Origin: Eledone cirrhosa
Lineage: Eukaryota
Assembly: GCA_964016885.1 (NCBI GenBank)
Contig: OZ024742.1
Coordinates: 343,728,001 to 343,792,000 of the forward strand
Reading direction: 5' to 3'
Length of the DNA stretch: 64,000 nucleotides
Shown here: positions 1-64,000 of the stretch, piece by piece
Layout of the letters: the number at the start of each line of letters is the position of its first letter
Numbering within the stretch: the first letter of the stretch is position 1
Notes under the pieces: generated by a model
Told to the model about the DNA's origin: nothing
What the model saw: only the letters and a program-made list of their open reading frames with translations
Database searches by the model: none
Translations under genes and position numbers: made by a program

Positions 1-3000
1 TATGGTGTGGTATACTGAGATACAGTCACAGTATGGTGTGATATACTGAGATACAGTCACAGTATGGTGTGGTACACTGAGATACAGTCACAGCATGGTG
101 TGATATACTGAGATACACTCACAGTATGGTGTGGTATACTGAGATACAGTCACAGTATGGTGTGGAACACTGAGATACAGTCACAATATGGTGTGGTATA
201 CTGAGATACCCCCGATGTATGGTGTGATATACTGAGATACAGTCACAGTATGGTGTGATATACTGAGATACAGTCACAGTATGGTGTGAGATACTGAGAT
301 ACAGTCACAGTATGGTGTGGTTTACTGAGATACAGTCACAGATGGTGTGATAAACTGAGAGACACCCACAGTATGGTGTGATATATTGAGATACACCCAC
401 AGTATGGTGTGATATACTGAGATACACCCACAGTATGGTGTGATATACTGAGATACAGTCACATTATGGTGTGATATACTGAGATACAGTCACAGTATGG
501 TGTGGTATACTGAGATACAGTCACAGTATGGTGTGGTACACTGAGATACAGTCACAGTATGGTGTGATATACTGAGATACAGTCACAGTATGGTGTGAGA
601 TACTGAGATACAGTCACAGTATGGTGTGGTATACTGAGATACAATCACAGTATGGTGTGGCATACTGAGATACAGTCACAGTATGGTGTGGTACACTGAG
701 ATACAGTCACAGTATGGTGTGAGATACTGAGATACAGTCACAGTATGGTGTGATATACTGAGATACAGTCACAGTATGGTGTGAGATACTGAGATACAGT
801 CACAGTATGGTGTGGTACACTGAGATACAGTCACAGTATGGTGTGGTTTACTGAGATACAGTCACAGTATGGTGTGAGATACTGAGATACAGTCAAAGTA
901 TGGTGTGGTACACTGAGATACAGTCAGAGTATGGTGTGATAAACTGAGATACAGTCACAGTATGGTGTGATATACTGAGATACACCCACAGTATGGTGTG
1001 ATATACTGAGATACAGTCACAGTATGGTGTGATATACTGAGATACAGTCACAGTATGGTGTGGTACACTGAGATACAGTCAAAGTGTGGTGTGGTTTACT
1101 GAGATACAGTCACAGTTTGGTGTCGTATACTGAGATACACCCACAGTATGGTGTGATATACTGAGATACAGTCACAGTCTGGTGTGATATAGTGAGATAC
1201 ACCCACAGTATGGTGTGGTAGACTGAGATACAGTCACACTATGGTGTGATATACTGAGATACAGTCACAGTATGGTGTGGTATACTGAGATACGGTCAGA
1301 GTATGGTGTGATATACTGAGATACAGTCACAGTATGGTGTGATATACTGAGATACAGTCACAGTATGGTGTGATATACTGAGATACAGTCACAGTATGGT
1401 GTGATATACTGAGATACAGTCAGAGTATGGTGTGGTATACTGAGATAGAGTCACAGTATGGTGTGGTATACTGAGATACAGTCAGAGTATGGTGTGGTAC
1501 ACTGAGATACGGTCACAGTATGGTGTGATATACTGAGATACAGTCAGAGTATGGTGTGATATACTGAGATACAGTCACAGTATGGTGTGGTACACTGAGA
1601 TACAGTCACAGCATGGTGTGATATACTGAGATACACTCACAGTATGGTGTGGTATACTGAGATACAGTCAGAGTATGGTGTGGTATACTGAGATACAGTC
1701 ACAGTATGGTGTGATATACTGAGATACAGTCACAGTATGGTGTGAGATACTGAGATACAGTCACAGTATGGTGTGGTTTACTGAGATACAGTCACCGTAT
1801 GGTGTGATATACTGAGATACACCCACAGTATGGTGTAGTACACTGAGATACAGTCACAGTATGGTGTTAGATACTGAGATACACTCACAGAATGGTGTGA
1901 TATACTGAGATACACTCACAGTATGGTGTGAGATACTGACATACAGTCACAGTATGGTGTGGTTTACTGACATACAGTCACAGTATGGTGTGGTATACTG
2001 AGATACAGTCACAGTATGGTGTGATATACTGAGATACAGTCACAGTATGGTGTGATATACTGAGATACACCCACAGAATGGTGTGGTACACTGAGATACA
2101 GTCAGAGTGTGGTGTGGTATACTGAGATACAGTCACAGTATGGTGTGAGATACTGAGATACAGTCTCAGTATGGTGTGGTATACTGAGATACAATCACAG
2201 TATGGTGTGGCATACTGAGATACAGTCACAGTATGGTGTGGTACACTGAGATACAGTCACAGTATGGTGTGAGATACTGAGATACAGTCACAATATGGTG
2301 TGAGATACTGAGATACACTCACAGTATGTTGTGATATACTGAGATACAGTCACAGTATGGTGTGGTATACTGAGATACACTCACAGTATGGTGTGGTATA
2401 CTGAGATACAGTTACAGTATGGTGTGGTATACTGAGATACAGTCACAGTATGGTGTGATAAACTGAGATACACTCACAGTATGGTGTGATATACTGAGAT
2501 ACAGTCACAGTATGGTGTGATATACTGAGATACAGTCACAGTATGGTGTGGTATACAGAGATACAGTCACAGTATGGTGTGGTATACTGAGATACAGTCA
2601 CAGTATGGTGTGGTACACTGAGATACAGTCACAGTATGGTGTGGTTTACTGAGATACAGTCACAGAATGGTGTGATAAACTGAGATACACCCACAGTATG
2701 GTGTGATATACTGAGATACACCCACAGTATGGTGTGATATACTGAGATACACCCACAGTATGGTGTGATATACTGAGATACAGTCACAGTATGGTGTGAT
2801 ATACTGAGATACAGTCACAGTATGGTGTGGTACACTGAGATACAGTCAAAGTATGGTGTGGTTTACTGAGATACAGTCACAGTTTGGTGTGGTATACTGA
2901 GATACACCCACAGTATGGTGTGATATACTGAGATACAGTCACAGTATGGTGTGGTAGACTGAGATACAGTCACATTATGGTGTGATATACTGAGATACAG

Positions 3001-6000
3001 TCACAGTATGGTGTGGTATACTGAGATACAGTCACAGTATGGTGTGGTACACTGAGATACAGTCACAGTATGGTGTGGTATACTGAGATACAGTCAGAGT
3101 ATGGTGTGATATACTGAGATACAGTCACAGTATGGTGTGATATACTGAGATACAGTCACAGTATGGTGTGATATACTGAGATACAGTCAGAGTATGGTGT
3201 GGTATACTGAGATACAGTCACAGTATGGTGTGGTATACTGAGATACAGTCAGAGTATGGTGTTGTACACTGAGATACAGTCACAGTATGGTGTGATATAC
3301 TGAGATACAGTCAGAGTAAGGTGTGATATACTGAGATACTGTCACAGTATGGTGTGGTACACTGAGATACAGTCACAGCATGGTGTGATATACTGAGATA
3401 CACTCACAGTATGGTGTGGTATACTGAGATACAGTCACAGTATGGTGTGGTACACTGAGATACAGTCACAATATGGTGTGGTATACTGAGATACAGTCAC
3501 AGTATGGTGTGATATACTGAGATACAGTCATAGTGTGGTGTGAGATACTGAGATACAGTCACAGTATGGTGTGGTTTACCGAGATACAGTCACAGTATGG
3601 TGTGTTATACTGAGATACAGTCACAGTATGGTGTGATATACTGAGATACAGTCACAGTGTGGTGTGAGATACTGAGATACAGTCACAGTATGGTGTGAGA
3701 TACTGAGATACAGTCACAGTATGGTGTGGTACACAGAGATAGAGTCATAGTATGGTGTGGTATACTGAGATACAGTCACAGTATGGTGTGGTACACTGAG
3801 ATACAGTCAGAGTATGGTGTGGTATACTGAGATACACTCACAGTATGGTGTGAGATACTGAGATTCAGTCACAGTATGGTGTGGTATACTGAGAGACAGT
3901 TACAGTATGGTGTGAGATACTGAGATACAGTCACAGTATGGTGTGGTATACTGAGATACAGTCACAGTATGGTGTGGTACACTGAGATACACCCACAGCA
4001 TGGTGTGGTTTACTGAGATACAGTCACAGTATGGTGTGGTACACTGAGATACACCCACAGTATGGTGTGGTTCACTGAGATACAGTCACAGTATGGTGTG
4101 CTACACTGAGATACACTCACAGTATGGTGTGGTATACTGAGATACAGTCACAGTATGATGTGGTACACTGAGATACAGTGACAGTATGGTGTGGTACACT
4201 GAGATACAGTCACAATATGGTGTTAGATACTGAGATACAGTCACAGTATGGTGTGATATACTGAGATACAGTCACAGTATTGTGTGATATACCGAGATAA
4301 ACCCACAGTATGGTGTGGTACACTGAGATACAGTCAGAGTATGGTGTGGTATACTGAGATACAGTCACAGTATGGTGTGGTATACTGAGATACAGTCACA
4401 GTATGGTGTGATATACTGAGATACACCCACAGTATGGTGTGGTATACTGAGATACAGTCACAGTATGGTGTGGTACACTGAGATACAGTCACAGTATGGT
4501 GTGATATACTGAAATACAGTCACAGTATGGTGTGAGATACTGAGATACAGTCACAGTATGGTGTGGTTTACTGAGATACAGTCACAGTATGGTGTGATAT
4601 ACTGAGATACACCCACAGTATGGTGTAGTACACTGAGATACAGTCACAGTATGGTGTTAGATACTGAGATACACTCACAGTATGGTGTGATATACTGAGA
4701 TACACTCACAGTATGGTGTGAGATACTGAGATACAGTCACAGTATGGTGTGGTTTACTGACATACAGTCACAGTATGGTGTGGTATACTGAGATACAGTA
4801 ACAGTATGGTGTGATATACTGAGATACAGTCACAGTATGGTGTGATATACTGAGATACACCCACAGAATGGTGTGGTACACTGAGATACAGTCAGAGTGT
4901 GTTGTGGTATACTGAGATATAGTCACAGTATGGTGTGAGATACTGAGATACAGTCTCAGTATGGTGTGGTATACTGAGATACAATCACAGTATGGTGTGG
5001 CATACTGAGATACAGTCACAGTATGGTGTGGTACACTGAGATACAGTCACAGTATGGTGTGAGATACTGAGATACAGTCACAATATGGTGTGAGATACTG
5101 AGATACAGTCACAGTATGGTGTGATATACTGAGATACAGTCACAGTTTGGTGTGGTATACTGAGATACGGTCACAGTATGGTGTGGTATACTGAGATACA
5201 GTTACAGTATGGTGTGGTATACTGAGATACAGTCACAGTATGGTGTGATAAACTGAGATACACTCACAGTATGGTGTGATATACTGAGATACATTCACAG
5301 TATGGTGTGATATACTGAGATACAGTCACAGTATGGTGTGGTATACTGAGATACAGTCACAGTATGGTGTGGTATACTGAGATACAGTCACAGTATGGTG
5401 TGGTACACTGAGATACAGTCACAGTATGGTGTGGTTTACTGAGATACAGTCACAGAATGGTGTGATAAACTGAGATACACCCACAGTATGGTGTGATATA
5501 CTGAGATACACCCACAGTATGGTGTGATATACTGAGATACACCCACAGTATGGTGTGATATACTGAGATACAGTCACAGTATGGTGTGATATACTGAGAT
5601 ACAGTCACAGTATGGTGTGGTACACTGAGATAAGTCAAAGTATGGTGTGGTTTACTGAGATACAGTCACAGTTTGGTGTGGTATACTGCGATACACCCAC
5701 AGTATGGTGTGATATACTGAGATACAGTCACAGTATGGTGTGGTAGACTGAGATACAGTCACATTATGGTGTGATATACTGAGATACAGTCACAGTATGG
5801 TGTGGTATACTGAGATACAGTCACACTATGGTGTGGTACACTGAGATACAGTCACAGTATGGTGTGGTATACTGAGATACAGTCAGAGTATGGTGTGATA
5901 TACTGAGATACAGTCACAGTATGGTGTGATATACTGAGATACAGTCACAGTATGGTGTGATATACTGAGATACAGTCAGAGTATGGTGTGGTATACTGAG

Positions 6001-9000
6001 ATAGAGTCACAGTATGGTGTGGTATACTGAGATACAGTCAGAGTATGGTGTGGTACACTGAGATACAGTCACAGTATGGTGTGATATACTGTGATACAGT
6101 CAGAGTAAGGTGTGATATACTGAGATACAGTCACAGTATGGTGTGGTACACTGAGATACAGTCACAGCATGGTGTGATATACTGAGATACACTCACAGTA
6201 TGGTGTGGTATACTGAGATACAGTCACAGTATGGTGTGGTACACTGAGATACAGTCACAATATGGTGTGGTATACTGAGATACCGCCAATGTATGGTGTG
6301 ATATACTGAGATACAGTCACAGTATGGTGTGATATACTGAGATACACCCACAGTATGGTGTAGTACACTGAGATACAGTCACAGTATGGTGTTAGAAACT
6401 GAGATACAGTCACAGTGTGGTGTGAGATACTGAGATACAGTCACAGTATGGTGTGAGATACTGAGATACAGTCACAGTATGGTGTGGTACACAGAGATAG
6501 AGTCACAGTATGGTGTGGTATACTGAGATACAGTCACAGTATGGTGTGGTACACTGAGATACAGTCAGAGTATGGTGTGGTATACTGAGATACACTCACA
6601 GTATGGTGTGAGATACTGAGATACAGTCACAGTATGGTGTGATATACTGAGATACAGTCACAGTATAGTGTGGTATACTGAGATACAGTCACAGTATGGT
6701 GTGAGATACTGAGATACAGTCACAGTATGGTGTGATATACTGAGATACAGTCACAGTATGGTGTGATATACTGAGATACACTCACAGTATGGTGTGCTAT
6801 ACTGAGATACACTCACAGTATGTTGTGGTACACTGAGATACAGTCACAGTATGGTGTGGTACACTGAGATACAGTCACAGTATGGTGTGAGATACTGAGA
6901 TACAGTCACAGTATGGTGTGCTATACTGAGATACACTCACAGTATGGTGTGGTATACTGTGATACAGTCACAGTATGGTGTGGTATACTGAGATACAGTC
7001 ACAGTATGGTGTGGTATACTGAGATACAGTCACAGTATGGTGTGATATGCTGAGATACACTCACAGTATGGTGTGGCACACTGAGATACAGTCAGAGTAT
7101 GGTGTGGTATACTGAGGTACAGTCACAGTATGGTGTGAGATACTGAGATACAGTCACAGTATGGTGTGATATACTGAGATACAGTCACAGTATGGTGTGA
7201 TATACTGAGATACAGTCACAGTATGGTGTGGTATACTGAGATACAGTCACAGTATGGTGTGAGATAATGAGATACAGTCACAGTATGGTGTGATATACTG
7301 AGATACAGTCACAGTATGGTGTGATATACTGAAATACAGTCACAATATGGTGTGATAAACTGAGATACACCCACAGTATGGTGTGGTATACCGAGATACG
7401 GTCACAGTATGGTGTGGTATACTGAGATAGCACCACAGTATTGTATGGTATACTGAGATACAGTCACAGTATGGTGTGATATATTGAGATACTGTCACAG
7501 TATGGTGTGATATACTGAGATACAGTCACAGTATGGTGTGGTATACTGAGATACAGTCACAGTATGGTGTGGTATACTGAGGTACAGTCACAGTATGGTG
7601 TGATATACTGAGATACAGTCACAGTATGGTGTGGTATACTGAGATACAGTCACAGTATGGAGTGGCATACTGAGATACCCCCACAGTATGGTGTGATATA
7701 TTGAGATACAGTCACAGTATGGTGTGATATACTGAGATACACTCACAGTATGGTGTGAGATACTGAGATACAGTCACAGTATGGTGTGATATACTGAGAT
7801 ACAGTCACAGTATGGTGTGGTACACTGAGATACAGTCACAGTGTGGTGTGAGATACTGAGATACAGTCACAGTGTGGTGTGAGATACTGAGATACAGTCA
7901 CAGTATGGTGTGAGATACTGAAATACAGTCACAGTATGGTGAGGTACACTGAGATACACTCACAGTATGGTGTGGTACACTGAGATACAGTCACAGTATG
8001 GTGTGGTACACTGAGATACAGTCACAATATGGTGTGAGATACTGAGATACAATCACAGTATGGTGTGAGATACTGAGATACACTCACATTATGGTGTGGT
8101 ATACTGAGATACAGTCACACTATGGTGTGGTACACTGAGATACAGTCACAGTATGGTGTGGTATACTGAGATACAGTCTCAGTATGGTGTGATATACTGA
8201 GATACAGTCACAGTATGGTGTGGTATACTGAGATACAGTCACAGTACGGTGTGATATACTGAGATACAGTCACAGTATGGTGTGATATACTGAGATACAG
8301 TCACAGTATGGTGTGATATACTGAGATACAGTCACAGTATGGTGTGCTATACTGAGATACACTCACAGTATGGTGTGGTACACTGAGATACAGTCACAGT
8401 ATCGTGTGGTACACTGAGATACAGTCACATTATGGTGTGAGATACTGAGATACAGTCACAGTATGGTGTGGTATACTGAGATACAGTCACAGTATGGTGT
8501 GGTATACTGAGATACAGTCACAGTATGGTGTGATATACTGAGATACAGTCACAGTATGGTGTGATATACTGCGATACAGTCACAGTATGGTGTGCCATAC
8601 TGAGATAAACTCACAGTATGGTGTGGTACACTGAGATACAGTCACAGTATGGTGTGGTACACTGAGATACAGTCACAGGATGGTGTGAGATACTGAGATA
8701 GAGTCACAGTATGGTGTGCTATTCTGAGATACACTCACAGTATGGTGTGGTATACTGAGATACAGTCACATTATGGTGTGGTACACTGAGATACACCCAC
8801 AGTATGGTGTGGTTTACTGAGATACAGTCACAGTATGGTGTGGTACACGGAGATACACCCACAGTATGGTGTGGTTTACTGAGATACAGTCACAGTATGG
8901 TGTGCTACACTGAGGTACACTCACACTATGGTGTGGTATACTGAGATACAGTCACAGTATGATGTGGTACACTGAGATACAGTGACAGTATGGTGTGGTA

Positions 9001-12000
9001 CACTGAGATACAGTCACAATATGGTGTGAGATACTGAGATACAGTCACAGTATGGTGTGATATACAGAGATACAGTCACTGTATGGTGTGATATACTGAG
9101 ATACACCCACAATATGGTGTGGTACACTGAGATACAGTCAGAGTATGGTGTGGTATACTGAGATACAGTCACAGTATGGTGTGATATACTGAGATACACC
9201 CACAGTATGGTGTGGTATACTGAGATACAGTCACAGTATGGTGTGGTACACTGAGATACAGTCACAGTATGGTGTGATATACTGAGATAGAGCCACAGTA
9301 TGGTGTGGTACACTGAGATACACCCACAGTATGGTATGATATACTGAGAAACAGTCACAGTATGGTGTGGTATACTGAGATACAGTCGCAGTAGGGTATG
9401 ATATACTGAGATACAGTCACAGTATGGTGTGGTATACTGAGATACAGTCACAGTATGGTGTGATATACTGAGATACAGTCACAGTATGGCGTGGTACACT
9501 GACATACAGTCACAGTATGGTGTGGTTTATGGAGATACAGTCACAGTATGGTGTGATATAGTGAGATAGAGTCACAGTATGGTGTGATATACTGAGATAC
9601 ACCCACAGTATGGTGTGATATACTGAGATACAGTCATAGTATGGTGTGATATACTGAGACACACCCATAGTATGGTGTCGTATACTGAGATACAGTGATA
9701 GTATGGTGTGATATACTGAGATACAGTTACAGTATGTTGTGGCATACTGAGATACAGTCAGAGTATGGTGTGATATACTGAGATACAGTCAGAGTATGGT
9801 GTGGTACACTGAGATACAGTCACAGTATGGTGTGATATACTGAGATACAGTCACAGTATGGTGTGGTATACTGAGATACAGTCACAGTATGGTGTGGTAT
9901 ACTGAGATACAGTCACAGTATGGTGTGATATGCTGAGATACACTCACAGTATGGTGTGGCACACTGAGATACAGTCAGAGTATGGTGTGGTATACTGAGG
10001 TACAGTCACAGTATTGTGTGAGATACTGAGATACAGTCACAGTATGGTGTGATATACTGAGATACAGTCACAGTATGGTGTGATATACTGAGATACAGTC
10101 ACAGTATGGTGTGGTATACTGAGATACAGTCACAGTATGGTGTGAGATAATGAGATACAGTCACAGTATGGTGTGATATACTGAGATACAGTCACAGTAT
10201 GGTGTGATATACTGAAATACAGTCACAATATGGTGGGATAAACTGAGATACACCCACAGTATGGTGTGGTATACCGAGATACGGTCACAGTATGGTGTGG
10301 TATACTGAGATACCACCACAGTATTGTATGGTATACTGAGATACAGTCACAGTATGGTGTGATATATTGAGATACTGTCACAGTATGGTGTGATATACTG
10401 AGATACAGTCACAGTATGGTGTGGTATACTGAGATACAGTCACAGTATGGTGTGGTATACTGAGATACAGTCACAGTATGGTGTGGTATACTGAGATACA
10501 GTCACAGTATGGTGTGATATACTGAGATACAGTCACAGTCTGGTGTGGTATACTGAGGTACAGTCACAGTATGGTGTGATATACTGAGATACAGTCACAG
10601 TATGGTGTGGTATACTGAGATACAGTCACAGTATCGAGTGGCATACCGAGATACCCCCACAGTATGGTGTGATATATTGAGATACAGTCACAGTATGGTG
10701 TGATATACTGAGATACACTCACAGTATGGTGTGAGATACTGAGATACAGTCACAGTATGGTGTGATATACTGAGATACAGTCACAGTATGGTGTGGTACA
10801 CTGAGATACAGTCACAGTGTGGTGTGAGATACTGAGATACAGTCACAGTGTTGTGTGAGATACTGAGATACAGTCACAGTATGGTGTGAGATACTGAAAT
10901 ACAGTCACAGTATGGTGTGGTACACTGAGATACACTCACAGTATGGTGTGGTACACTGAGATACAGTCACAGTATGGTGTGGTACACTGAGATACAGTCA
11001 CATTATGGTGTGAGATACTGAGATACAATCACAGTATGGTGTGAGATACTGAGATACACTCACATTATGGTGTGGTATACTGAGATACAGTCACACTATG
11101 GTGTGGTACACTGAGATACAGTCACAGTATGGTGTGGTATACTGAGATACAGTCTCAGTATGGTGTGATATACTGAGATACAGTCACAGTATGGTGTGGT
11201 ATACTGAGATACAGTCACAGTATGGTGTGATATACTGAGATACAGTCACAGTATGGTGTGATATACTGAGATACAGTCACAGTATGGTGTGATATACTGA
11301 GATACAGTCACAGTATGGTGTGCTATACTGAGATACACTCACAGTATGGTGTGGTACACTGAGATACAGTCACAGTATCGTGTGGTACACTGAGATACAG
11401 TCACATTATGGTGTGAGATACTGAGATACAGTCACAGTATGGTGTGGTATACTGAGATACAGTCACAGTATGGTGTGGTATACTGAGATACAGTCACAGT
11501 ATGGTGTGATATACTGAGATACAGTCACAGTATGGTGTGATATACTGCGATACAGTCACAGTATGGTGTGCCATACTGAGATAAACTCACAGTATGGTGT
11601 GGTACACTGAGATACAGTCACAGTATGGTGTGGTACACTGAGATACAGTCACAGTATGGTGTGAGATACTGAGATACAGTCACAGTATGGTGTGCTATTC
11701 TGAGATACACTCACAGTATGGTGTGGTATACTGAGATACAGTCACATTATGGTGTGGTACATTGAGATACACCCACAGTATGGTGTGGTTTACTGAGATG
11801 CAGTCACAGTATGGTGTGGTACACTGAGATACACCCACAGTATGGTGTGGTTTACTGAGATACAGTCACAGTATGGTGTGCTACACTGAGGTACACTCAC
11901 ACTATGGCGTGGTATACTGAGATACAGTCACAGTATGATGTGGTACACTGAGATACAGTGACAGTATGGTGTGGTACACTGAGATACAGTCACAATATGG

Positions 12001-15000
12001 TGTGAGATACTGAGATAGAGTCACAGTATGGTGTGATATACAGAGATACAGTCACTGTATGGTGTGATATACTGAGATACACCCACAATATGGTGTGGTA
12101 CACTGAGATACAGTCAGAGTATGGTGTGGTATACTGAGATACAGTCACAGTATGGTGTGATATACTGAGATACACCCACAGTATGGTGTGGTATACTGAG
12201 ATACAGTCACAGTATTGTGTGGTACACTGAGATACAGTCACAGTATGGTGTGATATACTGAGATAGAGCCACAGTATGGTGTGGTACACTGAGATACACC
12301 CACAGTATGGTATGATATACTGAGAAACAGTCACAGTATGGTGTGGTATACTGAGATACAGTCGCAGTAGGGTATGATATACTGAGATACAGTCACAGTA
12401 TGGTGTGGTATACTGAGATACAGTCACAGTATGGTGTGATATACTGAGATACAGTCACAGTATGGCGTGGTACACTGAGATACAGTCACAGTATGGTGTG
12501 GTTTATGGAGATACAGTCACAGTATGGTGTGATATACTGAGATAGAGTCACAGTATGGTGTGATATACTGAGATACACCCACAGTATGGTGTGATATACT
12601 GAGATACAGTCATAGTATGGTGTGATATACTGAGACACACCCATAGTATGGTGTCGTATACTGAGATACAGTGATAGTATGGTGTGATATACTGAGATAC
12701 AGTTACAGTATGTTGTGGCATACTGAGATACAGTCAGAGTATGGTGTGATATACTGAGATACAGTCAGAGTATGGTGTGGTACACTGAGATACAGTCACA
12801 GTATGGTGTGATATACTGAGATACAGTCACAGTATGGTGTGGTATACTGAGATACAGTCACAGTATGGTGTGGTATACTGAGATACAGTCACAGTATGGT
12901 GTGATATGCTGAGATACACTCACAGTATGGTGTGGCACACTGAGATACAGTCAGAGTATGGTGTGGTATACTGAGGTACAGTCACAGTATTGTGTGAGAT
13001 ACTGAGATACAGTCACAGTATGGTGTGATATACTGAGATACAGTCACAGTATGGTGTGATATACTGAGATACAGTCACAGTATGGTGTGGTATACTGAGA
13101 TACAGTCACAGTATGGTGTGAGATAATGAGATACAGTCACAGTATGGTGTGATATACTGAGATACAGTCACAGTATGGTGTGATATACTGAAATACAGTC
13201 ACAATATGGTGGGATAAACTGAGATACAGCCACAGTATGGTGTGGTATACCGAGATACGGTCACAGTATGGTGTGGTATACTGAGATACCACCACAGTAT
13301 TGTATGGTATACTGAGATACAGTCACAGTATGGTGTGATATACTGAGATACACTCACAGTATGGTGTGAGATACTGAGATACAGTCTCAGTATGGTGTGA
13401 TATACTGAGATACAGTCACAGTATGGTGTGATATATTGAGATACTGTCACAGTACGGTGTGATATACTGAGATACAGTCACAGTATGGTGTGGTATACTG
13501 AGATACAGTCACAGTATGGTGTGGTATACTGAGATACAGTCACAGTATGGTGTGGTATACTGAGATACAGTCACAGTATGGTGTGATATACTGAGATACA
13601 GTCACAGTCTGGTGTGGTATACTGAGGTACAGTCACAGTATGGTGTGATATACTGAGATACAGTCACAGTATGGTGTGGTATACTGAGATACAGTCACAG
13701 TATGGAGTGGCATACTGAAATACCCCCACAGTATGGTGTGATATACTGAGATACAGTCACAGTATGGTGTGATATACTGAGATACAGTCACAGTATGATG
13801 TGGTACACTGAGATACAGTGACAGTATGGTGTGGTACACTGAGATAGTCACAGTATGGTGTAATATACTGAGATACAGTCACAGTATGGTGTGATATACT
13901 GAGATACACTCACAGTATGGTGTGAGATACTGAGATACAGTCACAGTATGGTGTGATATACTGAGATACAGTCACAGTATGGTGTGGTACACTGAGATAC
14001 AGTCACAGTGTGGTGTGAGATACTGAGATACAGTCACAGTGTGGTGTGAGATACTGAGATACAGTCACAGTATGGTGTGAGATACTGAGATACAGTCACA
14101 GTATGGTGTGGTACACTGAGATACACTCACAGTATGGTGTGGTACACTGAGATACAGTCACAGTATGGTGTGGTACACTGAGATACAGTCACATTATGGT
14201 GTGAGATACTGAGATACAGTCACAGTATGGTGTGGTATACTGAGATACAGTCACAGTATGGTGTGGTATACTGAGATACAGTCACAGTATGGTGTGATAT
14301 ACTGAGATACAGTCACAGTATGGTGTGATATACTGAGATACAGTCACAGTATGGTGTGCTATACTGAGATAAACTCACAGTATGGTGTGGTACACTGAGA
14401 TACAGTCCCAGTATGGTGTGGTACACTGATATACAGTCACAGTATGGTGTGAGATACTGAGATACAGTCACAGTATGGTGTGCTATTCTGAGATACACTC
14501 ACAGAATGGTGTGGTATACTGAGATACAGTCACAGTATGGTGTGGTACACTGAGATACACCCACAGTATGGTGTGGTTTACTGAGATACAGTCACAGTAT
14601 GGTGTGCTACACTGAGATACACTCACAGTATGGTGTGGTATACTGAGATACTGTCACAGTATGATGTGGTACACTGAGATACAGTGACAGTATGGTGTGG
14701 TACACTGAGATAGTCACAGTATGGTGTGGTATACTGAGATACAGTCACAATATGGTGTGAGATACTGAGATACAGTCACAGTATGGTGTGATAAACTGAG
14801 ATACAGTCACAGTATGGTGTGATATACTGAGATACACCCACAGTATGGTGTGGTACACTGAGATACAGTCAGAGTATGGTGTGGTATACTGAGATACTGT
14901 CACAGTATGGTGTGGTACACTGAGATACAGTCACAGTATGGTGTGGTATACTGAGATACAGTCACAATATGGTGTGAGATACTGAGATACAGTCACAGTA

Positions 15001-18000
15001 TGGTGTGATAAACTGAGATACAGTCACAGTATGTTGTGATATACTGACATACACCCACAGTATGGTGTGGTACACTGAGATACAGTCAGAGTATGGTGTG
15101 GCATACTGAGATACAGTCACAGTATGGTGTGGTATACTGAGATACAGTCACAGTATGGTGTGATATACTGAGATACAGTCACAGTATGGTGTGATATACT
15201 GAGATACAGTCACAGTATGGTGTGATAAACTGAGATACACCCACAGTATGGTGTGGTATACCGAGATACAGTCACGGTATGGTGTGAGATACCGAGATAC
15301 CCCCACAGTATTGTGTGAGATACTCTGATACCCCCACAGTATGGTGTGAGATACTGAGATACACCCACAGTATGGTGTGGTATACTGAGATACAGTCACA
15401 GTATGGTGTGGTACACTGAGATACAGTCACAGTGTGGTGTGGTTTACTGAGATACAGTCACAGTATGGTGTGATATACTGAGATACAGCCACAGTATGGT
15501 GTGGTACACTGAGATACAGTCACAGTGTGGTGTGTTTTACTGAGATACAGTCACAGTATGGTGTGATATACTAAGATACACCCACTGTATGGTGTGATAT
15601 ACTGAGATACAGTCACAGTATGGTGTGGTATACTGAGATACAGTCACAGTAGGGTGTGATATACTGAGATACAGTCAGAGTATGGTGTGGTATACTGAGA
15701 TACAGTCACAGTATGGTGTGATATACTGAGATACAGTCACAGTATGGCGAGGTACACTGAGATACAGTCACAGTATGGTGTGGTTTATGGAGATACAGTC
15801 ACAGTATGGTGTGATATACTGAGATAGAGTCACATTATGGTGTGATATACTGAGATACACCCACAGTATGGTGTGATATACTGAGATACAGTCATAGTAT
15901 GGTGTGATATACTGAGATACAGTTACAGTATGTTGTGGCATACTGAGATACAGTCACAGTATGGTGTGATATACTGAGATACAGTCACAGTATGGTGTGG
16001 TACACTGAGATACAGTCAGAGTATGGTGTGGTATACTGAGATACAGTCACAGTATGGTGTGATATACTGAGATACAGTCACAGTATGGCGTGGTACACTG
16101 AGATACAGTCACAGTATGGTGTGGTTTATGGAGATACAGTCACAGTATGGTGTGATATACTGAGATAGAGTCACAGTATGGTGTGATATACTGAGATACA
16201 CCCACAGTATGGTGTGATATACTGAGATACAGTCATAGTATGGTGTGATATACTGAGACACACCCACAGTATGGTGTCGTATACTGAGATACAGTGATAG
16301 TATGGTGTGATATACTGAGATACAGTTACAGTATGTTGTGGCATACTGAGATACAGTCAGAGTATGGTGTGATATACTGAGATACAGTCAGAGTATGGTG
16401 TGGTACACTGAGATACAGTCACAGTATGGTGTGATATACTGAGATACAGTCACACTCTGGTGTGGTATACTGAGATACAGTCACAGTATGGTGTGATATG
16501 CTGAGATACAGTCACAGTATGGTGTGGTATACTGAGATACAGTCACAGTATGGTGTGAGATACTGAGATACAGTCACAGTATGGTGTGATATACTGAGAT
16601 ACAGTCACAGTATGGTGTGATATACTGAAATACATTCACAACATGGTGTGATAAACTAAGATACACCCACAGTATGGTGTGGTATACCGAGATACGGTCA
16701 CAGTATGGTGTGGTATACTGAGATACGACCACAGTATTGTATGGTATACTGAGATACAGTGATAGTATGGTGTGATATACTGAGATACAGTTACAGTATG
16801 TTGTGGCATACTGAGATACAGTCAGAGTATGGTGTGATATACTGAGATACAGTCAGAGTATGGTGTGGTACACTGAGATACAGTCACAGTATGGTGTGAT
16901 ATACTGAGATACAGTCACAGTATGGTGTGCTATACTGAGATAAACTCACAGTATGGTGTGGTACACTGAGATACAGTCCCAGTATGGTGTGGTACACTGA
17001 TATACAGTCACAGTATGGTGTGAGATACTGAGATACAGTCACAGTATGGTGTGCTATTCTGAGATACACTCACAGAATGGTGTGGTATACTGAGATACAG
17101 TCACAGTATGGTGTGGTACACTGAGATACACCCACAGTATGGTGTGGTTTACTGAGATACAGTCACAGTATGGTGTGCTACACTGAGATACACTCACAGT
17201 ATGGTGTGGTATACTGAGATACTGTCACAGTATGATGTGGTACACTGAGATACAGTGACAGTATGGTGTGGTACACTGAGATAGTCACAGTATGGTGTGG
17301 TATACTGAGATACAGTCACAATATGGTGTGAGATACTGAGATACAGTCACAGTATGGTGTGATAAACTGAGATACAGTCACAGTATGGTGTGATATACTG
17401 AGATACACCCACAGTATGGTGTGGTACACTGAGATACAGTCAGAGTATGGTGTGGTATACTGAGATACTGTCACAGTATGGTGTGGTACACTGAGATACA
17501 GTCACAGTATGGTGTGGTATACTGAGATACAGTCACAATATGGTGTGAGATACTGAGATACAGTCACAGTATGGTGTGATAAACTGAGATACAGTCACAG
17601 TATGTTGTGATATACTGACATACACCCACAGTATGGTGTGGTACACTGAGATACAGTCAGAGTATGGTGTGGCATACTGAGATACAGTCACAGTATGGTG
17701 TGGTATACTGAGATACAGTCACAGTATGGTGTGATATACTGAGATACAGTCACAGTATGGTGTGATATACTGAGATACAGTCACAGTATGGTGTGATAAA
17801 CTGAGATACACCCACAGTATGGTGTGGTATACCGAGATACAGTCACGGTATGGTGTGAGATACCGAGATAACCCCACAGTATGGTGTGAGATACTCTGAT
17901 ACCCCCACAGTATGGTGTGAGATACTGAGATACACCCACAGTATGGTGTGGTATACTGAGATACAGTCACAGTATGGTGTGGTACACTGAGATACAGTCA

Positions 18001-21000
18001 CAGTGTGGTGTGGTTTACTGAGATACAGTCACAGTATGGTGTGATATACTGAGATACAGCCACAGTATGGTGTGGTACACTGAGATACAGTCACAGTGTG
18101 GTGTGGTTTACTGAGATACAGTCACAGTATGGTGTGATATACTAAGATACACCCACTGTATGGTGTGATATACTGAGATACAGTCACAGTATGGTGTGGT
18201 ATACTGAGATACAGTCACAGTAGGGTGTGATATACTGAGATACAGTCAGAGTATGGTGTGGTATACTGAGATACAGTCACAGTATGGTGTGATATACTGA
18301 GATACAGTCACAGTATGGCGAGGTACACTGAGATACAGTCACAGTATGGTGTGGTTTATGGAGATACAGTCACAGTATGGTGTGATATACTGAGATAGAG
18401 TCACATTATGGTGTGATATACTGAGATACACCCACAGTATGGTGTGATATACTGAGATACAGTCATAGTATGGTGTGATATACTGAGATACAGTTACAGT
18501 ATGTTGTGGCATACTGAGATACAGTCACAGTATGGTGTGATATACTGAGATACAGTCACAGTATGGTGTGGTACACTGAGATACAGTCAGAGTATGGTGT
18601 GGTATACTGAGATACAGTCACAGTATGGTGTGATATACTGAGATACAGTCACAGTATGGCGTGGTACACTGAGATACAGTCACAGTATGGTGTGGTTTAT
18701 GGAGATACAGTCACAGTATGGTGTGATATACTGAGATAGAGTCACAGTATGGTGTGATATACTGAGATACACCCACAGTATGGTGTGATATACTGAGATA
18801 CAGTCATAGTATGGTGTGATATACTGAGACACACCCACAGTATGGTGTCGTATACTGAGATACAGTGATAGTATGGTGTGATATACTGAGATACAGTTAC
18901 AGTATGTTGTGGCATACTGAGATACAGTCAGAGTATGGTGTGATATACTGAGATACAGTCAGAGTATGGTGTGGTACACTGAGATACAGTCACAGTATGG
19001 TGTGATATACTGAGATACAGTCACACTCTGGTGTGGTATACTGAGATACAGTCACAGTATGGTGTGATATGCTGAGATACAGTCACAGTATGGTGTGGTA
19101 TACTGAGATACAGTCACAGTATGGTGTGAGATACTGAGATACAGTCACAGTATGGTGTGATATACTGAGATACAGTCACAGTATGGTGTGATATACTGAA
19201 ATACATTCACAATATGGTGTGATAAACTAAGATACACCCACAGTATGGTGTGGTATACCGAGATACGGTCACAGTATGGTGTGGTATACTGAGATACGAC
19301 CACAGTATTGTATGGTATACTGAGATACAGTGATAGTATGGTGTGATATACTGAGATACAGTTACAGTATGTTGTGGCATACTGAGATACAGTCAGAGTA
19401 TGGTGTGATATACTGAGATACAGTCAGAGTATGGTGTGGTACACTGAGATACAGTCACAGTATGGTGTGATATACTGAGATACAGTCACAGTATGGTGTG
19501 GTATACTGAGATACAGTCACAGTATGGTGTGGTAAACTGAGATACAGTCACAGTATGGTGTGATATGCTGAGATACACTCACAGTATGGTGTGGCACACT
19601 GAGATACAGTCAGAGTATGGTGTGGTATACTGAGGTACAGTCACAGTATGGTGTGAGATAATGAGATACAGTCACAGTATGGTGTGATATACTGAGATAC
19701 AGTCACAGTATGGTGTGATATACTGAAATACAGTCACAATATGTTCTGATAAACTGAGATACACCCACAGTATGGTGTGGTATACCGAGATACGGTCACA
19801 GTATGGTGTGGTATACTGAGATACCACCACAGTATTGTATGGTATACTGAGATACAGTCACAGTATGGTGTGATATATTGAGATACTGTCACAGTATGGT
19901 GTGATATACTGAGATACAGTCACAGTATGGTGTGGTATACTGAGATACAGTCACAGTATGGTGTGGTATACTGAGATACAGTCACAGTATGGTGTGGTAT
20001 ACTGAGATACAGTCACAGTATGGTGTGATATACTGAGATACAGTCACAGTATGGTGTGGTATACTGAGGTACAGTCACAGTATGGTGTGATATACTGAGA
20101 TACAATCACAGTATGGTGTGGTATACTGAGATACAGTCACAGTATGGAGTGGCATACTGAGATACCCCCACAGTATGGTGTGATATACTGAGATACAGTC
20201 ACAGTATGGTGTGATATACTGAGATACACTCACAGTATGGTGTGAGATACTGAGATACAGTCACAGTATGGTGTGATATACTGAGATACAGTCACAGTAT
20301 GGTGTGGTACACTGAGATACAGTCACAGTGTGGTGTGAGATACTGAGATACAGTCACAGTGTGGTGTGAGATACTGAGATACAGTCACAGTATGGTGTGA
20401 GATACTGAGATACAGTCACAGTATGGTGTGGTACACTGAGATACACTCACAGTATGGTGTGGTACACTGAGATACAGTCACAGTATGGTGTGGTACACTG
20501 AGATACAGTCACATTATGGTGTGAGATACTGAGATACAGTCACAGTATGGTGTGGTATACTGAGATACAGTCACAGTATGGTGTGGTATACTGAGATAAA
20601 GTCACAGTATGGTGTGATATACTGAGATACAGTCACAGTATGGTGTGATATACTGAGATACAGTCACAGTATGGTGTGCTATACTGAGATAAACTCACAG
20701 TATGGTGTGGTACACTGAGATACAGTCCCAGTATGGTGTGGTACACTGAGATACAGTCACAGTATGGTGTGAGATACTGAGATACAGTCACAGTATGGTG
20801 TGCTATTCTGAGATACACTCACAGTATGGTGTGGTATACTGAGATACAGTCACAGTATGGTGTGGTACACTGAGATACACCCACAGTATGGTGTGCTTTA
20901 CTGAGATACAGTCACAGTATGGTGTGCTACACTGAGATACACTCACAGTATGGTGTGGTATACTGAGATACAGTCACAGTATGATGTGGTACACTGAGAT

Positions 21001-24000
21001 ACAGTGACAGTATGGTGTGGTACACTGAGATAGTCACAGTATGGTGTGGTATACTGAGATACAGTCACAATATGGTGTGAGATACTGAGATACAGTCACA
21101 GTATGGTGTGATAAACTGAGATACACCCACAGTATGGTGTGGTACACTGAGATACAGTCAGAGTATGGTGTGGTATACTGAGATACTGTCACAGTATGGT
21201 GTGGTACACTGAGATACAGTCACAGTATGGTGTGGTATACTGAGATACAGTCACAATATGGTGTGAGATACTGAGATACAGTCACAGTATGGTGTGATAA
21301 ACTGAGATACAGTCACAGTAAGGTGTGATATACTGAGATACACCCACAGTATGGTGTGGTACACTGAGATACAGTCAGAGTATGGTGTGGCATACTGAGA
21401 TACAGTCACAGTATGGTGTGGTATACTGAGATACAGTCACAGTATGGTGTGATATACTGAGATACAGTCACAGTATGGTGTGATATACTGAGATACACTC
21501 ACAGTATGGTGTGATAAACTGAGATACACCCACAGTATGGTGTGGTATACCGAGATACAGTCACGGTATGGTGTGAGATACCGAGATACCCCCACAGTAT
21601 GGTGTGAGATACTCTGATACCCCCACAGTATGGTGTGAGATACTGAGATACACCCACAGTATGGTGTGGTATACTGAGATACAGTCACAGTATGGTGTGG
21701 TACACTGAGATACAGTCACAGTGTGGTGTGGTTTACTGAGATACAGTCACAGTATGGTGTGATATACTGAGATACAGCCACAGTATGGTGTGGTACACTG
21801 AGATACAGTCACAGTGTGGTGTGGTTTACTGAGATACAGTCACAGTATGGTGTGATATACTGAGATACACCCACAGTATGGTGTGATATACTGAGATACA
21901 GTCACAGTATGGTGTGGTATACTGAGATACAGTCACAGTAGGGTGTGATATACTGAGATACAGTCAGAGTATGGTGTGGTATACTGAGATACAGTCACAG
22001 TATGGTGTGATATACTGAGATACAGTCACAGTATGGCGAGGTATACTGAGATACAGTCACAGTATGGTGTGGTAAACTGAGATACAGTCACAGTATGGTG
22101 TGATATGCTGAGATACACTCACAGTATGGTGTGGCACACTGAGATACAGTCAGAGTATGGTGTGGTATACTGAGGTACAGTCACAGTATGGTGTGAGATA
22201 ATGAGATACAGTCACAGTATGGTGTGATATACTGAGATACAGTCACAGTATGGTGTGATATACTGAAATACAGTCACAATATGTTCTGATAAACTGAGAT
22301 ACACCCACAGTATGGTGTGGTATACCGAGATACGGTCACAGTATGGTGTGGTATACTGAGATACCACCACAGTATTGTATGGTATACTGAGATACAGTCA
22401 CAGTATGGTGTGATATATTGAGATACTGTCACAGTATGGTGTGATATACTGAGATACAGTCACAGTATGGTGTGGTATACTGAGATACAGTCACAGTATG
22501 GTGTGGTATACTGAGATACAGTCACAGTATGGTGTGGTATACTGAGATACAGTCACAGTATGGTGTGATATACTGAGATACAGTCACAGTATGGTGTGGT
22601 ATACTGAGGTACAGTCACAGTATGGTGTGATATACTGAGATACAGTCACAGTATGGTGTGGTATACTGAGATACAGTCACAGTATGGAGTGGCATACTGA
22701 GATACCCCCACAGTATGGTGTGATATACTGAGATACAGTCACAGTATGGTGTGATATACTGAGATACACTCACAGTATGGTGTGAGATACTGAGATACAG
22801 TCACAGTATGGTGTGATATACTGAGATACAGTCACAGTATGGTGTGGTACACTGAGATACAGTCACAGTGTGGTGTGAGATACTGAGATACAGTCACAGT
22901 GTGGTGTGAGATACTGAGATACAGTCACAGTATGGTGTGAGATACTGAGATACAGTCACAGTATGGTGTGGTACACTGAGATACACTCACAGTATGGTGT
23001 GGTACACTGAGATACAGTCACAGTATGGTGTGGTACACTGAGATACAGTCACATTATGGTGTGAGATACTGAGATACAGTCACAGTATGGTGTGGTATAC
23101 TGAGATACAGTCACAGTATGGTGTGGTATACTGAGATAAAGTCACAGTATGGTGTGATATACTGAGATACAGTCACAGTATGGTGTGATATACTGAGATA
23201 CAGTCACAGTATGGTGTGCTATACTGAGATAAACTCACAGTATGGTGTGGTACACTGAGATACAGTCCCAGTATGGTGTGGTACACTGAGATACAGTCAC
23301 AGTATGGTGTGAGATACTGAGATACAGTCACAGTATGGTGTGCTATTCTGAGATACACTCACAGTATGGTGTGGTATACTGAGATACAGTCACAGTATGG
23401 TGTGGTACACTGAGATACACCCACAGTATGGTGTGCTTTACTGAGATACAGTCACAGTATGGTGTGCTACACTGAGATACACTCACAGTATGGTGTGGTA
23501 TACTGAGATACAGTCACAGTATGATGTGGTACACTGAGATACAGTGACAGTATGGTGTGGTACACTGAGATAGTCACAGTATGGTGTGGTATACTGAGAT
23601 ACAGTCACAATATGGTGTGAGATACTGAGATACAGTCACAGTATGGTGTGATAAACTGAGATACAGTCACAGTATGGTGTGATATACTGAGATACACCCA
23701 CAGTATGGTGTGGTACACTGAGATACAGTCAGAGTATGGTGTGGTATACTGAGATACTGTCACAGTATGGTGTGGTACACTGAGATACAGTCACAGTATG
23801 GTGTGGTATACTGAGATACAGTCACAATATGGTGTGAGATACTGAGATACAGTCACAGTATGGTGTGATAAACTGAGATACAGTCACAGTAAGGTGTGAT
23901 ATACTGAGATACACCCACAGTATGGTGTGGTACACTGAGATACAGTCAGAGTATGGTGTGGCATACTGAGATACAGTCACAGTATGGTGTGGTATACTGA

Positions 24001-26011
24001 GATACAGTCACAGTATGGTGTGATATACTGAGATACAGTCACAGTATGGTGTGATATACTGAGATACACTCACAGTATGGTGTGATAAACTGAGATACAC
24101 CCACAGTATGGTGTGGTATACCGAGATACAGTCACGGTATGGTGTGAGATACCGAGATACCCCCACAGTATGGTGTGAGATACTCTGATACCCCCACAGT
24201 ATGGTGTGAGATACTGAGATACACCCACAGTATGGTGTGGTATACTGAGATACAGTCACAGTATGGTGTGGTACACTGAGATACAGTCACAGTGTGGTGT
24301 GGTTTACTGAGATACAGTCACAGTATGGTGTGATATACTGAGATACAGCCACAGTATGGTGTGGTACACTGAGATACAGTCACAGTGTGGTGTGGTTTAC
24401 TGAGATACAGTCACAGTATGGTGTGATATACTGAGATACACCCACAGTATGGTGTGATATACTGAGATACAGTCACAGTATGGTGTGGTATACTGAGATA
24501 CACCCACAGTATGGTGTGATATACTGAGATACAGTCAGAGTATGGTGTGGTATACTGAGATACAGTCACAGTAGGGTGTGATATACTGAGATACAGTCAG
24601 AGTATGGTGTGGTATACTGAGATACAGTCACAGTATGGTGTGATATACTGAGATACAGTCACAGTATGGCGAGGTATACTGAGATACAGTCACAGTATGG
24701 TGTGGTTTATGGAGATACAGTCACAGTATGGTGTGATATACTGAGATACAGTCACAGTATGGTGTGATATACTGAGATAGAGTCACAGTATGGTGTGATA
24801 TACTGAGATACACCCACAGTATGGTGTGATATACTGAGATACAGTCATAGTATGGTGTGATATACTGAGATACAGTTACAGTATGTTGTGGCATACTGAG
24901 ATACAGTCAGAGTATGGTGTGATATACTGAGATACAGTCACAGTATGGTGTGTTATACTGCGATACAGTCTCAGTATGGTGTGATATACTGAGATACAGT
25001 CACAGTATGGTGTGGTATACTGAGATACAGTCACAGTATGGTGTGGTATACTGAGATACAGTCATAGTATGGTGTGATATACTGAGATACAGTCACAGTA
25101 TGGTGTGGTACACTGAGATACAGTCAGAGTATGGTGTGGTATACTGAGATACAGTCACAGTATGGTGTGAGATACTGAGATACAGTTACAGTATGGTGTG
25201 ATATACTGAGATACAGTCACAATATGGTGTGATATACTGAGATACAGTCACAGTATGGTGTGGTATACTGAGATACAGTCACAGTATGGTGTGAGATATT
25301 GAGATACAGTCACAGTATGGTGTGATATACTGAGATACAGTCACAGTATGATGTGATATACTGAAATACAGTCACACTATGGTGTGATAAACTGAGATAC
25401 ACCCACAGTATGGTGTGGTATACCGAGATACAGTCACAGTATGGTGTGGTATTCTGAGATACCCCCACAGTATTGTATGGTATACTGAGATACAGTCACA
25501 GTATGGTGTGATATATTGAGATACTGTCACAGTATGGTGTGGTATACTGAGATACAATCAAAGTATGGTGTGATATACTGAGATACACCCACAGTATGGT
25601 GTGATATACAGAGATACACTCACAGTATGTTGTGATATACTGAGATACAGTCACAGTATGATGTGATATACTGAGATACAGTCACAGTATAGTGAGGTAT
25701 ACTGAGATACAGTCACAGTATGGTGTGAGATACTGAGATACACCCACAGTGTGGTGTGATATACTGAAATACACCCACAGTATGGTGTGATATACTGAGA
25801 TAGAGTCACAGTATGTTGTGATATATTGAGATACACCCACAGTATGGTGTGATATACTGAGATACAGTCATAGTATGGTGTGATATACTGAGATACACCC
25901 ACAGTATGGTGTGGTATACTGAAATACAGTGATAGTATGGTGTGGTTTACTGAGATACAGTCACAGTAAGGTGTGGTTTACTGAGATACAGTCACAGTAA
26001 GGTGTGAGATA
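1..26011. repeat. 31-bp satellite array, consensus TATGGTGTG(G/A)TATACTGAGATACAGTCACAG, about 840 monomers, continuing beyond the left edge
   Basis: Uninterrupted 31-bp periodicity read directly; the array ends abruptly at ...GGTGTGAGAT near 26010. Confidence 0.99.
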
Positions 26012-26044
26012 TTTATATTCTTTTACTGTATTCATCATTGCAGT

Positions 26045-26220
26045 AAGATTACTAATAAGTAGCTGATACCGTGGAAATGCCTTAGTTTAATAATGTGTGA
26101 CTCACGTTTTGCTGTGATTGATACAGATCAATCATTGAGCCGATCAATGGCGAAACGTGCGTTACACTTAAAAAAACTATAACTGATACTTTCACACCTC
26201 GTTCCTACTATTTTAATGTA
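26045..26220 (+). mobile_element. Old, diverged fold-back element carrying the 3' half of a hammerhead (Penelope pLTR-like remnant)
   Basis: ATGTGTGACTCACGTTTTGC (~26093-26112) is a diverged reverse complement of GCGAAACGTGCGTTACACTT (~26150-26169). Stem II CATTGA..TCAATG is followed by GAAA and near-palindromic ACGTGCGT. The CUGANGA half is missing. Confidence 0.4.
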
Positions 26221-26424
26221 ATTACACTCTGCCTATGAGGGAAAACGACCATAGTTTAACTCCAAATGTGTTCACTAAGTACTGGGCTTAAACGGACGAA
26301 CCCACGCACGAACGAGTGCTCAAGTTAGTGAACCAACAATAACATAAAGCTATATATATATAATCGGGTCCTCGATTTTCAGCCCCATGGATTTTATCTA
26401 TTACATTCACGTATTATATTTCGA

Positions 26425-26482
26425 ATACCTGATGATATCACCGGATTCATACGGAACCCGGTCATTGAAATGATCATAGTAT
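26425..26482 (+). ncRNA. Minimal type I hammerhead ribozyme motif with a slightly degenerate stem II base
   Basis: Stem I ATAC/GTAT; core CTGATGA (26429-26435); stem II ACCGG..CCGGT; GAAA (26467-26470); palindromic helix III ATGATCAT; predicted cleavage after AUA (26478). Confidence 0.75.
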
Positions 26483-26528
26483 AATAAACCTTTCAAGGAT
26501 TTACACAAATCCAGCCTCCTGTTATTTC

Positions 26529-26562
<34 letters not shown>

Positions 26563-26580
26563 TTCGTTTCTGAATTTGTT

Positions 26581-27088
<508 letters not shown>

Positions 27089-27307
27089 TATATATATATA
27101 GATATATTTGTATAGCAAGATTCTTTATCTGAAATCGTGTGTTGAAACCGATATTGTTATACTTTGGGAGGGTCATGTTGCCAATAAGAAACCCACGCAC
27201 CAGTTGCTTTCACTTCAATTTATTATAATACATTTATAATAAATTTATAAATTTATAAATTTCTGGTTGGTTGGTTGGTTCCACAACCAGATAGTTGTTT
27301 ATATATT

Positions 27308-27350
27308 GTCATAGTTCTTTCGTCACACACTCTGTGACCTCTTCAGTGAC
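27308..27350 (-). ncRNA. Minimal hammerhead ribozyme in the left-arm pseudo-LTR
   Basis: Exact reverse complement of 33346-33388. Confidence 0.85.
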
Positions 27351-27551
27351 TGGGGATTCCTTTCTTTGTTTTTGTGCCTCTCCTTTGTTCTGTCCTACGC
27401 CATTTTGTTTCTGTGTTTGTGTTGTGTGCTCAGTCTGCGCATGCGCCACATCCGGGTGTCTGTGTGTGTTTATGTTTATTTATTTATTTGTTTATTTACA
27501 TGTTACTGGTTGGTTGTTTGTTCTATGTGTGTGTGTGTTTTCATTTTGTCC

Positions 27552-29572
27552 TTAATTGTAAGTTGTGATGTTGCTGTTCCACTCATATTTTCTATTTAAT
27601 TTTGGTTGTAATTCTTTTATGTTTATTGCCTCTGTGATTTGTCTAAACATTGCGTCTTTTCTGTGTGTAGATTCTATTTTTATTTCTATGTTCTCTAATT
27701 TACCCTTGTGTTCTATTTTAGCATGTTGGTAGAGGACAGATGATTCTTTACTATCTTGAAGGTCTCGCCAGTGTTCATTTATCCGTTCCCCTACACTACG
27801 AGCTGTCTCACCTATGTACACTATATTTTTGTCTCTACATTGTCCTTCAGTACATCTTATGCTATACACTACATTTCTAGTTTTACAGTTAATATGGGGG
27901 CTTATTTTACAGGTTATACATTTCTTATCAATACATGAGGGTCTTTGAAAAGGGTATGTCTTGCTAATAAGTGTTTTTACGGAGGTACCTGGTCTTTCTA
28001 CTATCTTAATATTGAGTTTATCTTTATCTAGGGCCCTTCTAAATTTGTAAGCTAATTCACCTCTAGGGGTTGTATCGATGAACATTACACTCTGGTATTT
28101 ATTGCTATCATACCATGAGTTTATTCTATTAGCCTTGTTCCTAGTTCTTTCTATTCTATTCCAAAATTTGCTCCTATACAAGGGGCAGGTCCCATTTATG
28201 TCATTATTTACCATTTTTTCCCATTTGGTTCTGGCTCCTCTATACACTCTGATTTTATCTCTCTGATTGTAGCCAGAGAACTGCATACGGTGGATGAAGT
28301 GTTGTATGTGTCTCTCTAGTTCTTCGGGGTTGCACATGCGGGACACGTTCTCATCACCCGTACCAAATCCGCAATCAGTATGTTGATTTTGGTATGGTCC
28401 GAAACGGCCGAGTTTCGGTGGATCAGATGTTTGGAAGTCATGGGTTTGGCATAATGGGAATGGAGGATTTGTTTTTTGTTATTAATGGTATCTAACCAGA
28501 GCTCTGTGTCTAGTACAGGTAATCGATGGTTGGGGTGTTTACTTGGGTAGTCTATAGTAACTCTAATGCTCTGGTGGATGGAGTTAGCTATTTGCTGGAT
28601 GCTTTCCATTGTGTTTTTCTCTAGTTCCTGACTGTTCTCTAGTGGGGGTGTCTTAACTACGATGTTTATATCATCAACGTAGCGGGAGTACATTATCAGG
28701 GTTAAGGGGTCTTCTAATTGTTCTTTAAGTTTAAGTTTAAGTCTACTGTCCCACCATACCATGAATAAGTTAGCTATGTCGCCTGCAATGCTAACACCAA
28801 TGGCTGCTCCTTCCTCTTGGGGATATGTTTTTCCATTAAATTTGAACATATGTTCCTTAAGGGTTAGTTTTATGCTGGCCCCTACCGCATGTGCAATCAT
28901 TTTCTTCAGTTCATCGTGGTTTTCGGGTGTCCGTATGGCTCTGGTCCACCCGTTCCATCTATCTGTGTGGGTTTTCTTGGCCATTGAGGTAATGGTAGGT
29001 GGTCTGCCTCTTGCTGGTCTTGTAGGGCACAGGTTGCTAAGGTCATATGTGTCTAGGTAATTATTACTATAGGTAAGTTTAAGTAGGAGTCCCAGCTCAC
29101 TGATATCAATCCCACGGAACTCAACATTGCTCTCACTGATCATTTCTACGCATTTCTCCACAGCAAAATCCACGTCAATAGATGGATACAGGGACACAAC
29201 ATCCATACTACCCTACAGGGACACAACATCCATACTACCATAATACCTATTATGCAGTTTGTTAGGTCCCTAGATTGGTTACTCCCGCCGATTCTGCTGA
29301 GGAGGTCCTCCGTGCTGTCACAGACATCTGGGGACATTTCAATGATGGGGCGTATGTCAACCGACATTCTGCCAGACTTGTCTGTTGGAAAGCATGCTAT
29401 CTCTCCATTACGCGAGCGCTGCATGAGCTTACGCAAGCCATTTGCAGATTTTTCTCCCAGTTGCTGGGCCTCCATTTTATTATGCTTCTTGCTATACTGT
29501 TCTATAATATTTCTAAGTTCGGATCTAGCTATACTAAATTGTGCTTCTGTTTGTTCATCGACCTGCGACGGC
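27552..29572 (-). pseudogene. Penelope-like RT/GIY-YIG ORF, inverted 5'-truncated copy
   Basis: ORFs 29146-29475, 28316-29206 and 27552-28346 match the + copy (SMDVVSLYPSI, QEEGAAIG, RYVDD, VVYSI..VYIGET). It carries a 306-bp in-frame deletion, a 35-bp duplicative insertion near 29190-29245 and a 1-bp frameshift near 28349. Confidence 0.93.
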
Positions 29573-32500
29573 TATGTTCTGTTGTCTACGAAAAACCATA
29601 ACATCTCGACAACTACACTTCATAAAAGAATGTGCCTCGTCCCGAGTTTACACCAACACCATCAACACCGACGTAAGAAGATTACAACTCACCAAAAAAC
29701 AAGCAGATAGGCTAAAACGAACACTAATTCTAAACATAAAAAAAGAAGATCTATAGAGAATTAAGTCATCAAGAAAAACATAAGCGTAACCTAAAGCAAG
29801 AAATAGCTAGGATCACCACACCAAGAGAGAAACTAATATTTATAAGCCTTATACGTCCTGAAGAACAGTACATTACTCAAGAATGTGATAAGCACTTTAA
29901 CAAGAAACTAAAGTGGCTTAAGCAGATAAAGCTAAATCAGGATACTGTAGAGAATACCAATAGATATCCCGAAAAAATTGACGGTATAAATATGGCCGAC
30001 ACCTCATTAACAGATGAGTTCAACAACAACAACACAAATATATACGGCAACACGGTAATAGATGACGATGAGTTATCTGTATTACGTCTACCACCGAAAT
30101 TTGCGACATTCAAGAAGGTAAATATGATTAGTTGTCTGTCAGAAATAGAAAAAATCATTTACAAAATTACGCTGGAGCCTCAAAAACAAAAACAAAAACA
30201 AAAGTAACAATATACGCACACACATATACAACACACATCCCAACAACAACAGACACACAGACACAAACAACAATAACAACAACACACACACCACCACCAC
30301 CAACAACAACAACAACAACAATAATAACATACCCAGAAACAACAACAGACACGCAGACACAAACAACAATAACAACACACACAACAATAATAACACACAC
30401 GGAGACAACAACAACACACATCAACAACAACAACACACACACATTCAATGCCTCTCACCACCACCACAATCTTAACAAACACACAGACACAGAAAACAAG
30501 TAATGACAGTAGCACAGAAATCACAGAAATAAGAGAAAGTAATAGGATTAAAAGGAGAAGGGAGACTAAGGACAAAGAAAATAACCAAGACGAACACACA
30601 GACACACAAAATAGGGTAGATAACAACAATGAGCCAGTGGAAAGAGACAGGAGTAATTATGAGAGACATAGAAACAACCATGAGGCTGTTGGTGGAAATA
30701 GAAATAGAAACAACACAACTAACAATAACAATAGCACTAGTACACATAAAGCAGCAGCCTGGAACTCTACTTTTTATAATCCCTCCGATAAATAGTTCGA
30801 CCTGCGACGAGTCCACGCCACCATTTTACCATTTAACAAACGCACGCAATTGCCGTCGCAGGTCGATGAACAAACAGAAGCACAATTTAGTATAGCTAGA
30901 TCCGAACTTAGAAATATTATAGAACAGTATAGCAAGAAGCATAATAGAATAGAGTCCCAGCAACTGGGAGAAAAATCTGCAAATGGCTTGCGTAAGCTCA
31001 TGCAGCGCTCACGTAATGGAGAGATAGCATGCTTTCCAACAGACAAGTCTGCCAGAATGTCGGTTGACAGCCTGCCAAACTACATCCAGGCAATGTAACC
31101 CCACATCACTAACACAAGAGAGGTAACACCACAGGAGCAGGAGTATATAGAAAAAGCCCTCAATGACCATATGGTGATGTGGACGAATATAATGCAGCCC
31201 AACAAAAGGACTGCCAACAACTTCCAGGCCTGGAACAATGACGTGTCGGCGTTGTATGGGCTTCGAAAAGACCATGAAACGGGCAGTGACCCTGTCGCGG
31301 GACCACCAACACGGCCAGTCTGTGGGGCTAACATTGCTAGTAACTACAGACTGTCCTACTTCCTCTCCCTGATCATACGCCCCATCATTGAAATGTCCCC
31401 AGATGTATGTGACAGCACGGAGGACCTCCTCAGCAGAATCGGCGGGAGTAACCGATCTAGGGACCTAACAAACTGCATAATAGGTAGTATGGATGTTGTG
31501 TCTCTGTATCCATCTATTGACGTGGATTTTTCTGTGGAGAAATGCGTAGAAATGATCAGTGAGAGCAATGTTGAGTTCCGTGGGATTGATACCAGTGAGC
31601 TGGGACTCCTACTTAAACTTACCTATAGTAATAATTACCTAGACACATATGACCTTAGCAACCTGTGCCCTACAAGACCAGCAAGAGGCAGACCACCTAC
31701 CATTACCTCAATGGCCAAGAAAACCCACACAGATAGATGGAACGGGTGGACCAGAGCCATACGGACACCCGAAAACCACGATGAACTGAAGAAAATGATT
31801 GCACATGCGGTAGGGGCCAGCATAAAACTAACCCTTAAGGAACATATGTTCAAATTTAATGGAAAAACATATGCCCAAGAGGAAGGAGCAGCCATTGGTG
31901 TTAGCATTGCAGGCGACATAGCTAACTTATTCATGGTATGGTGGGACAGTAGACTTAAACTTAAACTTAAAGAACAATTAGAAGACCCCTTAACCCTGAT
32001 AATGTACTCCCGCTACGTTGATGATATAAACATCGTAGTTAAGACACCCCCACTAGAGAACAGTCAGGAACTGGAGAAAAACACAATGGAAAGCATCCAG
32101 CAAATAGCAAACTCCATCCACCAGAGCATTAGAGTTACTATAGACTACCCAAGTAAACACCCCAACCATCGATTACCTGTACTAGACACAGAGCTCTGGT
32201 TAGATACCATTAATAACAAAAAACAAATCCTCCATTCCCATTATTCCAAACCCATGACTTCCAAACATCTGATCCACCGAAACTCGGCCGTTTCGGACCA
32301 TACCAAAATCAACATACTGATTGCGGATTTGGTACGAGTGATGAGAAACGTGTCCCGCATGTGAAACCCCGAAGAACTAGAGAGACACATACAACACTTC
32401 ATCCACCGTATGCAGTTCTCTGGCTACAATCAGAGAGATAAAATCAGAGTGTATAGAGGAGCCAGAACTAAATGGGAAAAAATGGTAAATAATGACATAA

Positions 32501-33144
32501 ATGGGACCTGCCCCTTGTATAGGAGCAAATTTTGGAATAGAATAGAAAGAACTAGGAACAAGGCTAATAGAATAAACTCATGGTATGATAGCAATAAATA
32601 CCAGAGTGTAATGTTCATCGATACAACCCCTAGAGGTGAATTAGCTTACAAATTTAGAAGGGCCCTAGATAAAGATAAACTCAATATTAAGATAGTAGAA
32701 AGACCAGGTACCTCCGTAAAAACACTTATTAGCAAGACATACCCTTTTCAAAGACCCTCATGTATTGATAAGAAATGTATAACCTGTAAAATAAGCCCCC
32801 ATATTAACTGTAAAACTAGAAATGTAGTGTATAGCATAAGATGTACTGAAGGACAATGTAGAGACAAAAATATAGTGTACATAGGTGAGACAGCTCGTAG
32901 TGTAGGGGAACGGATAAATGAACACTGGCGAGACCTTCAAGATAGTAAAGAATCATCTGTCCTCTACCAACATGCTAAAATAGAACACAAGGGTAAATTA
33001 GAGAGCATAGAAATAAAAATAGAATCTACACACAGAAAAGACGCAATGTTTAGACAAATCACAGAGGCAATAAACATAAAAGAATTACAACCAAAATTAA
33101 ATAGAAAATATGAGTGGAACAGCAACATCACAACTTACAATTAA
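29573..33144 (+). pseudogene. Penelope-like polyprotein (N-terminal region, reverse transcriptase, C-terminal GIY-YIG endonuclease), interrupted by stops and frameshifts
   Basis: Motifs LSVLRLPPKF, FPTDKS, LYGLRKDH, GPPTRPVCGA, SMDVVSLYPSI, YAQEEGAAIG, RYVDD, LPVLD, a Cys-rich linker (CIDKKCITC) and NVVYSIRC..VYIGETARSVGERINEH..EA..LN. In-frame stops at 30793-30795, 31096-31098 and 32362-32364. Confidence 0.95.
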
Positions 33145-33240
33145 GGACAAAATGAAAACACACACACACATAGAACAAACAACCAACCAGTAACATGTAA
33201 ATAAACAAATAAATAAATAAACATAAACACACACAGACAC

Positions 33241-33298
33241 CCGGATGTGGCGCATGCGCAGACTGAGCACACAACACAAACACAGAAACAAAATGGCG
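33241..33298 (+). promoter_or_regulatory. Putative Pol II promoter motif cluster in the pseudo-LTR (ETS, NRF1, YY1-like); mirrored at 27398-27455 (-)
   Basis: CCGGATGT (33241), GCGCATGCGC (33250-33259) and CAAAATGGCG (33289-33298) lie within 60 bp of otherwise A/C-rich sequence, just upstream of the hammerhead. Confidence 0.55.
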
Positions 33299-33345
33299 TA
33301 GGACAGAACAAAGGAGAGGCACAAAAACAAAGAAAGGAATCCCCA

Positions 33346-33388
33346 GTCACTGAAGAGGTCACAGAGTGTGTGACGAAAGAACTATGAC
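33346..33388 (+). ncRNA. Minimal type I hammerhead ribozyme of the Penelope-like pseudo-LTR
   Basis: Stem I GTCA/TGAC; core CTGAAGA plus one extra G; stem II GTCACA-gagtg-TGTGAC; GAAA; very short helix III AG-aa-CT; predicted cleavage after CUA (33384). Confidence 0.85.
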
Positions 33389-33560
33389 AATATATAAACA
33401 ACTATCTGGTTGTGGAACCAACCAACCAACCAGAAATTTATAAATTTATAAATTTATTATAAATGTATTATAATAAATTGAAGTGAAAGCAACTGGTGCG
33501 TGTGTTTCTTATTGGCAACATGACCCTCCCAAAGTATAACAATGTATAGATATAGATATA

Positions 33561-34169
<609 letters not shown>

Positions 34170-34472
34170 ATCCTTAGCAATTTTCTTTGTTCTTTTGTAA
34201 AGTATGTTAGTTTTAATTTTCGGATCCACAGCAGTTCCTGATTATTACTGGAATTCTATAAGAATCCAGCTTCTATAATTTTAAGAGGAAGCAGGGGGGT
34301 GGGGGGCTCTGATGAATGCCAACCAGCATGAAACAGACTGTCAGCTTCTCTCCCTTCTTTCGCCAAAAAGAAGTGACATAGTCACTACTTTAAAACTGAT
34401 AGCGTATGGTCTTCTAAATGTTTTTAATTAAACATACGGTATATTGCCAAATATACTATACATACATTCACT

Positions 34473-34504
<32 letters not shown>

Positions 34505-34804
34505 AATGTGTGTGTGTGTATTGAACAAAGAAAATAAAACAAAAGAGGAAGATAGGTTCTTAATTACGATTGTTTTACGAACATTTCAGAGGGTTGATTG
34601 ATCATAGTAAATCGATATATTGTCTAATACGTATTGATTATGTCACCACCTATTTCTAGTCTTGATATGCTAGATATATAACTAGATTTACAAAAACTAT
34701 AGCTCTCACCACATGATGTCGTTGAAAATTATCTCTTCAAAGATAACAACGTCTTTGGCCCTACCATAAACAGGCCCAGATTTAACCTTACCTCCAAAAT
34801 ACAA

Positions 34805-35543
34805 CATTGAGCTGATCAATAGTGGGTAAAATTCCCGAGATCCTTCGACGAGTTCTCTCCATCGGTCTCTGTCCCTCATTAACGCTGCCATGTCCTGCGT
34901 CTCCAAGAGACCAGTGTCTGTCCTTAGGGCATCAACATATGTGAAGCTCGGTCTTCCTCTTCCAGTGTGTCCATGCAGGGGATCCTACAGGAGCAGAGTG
35001 CAGTGTCAACTCTGGATGTCGGTGAGCATGTCCAGCTAACCTCAGTCTCCTCTGTGTCACTTTTGAGCTGACTTTTGGGAGGCTCCCGTACAGCTCTGAG
35101 TTCTTCATCGTCAGTGTATACTGATTAATGTTCCGAGCCATCCTCAGCATTCTCGTGTAGCACCCATCCACCATCTGAATGAGTTTTTTGGTCAGTATCC
35201 AAGTCTCAGACCCGTACAGCAGCATAGACTCCACTACAGCAACGAAGAGGCGAATCTTCAGGCCTTTACGAAGCTCCGAATTCCACACCGATCTCAAGCT
35301 GTGGCACGCCGCCCAGGTTTTTCTCTTCCTCTCAACCACATCATCTTCCGTATTCCCAATCTTTGTTCCCAAATACAGGAAGTCCTCAACCAATTCTAGC
35401 GGCTTCCCGCCTACATTAGTAATCTTCTGTGGCTTCTTAATATTCTCTACCAGATATTTTGTCTTAATCTCAATCATTCTCAGTCCCACACACATTGACA
35501 CAGTCTCCACCTCCTGCATCAAATCCTCTGCCCTCTTCACTGT
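34805..35543 (-). mobile_element. 3' segment of an RTE-type LINE (C-terminal part of RT)
   Basis: EDFLYLG, LLYGSETW, RRLRLAGH and RDRDRWR motifs; begins at VKRAEDL, where the + strand segment stops. Confidence 0.9.
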
Positions 35544-38119
35544 CCTGGGTATGACATTAAACTACATCCAGTGGCAAGGCTCCAGTTCGGGAGTTCAGGA
35601 GCTGTGGGGAATGTGGAGTTACCCCTTAGTTGTCATAACTCCCAGGTCTGCTGGCCTGGAGTAGTAGTACCTGTTAGGGCCCCAGTTATAGGTTAAATAA
35701 TTACCTTATTCAAGTGGCGCCGGTAAGGTATTTTCAGCCATTGAAAAGAACATGGAGATTGTATTTAACAGCACTAATTATACAGCCCCTAATTACACTG
35801 TCAAGGAGCAGTCTGGTCGTTATGACTCTACTGGCTTAGAGCCACAAGGGAGGGCCAGTGGATGATGGATCAGCTATCTCTGAGACAAATATAAAGAATA
35901 CAGTTTTGTCCTGCAGAAAAGCCATCAAAATGGGCACTTTGAATGTGAGGACTATTCGGACGCTGGAGAAGAGGGAGGAGTTTGGTCATCTATTCGAGGA
36001 GAGTGGTATGCAGATACTTGCGCTCCAAGAACACAGGGTCCTACACAATGAGCCCGTGAGGAGTGTGATGATTGGGAAGATGAGCCAGCTCATCACCACA
36101 TCGGCAGTGAGGAACATGACCAATGCTGCAGTGGGAGGAGTGGGTTTTGTTTTCAGAGCAAAAACCAATCTATTGGTGAAGGAAATAATGCCTGTCTCCC
36201 CGCGAGTGTTGAGGGTGACCTTCAATGGAAACCCAAGACTGACAGTTATCTCAGCCTATAGTCCAGCCGAGGGAGACAGTGATGTGAGTGCGGAAGTGTT
36301 CCATGAGGAGGTGTGTAGAGCTGTCAACACCACACAAGCACACAACATCCTGGTTGTTCTAGGGGACTTCAATGCACATCTGAGTAAGGAGGGCAGTGAA
36401 GATCCTTGCTGGTACTTCTATAACAACACCAACCGAAATGGAAGACTTCTGAGAGAGACCCTGCTGGAGGCGAACTTGATAGCAACCAACCTAAGGTTTA
36501 GGAAGAATCTGGAGAAGATGTGGATCTACATCTCAGATATGCACCTGTCCAAGTCCCAGATTATTTCATTCTGGTGAGGAAAAAGTGGCGGAATAGTGTT
36601 CTGAATACAGAACCATACAACTATTTCAGTACACTGGGCAGTGACCACCGGCTTGTTATGAGTGAGGTCCGGGTGAGATTAAGAAAAAGCAAGGCTCAGC
36701 CCCGGAGAGCAATCTATGATTGGGGAGTTTTCAAGGAAGATGATAAGCCACATGAGAGGTTCACAGTAGAAGTGAGGAACAGGTTCAATGCTCTGTGTGG
36801 AGAGACAGAAGAGAGAGAGATTGGATAGACTGAGGAGAGTGTGACGAGGAGATACGGGTACTTCACCAATGCAGTGGCGGAAGCAAGTGAGACTCTGGTG
36901 CCGAGGAGAAAGAACAAAAGGAAGCACGTCAGCTCTGCAGACCCAAAAGTGTGTGCAGCCAGAGAACACCTGAAAGCTGCCAAAGACCAATTCTATGCTG
37001 ATCCTATGGAGGAGAGGATGGAGACTGTGGAAGTGATGAGGGAAGAACTCTGTACCGCTTACACTGAGGCCAGAGAGGAAGCACTGATAGAGAAGATCAG
37101 AAGTGTGGAGAGAGCGGTTGGCAGGTCTGGATGTAAGGAGAGCTGGATGGTCATCGACGAGATCACAGAGAAGAAGAGAAGGTGTTCGAGTCAGATCCAG
37201 GGAACAGGGCCCGAGGATAGGAAGGAGAAATGGCTAGACCATTTTAGGACCCTACTAGGAGAGCCGCCCTCCACAGCCCAGGAAACTGGGGAGAGATCAG
37301 GTGGCTGTTTGAGGAACTGGATATTGAGACAGGGCCCTTCACTAGAGAGGAGCTTCAGAGAGCCAAGAAGAAGATCAAGGAGGGCAAGGCTCGTGGAGAA
37401 GATGGAGTGACATCAGAGGTGATGAAGAGGTGTGATTTTGATGATATCATCCTGGGGTTCTGTAACCAGGTACTGGAGAAAGGAGTTGCCTCGAATCAGT
37501 GGAGGATCAGTAACATAAGAAGGGAGATCTCTCCAACACCAACAACTACAGGGGGATCTCACTGACGTCACTTTTGGCAAAGACCCTCAACAGGATGATT
37601 CTTAACAGGATCCAGTCCGAGATGGAGAAGAAGCTCAGGGACAACCAGAACGGCTTCAGAGAGGGAAGATCAACCACCAGTCAAATCCTGATGCTGAGGA
37701 GGATATTAGAGGGAGCTAGAGCAAAGTGCCTTCCCGCGGTCATGGTTTTCATAGACTTTCGGAAGGCCTTTGATTCTGTGGTCCGTCACTGCCTGATGAC
37801 GATCTTACAGGCTTATGGAATTCCCAAGAAAATAGTGGACCTGATATCACTGCTCTACACCAACACCAAAGCCCAAGTCATTACATCTGATGGGATGACA
37901 GAGTTCTTTGAGATACTGGCTGGAGTGCTCCAGGGAGATACATTGGCTCCCTACCTTTTTATAATCGTAGTGGACTATTGTATGCGCCTTGTTCTGGAGA
38001 AACACCAGGACTCTGTCTTTACTGTAACACCGGCTCAGAGCACGAGAATTAAGGCGAAAAATATATCGGATGCTGAATTTGCCGACATAGTTTTGGTGAC
38101 AAACACAGTGAAGGGGGCA
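35544..38119 (+). mobile_element. Inverted 5' segment of the same RTE-type LINE (5' UTR, APE endonuclease, RT up to the FAD(D) motif), frameshifted
   Basis: GTLNVRT, ALQEHR, LGDFNAH, N.NG..L and GSDHR (APE); NYRGISL, QNGFR.GRST, FIDFRKAFDSV, GVLQGDTLAPYLF and EFADI (RT). Confidence 0.93.
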
Positions 38120-38480
38120 TATATATATATATTAATTATATTAATTATACACTATTAAAATTCGTTAGGAGTATACATAACATCTCAATTAAAAGAGATC
38201 GTTAAGATATCTTATTAAGAGAATAAGCCTATATATAGAATATATTTCACTTGTCATTAACTATTGGATTCTTAGGGAAACTGTACAGACTTAGAGTTAT
38301 AGGGTAGTGAAGTATTTTGGTGGTTGGTTGTTCTTGTATTTATTAAAACTGTAAAGGAAGCAAGAGAATTGGAATGAAATGAATATATAAATAGAGTATC
38401 TTATACATATCAGTGACGGGTCGATAAAATATCGTTCCCTCGGGATATCTAAAACATCAATCAACTTAAACATAAGGAGC

Positions 38481-38529
<49 letters not shown>

Positions 38530-39081
38530 GTGAGGTTTTTTTTTTCATATATGAATGTTTGAATTTCTTTTTACTTGAAAAAAGGGGCTCACGAAGGCTT
38601 TTTTTTAAATAAGCGTAATTTGATTGGTTATAAATGAAATTATGGCTGTCACGTGAACAAGTTTTCATTAAATTTTCGCGCCCTAATATTATATTAGAAT
38701 TCTAACAACAAAATAATTAGTAAATATACGTAACATTAATATAAACTTAAGACTTATTTACGTTACATGAGTTCATCCTCTGATAAATCTTTTCTTCTCC
38801 CTATCTCTCTATCTATCTCATAACAGTAATTTTTTTCTCTCTCTCTTTCTTCTCTTTCTTTCCCCAGCGTAATTTAAATAAGCGGTTGTTTTTTCAATTT
38901 TTCATACATTCATTTGCATATTCACACATAACTTTGAATTACCCCTAATAAGTTTCCACTATCCAGCGAATTTCGGACGCGCACCAAGATTGGCTTGGTC
39001 GCCCTTGAAATATATATAATAAAATAATTAGGGTTTTATAAATATAGTTTCCATTTATTAATATCTCAAAAGTAGAGTTGA

Positions 39082-39128
<47 letters not shown>

Positions 39129-39309
39129 CAATGGGCCCCAACTACTTGCGTGGTCCCCCCGGGTTAAGCTAGTCAGCCTTATAAATGTTTACAAACCTGC
39201 ATACGACTCTTTAAGGAAAGTCAAATTGAACTTCGTGTAATTTGAAGTGATAACCTAAATTGTAGTAACTAAGTTATTCAGTTTGTTTTAGCGAGCACGA
39301 CTAAGGCTA

Positions 39310-39625
39310 TGATGAAGCACCTCATTTAAGTGTGTTGGGCCTCCGTCTGTTTCGACGATGAGTGTTCCAGTTGTTTGAATAACGGAACAGCCTGCTCACG
39401 AAATTAACCTGCAAGTGACTGAGCATTTAACAGATACATCTACCCTTAAAGTCCCAGCATGACTTGTGTATGTTTGTCCCTTTGGATACAGCTACAACTC
39501 ATTTTTGCCAGCTGAATGGACTGGAGAGGCTTAAAAAAATAATTGTCTTCCTCAAGGCGGCAACACAGCACCGGGAATCTAACACAAGATTGTGAGCCGA
39601 ATATACTAACACCCAAGTCGTGCCT
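39310..39625 (-). mobile_element. Degenerate tRNA-derived SINE
   Basis: The reverse strand shows a head ..GTGTTAGATTCCCGGTGCTGTGTTGCCGCCTTGAGGAAGACA and a tail similar to the copies near 55000 and 58450-58740. Confidence 0.55.
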
Positions 39626-39679
39626 CCACATCACATTGGAGTAACAAAATATTTGGCTTTATGCATTACTATGTCCACT

Positions 39680-40486
39680 ATCGAGATTGGCGGGTGTAGG
39701 ATCAGTCGGCAGGAATTTGCAGATGACATGATAATACATAACTCGACAGAAGGCAATTTCCGACATGCATCGGACTGGTTTGCTGTCGAGTGCTGCACGA
39801 CAGGAATGAAAATCAGTGTTGCGAAGAGTGAAGCACTCGTCTCTCAAGGAAGCCTGCGCAGTGGACTCTGCATGTGAGTGGAGTTCCACTGAAGCTCTGA
39901 GACACTTCAGAGTCGTTTTCACGAGTGATGGAAGTTAGGAGGCTGAATTAAATGCAAGAATTGCACAGACATCAGATGAAGGAAGGTAGGTGTAAAAGCG
40001 AAACTCACTATCTTCAATTCGGTGTTCGTTCCAACCCTTATCTATGGCCATGAATATTGGGTAATAACCGAAAGAATACGATCGCGAATACAAGCGGCCG
40101 AAATGGGCTCCCTAGAAGGGTCTTTAAAGTAACGTTACTCGATAAAGTGTGTAACTGGGAGATGAATGTCACTCCAGGTAGAACCTCTACTTCTCCGAAT
40201 TGAGAGATCACAGCTCCGATACTATGGGTATGTAGTTAGAATGTCTCAGGAAAGAATCGCCAGACAGATTTTACGGGCAAAACTAACCGGTAGGAGACCC
40301 AGGGGTAGACCCCGAGTAAGATGGTTGAATAACATCCTTGAGCTTGGCTGGTCACGCTTGGGGACCAATTGGAGATGGTTGCATCTGATAGGACCAGCTG
40401 GTAGAAGTGTCTGAAAAACTCCTGAGAAGAAGAAGAAGAAGAAGAAGAAGAAGAAGAAGAAGAAGCAGCAGCAGCAGCAGCAGCAG
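39680..40486 (+). mobile_element. 5'-truncated RTE (Expander/Rex3-like) LINE fragment with a (GAA)n(GCA)n tail
   Basis: EFADD, VPTLIYGHEYW..TERIRSRIQAAEM and EPLLLRIERSQLRYYG..GRRPRGRPRVRW motifs; trinucleotide tail at 40425-40486. Confidence 0.85.
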
Positions 40487-40733
40487 CGTCACCATATCTC
40501 CCTTCTCAATGAAAAACAATAACAACAACATCAAAAATAAACAAAGCAAACAAATAATACACCTAATAATACTTCCTAGCTCAGACATAATGAAATTAAT
40601 TAGTTGTGCGGAGACATAATTAATTAACCTCAGTATATAACTGGTATAGTTGGTATATCTCTGCCCCGAAAAAAATTGTTATCAATAAATACAAGGAAAA
40701 CAATTGTACGATTTACAAATATATGAAACTCAC

Positions 40734-40875
40734 CGATGAAAACAATAGCTAAAGCATTGCCTGCTATAGCTAAAGCACTTATACTGACGACAATATATTG
40801 GGTTATATTAAAACGTCCGACCTGATTGAGAGACCGTATAATTTTATCCACATTTATCGTAGAATCAGAAGACAT
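40734..40875 (-). CDS. First coding exon of an SLC22 / organic cation transporter-like MFS protein
   Basis: MSSDSTINVDKIIRSLNQVGRFNITQYIVVSISALAIAGNALAIVFI|G matches the SLC22 N-terminal pattern (D.I+..L...GRF then TM1). It ends at a strong phase-1 donor ATCG|GTGAGT. Confidence 0.75.
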
Positions 40876-41612
40876 TTTGTCTATATTTGCTCTCTTTGCT
40901 CACCGTTAAGAAAAGACTTTCAAGTTAGAATGGGTGTCTCATTTTATCACTTTAGTTAATCATATGTGAGTGCACGAAACTTCGATATTGTTTTCAGTGT
41001 TGTAAAATGAAAGCCATTTAATCTGCATATACGATATTATCTTACATGAGTTGTAGTGCTATAGCTGGGTTTACACACAATAACACGTTTATTGGTAAAC
41101 TATTGCTTCTCTCTTTGATATGACGTTGGTGTACGTGATGTAGAAGGTAGAGAGACTGAAAATATGGGTTGGCTGCATTGGCAAATGACTTGTATTAATT
41201 TAGTTGTGTTAAACAAAGGTTATTTCTACATTTTAAACACTCATCTGCAATCATCGAGGACGGACGATAGACTACCGAACAGAATAAAATTCCTCGTGAC
41301 GAAGTTAACAGCGATCGATAAATGAGTGGTTTAATGATTTGTCTAGAGCAGAGAACCAGCGGAGTTGTTAAATCACCGGACGAGATATCTTGCAGTATTT
41401 GTTCCAGATTCATGAATTTTGGCTTAAAATCTCATCATGGTTTACTTCACTAGTTGTCCTAATCCGGAGGCCTTATCTTTTTCTTCTGACTAAAATGATT
41501 TTAAAAATCGCTTGAGTGGCGGCCAAACAGGCTTGACATATTTTGTTAAGTTCCTATGCCTTCCGAGTATATTTCGAGAGAGTGCAAGAATTGCTTCAGC
41601 ATTCGGTAATCA

Positions 41613-41900
41613 GAAAAAGGTGTAAAAGCCAAACTCGCTATCTTCAATTTGGTATTCGTGCCAACCCTTACAAATTGTCATGACCGAAAGAATACGATCG
41701 CTAATACAAGCTGTGGAAATAGGGTGTCTCCAGAGGGTCTTCGATGTAACGTTATTCGATAGAGTGTGTAGCTCGGAGATCAGAGAGTCACTTCAGGTAG
41801 AGCCATTACTTCTTCAAATTGAGAGATCACAGTTCCGATATTATGGTTAGAATGTCTTAGGAAAGTTTCGCTGGACAGATTTTATAGGCATAACCAACTG
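41613..41900 (+). mobile_element. Second fragment of the Expander/Rex3-like RTE
   Basis: Nucleotide match to 39985-40290 (AGGTGTAAAAGC.AAACTC.CTATCTTCAATT...TTGAGAGATCACAG). Confidence 0.85.
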
Positions 41901-42674
41901 GATATGAAAACATCTAAGCTTTCCCTATTTTCTGTTTAAAAAAAAATTCAGTGCAACACATGCGACTTTCAAACTTTTAAGATGTTGTAACGTTAATCTT
42001 TAAATATTCAGTTGTATATATTTACAAACAGAGAAAGAGAAAATAGAGTACAAAGGGAGAAGGGAAGAGAAAAATAAATCAACACACGTGAAGGTTGCGT
42101 GGGATAAATTGGGAGAACGCAAATTTTACACTCCTAGCAGAGCATATCTAGTTACATTACGTACCATAACTGCTATTTAGATATAGGTCAGATGTAGTCA
42201 AGCAAGGTATATCATCAAAGCCATTTCAACCGTAATCATCCCACTTATATTTAGAAAATGTTACCAAATATTACATTATTCAATGTGTCCTTAAGACAGT
42301 GCTTCAAACTAGAGCCGTCACTTGTAATATCGAGTAGCACTTGGTAGTATATACCATGCTTTCCCTAATGGTGCCCATGCAGCCGTGAATAGATAGAGAC
42401 ACCCTCTCAACCCCGTCTTCCCTTGATCTAGTGAAACGTCCATGGAAGGAGAGAGGTCTGCACCATCACTGTGGTGGTACCTTTATTTATTGACCCCCAA
42501 AAGCAAGAAAAGCAATGTGGAGCTCGGCTGAATTTGAGCTCAAAATGCAGTGACCCGGAACAAATACGCCCCTTTCTAACGATCTTCTTAATCGACCAGC
42601 CCTTATGTATCTGTAAATTCTGGTGGTGAGCTCAACGAAGGCAAGGGAACTGAACTCTGTCCAAATATAATGAT

Positions 42675-43320
42675 GTCTGATTTAGGCATATGACCAACAA
42701 TTTTTTTTGGGGGGGAGGGGAAAGTAGATTAAATCGACTCCAGTGCATCACTGATACCTTATTTTATCGACTCCGTAAGGATGAAATGCAAAGATAACCT
42801 CGGCGGGATTTGAACTCAGAACGCAAAGGGACGTAACTCTATACCGCAAAGCATGTTGTCCGACACCCAACAGATACTGCCAATCCATAATAATAATAAT
42901 AATTGTTTTTACTTTTGGTACAAGGCCAGCAATTACCCAGTACATTACTGGTACTTTATTTTATCGACCTCGTAAGGATGAAAGGCAAAGTTAACCTCGG
43001 CGGGATTTGAACTCAGATCATAAAGAGCCATAACTATGCTGAAAAGCATGGCGCCCGACTCTCTACTGATACTGCCAATAGACCATAATAATAAGGATGA
43101 TAGTGGTTTCTGATTTAGGCACAAGGCCAGCAATTTGGGAGCAGAGGAAGGAAAGTCGACTAAATCGACCCAGTACGTGACTGGTACTTTATTTTATCGA
43201 CCCCGTAAGTATGAAATGCAAAGCTAATCTCGGCGGGATTTGAACTCAGAACGTAAAGGGCCGTAACTCTATGTCACAAAGTATGCTGAGCGACACTCTA
43301 CTGATTCTGCCATTCCACCA
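42675..43320 (-). mobile_element. Three head-to-tail copies of a tRNA-derived SINE (family A, Nin/Deu-domain-like core)
   Basis: Each carries the reverse complement of TTCTGAGTTCAAATCCCGCCGAGGTTAACTTTGCCTTTCATCCTTACGGGGTCGATAAAATAAAGTACCAGT, which includes the B-box GAGTTCAAATCC. Confidence 0.88.
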
Positions 43321-44376
43321 CCCTCACTACACTTATCAGCTGCTTGTCGTACTTCGACTGCCTTATATTTAGTAGTAATATCTAAAGTGATATCTGATAG
43401 TTATTCCTATCAAATCAAGCGATCGTTTTCCCTGCACCCTCAGTGTCATTATGAAATCATGCACTTTATGAGAGAGAGAGAGTAGTTGGGAATGGGTGAA
43501 ACTAGATTTTTTGCTCTCGGAGTTCTGAGTTCAAATTCCACAAAGATAAATTTTACTTTTCATCCTCTCGAAACCTAGAGTCGATTCTTCCCTCTGTCTT
43601 TATCTCTCTGGAACAAATTGACTGAGTTCCGACCTGGAGAGGGATGAGCTCCGCCAGGTTCAAAATGTCTTAGATAAGCAACTTGTAAAAGCGTGTAAAA
43701 TATTTTCCTTCATGGTAACAATTTCTCATAAATGCGTCCGTGTTCTCCAAAAAAACAAATATTTTCTGTAGTTCTAGAAATGAGAGAGTTATAGTAGTCA
43801 ATTTATTACACTGCGGTGTGGGGCCATATAATTGATGAGATTGACTTAAGTTAGGGGTCACACGAGGGCTATTTTATTTATTCATTTATTTGCGTTCCAG
43901 CCGAGAGGCTCAGGCCATGCTGGGGTACCACCATTGATGCTACACGTTCTATAGCCAGCCTTACCTCGTTGGCCATTGGCGCAAAACGGAAATTGTTGTT
44001 GTTGCTCTTGTTTGCGGTTCACCTCGTGCTGTGTTAATACAGGATCTTGGTCAGTAGAATGTCGAGATGTCTTTTGAAAACATCTTCATTAACACCATGT
44101 AGATCTCTCAGATTTTTTGGCAGCTTATTAAAACGTTGGGGGTCCTTTGAATCCCAGACTATTGCAGTATGTGGTCCTTTTCTCGATGCGACATTTAGCG
44201 CACCTACGTCTCCACCAGGAGCTACGAGACTATACCAGACATAAGTGAGACTAGTTACCAGTGAAGTATGTGTTGATAGGTTCTTTTACTTGCCAGTAAC
44301 ATTTAACATGTTTTGCTCATCAGGTGTAGAGTTTGGTAAATTCTAGAAATTAGCACTTCCATTATTTACGCTGCCG

Positions 44377-44595
44377 AGGGCGGTGGATAGGCAGTATCGG
44401 TAGAGGGTCGGACGCCATTCTTTGCAGCATAGAGTTACGGCTCTTTATGATCTGAGTTCAAATCCCGCCGAGGTAAACTTTGCCTTCCATCCTTACGGAG
44501 TCGATAAAATAAAGTACCAGTCATGCACTGGCGTCGATTTAATCGACTTCCCCCTTCCAAAATTACTGGCCTTGTGCCTATATAAGAAACCATTA
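44377..44595 (+). mobile_element. SINE family A copy
   Basis: A-box-like GGCAGTATCGG, B-box, the same core, and tail CTGGCCTTGTGCCTA..AGAAAC. Confidence 0.88.
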
Positions 44596-44990
44596 TTTGC
44601 GCTGCTGTTATCTTTCTCCTTCCGTTGTCAGGTATAATTCTAACATAGATATAGGTAACTTTAACACACAAAATATCAATATACAAAAGAAAAAAAAAAA
44701 TGATATAATTGTTTGCATGCCACAATGACGTTAAAACCGAGTCAGCGGAATCTTTTATTTCGTTTTTTTCTTTCTTATTCCGATAATAGCGCAGTACGTG
44801 AAACGTCAAGTAAGATTAAACTAACGGCGTTATCGGATTAATCAATCTGTACAGATTGCTAAGGGTGCTTAGAGTTATAGTGTTGCTGTTCTGAGACACA
44901 GATGTCTTCAACATGTTAGAATATTACTAAGAGCGAATAGGGATATAAGCCCATCAAATGCACATTTCTTTATTGTTTACATGACGTAAA

Positions 44991-45031
44991 CACTTGATGA
45001 AGATCCAACTAGGTCCGAAAATAGATTAAAG
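44991..45031 (+). ncRNA. Degenerate hammerhead-like motif
   Basis: CTTGATGA-AGATCcaactaGGTCC-GAAA-ATAGATTA-AAG; the core is damaged (TTGATGA). Confidence 0.35.
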
Positions 45032-46299
45032 ATAGTTTATAATTTTTTTCAATTTACAGGGAAATTCGAATTTTCTGGCATGTTAACATTTGAAATTTTG
45101 GTTGTTATTTCTAGCTTGTTGAGGGAACATGTAGAGGCTCTCTGGTTAGCATGTTAGATTGCGAATTTATCTATTTGACGACAATGATTCACAATATAAA
45201 TCTTGATTTACATATATTTTATCGATGGGTTTTAAGAGACAGTTAAACAGCTACGGCGTGTTAACGAATAGAAATAGCTATATTTACCTATATTTGATAA
45301 AAGTGTTATATGAATTGTAATATGCGTACATGTATAAACAAAGTTAAAATCCACCCCAAGCTCGGAGCTGCCTCAAGCTAAAGCTTACCTCGGTTTAATT
45401 GGCGGTAAACAATCGAGATTACAAGAATTCCCACTGGACAGGACGCCAGTCCATTGCAAGTTAACTCTCAGCTGCAACTGGAGTAATGTGAAATGAAGTA
45501 TTCTTGAGAAATGCACACACACACACATACACGCACATATACATACATGCATACATATACATACACACAAACATTATAAATATATATATATATATATATA
45601 TATAGATACACACATACATAGATAGATACACACACACACACCCCGGTGGGATTTGAACTCAGAACGTAAAGAGACGAAACTATGCCACAAAGCATGTTGT
45701 CCGATGCTCTACCGAATAGTGCCAATCTACTACCCTTATATTTATGTATAATAAACATATATAAGTCTTGCGAGATATACCTTGGAGGAGGCCAGCTAAA
45801 CCTGCATAGGTGTGAGCTGTCACACAAACACACACAAACTTCAGTTTTATGTCCTGTGAGGATCTTGTGACTAGCTTTAACTGTCTCTATGTGCTGTGAA
45901 TATTAGCCGAATACAGCTAGATGTCATCTAGAGAACATGTGTGACATAAACCTCTCTCTCATCGGAAAAACCTAGCATGAAGCCATTGCATTTCCTCAGC
46001 AGAGCTGTCAGGGGTTTCATTGCAAACAGGAACAGCATTACTGACAAGCTGTCATTCTGGAATATTCCTATTGATAATCCAATATTCTCTGTAACTACAG
46101 TTGTTGGTATAGTGTTTAGATAGTGCTGAGGAGATCATGTAAGAGTAAGTCTTTGAATGACTTTAACTACGGCAGATAGAACTTTAGCAAGGTGTGCTGC
46201 CTCTAACATCCATGATTAGAGATAGAGTCGAGCGCTGTCTTATTGTCAAGCTACACAGTAAATTTTCACAATGTCTATCAAATTCTTTGAAAACAGCTT

Positions 46300-46535
46300 T
46301 ATTTGATGAAGAGCTCTTTAACACAACACCAGGGACATTTGTTTGATAAAGAGCTCTTTAACACAGCTCCAGAGACATTTGTTTGATAAAGAACTCTTTA
46401 ACACAGCTCCAGAGACATTTGTTTGACAAAGAGCTCTTTAACAGCTACAGAGACATTTGTTTGATAAAGAGCTCTTTAACAAAACAACAGGGACACTTTT
46501 TTTATGAAGAGCTCTTTAAAACAACTCCAGAGACC
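46300..46535. repeat. ~40-bp minisatellite, about 6 copies
   Basis: Unit AGAGACATTTGTTTGATAAAGAGCTCTTTAACACAGCTCC, containing the palindrome AAAGAGCTCTTT. Confidence 0.9.
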
Positions 46536-46764
46536 TTTATACTCTCCTCTCTCCTGCTTACTCATCAGTCACAAGATTGTTAGGTAGTAATCTTGACAAA
46601 CATTCAAACAAATCGTGTAGAGTTTAGGTACAACATTTATACAAGCCATGAGCTCTAGATTTTGGCTATATGGGATTTGTGGTTCTGAGGCTCAAATCTT
46701 GTCTGAGGCATCACCAGCTTTCTGGCACATCAAGTAGGGACCCTATTAGGTTTTTAAAATGTCG

Positions 46765-47213
46765 GTCATGAACCTTGGGTAATGACTGAAAGAATACGAT
46801 TGCAAATACAAGCGGCTGAAATGGGATTCCTACGAAGAGTGTTTAGAGTAACGTTACTCGATAAAGTGCGTAGCTCAGAAATCAGAGAATACTCCAAGTA
46901 GAGCCACTAATTCTCCGAATTGAGAGATCACAGTTCCAATACTATGGACATGGGGTTAGAATATCTACACAAACAATCGCTGGACAGATTTAAGGGCAAA
47001 ATCAAATTGCAGGACACCCAGGGGTAGACCCTGAGCATGATGGCTGGATAACATCCACGACCTCGGGTAGTCTCGCTTGGGGAACTAGCCGGATCATTTG
47101 GAGACGGTTGCTTCTGACAAGGCCAGCTGGAAGGAGTATCTGAGGTCTCTGCCCCCATGACCTTCTCAGGAATAAGTGAGCAAAGAAGAAGAAGAAGAAA
47201 AAGAAGAAGAAGA
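46765..47213 (+). mobile_element. Third Expander/Rex3-like RTE 3' fragment with a (GAA)n tail
   Basis: Matches 40045-40420 and ends AAGAAGAAGAAG. Confidence 0.87.
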
Positions 47214-47544
47214 CGTGTGCTATTCTGTAAAACGTTAGTTTCTTATATTAGTAACCGATTATGAAATCTGTCCCAGGTGAATGTTTATTCAGTATGTTTC
47301 CAACAAACCACTGTAGGAGAGTTTCTCTGAAGCTATTATGTTTTAGGAGAGATGTTTGCACACTACTCACTCCGTAGCTCAATTACGTATACTGTAGCGC
47401 GGTGTTCTGTTTGTTTACCTTTCACCATCACCCACACCGCAACAATAACTAATAATTGCAAGACTTCGCTTTGAAAAGAATGAAGTGTGAAATCGAGACA
47501 AGATATTGTACAACAGAATAAAGAGGAAAGAGAAAGTAACAAAT

Positions 47545-47690
47545 GTAGTCCTTGAAGAGTTCACAGAGTGTGTGACGAAAGAACTTTATTAAACTAAGTA
47601 AAATGGAAATTATAATAATAAATTAAGTGAATCCCAACAGGTGCGTGTGTTTTTATTGGAAGCATGACCCTCCTAAAATATAACAATATA
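47545..47690 (+). mobile_element. Solo 3' end (pseudo-LTR) of a related Penelope-like subfamily with a degenerate hammerhead (47551-47586)
   Basis: TGAAGAGTTCACAGAGTGTGTGACGAAAGAACT matches 33351-33383 at all but one base. The downstream ATAATAAATT..AAGTGAA..CAAC.GGTGCGTGTG..TATAACAAT matches 33470-33543. Confidence 0.85.
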
Positions 47691-48674
47691 TAGTACGTGT
47701 GATTTTATTGGAAGCATGACCCACCTAAAATATAACAATATATAGTACGTGTGTTTTTATTGGAAGCATGACCCTCCTAAAATATAACAATATATAGTAC
47801 GTGTGATTTTATTGGAAGCATGACCCACCTAAAATATAACAATATATAGTACGTGTGTTTTTATTGGAAGCATGACCCTCCTAAAATATAACAATATATA
47901 GTACGTGTGTTTTTATTGGAAGCATGACCCTCCTAAAATATAACAATATATAGTACGTGTGATTTTATTGGAAGCATGACCCACCTAAAATATAACAATA
48001 TATAGTACGTGTGTTTTTATTGGAAGCATGACCCTCCTAAAATATAACAATATATAGTACGTGTGTTTTTATTGGAAGCATGACCCTCCTAAAATATAAC
48101 AATATATAGTACGTGTGATTTTATTGGAAGCATGACCCACCTAAAATATAACAATATATAGTACGTGTGTTTTTATTGGAAGCATGACCCTCCTAAAATA
48201 TAACAATATATAGTACGTGTGATTTTATTGGAAGCATGACCCTCCTAAAATATAACAATATATAGTACGTGTGTTTTTATTGGAAGCATGACCCACCTAA
48301 AATATAACAATATATAGTACGTGTGTTTTTATTGGAAGCATGACCCTCCTAAAATATAACAATATATAGTACGTGTGTTTTTATTGGAAGCATGACCCTC
48401 CTAAAATATAACAATATATAGTACGTGTGATTTTATTGGAAGCATGACCCACCTAAAATATAACAATATATAGTACGTGTGTTTTTATTGGAAGCATGAC
48501 CCTCCTAAAATATAACAATATATAGTACGTGTGATTTTATTGGAAGCATGACCCTCCTAAAATATAATATATAGTACGTGTGATTTTATTGGAAGCATGA
48601 CCCTCCTAAAATATAACAATATATAGTACGTGTGATTTTATTGGAAGCATGACCCTCCTAAAATATAACAATAT
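47645..48674 (+). repeat. 52-bp tandem array (20 units) derived from the Penelope-like 3' terminus
   Basis: Unit GTGTG(T/A)TTTTATTGGAAGCATGACCC(T/A)CCTAAAATATAACAATATATAGTAC; one unit has a 3-bp deletion near 48567. Confidence 0.97.
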
Positions 48675-48717
48675 TGAACCACGCATCACTCAAGGTAATT
48701 ATCAAGGATTATTATAG

Positions 48718-49970
48718 CTGAGGATTGGCAGTATCAGTAGAGTATCGGATACCATGCTTCGTGGCAGAGAGTTACTGTCCTTTACGTTCTGAGTTCAAAT
48801 CCCGTCGAGGTTAACTTTAACTTTCATCCTTACGGGGTTGATAAAATAAAGTACCAGTAATACACTGGGTAATTGCTGGCCTTGTGCCAAAAGTAGAAAC
48901 AATTATTATAGCTATCTATTTGGGCGGTGGATTGGAAGTATCAGTAGAGAGTCGGACACCATGCCATTCTGATTTCAAATCCCGCCGAGATTAACATTGC
49001 CTTTCATTCTTACGGGGTCGATAAAATAAAGTACCAGTAATACACTGGCTAATTACTGGCCTTGTGCCAAAAGTAGAAACAATTATTATAGCTCAAAAAC
49101 ACCTCAAAATTTGTTAATTCAAATGTTCCTATTCGTTTTAATCGTGAGTGTGTGGTCGTGAAAAATCGCTTAATTTAAGGAAATACTTTAGCATTTACAT
49201 TACTCTCTCTATATCCTATTGTATTTTTGTGGTAAAGGCTTTATCTTACGTAATTATCTCACATAATATAGAATCTACTGGTGGATTGGCAGTATCGGTA
49301 GAGGGTCGGACGCCATGCTTTGCAACAAAGAGTTACGGCCCTTTATGGTCTGAGTTCAAATCCCGCCAAGGTTAACTTTGCCTTTCATCCTTACGGGGGT
49401 CGATGAAATAAAGTACCAGTAATGCACTGGGATAATTGCTGACCTTGCGCCAAAAGTAGAAATACTAATATAGAATCTACGAGGTTTGGGTGTTATTTAT
49501 TTTGAGGACAATACCTTAACGCTAGTACGAGTGGCCATTTACGGCCAGTTTTAATAGTAAGAGGTGAGAGAATTCTGGTCGGATATGGCCGGTTTAAATG
49601 CTAAAGGGTTAATTTGTAATATGATGCAGGTAAGGAGCTGTTTTGTAATTGTAAAGAAATGTATTTTCATATGGTAGAGAAGATCAGTTACGCTCTGCTT
49701 AGCTCACAATTATCTCAGATTATCCCACACGATTAATGAGATGGCCGTAACATGATCAGAGCTTAAAATAGCTACAGCGAGATTTTAAATATAAACATAT
49801 TTAGGTTGGTGGATTGGCAATATCGGTAAAGCATCGGACAACATGCTTTGTGGCATCGAGTTATAGCCCTTTACGTTCTGAGTAACAGTAAGACACTGGG
49901 GTCGGTTTAATCAACTTTCTCTCTTCTACCTAAAAAAAGAATTGTTGGCCCTGTGCCTAAATCAGAAACA
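48718..49970 (+). mobile_element. Four SINE family A copies (~48718-48908, 48922-49088, 49278-49465, and internally deleted 49803-49970)
   Basis: Recurrent GGATTGGCAGTATC.GTAGAG head, core and GGCCTTGTGCC..AAGTAGAAAC tail. Confidence 0.85.
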
Positions 49971-49988
49971 ATCCTACATAAACATATT

Positions 49989-50125
49989 GGTGAAGGCGCA
50001 TGGCTTAGTGGTTAGAGCACTGGGCTTGCAATCAAAAAGGTTGTGAGTTCAATTCTCGGACCGGGTGATGTGTTGTTTCCTTGCGCAAGACACTTTATTT
50101 CACGTTGCTCCAGTTTACTCAGAAA
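49989..50125 (+). mobile_element. tRNA-derived SINE (family B, CORE-like)
   Basis: A-box TGGCTTAGTGG, B-box GAGTTCAATTC, then CCTTG.GCAAGACACTTTATTTCACGTTGCTCCAGT. Confidence 0.8.
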
Positions 50126-50389
50126 TGAGATGATAGGGACCCCAGTCCCTATCATTAAATCACCCAAGACACCTATGAGATATACCTTGGACGAGGCCAG
50201 CTAAACCTGCATAGGTGTGAGCTGTCACACACACCTATGGTAAATACTTTGAAATACTCTTCTAATTTAGTATCGCTACCGTATTTGATGACACACTTTT
50301 CTTCCAACCTACTTTAATTACTACAACACCTGAGTCTTATATGCGACGTTAAAATCTCAGTAGCATTAAATACGTGGAAACGCAAACAT

Positions 50390-51250
50390 TGCGTGACTGA
50401 GTGGTTAGAGAATTAGATTCGCAATCGTGGGGTTGTGAGTTCGATTCCCGGACAAGATTCCTTGGACAAGACACTTTATTTCATATTGCTCCTACCTGGA
50501 ATTGCAACCCATAGGTAGTATTAGCAATTGGAAAGACCAATGGAAACCTTGTTTCCTCGGTCCGATTTGACGAAAATTGATCGACTGTCGATATTCCTTC
50601 CTGAAATTGAGGGTAGGGTCTCGTATGTCAGTGGAGGGTAGGGTCTCATATATCAGTGGAGGATGGGTCTTATACGCCAGTGAAGGGTGGGGGTCTTATA
50701 TGTCGGTGGAGTCTTGTATGACAGTGGAAGGTGGGTCTTGTATATCAGTGGAGGGTTGGGTGTTATATGTCAGTGGAGGGTGGGGTGTTATATGTCAGTG
50801 GAGGGTGGGGTGTTATATGTCAGTGGAGGGTGGGGTGTTATATGTCAGTGGAGGGTGGGGTGTTATATGTCAGTGGAGGGTGGGGTGTTATATGTCAGTG
50901 GAGGGTGGGGTGTTATATGTCAGTGGAGGGTGGGGTGTTATACGTCAGTGGAGGGTGGAGTCTTATACGTCAGTGAGGGTGGGGTATCATACGTCAGTGA
51001 GGGTGGGGTCTCATACGTCAGTGAAGGGTGGGGTCTTATATGTCAATTATATATAGGAGTCGATTGTGAAATTGAACCAAGGAATCAATGTTTCCAGTGG
51101 TCTTTCCATTGCTGAAACTATAGAAAGGTCGCAACGTCTGGTAGGAAGAGGAACATGATGTAAAGAATTTTGTTCAAGAATAACCGCAAAACATCTCCTG
51201 GTCACCCAGGAATCGAACTCGTGTCTTTATCGTGAGCTCAACTCAACTAG
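50390..51250. mobile_element. Two family-B-like SINEs in inverted orientation (50390-50590 +, 51058-51250 -) flanking a minisatellite
   Basis: GCAATTGGAAAGACCAATGGAAAC on the left pairs with GTTTCCAGTGGTCTTTCCATTGC on the right; B-boxes GAGTTCGATTCC on both sides. Confidence 0.75.
50608..51045. repeat. 25-bp G-rich minisatellite, about 17 copies
   Basis: Unit GTCAGTGGAGGGTGGGGTGTTATAT; homogeneous centre with diverged edges. Confidence 0.95.
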
Positions 51251-51344
51251 TGATTAAAGTTGGGTGTGTATTGATACTAACCAGATATATTATGTGGAGA
51301 GAGACCCAAATATCATTATGTAAAGTCCAAAATATCATTAGAAT

Positions 51345-51525
51345 AACTGCTTCTAATTTAGGCACAAGGCCAGCAATTCGGGAGGAGGGGTAAGTCGATG
51401 AAATCGTTCCCAGTGCTGAACTAATACTTCGTTTTATCGACCAAAAAATGATGTGAAAGGCAAAGTTAACTCCGGTGAAATTTGAACACAGAATGTATAG
51501 AGCCGTAATTAAATGCCACCAAAAT
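51345..51525 (-). mobile_element. Diverged SINE family A copy
   Basis: Reverse complement of the family A tail and core. Confidence 0.75.
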
Positions 51526-51544
51526 GTCCAACCCTAATGATTGT

Positions 51545-51724
51545 GGCAGTGGAGACTTCTGGTGTCCTCGGCCCTAAGGCTACCTCCCTACTCACCACCA
51601 TAGGCGCTGAGCTGGCCATCCACAGGTGCGAGCCCCGCGAGTTGGAGTAGATTTTCCAGCGAGTCTCCCTTGCCGTCCTCCGAGGAAACGCCTTCTCCAT
51701 TCTGTCCGCCGGGGCCGTGGGGAG
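51545..51724 (+). mobile_element. 3' fragment of a CRE-like (restriction-like endonuclease) non-LTR retrotransposon
   Basis: Translates as AVETSGVLGPKATSLLTTIGAELAIHRCEPRELE*IFQRVSLAVLRGNAFSIL; second copy at 53358-53630. Confidence 0.75.
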
Positions 51725-53357
51725 ACAAGCCGATTATATTACGAATTCTGTTGAATGGATTGCCACACTTATGACTCCATCAGGCGTTATGGCATGTCTT
51801 TTTCTTCTTCTATGTACATATGTCTGTAATAATTGTTTCTACTTTTGGCACAGAGCCAACAATTATCCCAGTGCATTACGGATGTAAACAATGCTGTCAC
51901 AAAATCGTTAGTTTTCTCGAGGAAAATATCCTGGACACACAATTAGTTGCGGTTGACTGCTTAAGTATCATTGAAGATTTAGTATCCATCTGATCTTGTG
52001 CTTATGGAAGAAAAAAGTATTACTAGACATGAGGCGAAACTAGGGAAAATAGCGCTTATGGCAAACAATGAAAATGATTGTGCTAATCCGGCGCCATCTC
52101 AATTAAAACGGACCAGCAATAACTAAAGCGTTAACTAGTTGTTCATTGTTTCCATTAATTGTTTTGCCTTCTCGATGAAATAATTAATTGAATATTTATA
52201 TAATGGTAAACCCTCAGTTGTCATATTTGTAAGGATGTATTTATGATTCTCAAAGTGTTGCTGTCCTTTGTTCTCTTCGATGACTTTCAATTTGTAGTGA
52301 TTGTCGGCAAAAGTGTAATACCAAATTTTCAGAAAACCGACATTCCAAATTTCAATAATTTTTGATGTGTTTAATTTCTCGTTTCCAATCTGTAAAACAC
52401 AAACGAAATAATTTAATTTTAGTTTACACCACTGTATTGTTAGAGTGAAGAATCGGATACACTCGGGTTCCAGATGATAAGGAGGTAGTTGCAATAAGTG
52501 GGGTGGTGGTGGTGGTATAAGTGAGGAAGGGGTGGAATAAGCGAGAGTCGAGTGGAGCCGGGTGGAAAATCTAATTTTTCTAGGTTGTCTCCGTTGATTT
52601 TTTAAAAACCAGAATTAGTCGTTTAGTTTATAAATTAGGATCCTAACACATTGTTTATTTTATAATGTAGGGGATTTCTAGTAAAGTACTTTTTTTGTCA
52701 TGTGTAATGTTTTTTGAGGTATAAACAAAATTAATTGTCACAGGAATGCAACCACTTAAAATTTAAATTTGCCAGAGAAAGATTAGCAAAATTTAATAAG
52801 TGAAATAAGAGCGGGTAGGGGGACGATTATTCGAGATCCAAGAGTACGCAGTGATAAGTCAAGGGATTTAAGGAATTGAAAGGAACCACAGTGAATGTCG
52901 CATATATTTCGATATCTAACCTCTGGATCCAAAAGTGTGCGTTCAAACCCTAAATTTATACCCAATGCCAATATGCTGGTCTACCCTGAGGTTTCATTTC
53001 ATAGCAGATTATTTGGGTGTTTTAATGAGAGAGGCTCAATCATGAGAAGAAACATGGAATAAGCGTCTTGCTCTAGAATATACTGCACCGACTATTTCAG
53101 GAACACAAGAACTTATGATCGTGAATCCAGCACCCTAATCACCATCCATTGTAGAATTAATTTAGTGTCGACATGAAGCGGATTACACAACACAAAGCGC
53201 CGCGTGAGTCAGGAATCTAATCCCCGGCCTTCTGATCCAGAGTTCAATACACTAACTATATGGTTGATAAAATAGTAACTACTTACATAATGTATATTAA
53301 GTTGTCTATAGATTGTTAGTGTATATTTTTTATAGACATTATGTCTACATTTTACAG

Positions 53358-53630
53358 ACACGTCGGTTCTGCTGCACGTCGGGCTGAGGAGGCCAAACTC
53401 TCCAAATACCGGTCGCTCTCCAACAGGTTTGCGGTCGTACACTTGGCAGTGGAGACTTCTGGTGTCCTTGGCCCTAGGGCTACCTCCCTACTCACCACTA
53501 TAGGCGCCGAGCTGGCCAGCCTAAGGTGTGAGCTGGATGGCTTTTCCAGCGCGTCTCCCTTGCCGTCCCCCCGGGGAAACGCCTTCGCCATTCTGTCCGC
53601 CGGGGCTGTGGGGAGGCCACCATTATGATT
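53358..53630 (+). mobile_element. 3' fragment of a CRE-like RLE retrotransposon
   Basis: GSAARRAEEAKLSKY..F..LAVETSGVLGP..QRVSLA..RGNA is the typical C-terminus of CRE-type RLE domains. Confidence 0.78.
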
Positions 53631-54354
53631 GACTGACTTGTCATTTTATCAGTCAACTGTTGCTGTCTATTGTTTGTCTCGCATATTTCTCAGCCTGTCC
53701 CATTCGGTATCTCTCCCTTAACTCTTTTTACAGACAAAAGTTCTACAATGATCGAATTGTTAAAAAAAAGATAAAAACAAAATTTAGTAATAAAAATGGT
53801 GACGGGTTAAAGAAGGACACCTGGCTGTAGAGGAAAGTAGAAGAAAGGAGGGAAAGAGCAAGGACTATTACAGAATTATAAAAACTATTGGAAAAATTCA
53901 GTAAAATGTAAGTTAAATTTTGGGAGAAAATTTTGAGAGAGTTTAATGGGGTTTTTTTTCATATTTTAAATGCTGGTGCATGCGTGCATGTATGTGTTGG
54001 ATCCCCGTCGATGAGTGTTCAAGTTATTTGAAGAATAGAACAGCATGCTGGTAAAATTAATTTGAAAGATGTTTAACGTCGTTCACAGGAAGATTCAGTG
54101 TGACAGTGCATGACAAGGCTGGCCATTTGAATTACAGGTACAACTGAGCAACATAATGCGACATGCTCAGAGTCACAATGACCACCGAGAATCGAACTCA
54201 CACACATTTATATCAGTCTGGCTGTGTACGTCCTGTGTATCACCTTATAAAATAGGCGATTATCGATCACCTAAGTTAAACACCGTACAACTTAATACAT
54301 AAAACGATGAACGCTTAAAAATCCCGAGGTGCTATAACTACCTTTTAAAGAAAA

Positions 54355-55130
54355 GCACGTGTGAGTGGTTAAGATGATTGTTCCGCTATCTGGAGGTCTA
54401 GAGATAGATCCCACTGCATGGTATTATAGGCAAATGTCTTTACTATACACCATGATATTATAGGCAAGTGTCTTTACTATACACCATGGTATTATAGGCA
54501 AGTGTCTTTACTATACACCATGATATTATAGGCAAGTGTCTTTACTATACACCATGATATTATAGGCAAGTGTCTTTACTATACACCATGATATTATAGG
54601 CAAGTGTCTTTACTATACACCATGGTATTATAGGCAAGTGTCTTTACTATACACCATGATATTATAGGCAAGTATCTTTACTATACACCCTGATATTATA
54701 GGCAAGTGTCTTTACTATACACCATGATATTATAGGCAAGCGTCTTTACTATACACCCTGATATTATAGGCAAGTGTCTTTACTATACACCCTGATATTA
54801 TAGGCAAGTGTCTTTACTATACACCCTGATATTATAGGCAAGTGTCTTTACTATACACCGATATTATAGGCAAGTGTCTTTACGATACACCATGATATTA
54901 TAGGCAAGTGTCTTTACTATACACCCTGATATTATAGGCAAGTGTCTTTACTATACACCATGGTCGACCCAAACATTGCGAGTGAAATTAAATTAACGGG
55001 AGGCACGTTGAAGCCAGTACCTGTAATTCAATGGTCCAGCTTTGTTCTGATTGTGTCAAGTTACTTCTGCCTGAGAATTACGTTAAAGCTACACGTGTCT
55101 GTGGAATACACAACCACTTACACATTGTTA
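54355..55130 (+). mobile_element. Degenerate SINE (family B-like) split by an internal tandem amplification
   Basis: Head GTGAGTGGTTAAG..GATCCCACTGCATGG precedes the array, and the body GGTCGACCCAAACATTGCGAGTGAAATT resumes after it. Confidence 0.65.
54417..54963. repeat. 34-bp tandem array, 16 units
   Basis: Unit CATG(G/A)TATTATAGGCAAGTGTCTTTACTATACAC; one unit has a 2-bp deletion near 54859. Confidence 0.97.
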
Positions 55131-55760
55131 GATTTCAAAACGAATAAACAAAGAAATTGTACAATGTAGTTTGTTTTTATGCAAAACAACAATAGTTTGA
55201 CATATTGTATGTCCAGTTAAAAGTTTATCAAAGGTTGAAGTATTTGGAAGCATCCCAGACGAAGTCCAGCACCCGCTGTTAATCAAGTTTACCATGTAAA
55301 CTATATGTCTTTGCATCGTATTGATCAAACTTCGAAATCAACGAAGAAACCATCATCATATGTAATGATTATGTAAACGAAATGTGAACACTCGCTTTTG
55401 GAATGTCTTTTCAAATAAGCATTGTAATAGCATTTGCTTCTACAAGCAACCAAAACGTAGAATTTACTTAATGTAAGAAGAGAAAATAGAAATATTACCC
55501 GACATTTGTTTTGTAAATAAATGATTATTTTATTAGCCTCAAGGGCTTGCACATCGAGTATGCAACTCCTTGTAGAGTTGTTGTGGCACCATAACGACTA
55601 ACTACATTTATTGAACGTTTTAAGCCTAGCGGGAGCCCGTCCCCCTCCATACTTAAATATATTAACATTTTCAATTAATCTTTCTTTTTCCTGTGATTTT
55701 TTCCTGGCCAAACGTGTAACTGTTTCCTTTGCGAAGAGTACGGCGTTCCTCACAATGATT

Positions 55761-57503
55761 CTATTTACATCTATTTATATATATTAGGTCTCCTCTAAGT
55801 AAGTGAGAAAACTGTGTCTGTCTGTGTGAAAATTTTGAGATGAAATTACTTACATTTTCCACTTGGGATAAAGTTATGATATCATGTGAGTATAATTTCA
55901 CGGTTCGATCCCATATATCGGTAGTTACGTAATGAAGATCATCACTGCATCCACTATAGAAAATTATTACTTCCTCAGTTGACTCTAGTGGCTTACTGTA
56001 TAGAGCCATCTTTTCGAAAGCTGGTTTAACTCCTATACTTTGAGCTATTTCCACTGACGTATGGATTAACTCATTGTTAACTGATCTATATCTAGGAAGA
56101 ACATCAGAAATAGAAATCTTGAATATTTCACTTAACTCATTAACGCAAACCTGACGCCCAACTTCAGTTTCCATATCGAATTTAACTTCATTATGTTCAA
56201 TGAGTTTAGGAAAATCCTTAACATGCGTAGCTTCCATGTTGACAGGTAGAACTTGCTTGGCAATGTCAGTGGCAGGAAGAACATCAACATCAGATCTTTT
56301 GGTTTCATCAGCAGAATCCTTTTCTCTTTTCAGAATGGTTATACGATGTGGAGAAGGATTTCCTTTTAGATTATCTTCCTTCTTTAGAGGAGAGTTATTT
56401 ACAGGTTTTGACGGACACATTCTACCAGAGCTTGTATCTTTATTTTCTTTTGGAATATTATTCTGCTTATTAAATTCTTCGACCCGTAGATTTTGGTTAT
56501 TCTTAGACAATATTGTGTTCTTGCCCAAGTTTTGCGATAGTCCATTCATTAACACAACATTTGAATTCCGACAAATAAGTGGACAATTTGATTTAGATGC
56601 AACATTACAATATTGTGTGTTTTCTAGAGTGATTCTTTTACTGATCTCAGTTTCTTCACATGATTCATTGACGGTTGAACAAAATGATTCATTATTCATA
56701 GGCGTCAATGTCTGTATTTTAGTATCTACATCATGAAATATTACTCGTTTTTTAACTTTCTCTGGCTTCAATTGTTCACCGTGTCTAAGGAAATCTTTTG
56801 CAGTGTGCTCTTTGTTTGGAACCGATTCTATTGAATCGAGATTTACCTGATTTACAGTATAATTGACTTCGATTAGAAGAGAATTTAGAGTTTGTGTAAA
56901 GCGATTTGATCTCTGAAGATATGTTTGAGTTGAACAGTTTAGCTTCGTTAATTTTGATTTATCAATGACAAAAAACGAAGATTCTTCAGTTTGTGTTCCA
57001 CATTCACGGATATCCAAAGTTTTTAATTCTCCCAGTTGAAGATTTATTTTTGTACGTTCAACCGAACAGGAACCTACTGAATATTGTTTAGAAGCTAACT
57101 CTTCAGGATTAACCCCCCTCTTAAGATGTGTTGTTTTATAAGACTTGTCTATAGAGGAATCTTCCATTGATATTTCAGAACATTGTTGCCGTCGATGTTC
57201 CATTATTAGTTGGCAATCACTTTCAGAAGAACTTTTTAGTAAGGGGTACCGGCAATCTTTCGACATTAGTCTACTTACAGCTGGGTCCGTGATATCTTTT
57301 AAATAATTAGCAGAAAGACATTTCTGCGATGCTTCCAGACCAGTTCGACTTATAACATTTTTTTCATAATTAAGTTGCGGGAATTTATTTTCAGAATTGT
57401 TAATTTTCTGTTTTCGCCATGCGTTTAACATTTGTATAGAGTCCACACTAGAGTCCGCTCGAGTTTTTAATTTGATAGATGAATAATGATGCTTTGCTGG
57501 TGT
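55761..57503 (-). CDS. Large, probably terminal coding exon (~580 codons) of an unidentified host gene
   Basis: A 1.7-kb stop-free frame in AT-rich non-repetitive DNA, preceded by a polypyrimidine acceptor CTTCTGTTTCACCTTTACAG|ACA in phase 0. AATAAA occurs downstream on the minus strand (55607-55612 and 55529-55534). No transposon motifs recognised. Confidence 0.75.
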   Translation of the reverse strand, partial: TPAKHHYSSIKLKTRADSSVDSIQMLNAWRKQKINNSENKFPQLNYEKNVISRTGLEASQKCLSANYLKDITDPAVSRLMSKDCRYPLLKSSSESDCQLIMEHRRQQCSEISMEDSSIDKSYKTTHLKRGVNPEELASKQYSVGSCSVERTKINLQLGELKTLDIRECGTQTEESSFFVIDKSKLTKLNCSTQTYLQRSNRFTQTLNSLLIEVNYTVNQVNLDSIESVPNKEHTAKDFLRHGEQLKPEKVKKRVIFHDVDTKIQTLTPMNNESFCSTVNESCEETEISKRITLENTQYCNVASKSNCPLICRNSNVVLMNGLSQNLGKNTILSKNNQNLRVEEFNKQNNIPKENKDTSSGRMCPSKPVNNSPLKKEDNLKGNPSPHRITILKREKDSADETKRSDVDVLPATDIAKQVLPVNMEATHVKDFPKLIEHNEVKFDMETEVGRQVCVNELSEIFKISISDVLPRYRSVNNELIHTSVEIAQSIGVKPAFEKMALYSKPLESTEEVIIFYSGCSDDLHYVTTDIWDRTVKLYSHDIITLSQVENVSNFISKFSHRQTQFSHLLRGDLIYINRCK

Positions 57504-57762
57504 CTGTAAAGGTGAAACAGAAGTAGATTTGTAATTCGGAAGAAAGAAAACAGTTTTTTTAAGAGCATAGTATGTTCGCGAATAATATAGGGTAGGTCTG
57601 TACGATCTTTTCTTTCGAGGGGTATGTTTTTTTAAAAGCTGTTTCCATTATAAAATCAAATGATGAATTTAACTAACACGTTTCAAGTTGTCGATTATTT
57701 GTAAACACATTTTTTCCTTTCAAAATACGAAGCTAGAATATATTTTTAACACACAATACTCT

Positions 57763-57804
<42 letters not shown>

Positions 57805-58321
57805 GTTTAGAGAGAGGGGTATGAACCCGACCGCGACGCCTCTACAATTCTGGTATTTGTTTAAAAAAAATGATACTAAATTGAAATATATTTTCTAAAA
57901 GTTTACGAGTAATGGGAGGCATCTAAATATATAAGTGCACAAAAACCAATTACGATATAATTTTTCATTGCATGGGTTCCCTCTTATTGAATCAAATAAA
58001 CACATTTTAAATTTAAATTCATACCAAATATTACTTCGAAAGAAAAATTGGGCAATTGTTTTTTTTCTTGTTTTCTTTTTTTTTTTGTATTCTCTCTCTC
58101 TTTGTAATAATGAATATTTGTTATAAACTTAATTATTAAAATATAGTCTAGCAACAGCTGTCCTTGTATGTTGGACAGACCTCAGCGGAAGGACACTGGA
58201 AAACGGCTCAAGACTTTGCAACTACGTAAAGGACTGACATATTTATAGAAAAGAAAATCAACCTAACTGTCTACCCCCTTTTATAAGAGTGAGACCTTCT
58301 AGCTATAGGATCAGCGTTGCG

Positions 58322-58750
58322 AAAGCACGAGGTTTAGTGGTTGACTCACGATCGTAAGTTCGATTCCTGGATCCTGGGGGAGGGGCTCGTTTTGTCCTTG
58401 AGCAAGGCACTTCATTATTCGTTGCTCAACGAGTCGTAGTTATAATTCAAAGGGACAGACTTGTTCACACACAGTGTCATGCTGAATCGCATTGAAAGTT
58501 ACCGTAATGGTATGTATCAGGTACGGGCAACCTTTATTGAGCAGTGGGCCGGATAGGATGTGGCTCATCATAAGGTGGGCCACTACTAAAACATTCAAGG
58601 CAATTTTGAAATAAAACCAAGCGGGTCACATGCGGCTCATGGGCCGCATGTGACCCATGACTGGTGTCCGTGTTTGTAGAATTCTCAGCCTGTTAAGTTA
58701 ACTGTTGATCAAACAACTACAACACACATCGTCGAAACTGAAGAAGGTCC
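58322..58750 (+). mobile_element. Family B SINE interrupted by a ~146-bp hAT-like MITE (58518-58663)
   Basis: Head GGTTTAGTGG..GTTCGATTCC..CCTTGAGCAAGGCACTT. The insert begins CAGGTACGGGCAA, ends TGACCCATGACTG and has a GC-rich palindrome (GGGTCACATGCGGC..GCCGCATGTGACCC). No clean TSD. Confidence 0.55.
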
Positions 58751-59118
58751 TGCACACACACACACACACACACATACACATATACATTCATACACACATA
58801 TACATACACAAACATATATATACATACACATATACATAAATATTTACACACATATGCACACCATCACATACACATGAACACACTCACATACAGCCACATA
58901 CACACACATACATATACAGAGATATACACACGCGCACACAATACACACATGCACACACCATCACACACATATACACACAAATAACCACAGAAAACAATTT
59001 TCTTCGCCACAGACATAGGTATGGCCGGGTGGTGGTGGTGTTCGTGACTTCGCAATCATGAGGTCTCAGGTGAACTCAAGTATTTTGAGAAAATTTAGAT
59101 ACACGAAACCGTGTAGAA

Positions 59119-60576
59119 CAAGGTTTACCAACCTGGGCGATATCGCCCACCGGTGGGCGATTTCAACTATCGGGTGGGCGATGAACGAATTTTTAGGAAA
59201 GGGGGGGGGGGTGATCTAAAATGTTGGTGGGCGACAAAGGATTTTCGGTAATTAAGTATGTTATTGATCATATAATGGCCGGTAATCACAGAGTACAGAT
59301 TCGCTCCTCCCTACTCTAGACTAAGGAAGTACTATCCAACTGTATGGCTATAATTCATCTGTTTTTAACTGATTTATGTCTAGCAGTTAACGGCTGCCGA
59401 ACAGCTCACATGGACAACTCGCATTGGATGCACACACACCAGCGTGCATCGGTAAGCTAAAACAGGTGATGACGCAAGACCAACGGCAAAACGTGTTAAC
59501 ACTGCTGTTGTTGCGCATCGTGAATTTATGCCTTCGCCGATTCCGCCTCTATGAATTCTTTTTTCGAATTTTAACTTCCCTGATGCCTCCGGTAAAGAAA
59601 TCTTGTTGCCAGTACAGCATTGATTATTTATCATATGGATTTATTGCTTCTCCTAGAACTGTCAATTACCCATGTGTCTTCTATGCCAGCAAACTTTGAG
59701 CAATGAAGCCATGAAACCTTCATGCTTGAAATATCATTTTGACAAAAAAGACAAACCGTTGTCATATTTTTTGCCTCTTTCGAAAAGCGAAAAACACTAA
59801 ACACGATGTTTAGGGAAGCAACTGTACAGGAAAATGACGGTATGATTGCGTCGTACAATATTGCATTACTGGTCGCAAAGACCGGGAAGTCTCACACTAT
59901 AGGAGAAAGATTGCTCCGACCTGTCATTGAAGAAGTTCTGTCGACTGTAATGCACGAGAAGTCCGACACAATTATCAAGAAAATTCCACTTAGTAACAAT
60001 ACACTTTCTGGAGGAATAGATGAAATGGCCACCGATGTCAAACATCAACTCATGCAAATTCTCCAGTGTTCTGAATTTTCTATACAAGTGGATGAGTCAA
60101 CCGTTATAGACCACCAATGTTTGATGATGGTTTATGTTCGATATTTCAATGAATACCTTCAACCTTGTGAGGAAATGCTGTTCACAGAGAACTTGGTGCT
60201 TGATTGAAAAGGTACATCTATTTTCGATATGCTTAAGCATTTCCTTTCTGAACATCATATTCCACTGACCAATATTATTACCTGTGCGTCTGATGGAGCC
60301 CCTCCCATGGGTGGCAGATACAGAGGTTTTTCATCTCTCCTAAAGCGTGAAATTTCTCAACAGATTTTAACAGTTCATTGTGTGATACACCGACAACATT
60401 TAGTGGCAAAAAATATCAATGGTCGGTTGAATGATGCGCTGCAGTTGGTTATCGAAACTGTGAATAAACTGAAATCAAATTCCTTGTCTGATCGAATTTT
60501 CCGTCAACAGGTGGGCGATGGGAATTTTTGAGTGTTGAAAAGTGGGCGATAACGCCAAAAAGGTTGGGAACCCCTG
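59119..60576 (+). mobile_element. Internally deleted hAT (Buster/Charlie-type) DNA transposon with a transposase pseudogene
   Basis: TIRs CAAGGTTTACCAACCT and AGGTTGGGAACCCCTG (13/16); 8-bp TSD GTGTAGAA/GTGTAGAG (nnnTAnnn); subterminal GTGGGCGA repeats; motifs SHTIGE.L, IPLSNNT, FSIQVDEST, SDGA..M.G and HCVIHRQHL. The C-terminal half is missing. Confidence 0.93.
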
Positions 60577-60829
60577 GTGTAGAGGCTTATATGATTGATT
60601 GTAACTGTAATTCAAAGGTCACGAACGGTGACTCGGCTTTAGAATTACATTAAAGTTACACGCGGTTGTGAAATGCTCGGCTACTCTCACGTTAATGTCC
60701 CGGCGAACTGAGTGTGGTCCGACGGAGATCGATCCAACCCTTCGTATTGTTTACACTCTAGCTTTCATTATGTAAAATCTCCCCTAGCTTTCATTATGTA
60801 AAATCATCCCTAGCTTTCATTATGTAAAA

Positions 60830-61212
60830 TCATCCTTACGGGGTCGATAAAATAAAGTACCAGTTATGCACTGTGATAATTGCTGGCCTTGTGCAAAAAG
60901 TAGAAACAATTATGTAAAATCTCCCAATTTTACTTCATTTCTTCTCGTTTTGGGACACCTTTTTTTCATGGTACTCCCCGTTGGGGTTTTCAGAGGTTAG
61001 CAGCTATGATGTTATATAATAAAGTAAATAATTGTTTCTACTTTTCGCACAAGGCCAGCAATTACCCAGTACATTACTGCTACTTTATTTTATCGACCCC
61101 GTAAGGATGAAAGGCAAAGTTAACCTCGGCGGGATTTGAACTCAGAATGGCAAGGACCGTAACTCTATGCGTCAAAGCATGGCGTCCGACCCTCTACCGA
61201 TACTGCCAACCC
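60830..61212. mobile_element. SINE family A partial copy (60830-60912 +) and full copy (61030-61212 -)
   Basis: Core and tail matches to family A. Confidence 0.8.
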
Positions 61213-61504
61213 AAATATGAGGCAACAAGGTAAAGGGAAATTGTGTGGAAATCCATCAAATTATTTGTATTTGCAATACACGGAGTACAAAACAAACAAC
61301 TTTGTCGGACTGCAAGTTAACAAATCTGCTGGCAGACTGGGACCATTCCTTGCGATCATCTAAGACCAACCTTCAGGGAACGGTAGAGCGAGGGCAAAGA
61401 AGAGGAAGTGATCCGACAATATCAAAGACTGGACTGGTCACAACACTGAGACCCTTCTACGTATGGCGAAGTATAGAGACCAATGGTGAGAACTGACTGC
61501 AAAA

Positions 61505-64000
61505 ACATCTAGAGTGGCACTGGCTGTACCAGTGGCACATCTAGAGTGGCACTCCAACGACTGGCTGCTTCAGTGGCACATCTAGAGTGGCACCCCAATA
61601 AGTGGCTGTACCAGTGGCACATCTAGAGTGGCACCCCAATGACTGGCTGTACCAGTGGCACATCTAGAGTGGCACCCCAACAACTAGGTGTACCAGTGGC
61701 ACACCTAGAGTGGCACCCCAACGACTGGCTGCTTCAGTGGCACATCTAGAGTGGGACCCCAATAACAGGCTGTACCAATGGCACATCTAGAGTTGCACCC
61801 CAATGACTGGCTGTACCAGTGGCACATCTATAGTGGCACCCCAACGACTGGCTGTACCAATGGCACATCTAGAGTGGCACCCCAATGACTGGCTGTACCA
61901 GTGGCACATCTAGAGTGGCACCCCAATAACTGGCTGTACCAGTGGGACATCTAGAGTGGGACCCCAATGACTGGCTGTACCAGTGGCACATCTAGAGTGG
62001 CACCCCAATAACTGGCTGTACCAGTGGCACATCTAGAGTGGAACCCCAACGTCTGGCTGTACCAGTGGCACATCTAAAGTGGCACCCCAACGTCTGGCTG
62101 TACCAGTGGCACATCTAGAGTGGCACCCCAATGACTGGCTGTACCAGTGGCACATCTAAAGTTGCACCCCAATAACTGGCTGTACCAGTGGCACATCTAA
62201 AGTGACACCCCAATGACTGGCTGCACCAGTGGCACATCTAGAGATGCACCCCAACGTCTAGCTGTACCAGTGGCACATCTAGAGTCGCACCCCAACGACT
62301 GGCTGTACCAGTGGCACATCTAGAGTGGCACCCCAATGACTGGCTGCACCAGTGGCACACCTAGAGTTGCACCACAATAACTGGCTGTACCAGTGGCACA
62401 TCTAGAGTTGCACCCCAATGTCTGGCTGTACCAGTGGCACATCTAGAGTGGCACCCCAACAACTGGCTGTACCAGTGGCACATCTAGAGTTGCACCCCAA
62501 TAACCGGCTGTACCAGTGGCACATCTATAGTGGCACCCCAATAACTGGCTGCACCAGTGGCACACCTAGAGTGGCACCCCAATGACTGACTGTACCAGTG
62601 GCACATCTAGAGTTGCACCCCAACGTCTGGCTGTACCAGTGGCACATCTAGAGTTGCACCCCAATAACTGGCTGTACCAGTGGAACATCTAGAGTTGCAC
62701 CCCAATAACCGGCTGTACCAGTGGCACATCTAGAGTTGCACCCCAATGACTGGCTGTACCAGTGGCACATCTAGAGTGACACCCCAACGTCTGGCTGTAC
62801 CAGTGGCACACCTAGAGTTGCACCCCAATGACAGGCTGTACCAGTGGCACACCTAGAGTGGCACCCCAATGACTGGCTGTACCAGTGGCACACCTAGAGT
62901 TGCACCCCAATGACTGGCTGTACCAGTGGCACATCTAGAGTGACACGCCAATGACTGGCTGCACCAGTGGTACAACTAGAGTTGCACCCCAATAACTGGC
63001 TGTACCAGTGGCACATCTAGATGGCACCCCAACAACTGGCTGTACCAGTGGCACATCTAGAGTTGCACCCCAACAACTGGCTGTACCAGTGGCACATCTA
63101 GAGTTGCACCCCAATAACTGGCTGCACCAGTGGTACAACTAGAGTTGCACCCCAATAACTGGCTGTATCAGTGGCACATCTAGATGGCACCCCAACAACT
63201 GGCTGTACCAGTGGCACATCTAGAGTTGCACCCCAACAACTGGTTGTACCAGTGGCACATTTAGAGTGACACCCCAACGTCTGGCTGTACCAGTGGCACA
63301 TCTAGAGTTGTACCCCAACGACTGGCTGTACCAGTAGCACACCTAGAGTTGCACCCCAATAACTGGCTGTACCAGTGGCACATCTAGATGGCACCCCAAA
63401 AACTGGTTGTACCAGTGGCACATCTAGAGTGGCACCCCAACAACTGGCTGTACCAGTGGCACATCTAAATGGCACCCCAACGACTGGCTGTACCAGTGGC
63501 ACATCTAGAGTTGCACCCCAATAACTGGCTGTACCAGTGGCACATCTAGAGTTGCACCCCAATGACTGGCTGTACCAGTGGCACACCTAGAGTTGCACCC
63601 CAACAACTGGTTGTACCAGTGGCACACCTAGAGTTGCACCCCAACAAGTGGATGTACCAGTGGCACATCTAGAGTTGCACCCCAACAACTGGTTGTACCA
63701 GTGGCACATCTACAGTGGAACCCCAATGACTGGCTGTACCAGTGGCACACCTAGAGTTGCACCCCAACAACTGGTTGTACCAGTGGCACATCTAGAGTGG
63801 AACCCCAATGACTGGCTGTACCAGTGGCACATCTAGAGTTGCGCCCCAATAACCGGCTGTACCAGTGGCACATCTAGAGTTGTACCCCAACGACTGGCTG
63901 TACCAGTGGCACATCTAAAGTTGCACCCTAATAACTGGTTGTACCAGTGGCACATCTAGAGTGGAACCCCAACGACTGGCTGTACCAGTGGCACATCTAG
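61505..64000. repeat. 41-bp satellite array, about 61 units, continuing beyond the right edge
   Basis: Unit CTGGCTGTACCAGTGGCACATCTAGAGT(G/T)GCACCCCAA(T/C)(G/A)A. Confidence 0.99.

Follow-up and report, generated by a model that had tools for sequence, protein, structure and literature searches.

The tandem array at positions 47641-48674 of the window is very probably a minisatellite that derives from the 3'-terminal part of an old Penelope-like insertion and that grew, long after this insertion had landed, by slippage and unequal exchange at the DNA level from a seed of two units. The window is the whole 64,000-nt stretch of the Eledone cirrhosa genome that was analysed (G000:C3:343728001-343792000, in a 3.0-Gb genome). 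A first-pass annotation of this DNA had left two origins for the array: telomerase-like repeat synthesis by the reverse transcriptase (RT) of the element, or later amplification in DNA.

Structure of the array and of the copy upstream

The array, the copy from which it continues and the block that contains both comprise the following features.
45771..49093, + strand: 3.3-kb block present a second time 28.3 kb downstream (G000:C3:343802037-343805723), where its array has 27 units
47496..47643, + strand: solo pseudo-LTR, Penelope-like, 5'-truncated and decayed, of an older subfamily
47547..47587, + strand: damaged hammerhead-like motif, read by eye against the young copy and the minimal type I layout of PMC4209133
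47641..48674, + strand: minisatellite of 20 units, in which the terminal ~49 nt of the element are joined to 3-5 nt of TA
48675..48720, + strand: unique 3' flank (TGAACC...), with AT as its sole overlap with the inter-unit spacer

The 52-bp tandem array described at first pass is real: TRF called it at 47644-48674 (period 52, 19.9 copies, 96% matches), and cutting it up gave 20 units, all of 52 bp except unit 18, in which a 3-bp deletion leaves 49 bp. Two columns only are variable, T/A at unit positions 7 and 28, which confirms the two biallelic sites noted earlier, and the variants follow the order ABABAABAABACDAABAECC. The final unit ends in AACAATAT and is followed by the unique flank TGAACC, so that the array halts just past the terminus, as had been observed.

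Each unit has the layout GT[G>A]CGTGTG...AACAAT plus ATATA and is homologous to positions 33496-33549 of a young element in the window (83-87% identity), the transposon homology expected of a transposon-derived minisatellite (VNTR). The element contributes ~49 nt to the unit rather than the ~43 nt first estimated, because the GTAC of the presumed linker is the GTGC of the element with one change. A foreign linker of 9 nt, 'ATATAGTAC', was rejected, as it consists mostly of TA and of this GTGC. The origin of the linker, posed earlier as a choice between element and target, is therefore mixed: GTAC is element-encoded apart from the one change, AT may come from either source, and ATA is TA-like and absent from the tail and the rest of the element. 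The non-element part of the unit is ATA/ATATA only.

The G>A change is present in all 19 junction units and absent from the first unit. The 48-nt terminal haplotype had no match at 0-1 mismatch outside the window locus and its duplicate, and 16 other places matched at 2 mismatches. This indicates that all units carry private letters, either by descent from the solo copy or by homogenisation to it. The junction between units also occurs in contigs built from the short reads of run X4, possibly the same sample as the assembly; the array is thus not an invention of the assembly, and an assembly artefact was rejected. In a search for a single-unit ortholog, no contig from organisms A, B or C bridged this locus, and positions 48678-48695 lay outside the contigs of all four runs. 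Folding of the unit (z=0.41), two units and the solo end revealed no significant structure (z 0.4-1.1).

The upstream fragment had been taken to start at 47545. Its alignments to genomic copies begin at 47489-47515, which places the start of the pseudo-LTR near 47496. Positions 47607-47693 match 33461-33549 at 85.6%, and 47547-47585 match 33345-33383 at 92%. The near-identity claimed for the hammerhead region holds, with 1 of 33 positions differing between 33351-33383 and 47553-47585, but the motif itself is damaged when compared with the minimal hammerhead as defined in PMC4209133: the core CTGAAGA reads TTGAAGA (C at 47552 = T), helix II contains a mismatch, and the 3' strand of helix I is deleted. 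An Rfam scan of 26000-64000 found no hammerhead and returned just microsatellite-driven miRNA matches below gathering scores. A candidate inverted-tail stub was seen by eye at 47463-47476, where BLAST gave no support.

A duplicate array with a different number of units

In the duplicate block, the array has 27 units against 20 in the window, while the flanks differ at 1 of 2,292 bases (one mismatch over 1,873 bp, none over the other 419 bp). The change of unit number with conserved flanks that characterizes a VNTR is thus found between two copies in the assembly. The duplicate block may be a misplaced allele instead of a paralog; in both cases, array length changed without a new insertion.

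The variant order of the duplicate array, AABAABAABAABAABACDAABACAECA, starts with AAB five times. Variants matched at lag 3 in 17 of 24 comparisons in the duplicate (P=0.0002) and in 8 of 17 in the window, the latter not significant (P=0.08), and the two variable sites were linked in both arrays (P=0.002 in the duplicate, 0.04 in the window). The repetition of variant blocks in threes indicates that blocks of units were copied, as in unequal exchange. Together with the 27 versus 20 units, this three-unit pattern fits later amplification at the DNA level.

The upstream pseudo-LTR is diverged, as had been stated: its identity to other genomic copies is 68-81%, against a mean difference of ~2% (2.1%) between units, confined to two columns. 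Units written at the time of insertion would have decayed independently, which argues that the present units were not.

Each boundary of the 3.3-kb block falls within another short interspersed repeat, suggesting that repeats mediated the copying of the block. It also holds a repeat of 40 bp x 6 at 46298-46538.

The parent family

A young element of the same family, its inverted arm and a neighbouring micro-insertion lie upstream in the window.
26563..26672, + strand: fold-back micro-insertion in TA, comprising an inverted tail (26563-26610) and the last 13 nt of the terminus, partly doubled with a 40-bp unit
27107..29575, - strand: inverted 5'-truncated arm of the young element, including part of the 3' tail (27107-27152)
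29576..33543, + strand: direct arm of the young Penelope-like element, ending in AACAAT within a TA/CA microsatellite; its frame is broken by stops
31099..32364, + strand: reverse transcriptase part of the ORF (Pfam RVT_1, E=2.1e-4, below gathering score; YVDD motif)
32365..33144, + strand: C-terminal part of the ORF with a CX4CxxC linker and a GIY-YIG endonuclease (Pfam GIY-YIG, E=3.5e-4, below gathering score; linker from the translation)
33345..33387, + strand: hammerhead-like motif of the young copy, by eye, with CTGAAGA, helix II, GAAA and helix I intact

Placed by its features rather than by a tree, the parent family appears to be EN+ Penelope-like and to match the Neptune/Nematis type as described in PMC8557442. 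The RT followed by a C-terminal GIY-YIG domain follows the Pfam order of EN+ Penelope-like elements (PLEs), with both matches weak, and C-IDKK-C-IT-C before the GIY-YIG domain in ORF P0001 fits the CX2-5CxxC definition of PMC8557442. The pseudo-LTR with an inverted 5'-truncated copy and an optional 3' tail is likewise present, with a 2.4-kb inverted arm at 97%: 27153-29356 matches 33543-31374 at 97.7%, and 29355-29575 matches 31069-30849. Neptune/Nematis elements share the domains, the linker, the inverted 5'-truncated arm, the optional 3' tail and TA microsatellite targets (PMC8557442, PMC3846280). The tail is ~58 nt in the window family and 30-40 in the described elements. A PDB search with the RT returned weak matches to bacterial defence RTs only, with no TERT or PLE chain.

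In the young copy, helices I and II of the hammerhead-like motif appear in the fold, which is not significant (z=-0.62), and Rfam gave no match. The last 144 nt fold better than shuffles (z=-2.5), the only segment to do so. The inverted arm alone contains a 27-bp duplication (29187-29239), and the direct arm a CAA-rich stretch (30217-30443) that resembles the Penelope asparagine-rich inserts described in PMC3846280.

For the terminal 16-nt motif, the genome contains 36,137 exact matches; copies of the family number in the tens of thousands, many of them with a TA run at the end. Among 32 family 3' ends at 28 loci, 12 lead to TA, 12 to an element-encoded tail of ~58 nt and 8 to other DNA, so that the family has two 3' ends, of which AACAAT is one. 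The Anolis element of PMC11167929 begins reverse transcription at two internal sites that bound a tail, and by this analogy AACAAT may be an RT start site rather than the end of the RNA. About 600 short 5'-truncated ends stand directly after TA, 297 of them on one strand.

Other features of the window are listed here as observations. An inverted pair of 170 bp and 80% identity (26695-26861 and 26949-27114) lies between the micro-insertion and the large element. A broken LINE-type element at 35840-38158 (+) retains endonuclease (Exo_endo_phos_2) and RT fragments. The region is generally rich in minisatellites, with further tandem arrays at 1-26006 (31 bp x 839), 50609-51045 (25 bp x 18), 54417-54962 (34 bp x 16) and 61519-64000, the last extending to 68412 (41 bp x 168). 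An open frame of 628 codons at 55761-57647 (-), with no Pfam match and, on a quick view, little order, may belong to a host gene as a large exon.

Terminus arrays across the genome

We searched the genome for tandem occurrences of the terminal motif with periods of 28-66 bp, counting the window and its duplicate once and two C22 clusters once. The search gave 88 matches at 15 independent loci among the 36,137 motifs. Tandem ends of this kind thus occur at ~4 loci per 10,000 terminal motifs, which indicates that RT reiteration is not routine. An internal control motif 35 bp upstream formed 3 doublets among 24,662 matches (terminal versus internal, odds ratio 3.4, P=0.052), and doublets that stopped short of the terminus occurred at the same rate as this control (4 of 36,137). 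Three of these four (L075, L076 and L079) break immediately after CATGACCC, which may mark a third, weak site of starting or switching.

Anchoring of units at the terminus had been set beforehand as the test for RT reiteration. The terminus was reached by 11 of the 15 loci, where 8.6 would be expected if breakpoints fell at random with the periods unchanged (P=0.14), and anchoring was therefore not above chance. Tight anchoring is expected in ~3 of 15 random duplications and so does not discriminate between the readings.

Further search patterns extended the set of loci, from the part read among the matches listed (100 of 356 and 100 of 113). Family ends stand head to tail at dozens of loci, and arrays of at least three units, ranging from 3 to 275 units, were found at at least 13 loci; every array found includes the terminus. 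The array is accordingly not unique to this locus; uniqueness would have counted against the earlier proposal. The broader claim of that proposal that a satellite can arise from a Penelope-like terminus is borne out by at least 13 arrays including that of the window. The arrays besides the window are as follows.
L067: nine units and a part
L074: 36 units
L081: three and four units
L085-L086 (G000:C3:64517962-64529490): 275 units, 11.5 kb
L088: five units
L089 (G000:C27:18094299) and L090 (C27:18935840): five units each
L091 and L092: three units each
L123 (G000:C17:4363975): four units
L126 (C1103): at least three units, contig end reached
L127/L128 (C1478): seven units, mutual duplicates

The 42-bp units of L085-L086 consist of 35 nt of the Penelope terminus and 8 nt of its own flank, in two main variants of 122 and 89 copies. 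The four tandem units of L123 are fold-backs of ~217 bp, each with tail, inverted end and direct end. At least eight tandem-end loci cluster at 11.5-18.9 Mb of the 22-Mb contig C27, seven of which share a common unit start in the AT-rich word AATAAATTG. Over 31 loci, unit starts take 19 different values, 13-175 nt before the terminus, and cluster at TA-like words, AT-rich starts being approximate.

Junction types and a shared spacer

Junctions were sorted with an automatically made spacer table, in which L074, L077, L078, L099 and L112 were read by eye. At L085 (8 nt exact), L092 (56 nt), L104, L113, L114, L117 and L118, the unit includes its own downstream DNA, as it nearly does at L067 and L074; from the junction sequences, we would class these loci as DNA duplications. 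At L070, L073, L081, L103 and L116, micro-insertions between two TA runs are doubled from the same 5' start, for which unequal exchange between the runs is the simplest reading. In other cases a second insertion lies in TA behind an older end and shows other subfamily letters (L105, L106, L119) or an inverted-tail start (L110, L111). Element-only junctions within complex insertions (L037, L071, L077, L098, L101, L102) fit RT template jumps and DNA microhomology equally. A tail on the last copy only was found in the doublets L068, L089, L098, L101, L105, L106, L108, L125 and L127. The window array matches none of these classes cleanly, as its spacer ATATA shares only AT with the final flank; the same mismatch of spacer and flank was seen at L089, L090, L091, L123, L125 and L127.

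A spacer (AT)n-AGTAAACT-(AT)n, with the terminal ~79 nt of the element behind it, forms 11 junctions in six places (L089, L090, L125 on C1015, L126 and L127/L128), five of them with unrelated flanks. This cassette stands behind copies from no fewer than three pseudo-LTR subfamilies, some with the tail and some lacking it, in chains of 2-7 ends. L089 and L090 each contain five ends, and the two differ both in the 5' point at which they begin and in the start site at which they stop; L127 has seven dissimilar units. The chain may have moved through RNA. Gene conversion may also account for the cassette, a reading kept alive by the clustering of these sites on C27 and unplaced contigs.

The doublet at 26.6 kb

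The 40-bp doublet at 26593-26672, cited earlier as a second terminus-anchored example, is real but has a different anatomy, in which the right part of a fold-back micro-insertion is doubled. Its unit consists of inverted tail, the last 13 nt of the terminus and TA, and its inversion junction is absent from the normal element and occurs singly at one unrelated locus. Because this junction is not in normal element RNA, the doublet lends weak support to re-priming. The simplest reading is that TTAT/TAT guided a duplication after insertion; a rare RNA with the inversion junction is a conceivable alternative source.

Origin of the array

The reading that we prefer, DNA-level growth from the end of an old insertion, would proceed in simple steps. 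A short terminal piece flanked on either side by TA-like microhomology would be easy to duplicate, the doubled piece would then act like any variable-number repeat, and the two-unit seed would grow by slippage and unequal exchange. The source of the seed is a separate matter. We give about an even chance to a TA-guided DNA duplication. A later second insertion beside the first end is a possible but doubtful source, RT re-priming within the same insertion event slightly more doubtful, and any other origin has only a slight chance. Several observations speak against the DNA-level reading: the spacer ATATA and the flank AT-TGAACC require an extra slip of 3-4 nt, the lag-3 pattern is not significant in the window array itself, doublets are 3.4-fold commoner at the terminal than at the internal motif (P=0.052), all arrays found include the terminus, and the element-only doublets in complex junctions fit RT template jumps.

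The origin first proposed, in which the element RT made ~20 successive copies of the last 49 nt of its RNA in one event, realigning between copies as telomerase does, is extremely improbable. The units do end at one of the true 3' ends of the family, an RT start site by analogy with PMC11167929; among eukaryotic RTs, those of PLEs are most closely related to TERT (PMC8557442, PMC12632851); and arrays exist at several independent loci. But telomerase and DRT10 require an A-B-A' alignment repeat and a template boundary, as described in PMC12632851, and we looked for both in the window family and found neither. After AACAAT, the RNA continues with AT and the tail and not with the unit start GTGCG, which leaves no repeat on which to realign, and the spread of unit starts leaves no fixed 5' boundary. 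The spacer ATA occurs in neither tail nor element, and other arrays contain flank DNA or long TA. Moreover, the duplicates differ in length, their variants are periodic and the units are far younger than the insertion, and only 15 tandem loci at 28-66 bp were found among all terminal motifs. The difference between 20 and 27 units, the three-unit pattern, the missing realignment repeat and the unit starts scattered over 13-175 nt thus speak against writing of the array by the RT. If an older array was written by the RT, concerted evolution could have removed its traces.

Growth by successive insertions, in which 3' ends next to TA are targeted by later short or re-primed cDNAs and the chain lengthens by retrotransposition instead of DNA exchange, is unlikely for the window array beyond its seed. 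It would account for the second copies with other subfamily letters or an inverted-tail start, for the nine doublets with a tail on the last copy only, for the shared-spacer cassette at five unrelated sites and the dissimilar units of L127, and for the ~600 short ends immediately after TA. Nineteen insertions, however, would not be expected to leave private letters in all window units and two alleles in periodic order. Local gene conversion, too, would fit the clustering of shared-spacer sites on C27 and unplaced contigs. Short ends behind a terminus number ~7-9 of ~600 by a rough count, where 0.45-0.75% is expected (P 0.002 to 0.16); this excess is ~2-3-fold only, and its baseline, taken from TA-run density in 116 kb and 50 kb of DNA, is rough.

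A non-LTR retrozyme, a ribozyme-bearing repeat that spreads via RNA circles, has next to no chance as an explanation. The array does derive from a pseudo-LTR, and a preprint (10.64898/2026.07.22.740005) proposes that retrozymes arise from PLE termini. Retrozymes are likewise tandem repeats derived from PLE pseudo-LTRs, but each of their units carries a hammerhead, whereas the window units carry none; the sole one lies upstream and is damaged. The fold of the unit is unremarkable, and the exact unit is confined to the window locus and its duplicate. The retrozyme was rejected because its defining feature, a hammerhead in each unit, is missing.

Relation to known repeats and significance

Transposon-derived minisatellites and satellites similarly contain a retroelement piece, often the 3' end, that has been amplified locally; PMC9659126 reviews satellites from retroelement 3' ends and does not name Penelope in its main text. 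According to the preprint cited above, local amplification can turn a PLE terminus into tandem repeats. What distinguishes the present case from known transposon-derived satellites is that one terminus has seeded at least 13 independent arrays, with differing unit lengths and a ribozyme-free unit. In the PLE partial tandems described so far, a truncated copy lies upstream; here, pieces of tens of bases lie downstream of a longer copy. Template jumps have been proposed for Penelope elements (PMC3846280). The Anolis element, Poseidon (PAc), also has two 3' ends separated by a tail, AT-rich targets and cleavage in its own pseudo-LTR (PMC11167929). The available part of that work contains no repeat ladder, and start sites in the present family come from genomic ends alone. 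Telomerase and DRT10 likewise produce tandem copies of a short RNA-derived unit with RTs of a related clade (PMC12632851). Among the titles and opening lines of abstracts that our literature search returned, from a library with few subscription papers, none dealt with ribozyme-free PLE 3'-end arrays or with a PLE RT that synthesizes reiteratively.

The minisatellite is a real feature, and its Penelope-derived unit was very probably multiplied by a mostly ordinary mechanism at the DNA level. For the family as a whole, we consider tentatively a wider possibility, on balance doubtful: its RT may re-prime at the same start site or home to TA by an earlier end and so build terminal chains, and its RNA may carry chains and spacers to new sites, seeding satellites of up to 275 units. 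If this is true, chain-building would be a form of retroelement end elongation, midway between insertion and telomerase-like repeat addition. How PLE chemistry is linked to that of telomerase could be tested directly if the shared-spacer chains of C27 proved to move via RNA, or if re-priming by an active PLE RT were seen in vitro. The natural series across the genome, from single ends through doublets to an 11.5-kb satellite, reveals how a TA-targeting retroelement seeds tandem repeats, and it makes the family a useful model of satellite birth.
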